IMG/VR virus record: IMGVR_UViG_3300010273_000004
Span: 1-37,917 of that record
Reading direction: 5' to 3' (one strand)
DNA: 37,917 nucleotides
Source of the DNA: a virus
Lineage: Duplodnaviria > Caudoviricetes
Part shown: positions 1-37,917 of the stretch, one piece after another
How the letters are laid out: each line of letters starts with the position of its first letter
Position numbering within the stretch: the first letter of the stretch is position 1
Notes under the pieces: generated by a model
Seen by the model: only the letters and a program-made list of their open reading frames with translations
Told to the model about the DNA's origin: nothing
The model's database searches: none
Position numbers and translations under genes: made by a program

Positions 1-144
1 CAAGTCTTCACTGATGTATTCCACGCCGTTTACCATAACTTTGTAATCAGCCTTATAACAGATGTATTCCTCTATCGCTGCCCCTATCGGCAGTGCTGTA
101 AACAATAATGCGCCTACAATAAAGCCCAAAACAAATTTTTTCAT
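1..144 (-). CDS. Secreted protein, N-terminal part only (runs off the window); probable lysogenic moron with a copper-amine-oxidase-N-like stalk start
   Basis: Manual translation MKKFVLGFIVGALLFTALPIGAAIEEYICYKADYKVMVNGVEY...: Sec signal peptide; SD AAGGAGGT at 153-160 on the minus strand. Confidence 0.75.
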   Translation of the reverse strand, partial: MKKFVLGFIVGALLFTALPIGAAIEEYICYKADYKVMVNGVEYISEDL

Positions 145-168
145 GAAAAAATACCTCCTTTCAGTTAC

Positions 169-196
169 ATTATACCAAAAATGATAAACACATCAA
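169..196 (-). promoter_or_regulatory. SigA-type promoter for the secreted moron gene
   Basis: Minus strand TTGATG-N16-TATAAT with TGn extension. Confidence 0.6.
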
Positions 197-208
197 ATTA
201 TTTGTCCT

Positions 209-239
209 TTTTAGCGGTTAAACAGCCCGATGTTACAAT
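209..239 (+). promoter_or_regulatory. Putative late promoter, copy 1
   Basis: TTTTAGCGGT-N12-TGTTACAAT; same architecture at 6441, 27898 and 34480. Confidence 0.7.
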
Positions 240-276
240 TATTACAGAGGATTAAGATATCAAGGGGGCCTGCATA

Positions 277-1791
277 ATGGCGATTTACAAATACGGTACA
301 CAGGAGCTTATGCCTCAGGGCTATCAACCGATCAGGGAGATCCTGGCCGGGATGGGCTACGGGCCTGACCAGGTCGACTGGAACCCGCAGACCAGGAATC
401 CCGTCGTGGCAGGGAAGGAACTGGACGCCTCAAAACTTCTATTTGGATCCGACCAGCGATATTATGCTACACCTGAAATACTCACTCCTATGCTTGCGCA
501 ACTCGGACTGTCTACCACACCTCAGAGGCAAACACAGTTCACAATCCCACAGTATCAATCGCCATATGAAGAGCAGTTGTCGCAAGTGCTGCAGCAGATT
601 GTAAACAGACCGTCATTTTCATATGATCCGAGTTCCGATGTTGGCTTCCAGCAGGCCCAGAAGTATATCCAGGATAAGATCATGTTGGACTTCGCACGCC
701 GCGGTATGTTGTATTCCCCGGCGACTGGCCAAGCTATAAGCGAGGGGATTGCAAACGCATTACCGCAGTATGAGCAGGCTGCATATCAGAGGTACCTGGA
801 TGAAGGCGAGCGGCTCAACAATATATTCAACGTACTGATGACACTTGACCAGAGATCTTTCAACTTGTATAAGGAAGCCGTCGACAATGAGTACAGGGAA
901 TGGGAAAGACAGAGGACCGAAAGGCTCGACCAGTTGGATGCCACTTACAAGCGCATAGACTATGCATTCAGGAAGCTCGATGAGCTTGAGGAAGCTGATA
1001 ACGAGATTGCTGCTATCCTCGGTATCCCAGTCGGAACAAAAAGCCAGGCGGCTAAAGAACGAGCAGAGGAAATGAAAAACAAGATCGAGCTCATGAAGTT
1101 GGAAGAGGAGCAAAGGATCCGCCAGGAACAGAGAACGCTGGCAAATGAGAAGGCGCTAATCGATTATCGTGCAAACATGGAGAAGCAGAAGGAAGAGGAA
1201 AGCCGGCTGGAGAACCTCGGCACTCCGGAGCAGCTCGATGCATATTATGAGTTCCTGAAGATCTATTCCGGCCAGGGGCGTAATAATACCTACCTCAATA
1301 ATCCATACGCAGCATATCAGCAGGTTGTCGGAAGGCGCGAGGAGCATGTGAAGCTACTCGGCGAAAAATTGTACCGTCAGCTGTTGAATGACATAGCGAG
1401 TATGATGGAAATGCAGAAAGCATATGCCCCTGAGGGAACGACATATGGGCCACAGAATTATAAGGATAATCCCGAATTCCACCAGGAAATGAATGATGCC
1501 ACTTCTGATCCGGAATCATGGCTGAAAATCTTTGAAGAATACTCCGACCTTTACTATGCGACTTATGGGATTGGCGGCGTGAATGAGCTCGTAAAGGCAG
1601 CGCAGGATAAACTCAATACTACCAGGAACGATACCCAGGCGCAGAAATATAACGAGTATTACAGGATGGCAGTCAGCGATCCCAAAGAGTTCAGGAGGAT
1701 GATGAGCGATAAACAGAAGCGTGCGCAGATCCTGGACGAGGTTGGTATCGATAACTTTGAAAAGCTTGAAGAGCTGGCCCAGAGAGATTAA
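277..1791 (+). CDS. Probable internal virion / DNA-ejection protein
   Basis: 504 aa, helical and Gln/Glu/Tyr-rich (YQSPY...FSYDP); lies before a giant helical ORF and the lysis genes in a phage with a P22-like portal. Confidence 0.55.
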   Translation: MAIYKYGTQELMPQGYQPIREILAGMGYGPDQVDWNPQTRNPVVAGKELDASKLLFGSDQRYYATPEILTPMLAQLGLSTTPQRQTQFTIPQYQSPYEEQLSQVLQQIVNRPSFSYDPSSDVGFQQAQKYIQDKIMLDFARRGMLYSPATGQAISEGIANALPQYEQAAYQRYLDEGERLNNIFNVLMTLDQRSFNLYKEAVDNEYREWERQRTERLDQLDATYKRIDYAFRKLDELEEADNEIAAILGIPVGTKSQAAKERAEEMKNKIELMKLEEEQRIRQEQRTLANEKALIDYRANMEKQKEEESRLENLGTPEQLDAYYEFLKIYSGQGRNNTYLNNPYAAYQQVVGRREEHVKLLGEKLYRQLLNDIASMMEMQKAYAPEGTTYGPQNYKDNPEFHQEMNDATSDPESWLKIFEEYSDLYYATYGIGGVNELVKAAQDKLNTTRNDTQAQKYNEYYRMAVSDPKEFRRMMSDKQKRAQILDEVGIDNFEKLEELAQRD

Positions 1792-1805
1792 AGGATGGTG
1801 ATAGC

Positions 1806-4800
1806 ATGTCACTGTACAGGCAATTAACCGGTAAATCGGGATCAAGCACGAAAAATACTTCCGGGACGCAGACGACGATAAGTTTATATAGAAGGTTAAA
1901 GACCGACGAGGAGGAAGAGGAAAAGAAAGCTTCTGCAGCTGCAATCAGTAAAGCGCGGGAAGATGAATTCGACAAACGTGAGCAGGAGATCCGCCAGCTT
2001 GTCTATAAAAAAGGCCTGAAGGAGCTCGACGAAAAATACAAGGGTATGAGTACCCAGGCAAAGCTCGCGTCTCCGGAATACCAATCAGAACTTGCCCGTC
2101 TTGCAAAATCGACCGGATATTATACCGAACCGGCAGAACGGAACAGGATGTATTCCGCAGCTGCTACTGAAAGTGCATTACCTTACCTCGGTGAAAAGGC
2201 GAAAATAGGGCTCATGGAGTTTGGCCGTGGCCTCTCTGCTTTAAGTACGGTCGGTAAGTCCAGCGACATGAGCAAAACCCCGTCCCTGGCACAGAGGATC
2301 CAGGCGATGCAGTCGGAGGACCTGGCCAAGTTTGCTGAGGCCGAGGCCAGGAATGTGCCGAAAGGTATGAAGCTGGCCGGTGATATCGTCCAGGGAGCAG
2401 CAGGTATGGTGCCGTCAATAATGATGAGCGCCGTCAATCCTACAATGGGCCTTCAGATGATGGGACTGTCAGCTGCCGGCAGTTCTGCCCAGGAAGCAAT
2501 GTCGCAGGGCGCATCGAAAGCGCAGGCACTGGCATATGGCGGATTATCCGGAGCAATTGAGGTCGGTACCGAGTACCTCTTCGGCGGCATCCCGTTCATG
2601 AAGGGCGTCGGCGATAAAGTCACTGAATCGGTAGTAAAGCCGATCAAGAACAGAATCATCAGGACTGCAATCAGCAAAGGCCTTGACGGTATAGGTGAGG
2701 CAGTTGAGGAGATCATATCCGGGGCCCTGGATCCATACGCCAGGAGGATAACATTCGATCCGGATGCCGAGACAGCGACTGCAGAAGATCTTCTGTACGA
2801 GGGCGCGATCGGCTTCGGTGTGTCGGCTCTTCTTGGCCTTCCTGGAACGATTGTCGACGCAATCGGCCGCACACAGAAAACCATAACAGGTATCGATTCC
2901 GTCGACAAGGACGGCAATATCGTCATCACACTTGGCGACGATTCACACATGGTCGTAAATCCTTCCAAGATGAGCTATGAGGACCTGGAAACACTCAAAA
3001 GCTATCTGCCCGACGTGAAGAACAAGCAGCTGTCGAAACCGATGCGGGAAGTAAAGAAGGTCATCGACAAGGCTATGTCTGCAAAGGAAGTGAAAAACGA
3101 GCAGGTCATCCAGAGAGCTGCGGCAATAAAAGAGGCGCGATCAAGGGTATCAGCTGTGGCCGAGGCGCCGGCGTCGACAACAGCTAAAGTCGAGCAAGTA
3201 GCCGGCATCGGTACTGCAGCTGCGGCGACCGACACTACTGCAGCCAAGGCGGCAAAAGTTACGCCGGCAGAGACAAGCAAGATGGTTGAAACCGCTCCAT
3301 CGTCCACGGAAACAGGCCAATCGTTCACATATAAGGTAGGTGATACGGTCAGGATCCGGACCGGTGACATTACCCAGGAGATCAAGCTTACTTCTGTCAG
3401 AAAGTCGACGGTCGAGGGTACCACAGAGGACGGGAAACATCTGAGGTTCACGAAGCAGACATTTGAGGAGCGGCTCCGGGCTGCGACTGAACAGGAGAAG
3501 CAGCCGGATATATCCCTTGCCGATCATGCAGCTGTTGAAGAGATCGAAAAGGAGATATTCGGCGAGGTGCTCCCGAAGAAAATCAACCTGCAGCTGTTTG
3601 CCGAGAAGGTAAAGACAGCACGGGAGAGATTACTGGAAGAATTCAAGAAAGAGAAGGAAGCTATACGTTGGTATGCAAAAGAGAAGAGGGCCGCGGCACT
3701 GGAGAAGCTGAGCCAGAAGTATGAGGCGAAGATCGAGAAACTGAACAAGCTCCTGGATGCGGAGAAATATAAAAACTTCTGGAAGAGCGAGCTGGACAAG
3801 AAGGACTTCCGGGAGAAGATCGCCAAGCTTCGGGAGGAGAAAAACACCCAGATCGCCGAGATGAAAAAACAGTTTTCCGAAAAGCTCAAGGAAACAAAGA
3901 AAGAGTATACCCTGAAAAAATATGAGGCTGTCGGCAAGCTGAAGCTCAAGATGAAGGATAAGGCTGCTGCGGAGAAGGCAAAGGCCAGGGAACAGGCCGA
4001 GATCAATAAGAAGCTGCAGCAGCTCCGCAAAATCGATATAAAGCATATGAGGCCGGAATATAAGAGACAGGTGGAGGCCCTGCTCTCCGCTCTCGATATC
4101 ACGGCCAAAGCTCATACTCAAAAGAAACTTGCGGCACTGGCCAAGATGAAACAGTACATAGAGGCCAATCCGGATCACAACATCCCGGACCATGTGCTGA
4201 AGCAGCTTGACATCCTCAGCAAAAAGACTGTGTCTGAGCTTACAAAAGATGAGTTCGATGATATATATAACTCCGTCATGCACCTGGTTCACCTGGAGAA
4301 GATGAAGAACCGGCTCATCATGAAGGGCAGGTACCGCGAAGCAGCAGAAGTAGCAGCTGAGGCCGCGGCAAACGTTCTGAGAAACAGGCAGATCAAAACG
4401 GATCCTACGGCTATAGATACCAGCAAACCGGAGATGTCCAAAAACTTTGTAAAAGAGTTTTTCCTGAACCATCTGAATCCGGAAACGTTGACGATCATGT
4501 CCGACCAGGAGAGCGACGGCGTAATAAAGAAGATCCTTTTTGACGACATGTACGAAGGCCACAATAACGAATTGAAGTATAAGCATGATGCTTATGCCAT
4601 CTTTAAAGATTTTCTTGACGGCCTGGGCGGAGAGATCCGCAGCTGGAGCAGGAGCTTCAACAAGAAGCTGGCTGCCAAGGATCTCGTCGAGATCCCGATC
4701 AGTAAGCAGAAAGGACAGGATATAACCAAGATCCGGATCACGAAGGCTGAAAGGATATATCTCTATCTCGCTTTCAAGGATAAAGACGCCCTGCGGAGCA

Positions 4801-6437
4801 TACTCAAGGGCGGCGTGTCTTTTGGCAATAACCTCAGCCAGGTTGTCAGGCTCACTCCGGAGGATATCAAAACGATCAAGGAGAGCATGACAAAGGAGGA
4901 GCTGCAGTTCGCGGATCTGGCCGAAAAATACTTCCTGGATTATGCCCGCCCGCTCATGAACGAGGTGTTCCTGGAACTTAACGGGTACGAGCTGATCCCG
5001 GAGCGGAAAGGATATGTGCCGATAAAGAGACACCAGGACTTCCTGGACAGGGACTACCTCAAGATGAAAAACAAGACATTCTCCGTCTCCCTTGAGGGAA
5101 TGGGCCTCCTGAAGGAGCGTGTGAAGGCATCGTCCCCGATCGTGGCCGACGATATATTCCGCACGCTCGTTGAGCACATTGAGAAGATCGGCGCCTACTA
5201 TGGCTTGGCCAAACCACTGAGGAACGCGAAGATGCTCCTGGAGAACCCGAGGCTTAAGAACGCATACCGCCAGACCGGTATGTATGGAGTATACCAGCAG
5301 CTGAAGAAATACATCGACGACGTCGAAACCGGATCCGCTGACCTGGAATTTCTGGACAGACTGAGCCACAAGATCCGGAGCAAGTTTGCCACGTCCGTCC
5401 TGGGCGCAAACCCGTTCACGATCCTGAAGCAGTTCTCGGCATATATCCTCGAGACCAACGAGATCCCGGCCAAGTACCTAATGAAAGCACAGTTCACAAA
5501 GTCGGCCATCGATGAGATAGTGAAGTATTCGCCGATCCTGGCCGAGCGTGTTGAGGGCAATATCAGCCTGGAGCTCGGGGAGATCGGAAAGATTGCCCAG
5601 ATGAGGAAGCTGTTCGGTAACTATAAGGATATCCCGCAGCTGCTCACTAAGGGAATGGTGAAGGCTGACCGGCAGATCATCGCAAAGACCTGGAACGCAG
5701 TCAAGATGATGCTGCAGGAGAAGAATCCTTCCCTGTCCGGTGAAGAGCTGCTGACCATGACCGCCAGGAAAACCGAGGAGGTCATCCGGCATACGAACTC
5801 GGCGGCCACTATGTATGACAGGTCGGCTATTGGCCGGAGCAAGAGCGAATTCACGAAGGCTCTGACCATGTTCACGTCGCAGACCAACATAATGTTTAAC
5901 CAGGTTGTCCGGGCTGTGATGGAATACAACCAGGGCCAGAAAACCGCAAAGGACTTCAAAAAAGTGACTAAAAAGCTCGTGACCACCCTTGTCCTTGCTA
6001 ACATGGTCGAGCAGGCTATTGACCAGCTGCGCCTGAAAATAACCGGTAAAGGCGACGATGAAGATGAAGGCAAGTGGGATATCGTGATGGACATCGTCGA
6101 GGGGATCCTGAACCAGGTGTACTTTGTTGGTAAGATCTTCTCTGCATACCGCAGCAATGTCAAGTACGGAAAATACTTCGGGTATGATCTGACGACACCT
6201 GAATTCCAGGTAACGAAGCAGCTGATCGATTATGTCACGGACATTACGACCGTGATCCAGCAGGTGGCCTCAAAGGAGAGGTACAAGTCCGGACCGAACA
6301 AGGGCAAGCTGAAGTGGAAGAAAACTCTGCAGGGTCTGGTCGACGAAACCTTCTCGATCCTGGCCAAATTCACCGGTATACCGTACGATACGCCAAAGAA
6401 GATCGTTGAGGGTATCGTCGAGAAGGTAAAGGATTAG
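1806..6437 (+). CDS. Large internal virion / DNA-transfer (ejection) protein with an internal Prp-type cleavage motif
   Basis: 1543 aa; Gly/Ala-rich hydrophobic helices (about aa 130-350), KOW/SH3-like FTYKVGDTVRI domain, INLQLFA at aa 593-599, Lys/Glu coiled coil, helical C-terminus; last gene before lysis. Confidence 0.6.
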   Translation: MSLYRQLTGKSGSSTKNTSGTQTTISLYRRLKTDEEEEEKKASAAAISKAREDEFDKREQEIRQLVYKKGLKELDEKYKGMSTQAKLASPEYQSELARLAKSTGYYTEPAERNRMYSAAATESALPYLGEKAKIGLMEFGRGLSALSTVGKSSDMSKTPSLAQRIQAMQSEDLAKFAEAEARNVPKGMKLAGDIVQGAAGMVPSIMMSAVNPTMGLQMMGLSAAGSSAQEAMSQGASKAQALAYGGLSGAIEVGTEYLFGGIPFMKGVGDKVTESVVKPIKNRIIRTAISKGLDGIGEAVEEIISGALDPYARRITFDPDAETATAEDLLYEGAIGFGVSALLGLPGTIVDAIGRTQKTITGIDSVDKDGNIVITLGDDSHMVVNPSKMSYEDLETLKSYLPDVKNKQLSKPMREVKKVIDKAMSAKEVKNEQVIQRAAAIKEARSRVSAVAEAPASTTAKVEQVAGIGTAAAATDTTAAKAAKVTPAETSKMVETAPSSTETGQSFTYKVGDTVRIRTGDITQEIKLTSVRKSTVEGTTEDGKHLRFTKQTFEERLRAATEQEKQPDISLADHAAVEEIEKEIFGEVLPKKINLQLFAEKVKTARERLLEEFKKEKEAIRWYAKEKRAAALEKLSQKYEAKIEKLNKLLDAEKYKNFWKSELDKKDFREKIAKLREEKNTQIAEMKKQFSEKLKETKKEYTLKKYEAVGKLKLKMKDKAAAEKAKAREQAEINKKLQQLRKIDIKHMRPEYKRQVEALLSALDITAKAHTQKKLAALAKMKQYIEANPDHNIPDHVLKQLDILSKKTVSELTKDEFDDIYNSVMHLVHLEKMKNRLIMKGRYREAAEVAAEAAANVLRNRQIKTDPTAIDTSKPEMSKNFVKEFFLNHLNPETLTIMSDQESDGVIKKILFDDMYEGHNNELKYKHDAYAIFKDFLDGLGGEIRSWSRSFNKKLAAKDLVEIPISKQKGQDITKIRITKAERIYLYLAFKDKDALRSILKGGVSFGNNLSQVVRLTPEDIKTIKESMTKEELQFADLAEKYFLDYARPLMNEVFLELNGYELIPERKGYVPIKRHQDFLDRDYLKMKNKTFSVSLEGMGLLKERVKASSPIVADDIFRTLVEHIEKIGAYYGLAKPLRNAKMLLENPRLKNAYRQTGMYGVYQQLKKYIDDVETGSADLEFLDRLSHKIRSKFATSVLGANPFTILKQFSAYILETNEIPAKYLMKAQFTKSAIDEIVKYSPILAERVEGNISLELGEIGKIAQMRKLFGNYKDIPQLLTKGMVKADRQIIAKTWNAVKMMLQEKNPSLSGEELLTMTARKTEEVIRHTNSAATMYDRSAIGRSKSEFTKALTMFTSQTNIMFNQVVRAVMEYNQGQKTAKDFKKVTKKLVTTLVLANMVEQAIDQLRLKITGKGDDEDEGKWDIVMDIVEGILNQVYFVGKIFSAYRSNVKYGKYFGYDLTTPEFQVTKQLIDYVTDITTVIQQVASKERYKSGPNKGKLKWKKTLQGLVDETFSILAKFTGIPYDTPKKIVEGIVEKVKD

Positions 6438-6440
6438 GCT

Positions 6441-6471
6441 TTTTAGCGGTATTTATACCTAATGATAAAAT
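6441..6471 (+). promoter_or_regulatory. Putative late promoter, copy 2 (lysis cassette)
   Basis: TTTTAGCGGT-N12-TGATAAAAT. Confidence 0.7.
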
Positions 6472-6500
6472 TAAAATGAAGTACAGCAGGAGGTCGATAT

Positions 6501-6728
6501 TTGGTGAGCGAGATCATTGTAGCAGTATTGAGTTTGGTAGGTACGTTATGCGGCAGCTATTTTGCAAACAGAAAATCGACGGCACTTATAAGCTATCGTA
6601 TTGAGCAGCTGGAGAAAAAGGTGGAAAAGCATAACAACATCATAGAGCGGACCTACCTGCTGGAGGAAAAAATGAAAGTCGCAAACCACAGGATCGAAGA
6701 TCTCGAAAGAGCCGCAGCAGGCAAATGA
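6501..6728 (+). CDS. Small membrane protein of the lysis cassette (holin-like/accessory)
   Basis: N-terminal TM helix plus coiled coil; SD AGGAGGT; directly upstream of the endolysin. Confidence 0.65.
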   Translation: MVSEIIVAVLSLVGTLCGSYFANRKSTALISYRIEQLEKKVEKHNNIIERTYLLEEKMKVANHRIEDLERAAAGK

Positions 6729-6742
6729 AAGGGGTGTCTTGA

Positions 6743-7498
6743 GTGAACCTGAGAACACTGATCTTGGTAGACAATCTCTGTTACAAGTCCGGCAAAAAGC
6801 ACACACCGAAGGGCATCATGGTACATTCTACCGGTGCGAATAACCCTAAATTAAGCCGTTATGTCGGCCCCGATGATGGACTTCTCGGACCGAACTCCAA
6901 CAATAACCACTGGAACCAGCCTACGCCGGGCGGCAGGAAAGTTTGCCCACATGCTTTCATCGGCAAACTGAAGGACGGCAGCATAGCGACATATCAGACG
7001 TTGCCCTGGGATATGGTCGGCTGGCACTCGGGTACCGGATCCCTGGGGATGGACAAAAACGCAAACAATACCGGGTATATCGGTTTTGAAATCTGTGAAG
7101 ATGGGCTGACTGATCCGGTATATTTCAATGCGGTATACCGGGAGGCAGTTGAGTTCAGTGCTTATTTGTGCATGACGTTCGGCATCCAGCCGGAAAAACC
7201 TTGGCTCATCGACCACAGTGAAGGCAGTAAACTCGGCATAGCCAGCAACCACGCAGATGTGTCGCACTGGTTTCCGAAACACGGGAAAAGCATGGACACA
7301 TTCAGAAAAGATGTCCAGGCTGAAATCGCATTATTGTCACAGCAATTTAGCAACAAGGAGCTGCTTCAGGCGGTTATGCATATAAGTTCAAGGATCCCGG
7401 GCGGAATAGATATCAACGGTTGGGCAGGCAGCGATTATACCTGGAAAGCCAAATGGGTCGATGCGCTTATAGAGAAGATCGCCCAGGCGTGGAACTGA
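6743..7498 (+). CDS. Endolysin, N-acetylmuramoyl-L-alanine amidase (Amidase_2 family)
   Basis: GIMVHST, GWH, IGFEICE and SNHAD Zn-amidase motifs; short C-terminal domain. Confidence 0.9.
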   Translation: MNLRTLILVDNLCYKSGKKHTPKGIMVHSTGANNPKLSRYVGPDDGLLGPNSNNNHWNQPTPGGRKVCPHAFIGKLKDGSIATYQTLPWDMVGWHSGTGSLGMDKNANNTGYIGFEICEDGLTDPVYFNAVYREAVEFSAYLCMTFGIQPEKPWLIDHSEGSKLGIASNHADVSHWFPKHGKSMDTFRKDVQAEIALLSQQFSNKELLQAVMHISSRIPGGIDINGWAGSDYTWKAKWVDALIEKIAQAWN

Positions 7499-7555
7499 TA
7501 CCGGATAAACAATGCCCGCCCCAGGCATAAACGGGGAGAAAGGAAAGGTGGTCAA

Positions 7556-7990
7556 ATGAAGAGAATCCTTAATGTACCGTGCATAGTGTGCATGGTGCTG
7601 CTCTTGTTTTTTGCGTTGGCAGTGACGGCCTTTGCTGCCGAAGGTCCTACCGGGGACGCGATCATCCCGACTGATTTTCTGACCTGGGAATATCTCGGCA
7701 CGATGACAGGCGTCGTTGCAGTAGTCGTACTGATCATACAGTTCACCAAAGCGCCGCTTGATATTATTGTACTGAAAATTTTCGGCAAGGAGGCCCGGCT
7801 CCCGACGCGGCTGGTTGTATGGATACTATCGTTCATTATATTGATCGTAGCAGCATATTTTACGGGAAAGCTAACTATAAATTATATTGTATTGTCGCTT
7901 TTTAATGCTATAATCATAGCATGGACTGCGATGGGGGCCTACGAGGTAACATTTGCAAAGATTGACGCTAAAAAGGACAAAACGGGCTGA
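7556..7990 (+). CDS. Probable holin
   Basis: Signal-like N-terminus, three TM segments and a basic C-terminus; follows the endolysin. Confidence 0.7.
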   Translation: MKRILNVPCIVCMVLLLFFALAVTAFAAEGPTGDAIIPTDFLTWEYLGTMTGVVAVVVLIIQFTKAPLDIIVLKIFGKEARLPTRLVVWILSFIILIVAAYFTGKLTINYIVLSLFNAIIIAWTAMGAYEVTFAKIDAKKDKTG

Positions 7991-8011
7991 TGCCCGAAAT
8001 AAGTACGAATG

Positions 8012-8069
8012 AGAAAAGTGTTATCCTGGTGTTGAAACTGTAATTTCATCACCAGGATATCATATTTTT
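8012..8069. other. Probable attP site for the serine integrase, central dinucleotide GT (8040-8041)
   Basis: TATCCTGGTG-t-TGAAA-cT[GT]Aa-TTTCA-t-CACCAGGATA imperfect inverted repeat (8022-8059), extending weakly to about 58 bp and abutting the integrase stop codon. Confidence 0.7.
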
Positions 8070-9631
8070 ACCGAAAGTTCTAATTCGAAGCGGTTTCCAC
8101 GCCATTTTTTTGATTTATAATAGACGGCATAATTAAGGATACTTTTCAATGCCCTGTTCCTTTCCTCGACGCTCAGGTTATAATAGTTTTCAAGCAGTTT
8201 TTCCACTTTCGGGATGATTTTCTGGTTGCCGGCAAGTTTTCTCTTGTACTCTGCAAAGTCCTTCTCGACCTGCTGCAGGTTCGCCTCGGTATTACGGATC
8301 TCCTGGGAAAGTACCCTCGACCTCATCATGTAGGTATCGATATCATAAGCGCCTTTTTCGACCAGGTTGTACAGGTTATCCATTTGCTTTTTCAGAGTAT
8401 TCAATTCTTTTTTGGCTACAGCTATTTTGCGGGTGTATATATCCGCCTGGTCAGTCGTCTTTTTCTCATTATATGCATACCAATCGCTTTTGTACTGATC
8501 CAGCCACGCTCTAAGGGCTTCGATCAGGCCGACCTCGACATCTTTCAGCTTGGTCCCGCGGTTGGGGCAGATGTTCCCGCACTGCAGATAATCGATCCGT
8601 TTTCCTGTTACGCCATTGACCACCCGTCTCATCATATAACCGCAAACTTTACATTTGACCAGGCCTGCCAGCGGATTTACGATCTCTTTTGATTTCTGGA
8701 CAGGTGAGGAGTAAGGAGGTTCTTTTAACCTTTCCTGGACCTGCCGGAATATTTCCTCAGATATGATCGGCTCGTGGGATCCCTTTACAACCATGTACTC
8801 ATCAGGATCTCTTTTACGGCAATCATATTTTTTACCCGGTTCGCTGGACTTCCTGACTTCCTCGCGTCCCCAGGCGATGTACCCGGCATATACAGGGTTC
8901 CTAACCACCCTGCTGATCCAGGTATGTCCCAACCTGTTCCCGTAATATGACCTGTAGCCCATGTCGGCGAGTTCCCGGGCTATATCCCGCATGCCTACCC
9001 CTTTAAGGAACATATCGAATATTAGCCTTATGACCTCCGCCTGCTCCGGGACGATCCTCAACGTCCGCTTTTTCCCGTTTTGGACAATCTCGTAACCATA
9101 CGGAGGTTTGGAAGGGATATAATTGCCGTCCTCGATATATCGGCGTACACCGGCTTTCATTCTTTTAGTGATCATCTTATATTCTTTCCGGCTCATGAAG
9201 CTCTTGAACTCTGCATAGTCCTCGTCGACTTCATTGCTCAGGTCATATATCTTATCGAGGGTAACAATTAAGGTTTTGGACTTTTTGAAGGTATTCAGGA
9301 TCAATCCCTGGTCCTGGAGATCACCACGGCCAAGACGGTCCAGATCGATAACGACGACACAGTCCAGTTTCCCATCGGCCACGTCCCGGAGCAGCCGAAG
9401 CATCTGCGGCCTGTGGATGATCGAGTCGCCGCTTTCGACTTCCTCATATTCGTCGACAATATCAATATTAAGTTTCCTGGCCAGCCTGAGAAGATCTTTT
9501 TTGTGCTTCTCCAGAGTGTCCGTTACGCCGGTTTTCTTTTCGTTTTCTATATCAAGGCGCGACTTCCTGAGATACATACCGCCGCGCAGCACTCTTGCAT
9601 TCGACCGAGCCTGTTCATATAAAGCAACCAT
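8060..9631 (-). CDS. int: Large serine recombinase (phage integrase)
   Basis: YLRKS catalytic Ser, ESG..RP, DLDRLGR, PPYGY, NPVYAG recombinase domain, CKVC...CGNIC Zn ribbon, coiled coil. Confidence 0.97.
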   Translation of the reverse strand: MVALYEQARSNARVLRGGMYLRKSRLDIENEKKTGVTDTLEKHKKDLLRLARKLNIDIVDEYEEVESGDSIIHRPQMLRLLRDVADGKLDCVVVIDLDRLGRGDLQDQGLILNTFKKSKTLIVTLDKIYDLSNEVDEDYAEFKSFMSRKEYKMITKRMKAGVRRYIEDGNYIPSKPPYGYEIVQNGKKRTLRIVPEQAEVIRLIFDMFLKGVGMRDIARELADMGYRSYYGNRLGHTWISRVVRNPVYAGYIAWGREEVRKSSEPGKKYDCRKRDPDEYMVVKGSHEPIISEEIFRQVQERLKEPPYSSPVQKSKEIVNPLAGLVKCKVCGYMMRRVVNGVTGKRIDYLQCGNICPNRGTKLKDVEVGLIEALRAWLDQYKSDWYAYNEKKTTDQADIYTRKIAVAKKELNTLKKQMDNLYNLVEKGAYDIDTYMMRSRVLSQEIRNTEANLQQVEKDFAEYKRKLAGNQKIIPKVEKLLENYYNLSVEERNRALKSILNYAVYYKSKKWRGNRFELELSVKI

Positions 9632-9682
9632 GAGATGTCACCTCGTTCACTTAATCCAGTAATAACAAATTCAAATTGAGAC

Positions 9683-9730
9683 TTGTCCATAATCAAATAA
9701 GTGATATAATATATTACGAACACATGTTCG
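9683..9730 (+). promoter_or_regulatory. SOS-inducible promoter with a LexA/DinR (Cheo) box
   Basis: TTGTCC-N16-TATAAT (extended TGA-TATAAT) followed by a perfect CGAAC-ACAT-GTTCG at 9717-9730. Confidence 0.85.
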
Positions 9731-9747
9731 ATATTGGAGGAATCAAC

Positions 9748-9864
9748 ATGCCCCCTTGCAATGTCCACTTCATAAAGCTGAAATCCAACAGAATTGAATA
9801 TATCATTATCAATGGAGTTAAATACTACAATATAAATTATAGGCGGATTACTCTTTCTTCTTGA
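9748..9864 (+). CDS. 38-aa LexA-controlled small protein (candidate antirepressor)
   Basis: SD GGAGG 9736-9740, ATG 9748; MPPCNVHFIKLKSNRIEYIIINGVKYYNINYRRITLSS; overlaps the cI 3' end convergently. Confidence 0.65.
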   Translation: MPPCNVHFIKLKSNRIEYIIINGVKYYNINYRRITLSS

Positions 9865-10231
9865 TCTTTTTCGCAAACTCAACAATGTCTCTTACCTCTT
9901 CAGCTGTAAAACCTGACTCGACAATTTCCTTGGCAACTTTCAATTCTTCAATGCCGATTCCCTTTAATTCATACGGCAGAGCATCCTCATTTAGCAATAA
10001 TGCGTCATCGGAATTGTCATGTATGTATCCGGCCAGCTTCATCAAGTGCTCGTACGATACTTTATACGCAGGTGCGAGCTTTCTTAGAATCTCAGGAGAA
10101 GGTATATCACGTTCTCCTCTTTCAATCAGTGACAAATAGGATTTGGACACACCTGTCATCATCTCGATTTGCCGAGTTGATTTTTTACCGCGCAACAATC
10201 TTAAATATTTCCCGAATTCGTATTTGTCCAC
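9848..10231 (-). CDS. XRE-family HTH prophage repressor (CI-like), no S24 autoprotease domain
   Basis: FGKYLRLLR..STRQIEMMTGVSKSYLSLIERGER HTH; divergent from a cro-like gene; GTG start after SD GGGGAGTG. Confidence 0.9.
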   Translation of the reverse strand: MDKYEFGKYLRLLRGKKSTRQIEMMTGVSKSYLSLIERGERDIPSPEILRKLAPAYKVSYEHLMKLAGYIHDNSDDALLLNEDALPYELKGIGIEELKVAKEIVESGFTAEEVRDIVEFAKKIKKKE

Positions 10232-10254
10232 TGGAATCACTCCCCATTGCTATT

Positions 10255-10356
10255 GTACACATTTTGTGGACACACATAAACTATTTTGAAAAAAAGTGTT
10301 GACAACAGAGGACGCTAAGATTATAATTACAAATGTGGACGATTACAAAAGTAGAC
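10255..10356. promoter_or_regulatory. Repressor operator array (consensus about GTNNAC-AAAW-GTRRAC)
   Basis: Sites at 10255-10271, 10298-10313, 10325-10340 and 10341-10356; another copy at 10576-10591. Confidence 0.65.
10299..10327 (+). promoter_or_regulatory. Lytic early promoter (PR-like)
   Basis: Perfect TTGACA-N17-TATAAT overlapped by the operators. Confidence 0.9.
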
Positions 10357-10369
10357 GGAGGTGCCAAGA

Positions 10370-10612
10370 TTGGTAATTAGGTTTAAAGACCCAAGCAATT
10401 TTGCAAGGCTGATAGCGGAGAAGGGATATACGCAGAGTTCTCTTTCTCAGGCTATAGGCATGGAAAGAAGCTATGTGCACGTAGTCACAAAAAGGAATTC
10501 GATAAGTGCACCTGGCGCAAAAAAGCTTTGCGATGCGTTGGGCCTTAATTTCCATGATATTTTTTTGATCGAAACGTCCACAAAAGTAAACACCAAAGAA
10601 GTTTCTGCGTGA
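10370..10612 (+). CDS. Cro-like HTH protein
   Basis: GYTQSSLSQAIGMERSYV...LCDALG..FHDIF; TTG start after SD GGAGGTG. Confidence 0.85.
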   Translation: MVIRFKDPSNFARLIAEKGYTQSSLSQAIGMERSYVHVVTKRNSISAPGAKKLCDALGLNFHDIFLIETSTKVNTKEVSA

Positions 10613-10630
10613 CGGAGCTGGAGGGCAAGT

Positions 10631-10843
10631 ATGATCACCAAACGTGAAGTTGGCCCCATTGAAGTTGATAGTGAAGGCGTCGTAGTTAAACGGTCGAAGA
10701 TGGTTCTCACGTTCGACACCGGTACCAGGATCACGATCATCCCGCCGGATCCGTACCCAAGCAAGCTTCAGCAGAAGAGGATCCTCGACGATCTGTTCGC
10801 GGTAGAAGTAGCCGCAGCAAGGAGGATCAGTAAGACGGCGTGA
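10631..10843 (+). CDS. Hypothetical early protein
   Basis: 70-aa ORF with SD GGAGGG. Confidence 0.65.
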   Translation: MITKREVGPIEVDSEGVVVKRSKMVLTFDTGTRITIIPPDPYPSKLQQKRILDDLFAVEVAAARRISKTA

Positions 10844-10908
10844 AGGCCTGCCTGCTGTACAGGCCTCTGGATCAGAAGTGCATCATTGGATGTGACTGTT
10901 TGAGATGA
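10840..10908 (+). CDS. Possible 22-aa Cys-rich peptide
   Basis: GTGA overlap with the upstream stop; MKACLLYRPLDQKCIIGCDCLR. Confidence 0.3.
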   Translation: MKACLLYRPLDQKCIIGCDCLR

Positions 10909-11026
10909 CATTGGAGATGACATTCTTGGACGGGCTTTTCGGTTAAATTTTAAGCGGTAATAGACCAGATCTCAATTTTATTTGAACATAAATATTCCGC
11001 AAAGGAAAGGAGGTTAGGATAGCGCG

Positions 11027-11317
11027 GTATACATCGGGAAAGAGCTCAGGGAGCTCCAGGACGAACTCAAGGTTTCACAAGAGGAAATGGCCGCTATGTT
11101 AAACGTCGGCCAGGGGACACTCAGTAAGTACATGAACGACAGGATCCCCACTCCATTCGATTTTGTAATAAATATTCCTCAAAAGATTAAGACCAGGAAG
11201 GCAAAAGACGTTGTGCTCGAATGGAGAAAGAAATTTGACCAGATATTCTGGCAGGCACTAATTCAGGCAGTAGTTGGATGGGAGGCAGATCGGTATGAGG
11301 CAAAGCATTCTTGTTGA
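11027..11317 (+). CDS. XRE-type HTH protein, start codon uncertain
   Basis: YIGKELRELQDELKVSQEEMAAMLNVGQGTLSKY is a full HTH extending upstream of ATG 11087; strong SD AAAGGAGGT at 11006-11014. Confidence 0.65.
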   Translation, partial: VYIGKELRELQDELKVSQEEMAAMLNVGQGTLSKYMNDRIPTPFDFVINIPQKIKTRKAKDVVLEWRKKFDQIFWQALIQAVVGWEADRYEAKHSC

Positions 11318-11504
11318 CGGCCAGGCTGTCGCCAGAGGGGACACGGTTATGATCAAAGCGAACGGCCTCAAAGGCAAAGTCATGATGATCGGACAGCACG
11401 GCCTAGTATCCTTACATATTCCTGATCAACCGATCGTGGCGAGTCGGCCGTATGACCCATCAGAACTGACTTTGGTTAGAGAGGAGGGAAGCAATAACCA
11501 GTAA
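11295..11504 (+). CDS. Small KOW/SH3-like protein
   Basis: RGDTVMIK..GLKGKV motif; SD GGGAGG. Confidence 0.55.
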   Translation: MRQSILVDGQAVARGDTVMIKANGLKGKVMMIGQHGLVSLHIPDQPIVASRPYDPSELTLVREEGSNNQ

Positions 11505-11519
11505 GAAGGGAGTGATTCG

Positions 11520-11702
11520 GTGCAGATAAGGGAAATCAGCGTAGGCGTGCGGCAGGTGAAGAACCTGGGGAACTACCAGTCATTGACGGCAGAAGCAACG
11601 GCTACGGTAGTTTTGGAAGATGGTGACGATCCCGACATGGTATATGCACACGCCTGGACAAAGGTCAAGAGGGAGGTGGAAAGTCAACTGAAACAGGCAT
11701 AA
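11520..11702 (+). CDS. Hypothetical phage protein
   Basis: 60 aa, NLGNYQS motif, SD AAGGGAG. Confidence 0.7.
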   Translation: MQIREISVGVRQVKNLGNYQSLTAEATATVVLEDGDDPDMVYAHAWTKVKREVESQLKQA

Positions 11703-11762
11703 AAATGACCGCGAATACGACGATCCGCAGTCACTGAGAAATCAACCACTTATATTATATCA
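11700..11762 (-). ncRNA. Short antisense sRNA cassette (extended -10 promoter, about 48-nt transcript, terminator)
   Basis: Minus strand TG-A-TATAAT (11762-11754); 11-bp stem UGACUGCGGAU/AUUCGCGGUCA that pairs fully only on the minus strand (G-U), then U5. Confidence 0.55.
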
Positions 11763-11788
11763 CAAATTGAAGCGCAGGAGGTGCAGGT

Positions 11789-12157
11789 ATGGAAAACATT
11801 TTTAGCAAAGACCAGCTGGTGATCGCCAACGATCCATTCGACGGCGAATATATCGGCCAGTATGTATCCCAGAATATGCTGACGGGTAAATCATCCTACG
11901 TCAAGATCCTTGCCTGCACGAGATACCCATCGCAGCGCACCATAGCATACGCCCACATCATGTACGAAAGAAAGCCGTATGAATACGGAAGCATACATCC
12001 GTTCGATGACGTTGAGATCCGGGCGTATGACGGGCCTGTGCCCGAGTACAACGAATCAGTCAGGATCGCTCTCGACAATGCGATCGAAGAGGCGGGAACA
12101 AACGGCAACATGAAGGTATTGGCTGCGCTGCGGAATCACAAACTGCAGATAGCATAG
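11789..12157 (+). CDS. Hypothetical protein
   Basis: 122 aa, SD AGGAGGTG. Confidence 0.7.
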   Translation: MENIFSKDQLVIANDPFDGEYIGQYVSQNMLTGKSSYVKILACTRYPSQRTIAYAHIMYERKPYEYGSIHPFDDVEIRAYDGPVPEYNESVRIALDNAIEEAGTNGNMKVLAALRNHKLQIA

Positions 12158-12218
12158 ACGGCGGTTATTGCTGCCGTCTTTTGCTTACTCAAAAATCGAT
12201 GAAAGGCAAGGTGTTTGT

Positions 12219-12593
12219 ATGGATATAAAGCAGAGACTTCTTGAACTCCCCGATCAGATTGCAGAGCTCGAGCAGGCAGTATTTAAAAAGCAGACGATGC
12301 TTGAGGAGATCCTGCAGCAGGAAAGAATCTGGGAGAGCGGCAAAATGGATGAAATCTGCAATGCCGTCGACGAGAACGGCAAACCGAAGTTCAGCAACGA
12401 CGCCAAGAGGCAGGCTGAACTGACGAGGCTCAAGTCGGCAGACGAAAAATACCTGGCTCTTGAAGCGGAGCGCAAGGCGTTCTTCCAGGATATCAGGATG
12501 GTCGAGATCGACATCAGGCGCCTGAGCAATCTCCAGAGCAATCTCCAGAGCAATCTCAGATCTATCTGCAGGCTCGAGTCTGAGTCTGCCTGA
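12219..12593 (+). CDS. Coiled-coil hypothetical protein
   Basis: MDIKQRLLELP...KPKFSNDAKR; contains a 12-bp tandem repeat (SNLQ) at 12525-12557. Confidence 0.7.
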   Translation: MDIKQRLLELPDQIAELEQAVFKKQTMLEEILQQERIWESGKMDEICNAVDENGKPKFSNDAKRQAELTRLKSADEKYLALEAERKAFFQDIRMVEIDIRRLSNLQSNLQSNLRSICRLESESA

Positions 12594-12615
12594 TCAAATA
12601 ACGGGAGGATCCAGC

Positions 12616-12849
12616 ATGACAAGCAAGGAGAAAAAGGTATACGAAACTATCGGCTTATTGATAGGGGCTGACGAGGATGTCATCGAATCTGATGCCAACC
12701 TCAAGGACGACCTGGAAATGGATGATATCGACCTGGTCGAAATGGCCATGACGCTTGAGGAGGAGTTCGACATCGATATCCCGGAAGAAAAGCTCAACGA
12801 GTTCCAGACAGTCCAGGATGTAGTCGACTTCATAGAGGATCTTGCCTGA
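12616..12849 (+). CDS. Acyl carrier protein-like protein lacking the phosphopantetheine serine
   Basis: ANLKDDLEMDDIDLVEMAMTLEEEFDIDIPEE...TVQDVVDFIE aligns to AcpP; DSL motif is DDI; SD GGGAGG. Confidence 0.9.
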   Translation: MTSKEKKVYETIGLLIGADEDVIESDANLKDDLEMDDIDLVEMAMTLEEEFDIDIPEEKLNEFQTVQDVVDFIEDLA

Positions 12850-12854
12850 TCAAC

Positions 12855-13059
12855 AAGGCGGTGGCGGAATCAGACGCTAATTTGGGGTTAAGGGATGGCG
12901 GACGCAGCAAGCCTACGTTGGAAGACAAGTCGGGTAAACAGCTGGAAGGTAGGGCCGCCAATAAACTGCGTGAAAATCATAAAATCCCCATGTCCCTAGT
13001 ATTAGGTGCCGACTAACACGCAGATAGTCCCGTGCAGGTAGCCAATCCTGCCCGCCTTG
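12855..13059 (+). ncRNA. tRNA-like structured RNA with a large insert replacing the anticodon loop
   Basis: Acceptor AAGGCGG/CCGCCTT, UG linker, D arm GCG-GAATCAGA-CGC, TAAT/ATTA stem, variable arm GACTA/TAGTC, T arm GCAGG-TAGCCAAT-CCTGC. Confidence 0.7.
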
Positions 13060-13218
13060 ATCCCCCTGAAAACCGTATAAGGAAGGGCTCCGATGATGTC
13101 CATGCCGGAACTTCAGCCAAGAAACCTGCCTGACGGCCGGTAATGGCAGGATGAGGCTGCAGGGAAAGCATGAACGGAGGAGCCCGCTAGTGAAGATAAA
13201 CCCGGTTTTACGATGGAT
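13060..13218 (+). ncRNA. Rod-shaped structured RNA with purine-rich internal loops
   Basis: Nested helices AAAACCG/CGGTTTT, GGGCTC/GAGCCC, CATGC/GCATG, CAGCC/GGCTG, CCTGCC/GGCAGG. Confidence 0.6.
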
Positions 13219-13297
13219 GAGTGAGCGATGTTGCGCGCGCGTTACAAAAGACAAAGGAGGCCGCCGGCCAGCCTCCCAAGTTATTAAATATGAGGGG

Positions 13298-13480
13298 ATG
13301 GGTTTATTGGATAAAAAAGAGTCCATTCGGATAGAGGCCATTCTGAACTACAAAAACGGAGAACTGGAATCCGTTTTGTTGTCTAAAGAAAGTTTTCTCA
13401 GCCTTATTTGTTCCGGTAAAGTCACCATCATGGTCGCAGGCCAGGATCTGTCAAAAAAAGCCTGTCGGCCAGGTAAATGA
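13298..13480 (+). CDS. Hypothetical small protein
   Basis: 3' part of ORF 13151-13480; SD GAGGGG favours a start at 13298 or TTG 13307. Confidence 0.5.
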   Translation: MGLLDKKESIRIEAILNYKNGELESVLLSKESFLSLICSGKVTIMVAGQDLSKKACRPGK

Positions 13481-13496
13481 AAGGGGTGTTATGTAA

Positions 13497-14585
13497 GTGT
13501 CAAATATCGTTACTGCTGAAAATACCCAGGTAGTTCAGCTTGATAACTATAGGAGAGAAAAATACAACGTCCTGGTGCCGACAACGACAATGACTCAGAT
13601 CAGTCCTTTCCACAAGCTCCGCGTCGAGGAAGTCAAAATCGATCCCGATCCCGACCGTGGAGAAGTGTACAAAGTCGGCAGTAAGTATACCGGCAAGGAC
13701 AGCAATGGCGAGCCTATATACGAGGATGTCCTTGCTCTTTCCAAGACTGCACTCATGAAGATCGCTTCCGCTGCAGGCATCGTCTGGAACTGGAACGAGA
13801 CGAAGCCTTTATCTGTTTCCAGGGATTACGTACTGTACCAGGCGGTCGGTGCATTCCGGAAAGGTTCAGGAGAATGGTTGCCTCTCAAGGCCACAAAGGA
13901 GATAGATCTTCAGACCATTGAGGAGGAAACATACGAATCCAACCTGGAGAAGGCAAAGAAGCTGGCAAGCAGCAAGTACCAGGATGATAAAAAGAAACTG
14001 AATAATATGACGCCGGAGCAGTGGGCAGCTGCCCAGACAAAGGCGCACATGATCCAGTGGCGCAAGAACAAGCTCATGAGAGCGGAGACCGGTGCGATGC
14101 TGCGTGTGATCAGGGCCCTGCTTTCTATAAAACACCAGTACAGCCCGTCGGAGCTTAATAGACCTTTCATCGTTCCGCATGTTGACTTCTCGCCTGACTA
14201 TTCTGATCCGGAAGTCCGCAAGATGGTCATTGAGCATGGCCTGCAGGCGACGGCCGCGCTGTTCGGCAATGCATCTCCTACCAATCAGCAGCTCGCGGCC
14301 GGGCAGGTGCAGCAGATGAGCCAGCCGTTTGAGGCAGACAACTATGATTTCGACGAGGAACCGATCGACGGCGATTTCATGGAGCCTGCCGCCGATGAAC
14401 CTGAGGCTGTGCCCGAACCGGAGCCGGTGCAGGTCCAGGAGCCGGAGAAAGTCTCCCAGGATGAAATGACATGCGCAGATTGCGGCAAGAAATTGACAAA
14501 GGCAGAAGTCGATTACTGCCTTGCGTACTATGACGGTTTCTACTGCATAGCAGATCAGAAAAAGCACAGGAGGGTTGCACAATGA
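13497..14585 (+). CDS. Putative recombination / single-strand annealing protein with acidic tail and C-terminal Zn finger
   Basis: Coupled to sbcDC; RAETGAMLRVIRALL helix reminiscent of annealase C-terminal helices; acidic linker; CADC...C..C. Confidence 0.5.
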   Translation: MSNIVTAENTQVVQLDNYRREKYNVLVPTTTMTQISPFHKLRVEEVKIDPDPDRGEVYKVGSKYTGKDSNGEPIYEDVLALSKTALMKIASAAGIVWNWNETKPLSVSRDYVLYQAVGAFRKGSGEWLPLKATKEIDLQTIEEETYESNLEKAKKLASSKYQDDKKKLNNMTPEQWAAAQTKAHMIQWRKNKLMRAETGAMLRVIRALLSIKHQYSPSELNRPFIVPHVDFSPDYSDPEVRKMVIEHGLQATAALFGNASPTNQQLAAGQVQQMSQPFEADNYDFDEEPIDGDFMEPAADEPEAVPEPEPVQVQEPEKVSQDEMTCADCGKKLTKAEVDYCLAYYDGFYCIADQKKHRRVAQ

Positions 14586-15793
14586 AGATATTACTGGCAC
14601 CCGACCTGCATTGCTACTACAACAATTACGGGAAGGTACTTCCCAATGGCAAGCATTCCCGGTTTGAGGACTGGGAAAGTACCGCGGCCTGGCTGCTGCA
14701 GCATGCTGTCGACAACGATATCGACGTCGCTGTGTTCCCGGGTGATTTCTTCAAGAACAGCCGTCCGGATCCGGAGCAGGTCCTTTCTGTCGCGGAGCTT
14801 CTCAATACGTTTGCTACATATGGTATAGAGGTAATCGGTTGTCCGGGAAACCATGATCTGCTTGGTGCAGGAAAGACCGGCCCGGTCGACCTGGTCAAGT
14901 CCTTATGCGATGACATGTATGTCGGTATCACAAATGTACCGGACGTATTCAGGTGCTGCCATGACACAGTCAATATCGCTGTACTGCCTAACATAAAACC
15001 TGCGGGCCTTATAGACGCCGTCGCCGATCCTGCAGAGATGGCGATGCTCATATCTCAGAAGCTCGTCGACATAGCCAGGAGCCTTATCGTTCAGTGCCAT
15101 GAGATAGGACCCGGCTGCAAAAATGTGCTGATCGGCCACTGGACAATATCGGGATCCGTCGCGTCATCCGGGCAGTTGCTTTATGGCAGTACTGAGCCTG
15201 TTATCCCGCTGAATGAACTGCTGGCCATGGAGTGGGATGCCGTTCTGTTTGGCCACATCCACAAGGCCCAGGTATTGAACGAAAAGCCGTTCGTGGGTTA
15301 TGCCGGAGCGCTGGAGCGCGTCGACTTCGGAGAAGAGGACGATCCCCGCGGATGTTATGTCATTGATCTGGACTCAGGATCCTACGAGTGGATCGATCTG
15401 CCGGCGCGGAAGTTCTGCACTATATCAGCAGATATAAAGAGCTCCGACGATATCGCCGCACTGTACGAGGATCTTTCACTGTCACTTGCCCATAACAAAG
15501 CGACCAACAAGATTGTTCGTGTGAAATACAAGGTCACGGAAGAACTTGCTCCTATGGTGGATCACTCGGAGATTATGAGGCTTTTGCAAGCGGCAGCACC
15601 GGCATATATCACAGGCATTTACCCGGAGATCGAGATGACGGACAGGAGCAGGGAGGCATCCGTCACCGAGGATACCGGCCCGATCGATGCCCTCAAAAAG
15701 TGGCTCGACGCAAAGGATATCCACGGAGAAATAATCAGGGGTCGAATTATCGGTTTGGCAACTGACCTGATTATGGAGGTGCTGTCTGAATGA
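14582..15793 (+). CDS. sbcD: SbcD/Mre11-family metallophosphoesterase nuclease
   Basis: DLH, GDFF, GNHD, GH and GHIH motifs; YAGALERVDFGE. Confidence 0.93.
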   Translation: MKILLAPDLHCYYNNYGKVLPNGKHSRFEDWESTAAWLLQHAVDNDIDVAVFPGDFFKNSRPDPEQVLSVAELLNTFATYGIEVIGCPGNHDLLGAGKTGPVDLVKSLCDDMYVGITNVPDVFRCCHDTVNIAVLPNIKPAGLIDAVADPAEMAMLISQKLVDIARSLIVQCHEIGPGCKNVLIGHWTISGSVASSGQLLYGSTEPVIPLNELLAMEWDAVLFGHIHKAQVLNEKPFVGYAGALERVDFGEEDDPRGCYVIDLDSGSYEWIDLPARKFCTISADIKSSDDIAALYEDLSLSLAHNKATNKIVRVKYKVTEELAPMVDHSEIMRLLQAAAPAYITGIYPEIEMTDRSREASVTEDTGPIDALKKWLDAKDIHGEIIRGRIIGLATDLIMEVLSE

Positions 15794-18399
15794 TTCCAGT
15801 CGAAATAAAGCTCAAAAATTTCACTTCATATAAAGACGAAACCGTCAATCTGGAAGGTTTCGATATCGCAGTCGCGACGGGAGAGAACGGAGCCGGCAAA
15901 AGCTCCCTGGCCACCGATGCAATTACCTGGTGCCTGTTCGGTGAGGGCAGCAAGGGCGGGAGGAAAAACATGAACGATTACGTCAGGCGCGGCGAGCAGG
16001 AGTGCCGTGTCGAGCTGCAGTTCAGGCTTGGGAATGATTTGTACAGGGTCGTACGCCACCGGTCCGTGGCCAAGGACAAAACAATGCTCGAGTTTTTCGT
16101 CTGGGGCATGGATCCTCAGGACGGTACCGAGAAATGGATCCCGAGATCCGGAAAGGGAATAGCGGATACCCAGGAGATCATCGAGAGAACGCTCCGGATG
16201 GACTACCGCACATTTACGTCATCGTCTCTGATCCTGCAGGGGAAATCGGATAGCTTCACCAGCGACATGACGGACGCCGAGAGGAAAGACGCTCTGGCCA
16301 GGATCCTCGGCCTGGACATTTGGGACAGACTGCAGGAGAAGGTGAAGGCAGGCATGAAGCAGCTGAACGAAAAGGTGAATCAGTTCTCAGCCAAGAAAGA
16401 ACCTCTTCAGGCCAGAATAGAAGATGCGGTATCGACTGAGAAGCAGCTGCAGGAGACCAGGAAGCAACTCGCAGAGTGCGAGAAGATCATTCATGATCTG
16501 CAGGTAGAAATCGATGGTATCAACGCTCAGTTGGCCAGAAAGAAAGTCCTTGAAGAAAAATCAGAAGAGCTTTCGAGAAAAAGGAAGGCTCTGGAGGATG
16601 ATGAGAAAAAGCTCAGGGACGAGATAGCTGCGTTAAACGTGAAAATCGCTGGTATCAAATATGCACTCGAGAGAAAAAAGGATGTCGAGCTGGCCATCGA
16701 AAAGGAAAAGTTCCTGGCTGAGAAGATTGCTGAGATCGAGAAGGAACTGGCCAAAAAGCCATTACTCGAACAGCAGAAGGATGATCTCGAGAAACAGATC
16801 TCCCAGGCAGAAGCTGAGATGTCCAGGCTCAAAAATGAGGCCGCCAACATTGACGTCGAACTCATAGAACTCCAGGACATTATCAAAAGGAAGGATGATA
16901 TCCTGGCTGCCTGCGAAAGTGAACAGGAACTTGTTGCTGAGCTTTCAGAACATGAGCAGGCTTCAAAGAGATACATGGAACTCAGCAAAGCGATGGAGAC
17001 TGTATTCAAGCAAGCCAGCGACTGGAAAGCGAAGCATGACGCAGAGATCGCAAGCATACAGACTGAGATCCAGGCAAAGCAGCCGCTTGTTGAAACCCTT
17101 GAAAGAGTTCCATGTAGCGGAACGGATAAGGAGACATGTCCGCTGCTGGCCAGTGCCAGATCGGCTGCAGAAGATCTCATCTATCTCGGTGACAGGCTTT
17201 CATCAGAATTAGCCAAAGACAATCCTTACAAAGACCATTATAAGAAGCTCGCCGATGAAAGGACCCGGCTCAAGTACGATGCTAATCAGCATGCAGCATG
17301 CAAGAATCTCCTGGAAGAGGTCCGGAAAATATCCAGCCTCAAGGTTAAGTTGGATGCTGCTGAAGTGCGCAAGGTCGAGTTGGAGAATCGCGATGCTGAG
17401 ATCAAGCAGCGTATGAAGGAAATCGAGGTCACCGATGATCAGAAGCAAAAACTTGCTCAGCTTGCATCAGATATCTCCTTGTTGGCATCCAAGGAGAGGA
17501 ATCTTCCTGAATATCGCCAGGAGATGGCCGAGGCACAAAAACTCACCGGGAAGAAAGCAGAGATCGACAGCCAGGAAGCTCTCCTTCCGGAAATGGAATC
17601 GCTGCTTGCAAATGCTGATGAAAAACTCGGTAAGATCATCAGTGACATTCAGGCAATAGATGGCCAGGATCTTGACGTAAATATCCAAATAGCCGAAATC
17701 GACCACCTATCCGATGTTCTGCAGGAGAAAACATCTCAGTTGCAATTCTTCAAAGGCAACGAATCATCCTGTCGTACGGCCATTGGCGGGTATGAGCAGT
17801 ACCTCAAGGACGCAGCTGCAGCAAGGAAGGAACTCGATGAGATAGAAACTGCAGAAAAAGATCTGAAATCCCAACTGGCCACATACGAGATCCTCGAGAA
17901 GGCCTGCGGCAAAAAGTCAGGCGTGCCGGCGCTGATCATCGAAAATGCGGTACCCGAGATCGAACGCCTGGCCAACGACATGCTGAACAGGATCACCGGC
18001 GGCAGGATGCAGCTGAGGCTTGAAACCCAGATCGAGGGCAAGAGCACCGGCGTCATGCAGGACGTCCTCCGGATCACAATTCTCGATGAAGGTCTCCCTG
18101 GACCATATCAGACATTCTCCGGAGCCGAAAGGTTCATCATCGATATTAGCCTCCGTGTGGCTATATCGAAGTTCCTGGCCCATCGTGCCGGCGCTGAGAT
18201 CAAGCTGCTGGTAATCGATGAGGGTTTTGGTTCCCTTGACGCTACAGGCCGACAGAAGATCCTCGATGTTATAAACACAGTCCGCCAAGACTTTGAAAAG
18301 GTGATCATCATCACCCACCTGGATGAACTCAAGGACGCTTTCCCGAGGAGGATCGAAGTCACCAAGGGACCAGACGGCAGCAAGGTACATGTGGCATAA
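15790..18399 (+). CDS. sbcC: SbcC/Rad50-family SMC-like ATPase
   Basis: LKNF, Walker A GENGAGKS, Q-loop LQG, long coiled coil, signature FSGAE, Walker B LVIDE, D-loop GSLD, H-loop ITH. Confidence 0.95.
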   Translation: MIPVEIKLKNFTSYKDETVNLEGFDIAVATGENGAGKSSLATDAITWCLFGEGSKGGRKNMNDYVRRGEQECRVELQFRLGNDLYRVVRHRSVAKDKTMLEFFVWGMDPQDGTEKWIPRSGKGIADTQEIIERTLRMDYRTFTSSSLILQGKSDSFTSDMTDAERKDALARILGLDIWDRLQEKVKAGMKQLNEKVNQFSAKKEPLQARIEDAVSTEKQLQETRKQLAECEKIIHDLQVEIDGINAQLARKKVLEEKSEELSRKRKALEDDEKKLRDEIAALNVKIAGIKYALERKKDVELAIEKEKFLAEKIAEIEKELAKKPLLEQQKDDLEKQISQAEAEMSRLKNEAANIDVELIELQDIIKRKDDILAACESEQELVAELSEHEQASKRYMELSKAMETVFKQASDWKAKHDAEIASIQTEIQAKQPLVETLERVPCSGTDKETCPLLASARSAAEDLIYLGDRLSSELAKDNPYKDHYKKLADERTRLKYDANQHAACKNLLEEVRKISSLKVKLDAAEVRKVELENRDAEIKQRMKEIEVTDDQKQKLAQLASDISLLASKERNLPEYRQEMAEAQKLTGKKAEIDSQEALLPEMESLLANADEKLGKIISDIQAIDGQDLDVNIQIAEIDHLSDVLQEKTSQLQFFKGNESSCRTAIGGYEQYLKDAAAARKELDEIETAEKDLKSQLATYEILEKACGKKSGVPALIIENAVPEIERLANDMLNRITGGRMQLRLETQIEGKSTGVMQDVLRITILDEGLPGPYQTFSGAERFIIDISLRVAISKFLAHRAGAEIKLLVIDEGFGSLDATGRQKILDVINTVRQDFEKVIIITHLDELKDAFPRRIEVTKGPDGSKVHVA

Positions 18400-18423
18400 G
18401 GGACAGGAAGGAGAGTGTGAATA

Positions 18424-18702
18424 ATGATTATCCTCAACCAGGATCACGATGAGATATTCACACTATCCGATAAAGGCTTCCTATTCAGAGGCAGGATTTA
18501 CGTCAGAGCTCAGTATTTTCAAGGGCGACTTATGGGATGGAACATCATAGGCGAAAAGCTGACTCGGAAAACACTTCTAGGCACCTATGATTACGAAGAC
18601 GAAGCACGACAGATAGTTGAGGAAATTTACAAGCTGGCTAAAGCCAGAAAAGGGTTTTATGCAATGCCTGAACCATCGATCGATCTCATGATGTGGAGGT
18701 GA
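18424..18702 (+). CDS. Hypothetical phage protein
   Basis: 92 aa; LLGTY...A...EEI...YAMP pattern; SD AAGGAG. Confidence 0.7.
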   Translation: MIILNQDHDEIFTLSDKGFLFRGRIYVRAQYFQGRLMGWNIIGEKLTRKTLLGTYDYEDEARQIVEEIYKLAKARKGFYAMPEPSIDLMMWR

Positions 18703-18706
18703 CCTT

Positions 18707-18805
18707 ATGAAGTGGTTGGAGAAAAAATGCAGGGAATCTGATGCTTTCTCCTGGGGGATCACAGCTTTAGGGATTGCTGTAATTGTAGCTATAGCATTTT
18801 TATGA
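18707..18805 (+). CDS. 32-aa membrane peptide
   Basis: MKWLEKKCRESDAFSWGITALGIAVIVAIAFL; SD GGAGGTGA; ATGA overlap with the next gene. Confidence 0.6.
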   Translation: MKWLEKKCRESDAFSWGITALGIAVIVAIAFL

Positions 18806-19071
18806 GCGGGGTGAATCAAATGAAACGCAATCGTCCGGCTAAGATGAGCATCTGGGATTTCATAAGAATCAAGTATTACAGATGGGGAATCTGGAACTTC
18901 TTTGCAATACGTTTGCCTTCATGGATCCGCAGTATACTCGGCTACTGGTACTGTGGATACTGTGAAAAGTATCATTCGACCCTGGTGTTCAGGTACGACA
19001 TAACCGGCGGGATCGGCGACGACGTCTGCTCGCTCGGCAAGGAGCCTAAGACGATAGCCAAAAAAGGCTAA
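18802..19071 (+). CDS. Hypothetical protein with a CxxC...H motif
   Basis: WYCGYCEKYH; operon packing. Confidence 0.6.
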   Translation: MSGVNQMKRNRPAKMSIWDFIRIKYYRWGIWNFFAIRLPSWIRSILGYWYCGYCEKYHSTLVFRYDITGGIGDDVCSLGKEPKTIAKKG

Positions 19072-19088
19072 GGAAGGGAGCGTTACAT

Positions 19089-19355
19089 ATGATGATGGTT
19101 TTGGGGATCGTAGCAATCACTCTTACCTGCGCTTCAGTGGCGGCCGGGATCAGCCTCATTGTATTTGTCATGATGCCTGATATCCGGCGGATCTGGCGCC
19201 GGATCAAATTAGAAGAAAAAAAGAGAAAGGAGGCTGAGAAGAAGAGGACAGAGACAACAGCAAAGGTGATCAAGCTCAGTATGTACACCTACGACAGAAA
19301 CAGGAAGCTCGTCAATCTGGGAGAGTACAGTCCCAGGACATCTAAGCGGACATAG
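19089..19355 (+). CDS. Membrane-anchored basic protein
   Basis: N-terminal TM segment, Lys/Arg-rich tail, SD AAGGGAG. Confidence 0.65.
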   Translation: MMMVLGIVAITLTCASVAAGISLIVFVMMPDIRRIWRRIKLEEKKRKEAEKKRTETTAKVIKLSMYTYDRNRKLVNLGEYSPRTSKRT

Positions 19356-19395
19356 CATTGAGCGGTGACAGAAATCATTTTACGGAGGCCCTGAG

Positions 19396-20142
19396 ATGAA
19401 TTACCTGTACGAGATAAATGCGTTTTACAGCTGGCTAAAAATAAACACTCCGTCTAAATCGGAAATTGCTCTGTGGCATGCTTTTATGCACCTCAACAAT
19501 ATATCCGATTGGCAAGTGGTGTTTACAGTGCCGCTTACTACGCTCTCGTTGGTATCAGGGCTGAGCGTATCCGATGTGAAACGGTACCGCAACAGACTGG
19601 TCCAGAAGGGGAGGATCCTCTGGAGGGAACGGAAGGGCAACCAGTCAGCCCAATATGTGATCATACCGTTCGATGAGACGGAAAGAAAAGCGCGGGAGGA
19701 TATAATCAACGAATTTGCGGCTCAATTTGCGGCTCATATTGGACCGCAAACTGCTCCACAAAAGACTGTGGCTCATAGTGAGCCGCAAAGTGCTCCACAA
19801 GTTGCACCACAAATTGCTCCACAAAGTGCTCCACAAATTGCACCCATTAATAAACAAAACAAAACAGAAATTATTAATGACATTGATAATGATACAGAAA
19901 GTAAACCGCGCGCGCAGGATCCTGATGATGAACCATATGAGTTTACAACCGGGATCTATCTGTCACCACGTCAAGTGCGAGACCTATCAGGCCGTTTTCA
20001 CCGGAATTATTCAATCTTTGTGCGCTTATATACCGAACTGGCCAGGAAGAAACAGCAGGGGTATAAACCGCCTGGCAGCGACTATGAAGAACTACTGAAG
20101 ATGATAGCAGAGGCTAAGAGGAGAAATGTTGCAGGCAGTTAG
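19396..20142 (+). CDS. Phage replication initiator (DnaD-like winged-helix N-terminus)
   Basis: MNYLYEINAFY..SEIALWHAFMHLNN...RNRLVQKG.I motif; internal APQ repeats (iterons). Confidence 0.85.
   Translation: MNYLYEINAFYSWLKINTPSKSEIALWHAFMHLNNISDWQVVFTVPLTTLSLVSGLSVSDVKRYRNRLVQKGRILWRERKGNQSAQYVIIPFDETERKAREDIINEFAAQFAAHIGPQTAPQKTVAHSEPQSAPQVAPQIAPQSAPQIAPINKQNKTEIINDIDNDTESKPRAQDPDDEPYEFTTGIYLSPRQVRDLSGRFHRNYSIFVRLYTELARKKQQGYKPPGSDYEELLKMIAEAKRRNVAGS
19714..19880 (+). repeat. Iteron array plus AT-rich tract: probable replication origin
   Basis: About ten 12-bp units (e.g. AGTGCTCCACAA, ATTGCTCCACAA, TTTGCGGCTCAA) followed by ATTAATAAACAAAACAAAACAGAAATTATTAAT. Confidence 0.8.
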
Positions 20143-20488
20143 CGTCGCTTTTGTGAGGGTGCGAAAGATGAGGCTGGGCGAGGAAAGAAAATTTTATCCT
20201 GAGAGGGTGAAAAGGAAACTTGAGGCCTACTCAGAGAACTATTTCGCTCTATTGATAGCGATACTGGCCGACGTCACCCCTGAAGAGGCTTTCCTTACTC
20301 TCGGTGAAAAACACCTGGTAAAGTTTATCGACCACAAGAAGTACACCACGGACGACATATACGACATGCTCAACATGAGGGCCCACGGAGCCACACTGAC
20401 AGAAATAGGTGCAATATATGACCTCACGCCGAAAATGGTGGCGCAGATCCTCAGGGTGTACGGAAAGGAGAGAAAGATCGATGAGTAG
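20126..20488 (+). CDS. HTH protein (C-terminal sigma-4/Mor-like HTH); candidate late activator
   Basis: YTTDDIYDMLNMRAHGATLTEIGAIYDLTPKMVAQILR. Confidence 0.6.
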   Translation: MLQAVSVAFVRVRKMRLGEERKFYPERVKRKLEAYSENYFALLIAILADVTPEEAFLTLGEKHLVKFIDHKKYTTDDIYDMLNMRAHGATLTEIGAIYDLTPKMVAQILRVYGKERKIDE

Positions 20489-20738
20489 ATGCAAGTACTG
20501 TAATGCACTGATCGATTGGGTGCAGACGGAGAGCGGCAGGAAGATGCCCGTTGATCCTCAGGTAATAACGATCATCCAGGACAATCTCGGCGACATCGAA
20601 GGCATAACGCTTTATGGCCAGGAGATCCGTGGCAAGCTGACATACATGACGACGCCGGGAGCTGTGCCGGTGCAGATCCCGCATTACAAGACATGTAAGA
20701 ATAAGCCGGCGCAGAAACAGGGACGGCGGCCGTCATGA
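20481..20738 (+). CDS. Zn-binding hypothetical phage protein
   Basis: CKYC..I.W..T.SGRKMPVD...PHYKTC; SD AAGGAG. Confidence 0.75.
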   Translation: MSRCKYCNALIDWVQTESGRKMPVDPQVITIIQDNLGDIEGITLYGQEIRGKLTYMTTPGAVPVQIPHYKTCKNKPAQKQGRRPS

Positions 20739-21235
20739 ACATGACGTATGAGCAACTGATGCAACTGCTGAAGAATAACCCGGCGCTGCGGATCCGCCCG
20801 GAGGATATGGCCAAGCTCAAAGAAGTCCAGGAGGAAGAGAAAAAGCACAAGTACAACGCAAAGCCTGGGTACCTGGACGGGATTTATTTCGACTCTCAGG
20901 CAGAAATGGAACGGTACGGCGAGCTGTTAATTCTGAAGCTGGCCAAAGTGATCAAGGACTTCAGGATACATCCCAGGTACAAGATAAGCCAAAACAAATA
21001 CTATGAGGCGGATTTTGAAGTGATTTACCCGGATGGCCACATCGAAGTCGAGGACGTGAAAGGGTATGAGACCCCGGAATTCAAGCTGAAGGCGGATCTG
21101 TTCCGGGAGAAATACCCGGATATGACACTAAAGATCATTAAGAACCAGGAGGGATCAGAGTGGGAAGGAGAAAGAGTTTATTTCCGAAACCGAAAAAAGA
21201 AAAAGCCGAATACAGGGACGCCCCGGAAGATCTGA
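20735..21235 (+). CDS. DUF1064-family PD-(D/E)xK endonuclease
   Basis: KYNAK..LDGIYFDS.AE, YEADF, VEDVKG. Confidence 0.88.
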   Translation: MNMTYEQLMQLLKNNPALRIRPEDMAKLKEVQEEEKKHKYNAKPGYLDGIYFDSQAEMERYGELLILKLAKVIKDFRIHPRYKISQNKYYEADFEVIYPDGHIEVEDVKGYETPEFKLKADLFREKYPDMTLKIIKNQEGSEWEGERVYFRNRKKKKPNTGTPRKI

Positions 21236-21678
21236 AGCTCATGGCGGCCAGGCTGATCAGCGATCACCATCAGCATCTTGCTGAGGCAAAGATCTGTTAC
21301 CTGGTACGGACCGGTGAATGGAAAAAGAAGGGCAAGGACGTGTTCGGCAAGGCCGAGCGTGTGTCACAGAAAAACAAGTACCTGACGGGATACGACTTCA
21401 TCATCACAATCAGTAATCGCGCCTGGACTATGGCTCCGGACGAAAGATTCAAAGAGGCGCTCCTGGATCACGAGCTGACGCACTGCTGCAAGGATGAGGA
21501 CAAGGAAGGGAATCCGAAGTGGTACATCCAGGATCATTCAGTAGAGGATTTCAACTCCGTGATCCGCCGGTATGGCCTCTGGGATGCAAGCCTGAGGATC
21601 TTTATCGACGCCTACCATGAACACAAGCAGATCTCGATGTTCGACAACGAGGAGAAGAAAACAGGAACAGAAGGATAA
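21160..21678 (+). CDS. Putative phage metallopeptidase
   Basis: ALLDHELTHC...HSVEDF..VIRRYG; YDFIITI. Confidence 0.85.
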   Translation: MGRRKSLFPKPKKEKAEYRDAPEDLKLMAARLISDHHQHLAEAKICYLVRTGEWKKKGKDVFGKAERVSQKNKYLTGYDFIITISNRAWTMAPDERFKEALLDHELTHCCKDEDKEGNPKWYIQDHSVEDFNSVIRRYGLWDASLRIFIDAYHEHKQISMFDNEEKKTGTEG

Positions 21679-21723
21679 GGGCTGCTTTTTGCGGTCCTCA
21701 GAAACTTTTTGAGGAGGGGTTAC

Positions 21724-22374
21724 GTGAAACATATATTTAAGGTCATCGCCATAGCTGTTTTGACGGTGTTCACAATTTACAGCCTTGCCTTTTTGATCGC
21801 TGACAGGGAGGTCCTGCAAAATCTCCGGAAGCAAAACAATGAGCTCATGCTGCAGCTGAAACGGAATAATGAGGATCTGCGGGCAAGGATCGATGAGATG
21901 GGTAAAACGATCGAGGATCTCAACAAGCAACTGCAGGAGCAGGAGGAAAAGGTCGACGGGCTTGAGAGATGGATGGAAGCCCAAGGGGAAGCGATAGTAG
22001 ACCTGCAGGACAGGACTGACTTCCTGGATCGTGGAGGAACACGCCCGGCCAAAAAGACGATGCACGTCACGGCCTATTGGGAAGGCAGCTGCGGCAAGAA
22101 GCCAGGTCATCCTTTGTATGGTATCACGGCCTGCGGCGAATATGTCCGGGAGTGGTACACGGTAGCAGCTGGTCCGGATGTACCGTTCGGGACCATCGTG
22201 TATATACCTTACTTCAGGGATAAGCCGAACGGCGGGTTTTTCGTGGTCAAGGACCGGGGCAGCGCCATTGACAACAATGACATCGACGTGTATATGACGA
22301 CGCCCGAGGCCTGTTTTGTGCACGGTGAAAGGTACCTGGACGTGTACATACTGGGGACTGAAGGGGCAGCATAG
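21724..22374 (+). CDS. Membrane-anchored coiled-coil plus 3D-domain (lytic transglycosylase-like) protein
   Basis: N-terminal TM; VTAY, GITA.G, TVAA, PFGT.VYIP, DRGSAI, DIDVY. Confidence 0.88.
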   Translation: MKHIFKVIAIAVLTVFTIYSLAFLIADREVLQNLRKQNNELMLQLKRNNEDLRARIDEMGKTIEDLNKQLQEQEEKVDGLERWMEAQGEAIVDLQDRTDFLDRGGTRPAKKTMHVTAYWEGSCGKKPGHPLYGITACGEYVREWYTVAAGPDVPFGTIVYIPYFRDKPNGGFFVVKDRGSAIDNNDIDVYMTTPEACFVHGERYLDVYILGTEGAA

Positions 22375-22395
22375 AAGCAAAAAGGGGAAGATCAA

Positions 22396-22620
22396 GTGCT
22401 GGATAAGTCACATAAAACTTTAAGGATTTGCCAAGTTCGAATGCTGCAATCTTGCAGAATCGAAAATGACCCATTCATTGGGCATTGCAAAGTATATGAA
22501 TGCAAGGTAGTTGGTATGAACTTCCCATGCCTGTTAGAAGTTTCTGCTGAATCGTTAATTAACGACATCTGCTCAAGATGCGACTACTCTTTACTTCCCA
22601 ATAACGGAGAGGAGTGCTGA
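22396..22620 (+). CDS. Cys-rich hypothetical protein
   Basis: 74 aa, GTG after AGGGG; fills the operon gap. Confidence 0.45.
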   Translation: MLDKSHKTLRICQVRMLQSCRIENDPFIGHCKVYECKVVGMNFPCLLEVSAESLINDICSRCDYSLLPNNGEEC

Positions 22621-22621
22621 T

Positions 22622-22798
22622 ATGGCTCACACATGCCCGGAGTGCGGACAGACATGTTACTGCAACGGCGACTGGGATGACGCCATAGTTGACAGCGGTG
22701 AGGCAATAGCCAACTGCACACATTGTTATCCTACCGAGGAGGATCTCGGAGTTGGATACGAGGATGAGAGCGACAACGATGGTGATTACTGGTATTGA
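22622..22798 (+). CDS. 58-aa acidic Zn-finger protein
   Basis: Manual translation MAHTCPECGQTCYCNGDWDDAIVDSGEAIANCTHCYPTEEDLGVGYEDESDNDGDYWY; SD GGAGAGGAG. Confidence 0.75.
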   Translation: MAHTCPECGQTCYCNGDWDDAIVDSGEAIANCTHCYPTEEDLGVGYEDESDNDGDYWY

Positions 22799-22823
22799 GA
22801 CAAAGCGATAGGAGGTCAGGATA

Positions 22824-23111
22824 ATGCTGAATCTTGATGAAGCTGTAAAGAAAGCATACGAGAGTATCAGACGGGATCGTTACGAAGATGACAAAATCTT
22901 AATTCATATCAGCAACTTGGTATCTGAAGCGATCAGGCAGAATGCAAACGAAAGATCAAAGCTGAACGCCGCAATAAATAAGGCTGCTGAGTTCTTGGGC
23001 GAAAATAGAAGCTGCCCGCCGGAACGCGACGATTGTGGTGATTTTGTAGATTGTGCGTATTGCTGGCGGACTTATTTGATGAGAGGGATGGACGATGCCG
23101 GAATATCTTGA
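22824..23111 (+). CDS. Hypothetical protein with a C-terminal CP...C...CxxCW motif
   Basis: SD AGGAGGT. Confidence 0.7.
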   Translation: MLNLDEAVKKAYESIRRDRYEDDKILIHISNLVSEAIRQNANERSKLNAAINKAAEFLGENRSCPPERDDCGDFVDCAYCWRTYLMRGMDDAGIS

Positions 23112-23415
23112 ATCCCGTTGCTGCCTGTGCCCGAACGTAGGGAAGGATGAGGAAAGCGACATATGCCCGGGTATACCAGGCACGTCTCATCCGGATCCGT
23201 CTCCCTGCAGGTTCGTGAAAACATACGTCGACGAGAGGGGGTGGAAGTACAGAGTAATGCCGGGGATCGGTATTAACACCTACAAGGCGAGGTATCAGAA
23301 ACCCGGAAAGCCAGGATGGCACGGTGTTGCCAAACTGCCATGGAGGGAAAGTTTCGATGTAGCCCAGGCGGATCTCAACCAGCTGGCCAAAGAAAAACAA
23401 TGGGATGAAGCATAG
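23095..23415 (+). CDS. Hypothetical protein
   Basis: Cys-rich N-terminus; YKARYQKP...W..LPW motif. Confidence 0.7.
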   Translation: MPEYLESRCCLCPNVGKDEESDICPGIPGTSHPDPSPCRFVKTYVDERGWKYRVMPGIGINTYKARYQKPGKPGWHGVAKLPWRESFDVAQADLNQLAKEKQWDEA

Positions 23416-23434
23416 CGACGAAGGGGGAGTGACG

Positions 23435-23857
23435 ATGCCGAGCAAAGCTGAAAGACTCTGCGCACAGATACTGAGGATCTTTGACAACACGACCAGGAAG
23501 TATGACGAGAACTATGAGGCGATCGGGAAGCTCGAAAAGGAGCAGCAGGATATACTCCATGAGATTGAGCTGGCAGAGCTGCAGGACCAGGAGAGAGGGT
23601 ACAGCTTATATGTTGAGCTACGGGAGATTCGGAGGAACCGGCGCAGGCTCCGGGACGAGAACGAGCTGCTCAAGCCACTGGTGGAACTGTTCAGGGAAAA
23701 CGAGCGCTTCAGGCAGCGGGTATACAAAACATGCGCCACGATCCGGGAGTTGGAGAGGCTGCAGGAGGAAAGGAAGTACATGCCGAGGGTGCGGGATGAT
23801 CTGACGATCTGCCAGGACCAGGAGCATGACCAGGACGATGGAAGGGAGGTAGGATGA
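23435..23857 (+). CDS. Coiled-coil hypothetical phage protein
   Basis: QDILHEIEL...LREIRRNRR..KDE-like motif...Y.PRV. Confidence 0.75.
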   Translation: MPSKAERLCAQILRIFDNTTRKYDENYEAIGKLEKEQQDILHEIELAELQDQERGYSLYVELREIRRNRRRLRDENELLKPLVELFRENERFRQRVYKTCATIRELERLQEERKYMPRVRDDLTICQDQEHDQDDGREVG

Positions 23858-24367
23858 TTGGCCAAAAAGTACGCGTCGGGACAGAGCTATGAGGCAAAGC
23901 TGGAACGAGTGATGGAAAGGCTGAACGTCAAGGAATTCAATTATAACTATGACCGGTTCGGGGCCTGGGTGGAATTCAGGTATAAGGGAGATCTCTACAG
24001 ATTCGATCATACGGTGGAGAAGGCAAGGAGCAGGGGAGTGGATATCAGCTACGGATCCGACGCATTCGCGCAGATCGTACTCGCCCTGGAGGACCTGGCC
24101 CGGATGGTGGAACGCGGCATATACGACCTGCAGACATGGATCTCCGGGATGAAGTTCCTTCCGCCGGTGATCGAGGTACCGAGTTTTCTTAAATCACTCG
24201 GATTTGACAGGATCCCGGACAGTACCGAGGACGTGAAAGCGCGGTACCGGTCCCTGGCCAAACAGCTGCATCCCGATGCCGGCGGCAATACGGAAGATTT
24301 CATAAAGCTGGAGAGGGCCTGCGAAGATTCGATCAGGTACCTCCAAACAATGGGGAAGGGAGGATGA
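23858..24367 (+). CDS. J-domain (DnaJ-like) protein
   Basis: C-terminal VKARYRSLAKQLHPDAGGNTEDF with HPD motif. Confidence 0.88.
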   Translation: MAKKYASGQSYEAKLERVMERLNVKEFNYNYDRFGAWVEFRYKGDLYRFDHTVEKARSRGVDISYGSDAFAQIVLALEDLARMVERGIYDLQTWISGMKFLPPVIEVPSFLKSLGFDRIPDSTEDVKARYRSLAKQLHPDAGGNTEDFIKLERACEDSIRYLQTMGKGG

Positions 24368-24370
24368 GAA

Positions 24371-25780
24371 ATGTTACAAAACATAAGCATTGAAAAACTA
24401 TATCCGCATCCGGATAACCCGAGAAAGGATCTCGGGGACCTGTCGGAGCTGGTGGAAAGCATCAGGGCCCAGGGGATACTTCAAAACCTGACGGTCGTAC
24501 CGAGGCAGCCTGGCTATTGTGTGTCATGCCAGCTGTGGAACGGTTCGGCCGGCAAATGCCAGGAGGGATATGACAAGACTGAGCATCCGCCATGCACAAA
24601 GTGGGAGAGCGACGGGACATACACAGTAATAATTGGCCATCGCCGACTTGCAGCGGCAAAGGAGGCCGGGTTGACTGAGGTACCATGTACCGTTACGGAA
24701 ATGACGCCGTCTGACCAGGTCGCGACGATGCTCCTGGAGAATATGCAGCGGAATGATTTGAACCTGTATGAGCAGGCCTGTGGGATCCAGATGATGTTCG
24801 ACCTGGGCGAGAACGTAAAAACTATTTCGGATAAGACAGGCTTGTCAAAGAAAACGATCCTGAAGCGAGTGAAGGTCATGAAGCTCGGCCTTGACCAGGA
24901 GAAGTTCAAAGAATCTGTTATGCGAGGCGGGACGCTCATGGACTACCTGGAACTGGAGAAGATCGAGGATCCTGAACTCAGAAACAAGGTTCTGGAGTCG
25001 ATCGGGACGCCGAACTTCAGTAACGAACTGGAGAAAGCAATAACCCAGGAAAAGTATAGGAAAAACGCAGAGGAAATCATCGAGAAACTCAAGACTTTCG
25101 CAAAAGAAATACAGGAGAACGAGATCAGGAGCTATGAATTTGTTCGAAGCTATTACTTAGGAATGAAGGAAAAAGTAGAAATGCCGGAAGATGCAGAAAA
25201 CGGCAAATATGCTTTCACACGGTCAACTTATCACATCACGCTGTATAAGTTCGTTCCGGAAGACGCTGAAGCCAAGAGAAGAAAGGAAATCGAGGATAGA
25301 GAGAAGGAGCGTCGCGAGCGGGCAGCAGCATTGAGCGAAGCATCCAAACGGACATATAAACTCAGAAGCGATTTCGCAAAAGGGATCTCGAATTCGGATC
25401 TCAGGAAGCACACCGGGGTTATTATTGAGAGCTTGCTTCAGGATTTGCTGGACGGATATATCAATATCGATTATGACGATATAGCTGATTTCGTCGGGAT
25501 CGAACTGCCGGAAGATGATGACGATGATCCTGGAAACGGAGTATGGAAAGCCATTGCAGAAGAACTCCGCAAGCAGCCTGAAAAATTCTTATGGGCAGCA
25601 GCATATTGTGCGCTTGATTCGGAGACTGTAGGATATCACCAGTACTGGAGTTGCATTTACGAGGGAAACGAAGAACTCGACCGGGTGTACAGGATACTTG
25701 AACTGTTCGGCTACCAGATGTCCGACGAAGAAAAGGCCCTGCGTGACGGAACGCATGAACTATATATGAAAGCAGAATAA
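24371..25780 (+). CDS. ParB/Spo0J-like protein
   Basis: PHPDNPRKD..L.EL.ESI..GILQNL, IGHRRLAAA, ENMQRNDL, HTH. Confidence 0.9.
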   Translation: MLQNISIEKLYPHPDNPRKDLGDLSELVESIRAQGILQNLTVVPRQPGYCVSCQLWNGSAGKCQEGYDKTEHPPCTKWESDGTYTVIIGHRRLAAAKEAGLTEVPCTVTEMTPSDQVATMLLENMQRNDLNLYEQACGIQMMFDLGENVKTISDKTGLSKKTILKRVKVMKLGLDQEKFKESVMRGGTLMDYLELEKIEDPELRNKVLESIGTPNFSNELEKAITQEKYRKNAEEIIEKLKTFAKEIQENEIRSYEFVRSYYLGMKEKVEMPEDAENGKYAFTRSTYHITLYKFVPEDAEAKRRKEIEDREKERRERAAALSEASKRTYKLRSDFAKGISNSDLRKHTGVIIESLLQDLLDGYINIDYDDIADFVGIELPEDDDDDPGNGVWKAIAEELRKQPEKFLWAAAYCALDSETVGYHQYWSCIYEGNEELDRVYRILELFGYQMSDEEKALRDGTHELYMKAE

Positions 25781-25812
25781 TCAAAGTAAAGTTTCCAACG
25801 GAGGCGGTACAT

Positions 25813-26850
25813 ATGCGTCTTGAGGAGCTGGCGATCGGCGACGAGGTAAAAGTTTACGAAAGAGGCAAGAGAGGTCCCAAGAAAAGGGAAATATCCGGAT
25901 ATTTCAGGGTGTGCGGCGGGAAGATAATCGATCTGCAGCCGGCATACATCCTGGTGGACACGGGTAAGTACAGAACCAGGTTTGATATTATTGAATTTCG
26001 CACGCGCCGGTACCGGCTTCTCAAGGCCAGTGGTGAGGAGATTGAATTTGATCCGCTGCCTGATCTTGTGGCCATGGAAAGGGATGAGACGGCCAAGCGG
26101 ATCGAGGAGTACCATGCACAAAAATTAATGGGAGGAGAGGATAATATGGGTAAACCGAAAATCACACGGGAAGAATTGCTCGCATATGTAAGAGAGCACG
26201 GGACAGATAAGCATGCGATAAAGGCACTGTCAAAACAAGTCGGACTGACTGCAGGGACAATAAACTATTATATATCTGCGTGGGGCATACATAGGGATCT
26301 GAAGGAAAATCAGGAGGCGGCAAAGAAGCAGCCGAAGGAACAGGCGCCGGCGGAGGTACCGGAATCTGATCCAGAGGATCTCACCAGGATCGAGGAAGAG
26401 GACCAGCTGGCCAGGGACAGGGAAGCCGTAAAGGAAGTGACAGCAGCAGCGGAAACTGAAGAGGCAGGAGCGATTACATACGATTCGAGCGTGAAAGGCC
26501 AAGAGAAACCATACCAGGAATATCCGATGCCGGAACAGAAGATAGAACCTGTTATAAGGACTCAAATTGATGGACCACATGTGTGCGCGTACAAGGGATG
26601 CACGACGCTGATCAACACTGGTGTATTTTGTGCAAAACACCAGGCAATTATCCCGGTTGCAGCTGCGGCAGTAACACCAGTACAGCGCAGGATCCTCCGG
26701 CCGGTGAACATGATGGGCGAAGTTACCGGGTGCACATATATTTTCGCTGAGGACAGTTTCCGGATTGACGGCGAGGCCCGGTTCAAGTATGAAGATATTG
26801 ACGGGCTGATAGAGGAGCTGCAGGCGATCAAAAATATGAGGAGCGCGTGA
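25813..26850 (+). CDS. Hypothetical multi-domain protein with a probable internal start at 26146
   Basis: In-frame ATG 26146 preceded by GGAGGAGAGG; HTH-like segment and CAYKGC...FCAKH Zn motif. Confidence 0.65.
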   Translation: MRLEELAIGDEVKVYERGKRGPKKREISGYFRVCGGKIIDLQPAYILVDTGKYRTRFDIIEFRTRRYRLLKASGEEIEFDPLPDLVAMERDETAKRIEEYHAQKLMGGEDNMGKPKITREELLAYVREHGTDKHAIKALSKQVGLTAGTINYYISAWGIHRDLKENQEAAKKQPKEQAPAEVPESDPEDLTRIEEEDQLARDREAVKEVTAAAETEEAGAITYDSSVKGQEKPYQEYPMPEQKIEPVIRTQIDGPHVCAYKGCTTLINTGVFCAKHQAIIPVAAAAVTPVQRRILRPVNMMGEVTGCTYIFAEDSFRIDGEARFKYEDIDGLIEELQAIKNMRSA

Positions 26851-26868
26851 GAGGGGGGAATTGAGATA

Positions 26869-27066
26869 ATGAGCAAATTAAGCGTATACGATAAACATTT
26901 CCTATCAAGGAAAGAAAAGCGCATGATTAAGAGGCTCAAGAAAGTATATGAAAAAACTACAGATCCAGAAATAAAGGAAATTGCACACATGTTTGCTGAG
27001 ATTATACGCAAAATGAATGGCTATTCTGGAGGACATGACGGAGCTCAGTTTATACCATGCGAATAA
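26869..27066 (+). CDS. Small basic hypothetical protein
   Basis: 65 aa, SD GAGGGGGG. Confidence 0.6.
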   Translation: MSKLSVYDKHFLSRKEKRMIKRLKKVYEKTTDPEIKEIAHMFAEIIRKMNGYSGGHDGAQFIPCE

Positions 27067-27173
27067 GGAAAAGATGAAGAGCACTCATAACAGAGTGCTC
27101 TTCGGAGGTTTTGGGGAAACCTCAAATCTTGTTATAGCATCTTAACTATACATTATTTCCCAAAATCATTCAA
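27066..27173 (-). ncRNA. Antisense sRNA cassette (about 70 nt) with its own SigA promoter and terminator
   Basis: TTGAAT-N17-TATAGT (27173-27145); hairpin GAGGTTT-CCCCA-AAACCTC; 11-bp perfect hairpin GAAGAGCACTC/GAGTGCTCTTC then AUCUUUUCC. Confidence 0.6.
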
Positions 27174-27207
27174 GAATTATAAAAATTGCGAAGGAAAGGA
27201 TGATTCG

Positions 27208-27381
27208 ATGAAAAGATATTTTGACATGCCCGACAAAAGACAAGTGGTGGAATTCGATATTGAAAAAGGTAGCTCCGCTGCTACAGCTTCAGCGGAAGAA
27301 TACAGTAAAGTCTTCAAAGTAAAAATGCGCGAAATTGATAAATCAGAATACCAGAGGCTTGCAAAGGAATATACAAAATAG
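27208..27381 (+). CDS. 57-aa hypothetical protein
   Basis: Manual translation MKRYFDMPDKRQVVEFDIEKG...; SD AAAGGA. Confidence 0.6.
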   Translation: MKRYFDMPDKRQVVEFDIEKGSSAATASAEEYSKVFKVKMREIDKSEYQRLAKEYTK

Positions 27382-27431
27382 TTCGCAATAGCAGGAAAGG
27401 CCGTAAAACGGCAAAGATATAGGAGGTCGAT

Positions 27432-27806
27432 ATGTTAAGATTTAAAACGCCAGTGATTGTCTGGAAAACATTTATCTATCGCTGCGAAAAATGCGGACAT
27501 GTGATTACTATGCACTTACAGGAAGGCGTTGAAGGGCCAGATCGGAATAATTACATTCCATCACCCTACAGTATAAACTGCCCAAATAGATGCCCTGGAT
27601 TGTGCCCGATGGCACATACATATTGGCACTGGGATGCTGAAATAAATCCTCTTCGTGAAGCAAATGCCGGCGAATATGTTTTTCTGTATGATCGTAAATT
27701 AGGACATGGCTTACCTGTGCAAATTGTTGACACTAAATACTGGCTAGCAAAAACTTTCGGATATGATAGTCCGCCTTTGTTTTTGGCAACGATGGAATGT
27801 GATTAG
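27432..27806 (+). CDS. Zn-ribbon protein
   Basis: YRCEKCGH...CPNRC; SD AGGAGGT. Confidence 0.7.
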   Translation: MLRFKTPVIVWKTFIYRCEKCGHVITMHLQEGVEGPDRNNYIPSPYSINCPNRCPGLCPMAHTYWHWDAEINPLREANAGEYVFLYDRKLGHGLPVQIVDTKYWLAKTFGYDSPPLFLATMECD

Positions 27807-27820
27807 AAATATGTTCCCAG

Positions 27821-27848
27821 GCCGCTCAGAAAAAGGGCGGCTTTTTTT
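27821..27848 (+). terminator. Rho-independent terminator ending the early operon
   Basis: GCCGCTC-AGAAAAA-GGGCGGC followed by T7. Confidence 0.85.
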
Positions 27849-27897
27849 ATTTTGATAATAATTAAAAAACGAATAAAAACAAATAAAAAATATGCAT

Positions 27898-27928
27898 TTT
27901 TAGTGGTTTTTAAATTGAATGATATCAT
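27898..27928 (+). promoter_or_regulatory. Putative late promoter, copy 3 (packaging genes)
   Basis: TTTTAGTGGT-N12-TGATATCAT. Confidence 0.65.
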
Positions 27929-27951
27929 TGAGTTGGAGGAGGTGTAGGAAG

Positions 27952-28533
27952 GTGCCGAGAGGCAGGAAACCCAAGGCGAAAGAGGCCAGGCCGGTTGGTC
28001 GGCCGACGGAATATCGTCCGGAAATGTGCGATGACGTCAGGAAGTGGGTAGAGGAAGGTATCGTGAACCATGAAATCGCTGCAAGGCTTGGGATTGCGGA
28101 ATCTACGCTGTATGAATGGAAGCAAAAATATCCGGAGTTTGCGGAGGCCTTCGAGAAGGGGCATCAGTACCGCCACCAGAACGTAATCAACGCGCTTTAC
28201 AAGCGCTGCATCGGCTACACATATGAGGAGATCACAAAGGAGCCGGTGGAGATCCCGTCCGACGATCCTGACAAGCCGCCGAAGAAACGCATGGTCGTCA
28301 CCAAGAAAGTCAGAAAGCAGATGGCACCCGACACCAACGCTATTGAATTTTACCTTACCAACAAGCTGCCTGATCAGTTCAAGCATAAAACAGAGGTACA
28401 AAGCAACGTCACAGCTGACGTCACAGCTGATGTGCATGTAAAAAAAGATGTGGACTTATCCAACCTGACAGATGAGGAGTTGGATCAGCTTGAAAAACTA
28501 CTCGAAAAAGCATCAACAGACTCCGAGTCTTGA
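27952..28533 (+). CDS. terS: Terminase small subunit
   Basis: GRPTEY, HTH EIAARLGIAESTLYEWK..YPEF, ALYKR..GY, PDT.A..FYL.N, DLSNLTDEEL; GTG start after GGAGGAGG. Confidence 0.85.
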   Translation: MPRGRKPKAKEARPVGRPTEYRPEMCDDVRKWVEEGIVNHEIAARLGIAESTLYEWKQKYPEFAEAFEKGHQYRHQNVINALYKRCIGYTYEEITKEPVEIPSDDPDKPPKKRMVVTKKVRKQMAPDTNAIEFYLTNKLPDQFKHKTEVQSNVTADVTADVHVKKDVDLSNLTDEELDQLEKLLEKASTDSES

Positions 28534-30046
28534 GGAAGTCCAAAAGGAGAAAGCCCGGCGCAGCTGTGAGTATTTCATTGATAAGTTCGTCCACATATTC
28601 GACAAGGACGTACCAGGAACCGTCCGGAAACTCGAAATGTGGCCGAAACAGCGGGATGTTATCAAGGAGTTCCAGATACACCGCCTGATCATTATTTTGA
28701 AGGCCCGACAGCTTGGCTTGACATGGCTGGCGCTGGCCTATGCACTTTGGAAAATGATATTTAACCCCGGGTATACCGTCACCGCACTATCCAGGGGCGA
28801 CACCGAGGCAATGGAGCTCGTCGAGAGGATGGGCTTCATGCTCAAGTACCTGCCAAGGTGGTTGATCCAGCCGGCCGATGAAAAGGATCCTGGATGGACC
28901 GGCCTGACGTATACGGCCACACTGCACCTGATCACTATATACCATCCAGGGGGAGAGGCGGCGAAGTTCCAGGCGTTCCCGGCATCCGCCAACTCCGGCC
29001 GATCCTTTACATCATCGCTGGTCATCATTGACGAGTGGGCGTTCCAGCAGTTTGCAGAGGAGATCTGGACAGCTGCTTACCCAACAATCAACAGGCCGAC
29101 AGGTGGACAGGTGATAGGCCTCAGTACCGGCAAAAGGGGAACATGGTTCGAGACCGTTTGGAACGCGGCCAAGGCGGGGCTTAACTCGTTCTTTGCAATA
29201 TTCCTGAACTGGCGGACGGATCCGCGGCGAACTGACGCCTGGTATGAAGATACAAAGAAGAACCTGCCGAACACGTACCGCCAGGAGTACCCGGCAAACG
29301 AATCTGACGCCTTCACAGTGGGCGAAGGTGCGTTTTTCCCGGAATGGGACGAAGAGATACACGTCGTCGACAGTTGGGAGCCGCCGAACAATCCGAGATG
29401 GCGCATAGTTGGGGCATACGACCCAGGATTTGCATCGCACGCATGCTTCAAATGGTATGCTATATCACCCGACGGATGGGCCAGGTGTTTCAGGGAGTAT
29501 TACCCGCACATGGTGACGGATAGGGAACAAGCCAGGGAGATCCTGCGGCGAAGCGTGTATTACAATGACAACGAGACCCCGATGAGGTTTGAGTACATCG
29601 TGGCCGATACCGACGCCTGGACGCCGAGCAGGGACACAGGCAAAAGCACGGCGGATGTATTCGCCGAGTATGGCATTTACATGAACCAGGCGTCAAAGTC
29701 GTTGGAAAACGGATGGCGCCGGCTTCATGAATGGCTCGATCCATACGAGGGCCCGGACGGAAGTAAGACAGCGCTGCTGACATTTACCCGCGATTGTGCC
29801 AACACGATCCGGACATACCCGAGCTGCGAGCAGAGCAAGACAAACCCGGAGGACATATCCAGGGACAGCGAACACCATCCGCAGGACGTCGACAGGTACT
29901 TCGTCATGTCGAGGCCTGAACCGGCGAAGGAATCAAAGAAGCCGCTGAAAGGCCAATACACGATCGATGAGCTGGAGGACATGGGACTCTCCAGGGCAGA
30001 AATACGCGAAATGATAGAAAGGGGACAGGTGATAGGGCATGAGTAA
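28490..30046 (+). CDS. terL: Terminase large subunit
   Basis: Walker A LKARQLGLT, Walker B VIIDE, coupling LST, nuclease YDPG and HPQD; TTG start inferred. Confidence 0.93.
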   Translation: MKNYSKKHQQTPSLEEVQKEKARRSCEYFIDKFVHIFDKDVPGTVRKLEMWPKQRDVIKEFQIHRLIIILKARQLGLTWLALAYALWKMIFNPGYTVTALSRGDTEAMELVERMGFMLKYLPRWLIQPADEKDPGWTGLTYTATLHLITIYHPGGEAAKFQAFPASANSGRSFTSSLVIIDEWAFQQFAEEIWTAAYPTINRPTGGQVIGLSTGKRGTWFETVWNAAKAGLNSFFAIFLNWRTDPRRTDAWYEDTKKNLPNTYRQEYPANESDAFTVGEGAFFPEWDEEIHVVDSWEPPNNPRWRIVGAYDPGFASHACFKWYAISPDGWARCFREYYPHMVTDREQAREILRRSVYYNDNETPMRFEYIVADTDAWTPSRDTGKSTADVFAEYGIYMNQASKSLENGWRRLHEWLDPYEGPDGSKTALLTFTRDCANTIRTYPSCEQSKTNPEDISRDSEHHPQDVDRYFVMSRPEPAKESKKPLKGQYTIDELEDMGLSRAEIREMIERGQVIGHE

Positions 30047-30311
30047 GATCTACGAATACTTTAAAACCGCGACGATGACACAGGCAGCGTTTGACCACTA
30101 TGTAAGGGAAAACGGCGGGGCGATCATTAAGACGTTCCGGGATGAGATCTTCACCGACGACCGGACTGTCACGATGGACACCGAGGAAACGATCGTCCTG
30201 CATAAGCCGCTGTGCAATGGCGAGTTTGTCGACAGGGTAGAGATCAACCCGAATTTTATCGTGTCGATAACATACATCGAACCGCAAAGCAAGATCGTAG
30301 TTGCTCACTAG
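30039..30311 (+). CDS. Hypothetical protein
   Basis: Overlaps the terL stop. Confidence 0.65.
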   Translation: MSKIYEYFKTATMTQAAFDHYVRENGGAIIKTFRDEIFTDDRTVTMDTEETIVLHKPLCNGEFVDRVEINPNFIVSITYIEPQSKIVVAH

Positions 30312-30324
30312 TGAGGTGATAAGG

Positions 30325-30474
30325 ATGCCGTATAAGTCCGAGGCACAGAGGCGGTATTTCAATGTGAACCGCAAGAAGCTCGAGCGCCAGGGCGTCGACG
30401 TCGACGAATGGAACCGGGCCAGTAAAGGGAAGCACCTGCCAGCACGAGTCAGGAAGAAAAAGAAGAAACACTGA
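30325..30474 (+). CDS. 49-aa highly basic protein
   Basis: Manual translation MPYKSEAQRRYFNVNRKKLERQGVDVDEWNRASKGKHLPARVRKKKKKH; SD GAGGTGA. Confidence 0.75.
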   Translation: MPYKSEAQRRYFNVNRKKLERQGVDVDEWNRASKGKHLPARVRKKKKKH

Positions 30475-30484
30475 GGAGGATGCC

Positions 30485-30928
30485 ATGGAAGAAAACAAGC
30501 TGCCACCTATTGAGGAAATGACCAGGATCGTTCATCATCTGCAGAGGGTTCTCCGGATCCAGGACTGGGATATTGACGTTGAGTATGTGGACCAGTACAA
30601 GATCGAACACATCATGCATGAAACTGATGTAGTTGCATGCTGCGGAAGGAATCGGCATAGGAAAGAGGCGACCATCAGCATCAATGTGGACCACCCGGAG
30701 ATTAAAGACGGCTGGTATGAAGCGATCGCGCATGAACTGTATCACATCGTTACCGGCGAACTTTATGACTTGGCCGATGACCTGATATACGAACTCAACT
30801 CGCCCCAGATCACACGCGCACAACTGACCCGGACCGATGAACTGGTGGTAAACACGCTTGCAAAGACATTCGTCAGGATATACCCGCTTGAGTTTGTCAA
30901 AGAGGAGGGAAGCGAATGGCCAAGGTGA
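30485..30928 (+). CDS. HExxH zincin-like metallopeptidase
   Basis: LRIQDWDI..., IAHELYH, distal E. Confidence 0.75.
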   Translation: MEENKLPPIEEMTRIVHHLQRVLRIQDWDIDVEYVDQYKIEHIMHETDVVACCGRNRHRKEATISINVDHPEIKDGWYEAIAHELYHIVTGELYDLADDLIYELNSPQITRAQLTRTDELVVNTLAKTFVRIYPLEFVKEEGSEWPR

Positions 30929-31110
30929 AATCCAAGTACAACAAGAAGGAAGTCCTCAAGGAGGAAGAGCGCTGGAGAGCGGAAGAGGATGCCAGGATCC
31001 TGCGGGAGGCAATGGCAATCAAAAGAGACAAAAAACGCCTGAGCAGGGCCCGGCAGATAATCAATGAGCAGCTGAAGGCACTTCAGGACGCAGCGGAGGA
31101 CACAAAATGA
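30916..31110 (+). CDS. Small basic/helical protein
   Basis: WRAEEDARIL..A..IKRDKKRL..A; SD GGAGGG. Confidence 0.7.
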   Translation: MAKVKSKYNKKEVLKEEERWRAEEDARILREAMAIKRDKKRLSRARQIINEQLKALQDAAEDTK

Positions 31111-31301
31111 CAGGTATAGCCATGCTTGCCGGCGCGATCATTTTCGTGGCCGGCGTTATCGTTGGGGCAAAGCTGGAGTGGATAATCGACCGCCTGGGCC
31201 TGAGGAAGCAAAACCCTCTTGAGGGACAATACGGGCTGTTGTCGTACAGAAACCTCAGGCTGCGAGGATATAACGATATGGATGATGACGATATCGACTG
31301 A
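31107..31301 (+). CDS. Small membrane protein
   Basis: N-terminal TM segment, acidic tail; ATGA coupling. Confidence 0.6.
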   Translation: MTGIAMLAGAIIFVAGVIVGAKLEWIIDRLGLRKQNPLEGQYGLLSYRNLRLRGYNDMDDDDID

Positions 31302-31318
31302 TCGGAGGGACAAAGGAT

Positions 31319-33472
31319 ATGGCAAGGATATGGTTCAATATGCGACCCTTCACCAGGGGCAAGGACGGCAAGGTACAGAGGCCACCGAAGGGATACAAAA
31401 ATCCGGAGGTAGTATCCCGGTACGAGGCGAAGGATGATGAGATATTCGAGGACAAGTACGAGCAGGATGCCGATGCGTTCAACAAAATCCGGGACGAGAT
31501 AATGACCCCGGAGCAGATAAAGCGCGCTGACTTTTACCTGCAGCACTATTATACCCTGGTGGCCGAGATGGAAGAGAGGAGGACAGAATGGGAGGAACTC
31601 GAGCGGCTGTACGGCGCTGACATCGATGAGCCGGAGAACGAGGACGATCCTAACTGCTTTGTGCCGCTCATAAATCCTTCAATTGAAGGCCAGATCCAGA
31701 CGCTTGACGTGGATCCTCAGCCGACGATCAGAGGCCAGGGATTCAGTGACCACCAGTTTGCGCATACGGCCGAGATCCTGACGACATGGTGTTTCAAACA
31801 GAACAAGATCCGCAAGCTGATCAAGCGTCATGAACGCCGCCGGCGTGGGTATATCGGTACCGCATGGTTCAAGGTAGTATGGGATCCGGACGCGCTTGAT
31901 GGGTTCGGGATGCCGAAGATCACCTGTCCGTCACCGACGAAAGTATTCGTCGACGGTAAGATCAAGGACTACATGCGACTACAAGAGGCTGACTTCATTA
32001 TCGAGGAGATCGGTCTTGTGTCGATAATGGAGTTACGCCGGGACAAGACCAGGGAGCCGATCAACGGCAAGACGATGGATGAGATCGCGGACGCGATCGC
32101 CCTGGGAAATAGTGTGGTCGACTTCGACGGGGACGAAAGCGGCGACGATAAGGACTCGTTCACGCTGCTGCACATATGGACCAGGAACAATGAGTATGGC
32201 AACCTGCAGCTGATCGAGATGAGTAAATGCGGCATCATCATTTCAGAGAGCGATCCCAAGGAACCGTATTATTCGTTCGTACACAACATGTATCCTTACT
32301 TCCTCACGGTCCTCTACGAGAGGGAAAACAGCCTGTATGGTTTTAGCGATGGTAAACTCCTGAAGCGTCTGCAGATCCTCATGAATAACCTCTGGAACGA
32401 GTGCGTCATCGCCTGCAGGCATTCGGCCCAGACGGCAACCTTCGTGGATCCTGCAGCGCATATCGATCCGGAGGATTTCGCGGCTGGCAAGAGAGATCCC
32501 AGGCATCCTATCCCGGCCAGGAATCCGAATACGACTATCAAGGAATCACCGGGCAAGGGACTCAACGTAGTAATATTCAATCTCATCGGCCTCGTTATCC
32601 AGGAGGCGCAGCGCGTGGTTCGCTTCTCCAGCCTTAAGACCGGCACCAATACCGGCAGGGATATGACAGCACGCCAGGCAAGTATCGAGATGGCCGAGGC
32701 CGAGCGCGGCATGGATGACAAAAAGACGGATCTCTCCGACACCCTGGCCGACGTCGCAGAATACTGCCTCTGCCTCATGATGGAAAACTGGGACGCTGCA
32801 AAGGCGTTCAGGGTATCTGAAAATGACGACTTTGAGTGGATCGATGCACGCGAGTTGGCCCGCGTACCTGTACTCGTCCCCGCCGACCAGAGTTTCCTCG
32901 ACAGCTGGCGGGCAGAGAGGGAAAAAAGGATACAGGCAGGGCTCGAGCAAAAAGGAGAGGTGCCGGAGCCGAAGTTCATGCAGCTGTATAAAGACGAGGA
33001 GGAAAAGGATCCGGAAACTGGCGAGCCGATTTACGAAGTCGACAAAAAGACCGGAGAGAAAAGGAAAAAAACCAAGAGGGTACCTGTTACCAAGCAGGTC
33101 GAGTTCGACATCGATGTGTCGATCGGTGAAGGCCTGCCGACCAATAAGATCGCACTGTATAACATCATCCTTACCCTGGCAAATCTCCGGGTACCCGATG
33201 AAGAGACCGGCATGCCGCGGCCGATCCTGACGTACGAGAAGGTCAAAAAGATGCTCGGTGATCTCCTGGGCCTCGACATCGACGACGAAACGCCTAGAGG
33301 CACGCCACAGGAGCAGCAGTTCCTGCAGTTGATCCGCTCGATGTTATCACAGCAGGGGACACAGAACATGCAGCGGCCGAACCTCATGCGAGCACAGATC
33401 CCGCAGCAGGTAACAGCAAACGAATCGATCCCCGGAGAGACGATAGGAGGGTATCCAAGCAATGCTGTATAA
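31319..33472 (+). CDS. Portal protein (P22-like/podoviral)
   Basis: 717 aa after TerL; P.I...IEG, G.AWFKVVWD, ..VFVD, YG.SD...LK.LQ..MN, TA.....; Gln-rich tail. Confidence 0.85.
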   Translation: MARIWFNMRPFTRGKDGKVQRPPKGYKNPEVVSRYEAKDDEIFEDKYEQDADAFNKIRDEIMTPEQIKRADFYLQHYYTLVAEMEERRTEWEELERLYGADIDEPENEDDPNCFVPLINPSIEGQIQTLDVDPQPTIRGQGFSDHQFAHTAEILTTWCFKQNKIRKLIKRHERRRRGYIGTAWFKVVWDPDALDGFGMPKITCPSPTKVFVDGKIKDYMRLQEADFIIEEIGLVSIMELRRDKTREPINGKTMDEIADAIALGNSVVDFDGDESGDDKDSFTLLHIWTRNNEYGNLQLIEMSKCGIIISESDPKEPYYSFVHNMYPYFLTVLYERENSLYGFSDGKLLKRLQILMNNLWNECVIACRHSAQTATFVDPAAHIDPEDFAAGKRDPRHPIPARNPNTTIKESPGKGLNVVIFNLIGLVIQEAQRVVRFSSLKTGTNTGRDMTARQASIEMAEAERGMDDKKTDLSDTLADVAEYCLCLMMENWDAAKAFRVSENDDFEWIDARELARVPVLVPADQSFLDSWRAEREKRIQAGLEQKGEVPEPKFMQLYKDEEEKDPETGEPIYEVDKKTGEKRKKTKRVPVTKQVEFDIDVSIGEGLPTNKIALYNIILTLANLRVPDEETGMPRPILTYEKVKKMLGDLLGLDIDDETPRGTPQEQQFLQLIRSMLSQQGTQNMQRPNLMRAQIPQQVTANESIPGETIGGYPSNAV

Positions 33473-33944
33473 GATCAAAAAGCCGTTTCAGTCGGAGATC
33501 AACTGGGACAAACCGGACCGCACCCATCTGATCGCCCTGGAGAAGCTGCAGGATATATCGCCTGTGGCCAAGAACGTCAAGCAGCACCTCATGATGCAGA
33601 AGGCCGAGCTGCTCGCCTTCATCAAGAACGCATACGCCATGTCCGGGGATCCGTTTGAACTCCCTGTATGTTCCCACTGCGAAAGGTGGGCCAGCTGGCA
33701 TGACCAGCCTCCAGGAAGTGCGTACTGCTGGTACTGCGGTACGGTGACTCCGGATCCGATCACGGTTGAGGAATGGTTCGAGCGTGAGCTCCGGATCCAT
33801 AACATATACGAGGAACTCAGGAAGTACGGCATTGACTACCTGGGACCGAGTGAGCCGGTGATCATCGGTGCCGGCGAGTCCAGCGAAGATGAGGACAAGA
33901 AGGTACAAATCATATTGCCAAATTCAAAGGAGGATGACAAATGA
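33462..33944 (+). CDS. Zn-ribbon hypothetical protein
   Basis: CSHC...CWYC. Confidence 0.7.
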   Translation: MLYKIKKPFQSEINWDKPDRTHLIALEKLQDISPVAKNVKQHLMMQKAELLAFIKNAYAMSGDPFELPVCSHCERWASWHDQPPGSAYCWYCGTVTPDPITVEEWFERELRIHNIYEELRKYGIDYLGPSEPVIIGAGESSEDEDKKVQIILPNSKEDDK

Positions 33945-34441
33945 GAGGCATACTGATCAACAGCACGACATTGGGAGGCAGGACATACACTTACAGGGAC
34001 ATAACGAAAGGTATCATCGCGTGCGGCTTCCCGCAGGACAAATTTTACGGCGGCCGCGTGACCAGGTTCGGCAAGACCGAGAACGGTCTGCTCATCTGCC
34101 TGGATGGCGATTATGAGACGACTATCGATATCTTTGTCGACTTCTCAACCCTGGATGATCTCGACACGAAAACGCTTCGCGCGATCGCGGAAGTGGTGAG
34201 ACAAAGGAAACTGATTTATACGCCGGCAAAAGAGATGGCCGCAGCGGAGAAGGCGCTGGCCATACCGAAGGAAAAGAAGGACCTGGCCGCATACATCCAG
34301 AAGCATGCCATTGGCATCATATCGAATGAGCCGGATCCGCCCCGGGGACAGGATAAGGATGAAGGGCAGCATGAAGATCCCGGAGGAAAGAATCCTGGCA
34401 AAGAGGATCCTGACGACGACGATGGGGACGAAACCGAATAA
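33941..34441 (+). CDS. Hypothetical protein (possible Rho-N/HeH-like helix pair)
   Basis: LDDLDTKTLRAIA...KKDL..YI; acidic tail. Confidence 0.6.
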   Translation: MRGILINSTTLGGRTYTYRDITKGIIACGFPQDKFYGGRVTRFGKTENGLLICLDGDYETTIDIFVDFSTLDDLDTKTLRAIAEVVRQRKLIYTPAKEMAAAEKALAIPKEKKDLAAYIQKHAIGIISNEPDPPRGQDKDEGQHEDPGGKNPGKEDPDDDDGDETE

Positions 34442-34459
34442 GGCGTACAGCGCATGAAG

Positions 34460-34483
34460 GGAGCCAGACGGCTCCTTTTTTTT
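34460..34483 (+). terminator. Rho-independent terminator
   Basis: GGAGCC-AGAC-GGCTCC followed by T8. Confidence 0.85.
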
Positions 34484-34510
34484 ACTGCTTTTTTTGACCC
34501 ATGTTACAAT
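34480..34510 (+). promoter_or_regulatory. Putative late promoter, copy 4 (scaffold/capsid)
   Basis: TTTTACTGCT-N12-TGTTACAAT. Confidence 0.6.
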
Positions 34511-34640
34511 GAACTTGAAAGCAGGGCAAACCTGCACCGAGCGAGTAAACGCTGCGAAATAATCCGTACACTGAGGGCCACGATACGGCTACTCTCTGAG
34601 GGATGAAAACCCTACCAAAAAATCAAAGGAGTGTGTTTCC

Positions 34641-35657
34641 ATGATACTTGACAACACCTATATGCACGGAGAATATTCAGGGATCAGGTCGATCAACCTG
34701 CAACTGTTCGGCGCAAAAAAGAAGGATAAGCTCGATCTCAGCACTGATGATCTCAAGAAACTGAGCGGTGAGCTCGAGAACGACGATGATGATGACGACG
34801 ATGACGATGATTTTGCCGACGACGACCAGGACGAAGATCTCGACGATGATGATGGCCAGGACAACGCCGACGAAGATGACGATGATGATGACGTCGAGGA
34901 CATAGAAGAGGACGCAGATGATGACGAAGATGACGACGAAGAGGAAGATGCCGACGAAGAGGAAGATGACGACGAGGGCGATGAAGATGACGAGGAAGAG
35001 TCCGACGACCAGGACGGCGGGAAAGCTGCAGGCAAGGGTAAAAAGTCCGACACCAGCCAGAAGCGGAAGGACAAAAAGGTCAGCGCTATAATTGCGCTGA
35101 AGCAGGAAAACAAGCAGCTGAAGTCTCGGCTGGATGCTCTCGAAAGAGCGCAACGCAGCAGGGAGTATGAGACCGAAGAGGACAGACTGGCCGCCAAATA
35201 TGAGGCTGAGCTCATCGAGGACGGCCTCGACGAGGAGAAGGCCAAGAAGAGGGCCCGCATGATGGCCAAGAACGAGATCGAAGCCATGAGGGCGCTGGAC
35301 CGTGATCTCGAGATCCAGGTCGAACGCCTCGAGGAAAAGGGATATACAGATATCCGTAGCAAGCTCTCGATTCTGAAGCCGATCGTCGAAAAAACAGATC
35401 TGACCTTGGAAGAGGCATATAGGGCAAAGTACGGTGAGCCCAAGGGCAAAGCTGCCAAGACAAGGGAAGAGCAGCTGAGGCTCCTGGAAAAGAAGAAGGT
35501 GTCGAAGAAGGCGGCCGCTACGGCGGGTACGACAAAGGCCCCGGAGAAGATAACCTTTTCAAAGCGCAACGAAAGGATCTTCAAAGAGATGCGCAAGATG
35601 GATCCGACGCTCACCCGGAAAAAGTTCGCATCGATAATGGCCGACTTCGAAGACTGA
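34641..35657 (+). CDS. Capsid scaffolding protein with a Prp-type N-terminal cleavage motif
   Basis: INLQLFGAKKK at aa 18-28, long D/E tract, coiled coil, TLEEAY; lies between portal and capsid. Confidence 0.8.
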   Translation: MILDNTYMHGEYSGIRSINLQLFGAKKKDKLDLSTDDLKKLSGELENDDDDDDDDDDFADDDQDEDLDDDDGQDNADEDDDDDDVEDIEEDADDDEDDDEEEDADEEEDDDEGDEDDEEESDDQDGGKAAGKGKKSDTSQKRKDKKVSAIIALKQENKQLKSRLDALERAQRSREYETEEDRLAAKYEAELIEDGLDEEKAKKRARMMAKNEIEAMRALDRDLEIQVERLEEKGYTDIRSKLSILKPIVEKTDLTLEEAYRAKYGEPKGKAAKTREEQLRLLEKKKVSKKAAATAGTTKAPEKITFSKRNERIFKEMRKMDPTLTRKKFASIMADFED

Positions 35658-35693
35658 TCAACTCCATGTAAGCGACAGAAAGGAGAGGATTGC

Positions 35694-36092
35694 ATGGAAA
35701 TCGTACAGGGCGGCTACACGATACGCAAGATGGTGGCTGGATCCGGCGGAGGTTCAAAGGGCGCTGTTGCAGTTGTCTCCAGCGGTACTGCGGTTAAGGC
35801 TACGACGAATCCTTCTGCAGGAACGGTACTCGGCATTTTCGCAGAGGACGCAAGCGCCGGTGGCACCGCATATATCGCTGTACCGGACGCAAACGCAATC
35901 ATAAGGACGCCGTATGACACCGATAATTCGGCAACCCTGGATGACGACGACCTCGGCACAGCGTTTGCGCTCGCGGACGAGGAATCGGTCGACATTGACG
36001 AAACATCCAATGGCGTCGCAGTGTGCCAGGGTTATGACAACGACAACGGAACCATCGACTTTGTGTTCACTAAGGCAGCGATGTACTGGTGA
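35694..36092 (+). CDS. Probable capsid decoration/cement protein
   Basis: Gly/Ala/Val-rich beta protein (KGAVAVVSSG..VKA...VLGIFAE) just before the capsid gene. Confidence 0.6.
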   Translation: MEIVQGGYTIRKMVAGSGGGSKGAVAVVSSGTAVKATTNPSAGTVLGIFAEDASAGGTAYIAVPDANAIIRTPYDTDNSATLDDDDLGTAFALADEESVDIDETSNGVAVCQGYDNDNGTIDFVFTKAAMYW

Positions 36093-36139
36093 TCACAAAC
36101 GGACCTCCCATACTACGAAAGAAAGGAGACTGATGAGGC

Positions 36140-37042
36140 GTGGCAATGAGACGATCTGACATCGCCCGCATGCTCGCAGCTGGCCAGGCGAAGATCTTCA
36201 GGGACAACCTGAAACCGGCCAAAAAAGAGCAGTGGAGATGGTGCAGTACAATAACGAAGTCCAACAAGGCCCAGGAAACCTATGACTCCATAGGCAACCT
36301 GAAGCCGGCACATGTCAAGGAAGAGGAAGAAAGCATCCAGTACGGCAAGCTGGAGCAGGCATATCAGACGGTCGTCGTCAACAAGACCTACGCGAACGGT
36401 TACTGGTTCAGCATGGAAGTTGAAGAGGACGATCTGTATGCCGTTGTCGACGAGGGCCAGCAGAAGGAACTACCGAGGACGATGCAGTCCAGAAGGGAAC
36501 AGGACATAGCTGAAGTATGGGACAGCGTGTTCACCGATGTCGGTGCTGACGGCGTGCCGTATGCGAGTGCAATCCATCCTCTCAAGAACTGCCCCGGCAA
36601 GTATAATGACAACCTGGCCGACAACGTTCCGCCGTCACCGGATGCACTGATCAACGCGGCCAACAAGTTCAACCACATCTATCGCCACAATGGCGAGCTT
36701 ATGGACACCGACGCGACGGCCATCCTGTATCACAAAGACAAGATGGCGATCTGGCAGGCAATATTCGCATCAGCGTTGAAAGCCGGAGAACTGTCCAACA
36801 CCAAGAACACTGTTCCGGTGCTGAGGCAGATCTGGAACAAGTACATCAACCAGTCGTACTACCACCTGATCGATGAGGAGATCGAGTCGGTCATCATGCA
36901 GATCAGGAGAGGCTTCAAGTACAACTACTGGGTCGACAAGAAGGACACGCTGAACACCTACTTCAACGTGACCGAGAGACGTAGGGCTGCACATATCAAC
37001 CCGGGCTTCGGACATGTATCCAGTAAGGGCGGCGCTGCGTAA
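36140..37042 (+). CDS. Major capsid protein
   Basis: 300 aa; K.E.E.I.YG, TYA.G..S.E..EDDLY, GADG.P..S..HP (Mu gpT-like HK97 fold); followed by a terminator. Confidence 0.85.
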   Translation: MAMRRSDIARMLAAGQAKIFRDNLKPAKKEQWRWCSTITKSNKAQETYDSIGNLKPAHVKEEEESIQYGKLEQAYQTVVVNKTYANGYWFSMEVEEDDLYAVVDEGQQKELPRTMQSRREQDIAEVWDSVFTDVGADGVPYASAIHPLKNCPGKYNDNLADNVPPSPDALINAANKFNHIYRHNGELMDTDATAILYHKDKMAIWQAIFASALKAGELSNTKNTVPVLRQIWNKYINQSYYHLIDEEIESVIMQIRRGFKYNYWVDKKDTLNTYFNVTERRRAAHINPGFGHVSSKGGAA

Positions 37043-37066
37043 GCGACGGAAAGTAAACACACGAGT

Positions 37067-37102
37067 GAAAAGGGGACGGGACCCTGTGCCCATCCCCTTT
37101 TT
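37067..37102 (+). terminator. Terminator after the capsid gene
   Basis: AAAAGGGGAcGGG...CCCaTCCCCTTTT. Confidence 0.75.
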
Positions 37103-37121
37103 CAAAAAGGAGTGATCTGAT

Positions 37122-37469
37122 TTGCCGAATCTCATAGATCCTATTAAATTCAATAACAACCCTGCCGTCGTACCGATCACGGTATGCGGCTCGTTCGACA
37201 ACACGACAGTTAAGGTCGGCAAATTTCCGGGGAACGGAAAGATAGTAGGAGTGTCATTTGCCACAGGTGAAGCGCTTGGCGCATCGGCCGGGATCGATGT
37301 CAAGGTCGGGAACTCTGTAGTCACAAGCTGCTCGAACAACCTGAACGGCTATGAACTCAAGACCGCTAACCAGGACATTACGGCTGATGACGAAATATCC
37401 GTAGTATTTGACGACTTCACCAACGCAACACAGTGCGTCGTCATCATCTACGTGCAGCAGTTACCGTAA
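37122..37469 (+). CDS. Probable virion structural protein (beta-rich)
   Basis: 115 aa after the capsid gene; SD AAGGAG. Confidence 0.6.
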   Translation: MPNLIDPIKFNNNPAVVPITVCGSFDNTTVKVGKFPGNGKIVGVSFATGEALGASAGIDVKVGNSVVTSCSNNLNGYELKTANQDITADDEISVVFDDFTNATQCVVIIYVQQLP

Positions 37470-37526
37470 CCAAGGGGCAGCAATGCCCCTTTTGGCTTTG
37501 CAAATAATACCGGGGAGGGTTTATAT

Positions 37527-37718
37527 ATGCAGTTCACAATAAAACGGACCAACCTTGCAAAAGGGACAGTTGAGTATATCGGCACTGAAGCGGACATGGC
37601 TGCAAATAAATCAGCCGGCGAATTCGGCAACCCGTTTGATACGTTCACAACATATGATGACGAGAACAACATAACGGGCGTATATGTTTCGACCGGCCAG
37701 GCTTGGCTGAAGTACTGA
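37527..37718 (+). CDS. Small virion-associated protein
   Basis: 63 aa ending YVSTGQAW; SD GGGGAGG. Confidence 0.6.
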   Translation: MQFTIKRTNLAKGTVEYIGTEADMAANKSAGEFGNPFDTFTTYDDENNITGVYVSTGQAWLKY

Positions 37719-37733
37719 TCCGGGGGTGGAGTC

Positions 37734-37917
37734 ATGGAAACAGATCGGGTTTTAGGAATTTTATCAGGTGTTAAGCGGCAATTGGCACAAATTGCGAACT
37801 ATTCTACCGTCGCAGCAGCGGCAAATGTTTACACAATCGACTTTGCAAACAGTCCTGTTAAAAATGTAAAAATTGAAACCGAAGATTCCAACGCAAAAAC
37901 AGTTGTACTTACCAATG
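37734..37917 (+). CDS. Probable structural/fibre protein, truncated by the window end
   Basis: METDRVLGILSGVKRQLAQIANYSTVAAAANVYTIDFANS..., open to the end. Confidence 0.55.
   Translation, partial: METDRVLGILSGVKRQLAQIANYSTVAAAANVYTIDFANSPVKNVKIETEDSNAKTVVLTN

Follow-up and report, generated by a model that had tools for sequence, protein, structure and literature searches.

The stretch of DNA analysed here, subsequently called the window, is the complete 37,917-nucleotide sequence of the IMG/VR virus record IMGVR_UViG_3300010273_000004 (Duplodnaviria; Caudoviricetes), a linear record that is estimated to be 65% complete. It encodes a serine integrase, CI-like and Cro-like regulators, SbcD, SbcC, a replication initiator, a terminase and head genes. 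Since a serine integrase, a CI-like repressor, a terminase and related genes are present, the phage is temperate. On the plus strand, after cro (10361) and before sbcD/sbcC, lies a small gene for a protein resembling acyl carrier protein (ACP), in which an aspartate occupies the position of the phosphopantetheine-bearing serine. The following features are referred to below, including comparisons with two related phage loci, L005 and L015.

10299..10327, plus strand: 12/12 match to a sigma-70-type promoter before cro, likely driving the rightward early genes (consensus match only).
12219..12593, plus strand: upstream neighbour gene, whose helical product belongs to no named family and gives a weak lead to UvsY; in the window as well as in L005 and L015 it directly precedes the ACP-like gene.
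12603..12608, plus strand: Shine-Dalgarno sequence GGGAGG, 7 nt 5' of the ATG (from the sequence).
12616..12849, plus strand: ORF of the serine-less ACP-like protein, 77 aa with 26 Asp/Glu and 5 Lys (ORF call, profiles, model).
12721..12768, plus strand: Asp36 and helix II (residues 37-51), the partner-recognition helix of ACPs (alignment and model; roles taken from papers).
12724..12726, plus strand: GAT codon of Asp37 at the phosphopantetheine-serine position, predicted first residue of helix II (alignment, model).
14582..18399, plus strand: genes for an SbcD-like and an SbcC/Rad50-like protein, context only; their synteny holds in this lineage, and the earlier note proposed SbcC as a candidate partner (profiles, locus comparison).

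The gene had been assigned to an early lytic operon in the earlier note. This assignment stands insofar as the gene follows cro on the plus strand with a promoter upstream; however, a terminator-like hairpin (12156-12179) intervenes between the cro promoter and the ACP-like gene. Membership in one early operon is likely. The adjoining upstream gene carries a 12-nt duplication (12525-12552, plus strand), which adds a four-residue repeat and is missing in the relatives. Positions 11789-12157 (plus strand) encode a protein that exceeds the cut-off of PF08810 and is thus a phage counterpart of KapB, which is associated with sporulation kinases; the gene is kept in L005 and L015 and may touch host sporulation signalling. 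Two large proteins encoded before the lysis genes, of 1543 aa (1806-6437, plus strand) and 504 aa (277-1791, plus strand), match PHROGs of unknown function only and are possibly ejection proteins of a podovirus-like virion. PADLOC returned no meaningful defence-system match. No fab, acpS or PPTase-type Pfam families were found among the 56 ORFs of this 65% complete record, and a profile scan run without an explicit positive control gave no Fab or PlsX match in the window or in three related loci. The nearest cellular trace in a genome scan was a contig of a Clostridia MAG carrying a neighbour gene of 54% identity, and sets of 30 and 34 genomes around this MAG yielded nothing further. The phage lineage is probably clostridial. 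Bacillota ACPs that share the DLEMD/DLDMD motif were considered as donors of the gene and rejected, as they are only 34-37% identical.

Two conserved non-coding elements follow the ACP-like gene. The first, directly 3' of it (12854-13060, plus strand; about 5393-5554 in L005 and about 5263-5373 in L015), is tRNA-shaped by eye and in MFE folding, with an 8-bp acceptor-like stem (including a compensatory pair in L015), a D-arm and a T-arm, while a long core, unrelated among the three phages, replaces the anticodon arm. ARAGORN, Rfam and RNAalifold did not recover this element, and its single-strand z was 0.39. The second is a conserved stretch with complementary ends (13085-13185, plus strand), which looks like a long hairpin RNA; L005 has it in nearly the same form, and L015 in a changed form that can still be aligned; an ORF overlapping it (13151-13480) has no good ribosome site.

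The ACP-like ORF is intact and preceded by the strong Shine-Dalgarno sequence, as the earlier note had stated, and the AcpP fold signature that it had recognized was borne out by the structure comparisons and by PF00550. The protein scores 47.1 bits with PF00550 (cut-off 20.8) and matches the phage ACP family phrog_5934 with an E-value of 1.5e-15, a label that does not separate members having Ser at the site from those having Asp or Glu. With TIGR00517 it scores 63.4 (cut-off 70.45), while a homologue with Glu at the site, P0005, exceeds the cut-off of NF002148 (74.2 versus 71). An AlphaFold2 model computed from a 58-row alignment (pLDDT 92.7) predicts the helical bundle typical of ACPs, with helix II beginning at residue 37. 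Foldseek placed this model at TM 0.86-0.90 to the best solved, type II, ACPs, VIA-align gave a Z of 14.5 and an rmsd of 1.2 over 77 residues to type II ACPs, and a search of the ESM Atlas returned ACP clusters alone. The DSL motif, with which helix II begins, has lost its serine: in an ungapped alignment to solved ACPs, LEMDDID of the window protein stands against LGADSLD, and Asp37 lies opposite the carrier serine. The only serines of the protein are S3 and S25, i.e. none is near the site. Ser codons are at least two base changes away from Asp and from Glu codons alike, as the earlier note had stated for Asp37. The net charge is -21, and the charge per residue ranks 4th of 183. The presence of an AcpP-like ORF with Asp at the phosphopantetheine serine is thus confirmed.

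Homologues of the gene were compared. The identical protein is encoded on 25 contigs, and an identical gene copy occurs in the independent bioreactor metagenome contig L003; therefore, the aspartate is not a sequencing error. Three variants of 96-99% identity keep Asp and two of about 75% have Glu. In L005 the site residue is Glu (GAG), and the dN/dS of the ACP-like gene between window and L005 is 0.18, next to values of 0.12-0.17 for three neighbour genes and a fourth neighbour without any amino-acid change. In the more distant phage L015, whose neighbour genes are 63-70% identical, an ACP-like gene occupies the same slot; its product is only 33-36% identical, and has Asp (GAT) at the site and Ser one position earlier. 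In this L015 gene (5020-5253, plus strand) the motif residues D-S are swapped to S-D and the first 18 residues are identical to those of a serine-bearing ACP, P0157, and judging from the sequence it possibly represents an independent capture into the same slot. Scans of viral sequences with the alignment of close homologues or with the KapB-like neighbour gave no matches. Contigs from RNA runs of anaerobic digesters hold a relative whose flanks resemble the Glu-type allele of L005; they span the 3' two-thirds of the gene in three of the four runs compared, out of 18, and may be DNA. The earlier note had reasoned that close relatives all having Ser, or a dN/dS near 1, would speak for a decaying allele or an error. 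The relatives have Asp or Glu, never Ser, and the ratio is far below 1. A captured acpP in decay, or an error, has next to no probability: its one supporting observation is the strong divergence of the N-terminal third (55% identity to L005), and against it stand the 25 contigs, the dN/dS of 0.18 and the intact ORFs and ribosome sites in three phage lineages, in all of which the site is acidic. These data confirm that the serine-less gene is kept under purifying selection and reflects neither error nor decay.

A minority of viral ACP-like genes shares the acidic residue. IMG/VR was searched with a degenerate motif representing the helix II pattern of ACPs with Asp or Glu at the site, and 33 of the 35 loci obtained (24 Glu, 9 Asp) proved ACP-like with an HMM for which short ACP hits had served as input. 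A residue-blind motif permitting any codon at the site matched about 870 stretches; among the 120 listed, 119 were ACP-like and had Ser (110), Glu (8) or Ala (1) at the site. Counted as distinct motifs, there were 88 with Ser, 7 with Glu and 1 with Ala, that is, an acid occupied the site in 7 of the 8 motifs without Ser, and Thr and Pro did not occur. Asp/Glu forms make up between about 4% (33/~870) and 7% (8/119) of the motif-caught viral ACP-like genes, counts that ignore kinship and derive from a filter that misses diverged copies. The same motif detected Ser in 258 of 401 bacterial genomes of the phylum of G004 (261 matches) and Asp/Glu in none, a difference from the viral set with a Fisher p of 7e-5 when kinship is ignored. 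In GenBank, 110 phage records matched; 12 cultured phages, about one per lineage among the 60 records listed, were opened, and the site was Ser in nine, Asp in phiW-14 (gp117) and Glu in Serratia phage 3M and in a fusion with rIIB in Aeromonas phage ZPAH1. One representative, P0094, has Pro. Tabulating this position across phage homologues, as suggested in the earlier note, hence reveals an acidic minority that recurs far more often than chance would allow.

Origins of the acidic forms were addressed with a set of 235 sequences, reduced to 204 distinct domains and 185 rows of less than 90% identity, from which long Ackermannviridae-like forms were lost through the coverage filter. Most of the 34 Asp/Glu rows were nearest to a Ser ACP. 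A quick tree of 74 columns was mostly unresolved, with three starred branches; its 24 label changes are biased, since the Ser rows had been chosen as nearest neighbours. In an AU test with 25 Asp/Glu rows (nine long-branched or near-duplicate ones left out) and the 19 nearest Ser rows, a single Asp/Glu clade was rejected at p-AU 0.03. Repeated origin of these forms has modest support in this alignment, as a single origin is weakly rejected. No gene recurred beside the Asp/Glu loci across distant lineages when 24 loci were compared. A scan without an explicit positive control found no fab genes near any of the 33 Asp/Glu loci nor near 73 viral Ser loci, and no PPTase was found in any of 24 Asp/Glu records, a set made up of L015 and, after removal of near-duplicates, 23 of the 33. 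Several Asp/Glu domains are parts of larger proteins, namely fusions with a ThyX-like protein (L025, 3899-5431, minus strand) and with rIIB (L179, 1096-2340, plus strand), and a domain joined to a small unnamed domain (L040, 3680-4141, plus strand). The multi-domain proteins P0010, P0011, P0018, P0035, P0044, P0070 and P0089 carry tandem ACP domains, some with Ser and some with Asp/Glu, and include lipoprotein-like proteins and a TPR-thioredoxin protein. Serine-less Asp/Glu domains occur in P0010, P0011, P0018, P0035 and P0044, which are partly of probably cellular origin.

Next to the altered site, the surface by which ACPs are recognized is preserved. Helix II is the ACP surface shared by lipid enzymes and non-lipid partners, and an S36T ACP can neither be modified nor replace acpP (both from parts of PMC3340395). 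IscS binding depends on D35, D38 and S36, and the S36T exchange abolishes it, according to a portion of PMC13343975, and AcpS pairs with D35, E41 and E47/E48 of ACP, according to a portion of 10.1101/2025.01.28.635281. Helix II of the window protein keeps D36, D39, E42, M45, E48, E49 and F51, corresponding to D35, D38, E41, M44, E47, E48 and F50 of E. coli ACP, and all the acids needed by IscS and AcpS are therefore present. When 34 Asp/Glu domains were compared with 149 Ser ACPs, M44, E48, F50, I54 and D56 (E. coli numbering) proved equally conserved. In contrast, A59 and I62, which we take to line the acyl pocket, were kept in 7/34 versus 73/149 and in 10/34 versus 80/149 sequences, respectively, differences with p-values that take account neither of the 14 tests made nor of kinship. 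The Asp/Glu group also drifted at L37 and V40. At the positions of A59 and I62 the window protein has Leu and Phe, which by sequence are bulkier. Overall, the Asp/Glu group is no more acidic than the Ser ACPs (p 0.51). Taken together, the acidic docking helix is preserved, in contrast to the acyl pocket, whose residues have drifted.

We consider it probable that the window protein acts as an unmodifiable look-alike of loaded (holo- or acyl-) ACP, which would dock on a host ACP partner. The starting point is the combination of an AcpP fold, a missing site serine and purifying selection. By established chemistry, no phosphopantetheine would be attached without the serine, and no acyl thioester would be carried at this position. 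The earlier note had called the protein catalytically dead, and the absent serine would indeed preclude a classical carrier role, in a gene that selection maintains. The carboxylate might then stand in for the charge of the phosphodiester of holo-ACP; such charge mimicry would explain why phages reach Asp or Glu by two base changes rather than Thr, Ala or Pro by one. The term phosphomimetic used in the earlier note should be read with this qualification, as Asp37 is also the predicted first residue of helix II. Docking through helix II would occupy and block the ACP-binding site of the host partner; the action would come early in infection, and the mimic could not be turned over. The target may, about evenly, be a lipid-synthesis or regulatory protein (AcpS, PlsX, Fab enzymes, FapR) or an ACP-dependent stress or anti-phage protein. 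The earlier note also named Tn7 TnsD and the tRNA-acetylating toxin TacT as ACP partners; our literature search found no paper confirming these links. SpoT, named as a partner in the earlier note, is unlikely, since it is confined to beta- and gamma-proteobacteria (PMC3340395, in part) and the host is probably clostridial. Host ACP is very abundant (about 100 µM in E. coli, as given in part of PMC8602292); therefore, a decoy requires high expression or affinity. Several points count against a decoy: no partner was recovered; distant lineages share no neighbour gene, and PADLOC gave no match; acids are favoured at helix starts in any case; Ser phage ACPs, which are the majority, likewise lack fab neighbours (0/73); the ThyX and rIIB fusions fit a docking module for phage proteins equally well; Asp/Glu domains occur in multi-domain proteins that are partly probably cellular; and the tree is poorly resolved.

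Such a docking module is the core of an alternative that we regard as unlikely, in which the protein serves the phage alone, as structural cofactor or adaptor of one of its own proteins, either SbcC/Rad50, as AcpP is for MukB, or the helical protein encoded upstream, and frees the phage from host ACP. The synteny of the upstream gene and sbcD/sbcC in the window, L005 and L015 fits this idea, as do the fusions of Asp/Glu-ACP domains to ThyX and rIIB, an ACP-fold match in a phage NTP-pyrophosphohydrolase (BFVD W6E8I3; fold-level only) and the activation of MukB by AcpP without need of its arm (PMC8602292, in part). However, an SbcC-like match (PF13476) is present in only 9 of 24 Asp/Glu-ACP records and in 4 of the 10 complete ones, so that obligate co-occurrence with an SMC-like gene holds in the window lineage only, and no neighbour gene recurs across distant lineages. 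The SMC-like protein of this phage also scores as Rad50/SbcC and not as MukB. Moreover, apo- and holo-AcpP stimulate MukB equally (PMC8602292, in part), leaving nothing that would select for an acid; therefore, the MukB analogy does not explain the acidic residue. The role as SbcC cofactor put forward in the earlier note is weak on these grounds, with six of the ten complete phages lacking an SbcC-like match. A predicted complex of the ACP-like protein with phage SbcC scored 0.00, which, with an SbcC alignment of two rows, gives no answer either way.

Asp and Glu are favoured at helix starts for stability alone. Accordingly, the ACP fold might serve as a stable acidic scaffold only, akin to a DNA mimic or a generic polyanion inhibitor; with the serine no longer needed, Asp or Glu would have become fixed because an acid fits well into the first turn of helix II. 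The position of D37 at the helix start, the high net charge, the Pro in P0094 and the location of the gene among DNA-metabolism genes agree with this idea, which we nonetheless judge quite improbable: the one-step helix-start residues Thr, Pro and Ala account for just one of nine non-Ser cases (binomial p 0.001 with an assumed acid prior of 30%), ACP-specific surface residues stay conserved, and the Asp/Glu group shows no higher overall acidity. That the protein is still a carrier, with cargo bound to the carboxylate or to another residue, as in LysW and other amino-group carrier proteins, is highly improbable. The restriction of the site to carboxylates in these phage lineages and the Ser one position earlier in L015 could be cited in its favour, but Asp and Glu interchange within one lineage, both serines of the window protein lie away from the site, the pocket residues are bulkier, and neither the window nor the records checked show a gene for a ligase, a PPTase or a Fab enzyme. 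Returning to the look-alike of loaded ACP, we propose tentatively, and with rather little confidence, that phages of several hosts have repeatedly made captured acpP genes into unmodifiable holo-ACP mimics, which jam an undescribed class of bacterial systems, directed against phages or stress, by which loaded ACP is used, sensed or destroyed. If so, the Asp/Glu forms would act as inhibitors, Ser phage ACPs would replace the host copy, and the mimic could be used as bait for such systems.

Phage ACPs have been treated as helpers of lipid metabolism (PMC8224337 and PMC5463345, in part), or their function has been called unclear (PMC5463345, in part). The consulted portions of PMC8224337, PMC5463345, PMC13573597 and PMC10892097 make no mention of a missing serine, and a literature search, which covered subscription journals and supplements such as tables of anti-defence screens only little, found no description of serine-less phage ACPs. 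The gene represents a recurrent, selected serine-less variant of a known fold that is apparently undescribed. About 4-7% of motif-caught viral ACP-like genes would be unable to serve lipid synthesis, although some of them exceed curated cut-offs for ACPs and carry a wrong label. That an acid was chosen repeatedly suggests a conflict of phage and host centred on ACP, of which we found no description. Cultured phages carry such genes, making the idea directly testable, and an ACP mimic that is unmodifiable by nature would be of use for probing the interfaces between ACP and its partners, or as a scaffold for inhibitors of them.

Compared with AcpP of bacterial type II fatty acid synthesis (PF00550, TIGR00517; PDB 1l0h, 2x2b, 1f80), the window protein has the same helical fold, length and acidic helix II at 35-50% identity, but differs by Asp in place of the absolutely conserved Ser, by bulkier pocket residues and by being encoded by a lone phage gene without fab or acpS. 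By sequence, it resembles the binding surface of AcpP and is not an AcpP, as the defining serine is absent. The auxiliary genes annotated as acyl carrier protein in phages (phrog_5934; P-HM1, ICP1 gp97, Ralstonia phage RP13) are likewise lone ACP-like genes among small phage genes; most of them keep Ser, whereas the window belongs to the acidic minority together with Serratia phage 3M, phiW-14 gp117 and the rIIB fusion of ZPAH1. The non-lipid roles of AcpP with MukB, SpoT and IscS also rely on the surface and helix II rather than on cargo, but there the serine-bearing host ACP is used. Apo-ACP is reportedly a potent growth inhibitor, to go by the title of a 1995 paper by Keating. Engineered S36T or apo-ACP shares with the window protein that it is unmodifiable; the latter, however, is natural, selected and acidic, and whereas S36T loses IscS binding, Asp or Glu might, by analogy, keep charge-dependent contacts.

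What the first reader, a model, noticed from the sequence alone, without database searches (positions are those of the whole stretch)
12616..13218. Candidate three-part 'mimicry cassette': pseudo-ACP, tRNA-like RNA and rod RNA abutting each other
Seen: the ACP-like stop (12849), the tRNA-like 5' end (12855) and the rod RNA start (13060) follow with 5-nt and 0-nt gaps, forming a compact unit in the early operon just before the recombination genes. Inference: tRNA-type processing would release all three RNA segments. A tRNA decoy and an ACP decoy could jointly counter tRNA-attacking toxins (TacT-type GNATs use ACP and target aminoacyl-tRNA) or stringent-response signalling (Rel/SpoT sense tRNA and ACP). 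This is the best candidate in the window for an undescribed system.
Basis: inference. Interest (0 to 1): 0.78.

Follow-up and report, generated by a model that had tools for sequence, protein, structure and literature searches.

The report
Swappable RNA-cargo slot in phage operon
A temperate phage carries, back to back, a serine-less copy of the bacterial fatty-acid carrier protein, a tRNA-shaped frame whose RNA insert differs between near-identical phages, and a rod-shaped RNA; they likely act as separate decoys cut from one transcript, not as one three-part system, and their targets are unknown.

Summary
In detail: ACP-like gene (Ser site = Asp37), 5-nt gap, tRNA-Leu-like frame (12855-13059), 0-nt gap, rod RNA (13060-13218). 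The order recurs in three other phage contigs of one clade (L079, L191, L192), but the frame holds a different insert in each, and breakpoints lie inside the frame. The window's 156-nt insert is an undescribed double-pseudoknot RNA: six copies, compensatory changes, one copy found out of sample and outside such a frame. The parts are not obligately linked: 20 of 21 serine-less phage ACP loci lack both RNAs, and 125 of 126 frame-pattern loci lack the ACP. The rod is clade-restricted and failed every 6S test. RNA contigs of one study cover the rod alone (weak hint). The joint anti-TacT/stringent-response idea has no support in the papers seen. Best reading (0.55): an accessory hotspot of independent decoys, likely released by host tRNA-processing enzymes, with the frame serving as chassis and recombination cassette. 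This scan noted frames and serine-less ACPs before on other DNA, separately.

The parts
12219..12593 (+). Upstream flank: 124-aa probable coiled-coil gene, no family
   Evidence: no hit. Weak profile match (E 4e-4, probability 35%) to the gene that directly abuts the 13497 gene in six relatives without the cassette
12616..12849 (+). Serine-less acyl carrier protein look-alike; Asp37 (12724-12726) at the phosphopantetheine site; 26 D/E against 5 K/R; ribosome-binding site at 12603-12608
   Evidence: Glu at this site in P0005/L191/L192, Asp in L079
12855..12877 (+). 5' half of the tRNA-Leu-like frame: acceptor 5' strand (12855-12861) and D arm (12864-12877) lacking the D-loop GG
   Evidence: D arm differs but still pairs in L191/L192
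12878..13033 (+). Insert (cargo) replacing the anticodon and variable arms: double-pseudoknot RNA. S1 12896-12901/12955-12960; P3 12966-12972/13017-13023; long-range pair c 12928-12933/13009-13014 just 5' of a GUAAA motif; long-range pair a 12882-12887 with 12994-12999 (script) or 12986-12990 (by eye)
   Evidence: homologues L253, L219, L314, L240, L212; no Rfam match
13034..13059 (+). 3' half of the frame: 5-bp T stem with an 8-nt non-canonical loop (13034-13051), acceptor 3' strand (13052-13058), G13059; no encoded CCA
13060..13218 (+). Rod-shaped RNA with an asymmetric central bubble: helices 13069-13075/13203-13209, 13085-13091/13179-13185, 13101-13105/13168-13172, 13114-13118/13155-13159, 13125-13130/13145-13150
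   Evidence: present in L190-L192, diverged in L079; RNA contigs 13081-13252 and 13081-13237 from one study
13255..13277 (-). Hairpin with T tract, terminator-like for the opposite strand; similar hairpin in L079
13307..13480 (+). 57-aa ORF (start chosen by eye); another small gene sits here in L079
13497..18399 (+). Downstream flank: conserved gene of unknown function (phrog_13782), SbcD-like nuclease, SbcC-like ATPase

Best explanation
This is an accessory slot in a temperate phage's early operon that holds three separately acquired host look-alikes, which likely work as independent decoys and are likely cut apart by the host's tRNA-processing enzymes. Shown: the ACP has the carrier fold and acidic helix II but Asp in place of the cofactor serine; the tRNA-Leu-like frame keeps acceptor, D and T arms but no anticodon arm; close relatives carry unrelated inserts in the same frame, with sequence identity breaking off inside the frame; the window's insert is a conserved double-pseudoknot fold that also occurs outside such a frame; the rod follows with no gap. 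Inferred: RNase P cuts before the frame and an RNase Z-type cut follows it (no CCA is encoded), which would free the ACP message, a nuclease-resistant frame-plus-insert RNA and the rod; the conserved frame ends act as homology arms for swapping inserts; the ACP occupies proteins that dock on ACP helix II; insert and rod each bind their own host or defence factor. The likely benefit is host takeover or counter-defence, each part with its own target.
For: Same order with gaps of 4-10 nt and 0 nt in 4 contigs. Four different inserts in the slot (frame lengths 205, 160, 167, 110 nt); identity to L191/L192 stops at 12866 and resumes at 13044; an RNA contig shows a further upstream variant joined at 13042. 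Frames are widespread: about 590 stretches estimated, 79 strict frames among 110 distinct matches, 92 inserts in 80 clusters. Independence: ACP in 1 of 126 frame-pattern loci; frame motif in 1 of 21 serine-less ACP loci; cassette in 4 of 61 loci anchored on the 13497 gene. The window and L079 ACPs are 36% identical and not sisters in a tree. Insert fold: 4 of 34 long inserts fit, 0 of 300 shuffles each, and all four helices hold in an out-of-sample copy. ACP helix II is the docking site for partners (PMC3340395, passages) and apo-ACP can act as a pure binding cofactor (PMC8602292, abstract and passages).
Against: No target is identified for any part, and processing is not shown: RNA data are assembled contigs that cannot give ends or strand. 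The rod was seen only together with the other two parts, and the trio persists in a phage with a different ACP lineage and insert, which a functional link would also explain. Only two distinct rod sequences exist, the L079 rod has no folding signal, so its structure has little covariation support. 14 of the 57 anchored loci without the cassette have under 1.5 kb upstream. The pseudoknot descriptor was designed on the sequences it matched, so the shuffle count is biased; L219 missed it.
Confidence: 0.55

Rival explanations
1. The rod is a 6S-like decoy that traps host sigma-A RNA polymerase and templates short product RNAs; the frame upstream only serves to release it.
For: About 160 nt, rod with central asymmetric bubble; truncated B. 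subtilis 6S-1 with just a bubble and short arms still works (PMC8876501, passages), so the short closing stem is not fatal; contigs of two RNA runs from one study cover only the rod.
Against: No RF00013 match; a model of 36 Bacillota 6S RNAs gives no hit at E<=10 with filters off; profile alignment z 0.33 and 0.48 against shuffles; bubble and arm lengths differ between the two variants. Blocking sigma-A polymerase would also hinder a phage that needs it (inference).
Confidence: 0.2
2. Frame and rod act in cis: the tRNA-type cut uncouples the operon and the rod, left at the 5' end of the downstream message, shields the recombination-gene mRNA from 5' exonuclease or helps read-through.
For: The rod's 5' end pairs back (I6); it lies directly before the 13497-sbcD-sbcC block; no plus-strand terminator follows it; contigs X1 and X4 run from the T arm through the rod into downstream genes.
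Against: 57 of 61 loci with the same downstream block lack it; rod-only contigs in one study suggest a free RNA; it does not explain why the insert is large, conserved in fold and exchanged.
Confidence: 0.15
3. One reading: the three parts are one system that jointly neutralises tRNA-attacking toxins or stringent-response signalling.
For: Conserved order and abutment in L079 despite a different ACP lineage; acceptor/T-arm top half is kept; ACP binds SpoT through helix II (PMC3340395).
Against: Parts occur independently; insert swapped freely; no anticodon arm; CCA encoded in 2 of 79 frames; no ACP link in the TacT-type papers listed; SpoT restricted to beta/gamma-proteobacteria.
Confidence: 0.08
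4. The insert is a catalytic RNA (self-cleaving or self-splicing), not a decoy.
For: Compact double pseudoknot; the order of helices a, S1, P3 and the 3' hairpin resembles a group I core (my comparison, recalled); copies sit in phage tRNA clusters, one directly after a tRNA-like gene.
Against: No Rfam ribozyme match; no conserved guanosine-binding helix or splice-site pairs seen; removing it would leave no anticodon arm.
Confidence: 0.1
5. The frame is a tmRNA-like top half that titrates SmpB, as proposed for mycobacteriophage DS6A.
For: No anticodon arm; a TLD-only phage RNA is known (PMC4131195, passages).
Against: No G3:U70 pair here (G3:C70) and in only 1 of 79 frames; a paired D stem is present; no tmRNA call; no conserved tag frame among inserts.
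Confidence: 0.04
6. The ACP is a private cofactor of the phage's own SbcC-like ATPase, as AcpP is for MukB.
For: Same operon; apo- and holo-AcpP stimulate MukB equally (PMC8602292, passages).
Against: 57 of 61 loci with this gene block show no ACP nearby; serine-less ACPs occur in many unrelated gene contexts.
Confidence: 0.04

Closest known systems
Phage T4 species 1 and species 2 RNAs (rnaD, rnaC; AF158101)
   Same: Stable non-coding RNAs that abut a tRNA gene (rnaD follows tRNA-Arg after 1 nt); species 1 ends in a canonical T arm and acceptor-like stem around a large insert.
   Different: No Leu-type D arm or sequence likeness seen by eye; they lie in a tRNA cluster, not between protein genes; no ACP neighbour in the stretch fetched.
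tRNA-Leu (Rfam RF00005)
   Same: Acceptor stem, D-arm motif shared with true tRNA-Leu genes caught by the same pattern, T arm, possible A discriminator.
   Different: Anticodon and variable arms replaced by 156 nt; D-loop GG and T-loop TTC absent; no CCA; not called by ARAGORN or Rfam.
Housekeeping AcpP (PF00550, TIGR00517) and annotated phage 'acyl carrier proteins' (phrog_5934; ViI-like phages)
   Same: Fold (TM about 0.87), acidic helix II with D-x-V-E-x-x-M-x-L-E-E-E-F pattern.
   Different: Asp at the serine site, below the TIGR00517 cut-off (63.4 against 70.45 bits); cannot be a carrier by the known chemistry.
6S RNA (RF00013; B. subtilis 6S-1)
   Same: Size, rod shape, central bubble.
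   Different: No detectable sequence or model similarity; much shorter closing stem; made as part of an operon.
TLD-only tmRNA variant of mycobacteriophage DS6A
   Same: Phage RNA with a tRNA top half and no anticodon.
   Different: Leu-type, not Ala-type; has a D stem; carries variable inserts.
Engineered tRNA scaffold for recombinant RNA (recalled; also named in earlier scan notes)
   Same: Cargo RNA placed in the anticodon position of a tRNA body.
   Different: Natural, exchanged among phages.

Membership tests
Acyl carrier protein (AcpP) | Four-helix ACP fold and PF00550 match | tested here: met
Acyl carrier protein (AcpP) | Serine of the D-S-L motif for phosphopantetheine | tested here: not met
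   Asp37; Glu in P0005; L079 has Asp there and a Ser one residue earlier
Acyl carrier protein (AcpP) | Binding to helix II partners | not testable with these tools
   Needs pull-down or two-hybrid assays
tRNA | Acceptor stem, D arm and T arm | tested here: met
   alternative pairing sequences in L191/L192 and L079
tRNA | Anticodon stem-loop with 7-nt loop | tested here: not met
   Replaced by insert; no ARAGORN or Rfam call
tRNA | Processing by RNase P/RNase Z, CCA addition, aminoacylation | not testable with these tools
   Only assembled RNA contigs were available
tmRNA | G3:U70 pair, stemless D loop, tag reading frame, RF00023 match | tested here: not met
6S RNA | Match to 6S covariance model or sequence profile | tested here: not met
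6S RNA | Rod with large central bubble | tested here: inconclusive
   Predicted in the window; weaker in L079; two variants only
6S RNA | Binds sigma-A holoenzyme and templates product RNA | not testable with these tools
   Needs in vitro assay
T4 species 1/2-type stable RNAs | tRNA top half around an insert, abutting a tRNA-processing site | tested here: inconclusive
   Same architecture by eye; no alignment-based homology test was run
Group I intron or known ribozyme (insert) | Rfam model match | tested here: not met
Obligate three-part system | Parts occur together across phages | tested here: not met
   1 of 21 ACP loci, 1 of 126 frame-pattern loci; together only in one clade

The most novel reading that the evidence does not exclude
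Phages use tRNA-shaped frames as a natural, recombination-refillable display system for RNA anti-defence or host-takeover effectors; here it presents an undescribed double-pseudoknot RNA, its 3' cut launches a miniature 6S-like polymerase decoy, and a cofactor-less ACP rides on the same transcript: a processed 'decoy polycistron' aimed at translation, transcription and lipid-linked hubs at once.
Probability: 0.15. Interest if true: 0.88.

Novelty: new variant of a known kind. Interest (0 to 1): 0.62.

Why it matters
Near-identical phages that differ almost only in the insert give a natural matched set (four alleles in one slot) for asking what tRNA-shaped phage RNAs of the T4 species 1/2 kind do. 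The insert defines a new, covarying double-pseudoknot RNA family that annotation tools miss. Serine-less ACPs are widespread in phages yet annotated as carriers; finding their partner could reveal a new host-takeover or counter-defence route. If the rod binds RNA polymerase it would be a phage-made 6S analogue.

Tried and rejected
Mini-tmRNA reading of the insert (my first idea): the local pseudoknot I saw (12902-12906 with 12966-12970) is not conserved; homologues keep the 12966/13018 helix instead. 6S homology: negative by four tests. Coding potential of the rod: frames differ between window and L079 (by eye). Pattern scans for more rods: only L079 was real among 6 and 14 stretches; 0 of 401 Bacillota genomes; plasmid and phage blastn gave only short chance or ACP matches. 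Insert model in 150 Bacillota genomes: no match, uninformative without a positive control. Complex prediction of the ACP with the phage SbcC: no answer, score 0.00, neither for nor against. An HMM of the upstream gene did not find the proposed homologues; only hhalign gave a weak match. No sigma-70-type promoter on the plus strand at 11500-13700. RNA runs X9, X12, X23 have pieces across the phage and may hold DNA; the piece table was cut, so they say nothing on the rod. Uncovered stretches in X11, X16, X20 are not evidence of absence. Host not identified; the record is a virus contig.

Full report
Setting. The window is a whole 37,917-base virus record with a serine recombinase, a repressor/Cro pair, SbcD- and SbcC-like genes, terminase, portal and head genes: a temperate tailed phage. 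Named relatives of the 13497 gene are mostly Bacillota and RNA runs that hold the stretch are mostly anaerobic digesters. The finding lies in the rightward early operon.

Observation. All coordinates hold. The 77-aa protein is an ACP by family, sequence and predicted fold, with Asp37 at the serine site. The RNA at 12855-13059 has a 7-bp acceptor stem, a D arm of the tRNA-Leu type and a 5-bp T stem, with 156 nt where the anticodon and variable arms should be. The rod begins at the next base. ARAGORN and Rfam find nothing.

Close relatives. I anchored on the independent 13497 gene and fetched 61 loci (17 viral, 29 genome, 15 metagenome). Four carry the cassette: L190 (the same phage, 99%), L191, L192 and L087 (= L079, 63% identical at the anchor). 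Of the 57 without, 14 have under 1.5 kb upstream and cannot show absence. In six relatives a short gene abuts the anchor directly and matches the window's 12219 gene weakly (hhalign E 4e-4, probability 35%), which suggests, without proving, that the cassette is an insertion between these two genes. In L191 and L192 the ACP is 76% identical with Glu at the serine site and the rod sequence is the window's, but the frame has another D arm, a canonical T loop and two further unrelated inserts; identity to the window ends at 12866 and resumes at 13044. L079 has a fourth insert, a diverged rod and an ACP only 36% identical that groups away from the window's in a 37-row tree (support 95/91; short protein, so read with care).

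Independence. A codon pattern for ACPs with Asp/Glu at the serine site found 21 viral loci (16 distinct motifs) in unrelated gene contexts; only L136 (= L079) has the frame motif within 2 kb or the rod. A pattern for the frame's 5' end stopped at 121 loci, about 590 estimated; of 110 distinct matches 79 passed a strict frame test with inserts of 47-173 nt. The test demanded at least 6 of 7 acceptor pairs, so pairing there is partly by construction. An ACP was found in 1 of 126 such loci, again L079; 49 of the 79 strict loci hold 2 kb or more. 92 inserts fall into 80 blastn clusters. CCA is encoded in 2 of 79 and G3:U70 in 1 of 79.

The insert. Four homologues turned up among the frames (L253 by nhmmer E 1e-4; L219, L314, L240 weaker or by eye). 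They share two side-by-side domains (helices S1 and P3) tied by two long-range pairings (a and c), c always just 5' of a GUAAA/UUAAA motif, with different sequences in each helix. A descriptor fits 4 of 34 inserts of 100 nt or more (L219 missed) and 0 of 300 shuffles of each; it was designed on these sequences. The fair test came from a covariance model without the pseudoknots: over 100 sources it found one new copy, L212:879-1022 (40 bits, E about 6e-6), in which a, S1, c and P3 are each 6 bp, c with a compensatory change. That copy is not in a Leu-type frame: it follows a CCA-ending tRNA-like gene (read by eye) and has its own closing stem. No Rfam family matches it. So the insert is an autonomous RNA module.

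The rod. Two variants only. Helices 13069/13209, 13085/13185 and 13114/13159 have counterparts in L079. It failed all 6S tests and was not found elsewhere. In two RNA runs of one study the only long, exact piece was the rod (13081-13252 over 3 kb; 13081-13237 over 20 kb); one other run gave 12883-13023, the insert. These are contigs from runs chosen for holding part of the query, so they are a weak hint of stable RNAs and give no ends.

Mechanism. Shown: anatomy, insert exchange, independence of parts, insert fold. Inferred: RNase P and RNase Z cleavage of CCA-less tRNA-like precursors (established Bacillota biology, recalled; the paper look-up failed); exchange by recombination through the frame ends; decoy action. 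ACP partners dock on acidic helix II (PMC3340395, passages) and apo-ACP suffices for MukB (PMC8602292, abstract and passages), so a non-loadable ACP is a plausible binder. I commit to independent decoys on one processed transcript (0.55); rivals are scored above.

In one search (listing only) PMC4942678, PMC5449658, PMC9177977 and PMC9241777 have no occurrence of 'acyl carrier protein'; one search found no relevant paper with all terms. PMC3340395 states that SpoT occurs only in beta- and gamma-proteobacteria and that RelA does not bind ACP. That B. subtilis Rel does not bind ACP is recalled, not read.

Novelty. Ten library searches showed no paper on Leu-type frames with variable inserts, serine-less phage ACPs or phage 6S-like RNAs; the library lacks most subscription papers. 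PMC10690425 (passages; 6 supplementary files searched without a hit, 3 not searchable) lists 10,006 candidate viral RNAs, and its unread files may contain these. The nearest known case is T4 species 1/2 RNA, a lead taken from earlier scan notes. Those notes had already described the frame family and serine-less ACPs on other DNA, separately; none covered this locus. I rate it a new variant of a known kind, interest 0.62: the three-part system is not borne out as a unit, but the swappable slot and the new pseudoknot family are real and testable.

Noticed in passing
window 12587-12597 and 12843-12853: The same 11 bases close both the upstream gene and the ACP gene, a possible trace of how the ACP gene was inserted; about 0.3 such repeats are expected by chance in 1.6 kb, and it is not kept intact in L191.
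   Followed up: partly
L212:820-1560 (minus strand): Cluster of a Leu-type frame with a 106-nt insert, a second tRNA-like RNA with an enlarged middle, a CCA-ending tRNA-like gene and the free double-pseudoknot RNA.
   Followed up: partly
L191:4430-4538 and L192:256-371: Two otherwise unrelated inserts share one short hairpin with a changed closing pair.
   Followed up: no
L008:1501-1730: Frame with a large insertion in the D loop as well as in the anticodon position.
   Followed up: no
L244, L220, L255, L256, L260, L296, L315: Several inserts contain internal T-loop-like hairpins; the L244 insert seems to hold most of a second tRNA (by eye).
   Followed up: no
L132, L134, L138, L142, L148, L151: A group of closely related 150-160 kb phage contigs with Glu at the ACP serine site, resembling ViI-like phages (label from earlier notes).
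   Followed up: no
L079:4734-4973: A small gene that looks AbrB-like (label recalled, no family scan) replaces the 57-aa ORF after the rod.
   Followed up: no
window 11789-12157: KapB-like gene (PF08810, E 4e-7) in the early operon, also in L079 and L094.
   Followed up: no
L159, L160 (G005:C18:33765-36031): Two divergent 6S RNA copies 2 kb apart in a Pelosinus genome that has a third, canonical copy.
   Followed up: no
window 12532-12558: Short 12-base tandem repeat in the upstream gene; L190 seems to have one unit fewer.
   Followed up: no
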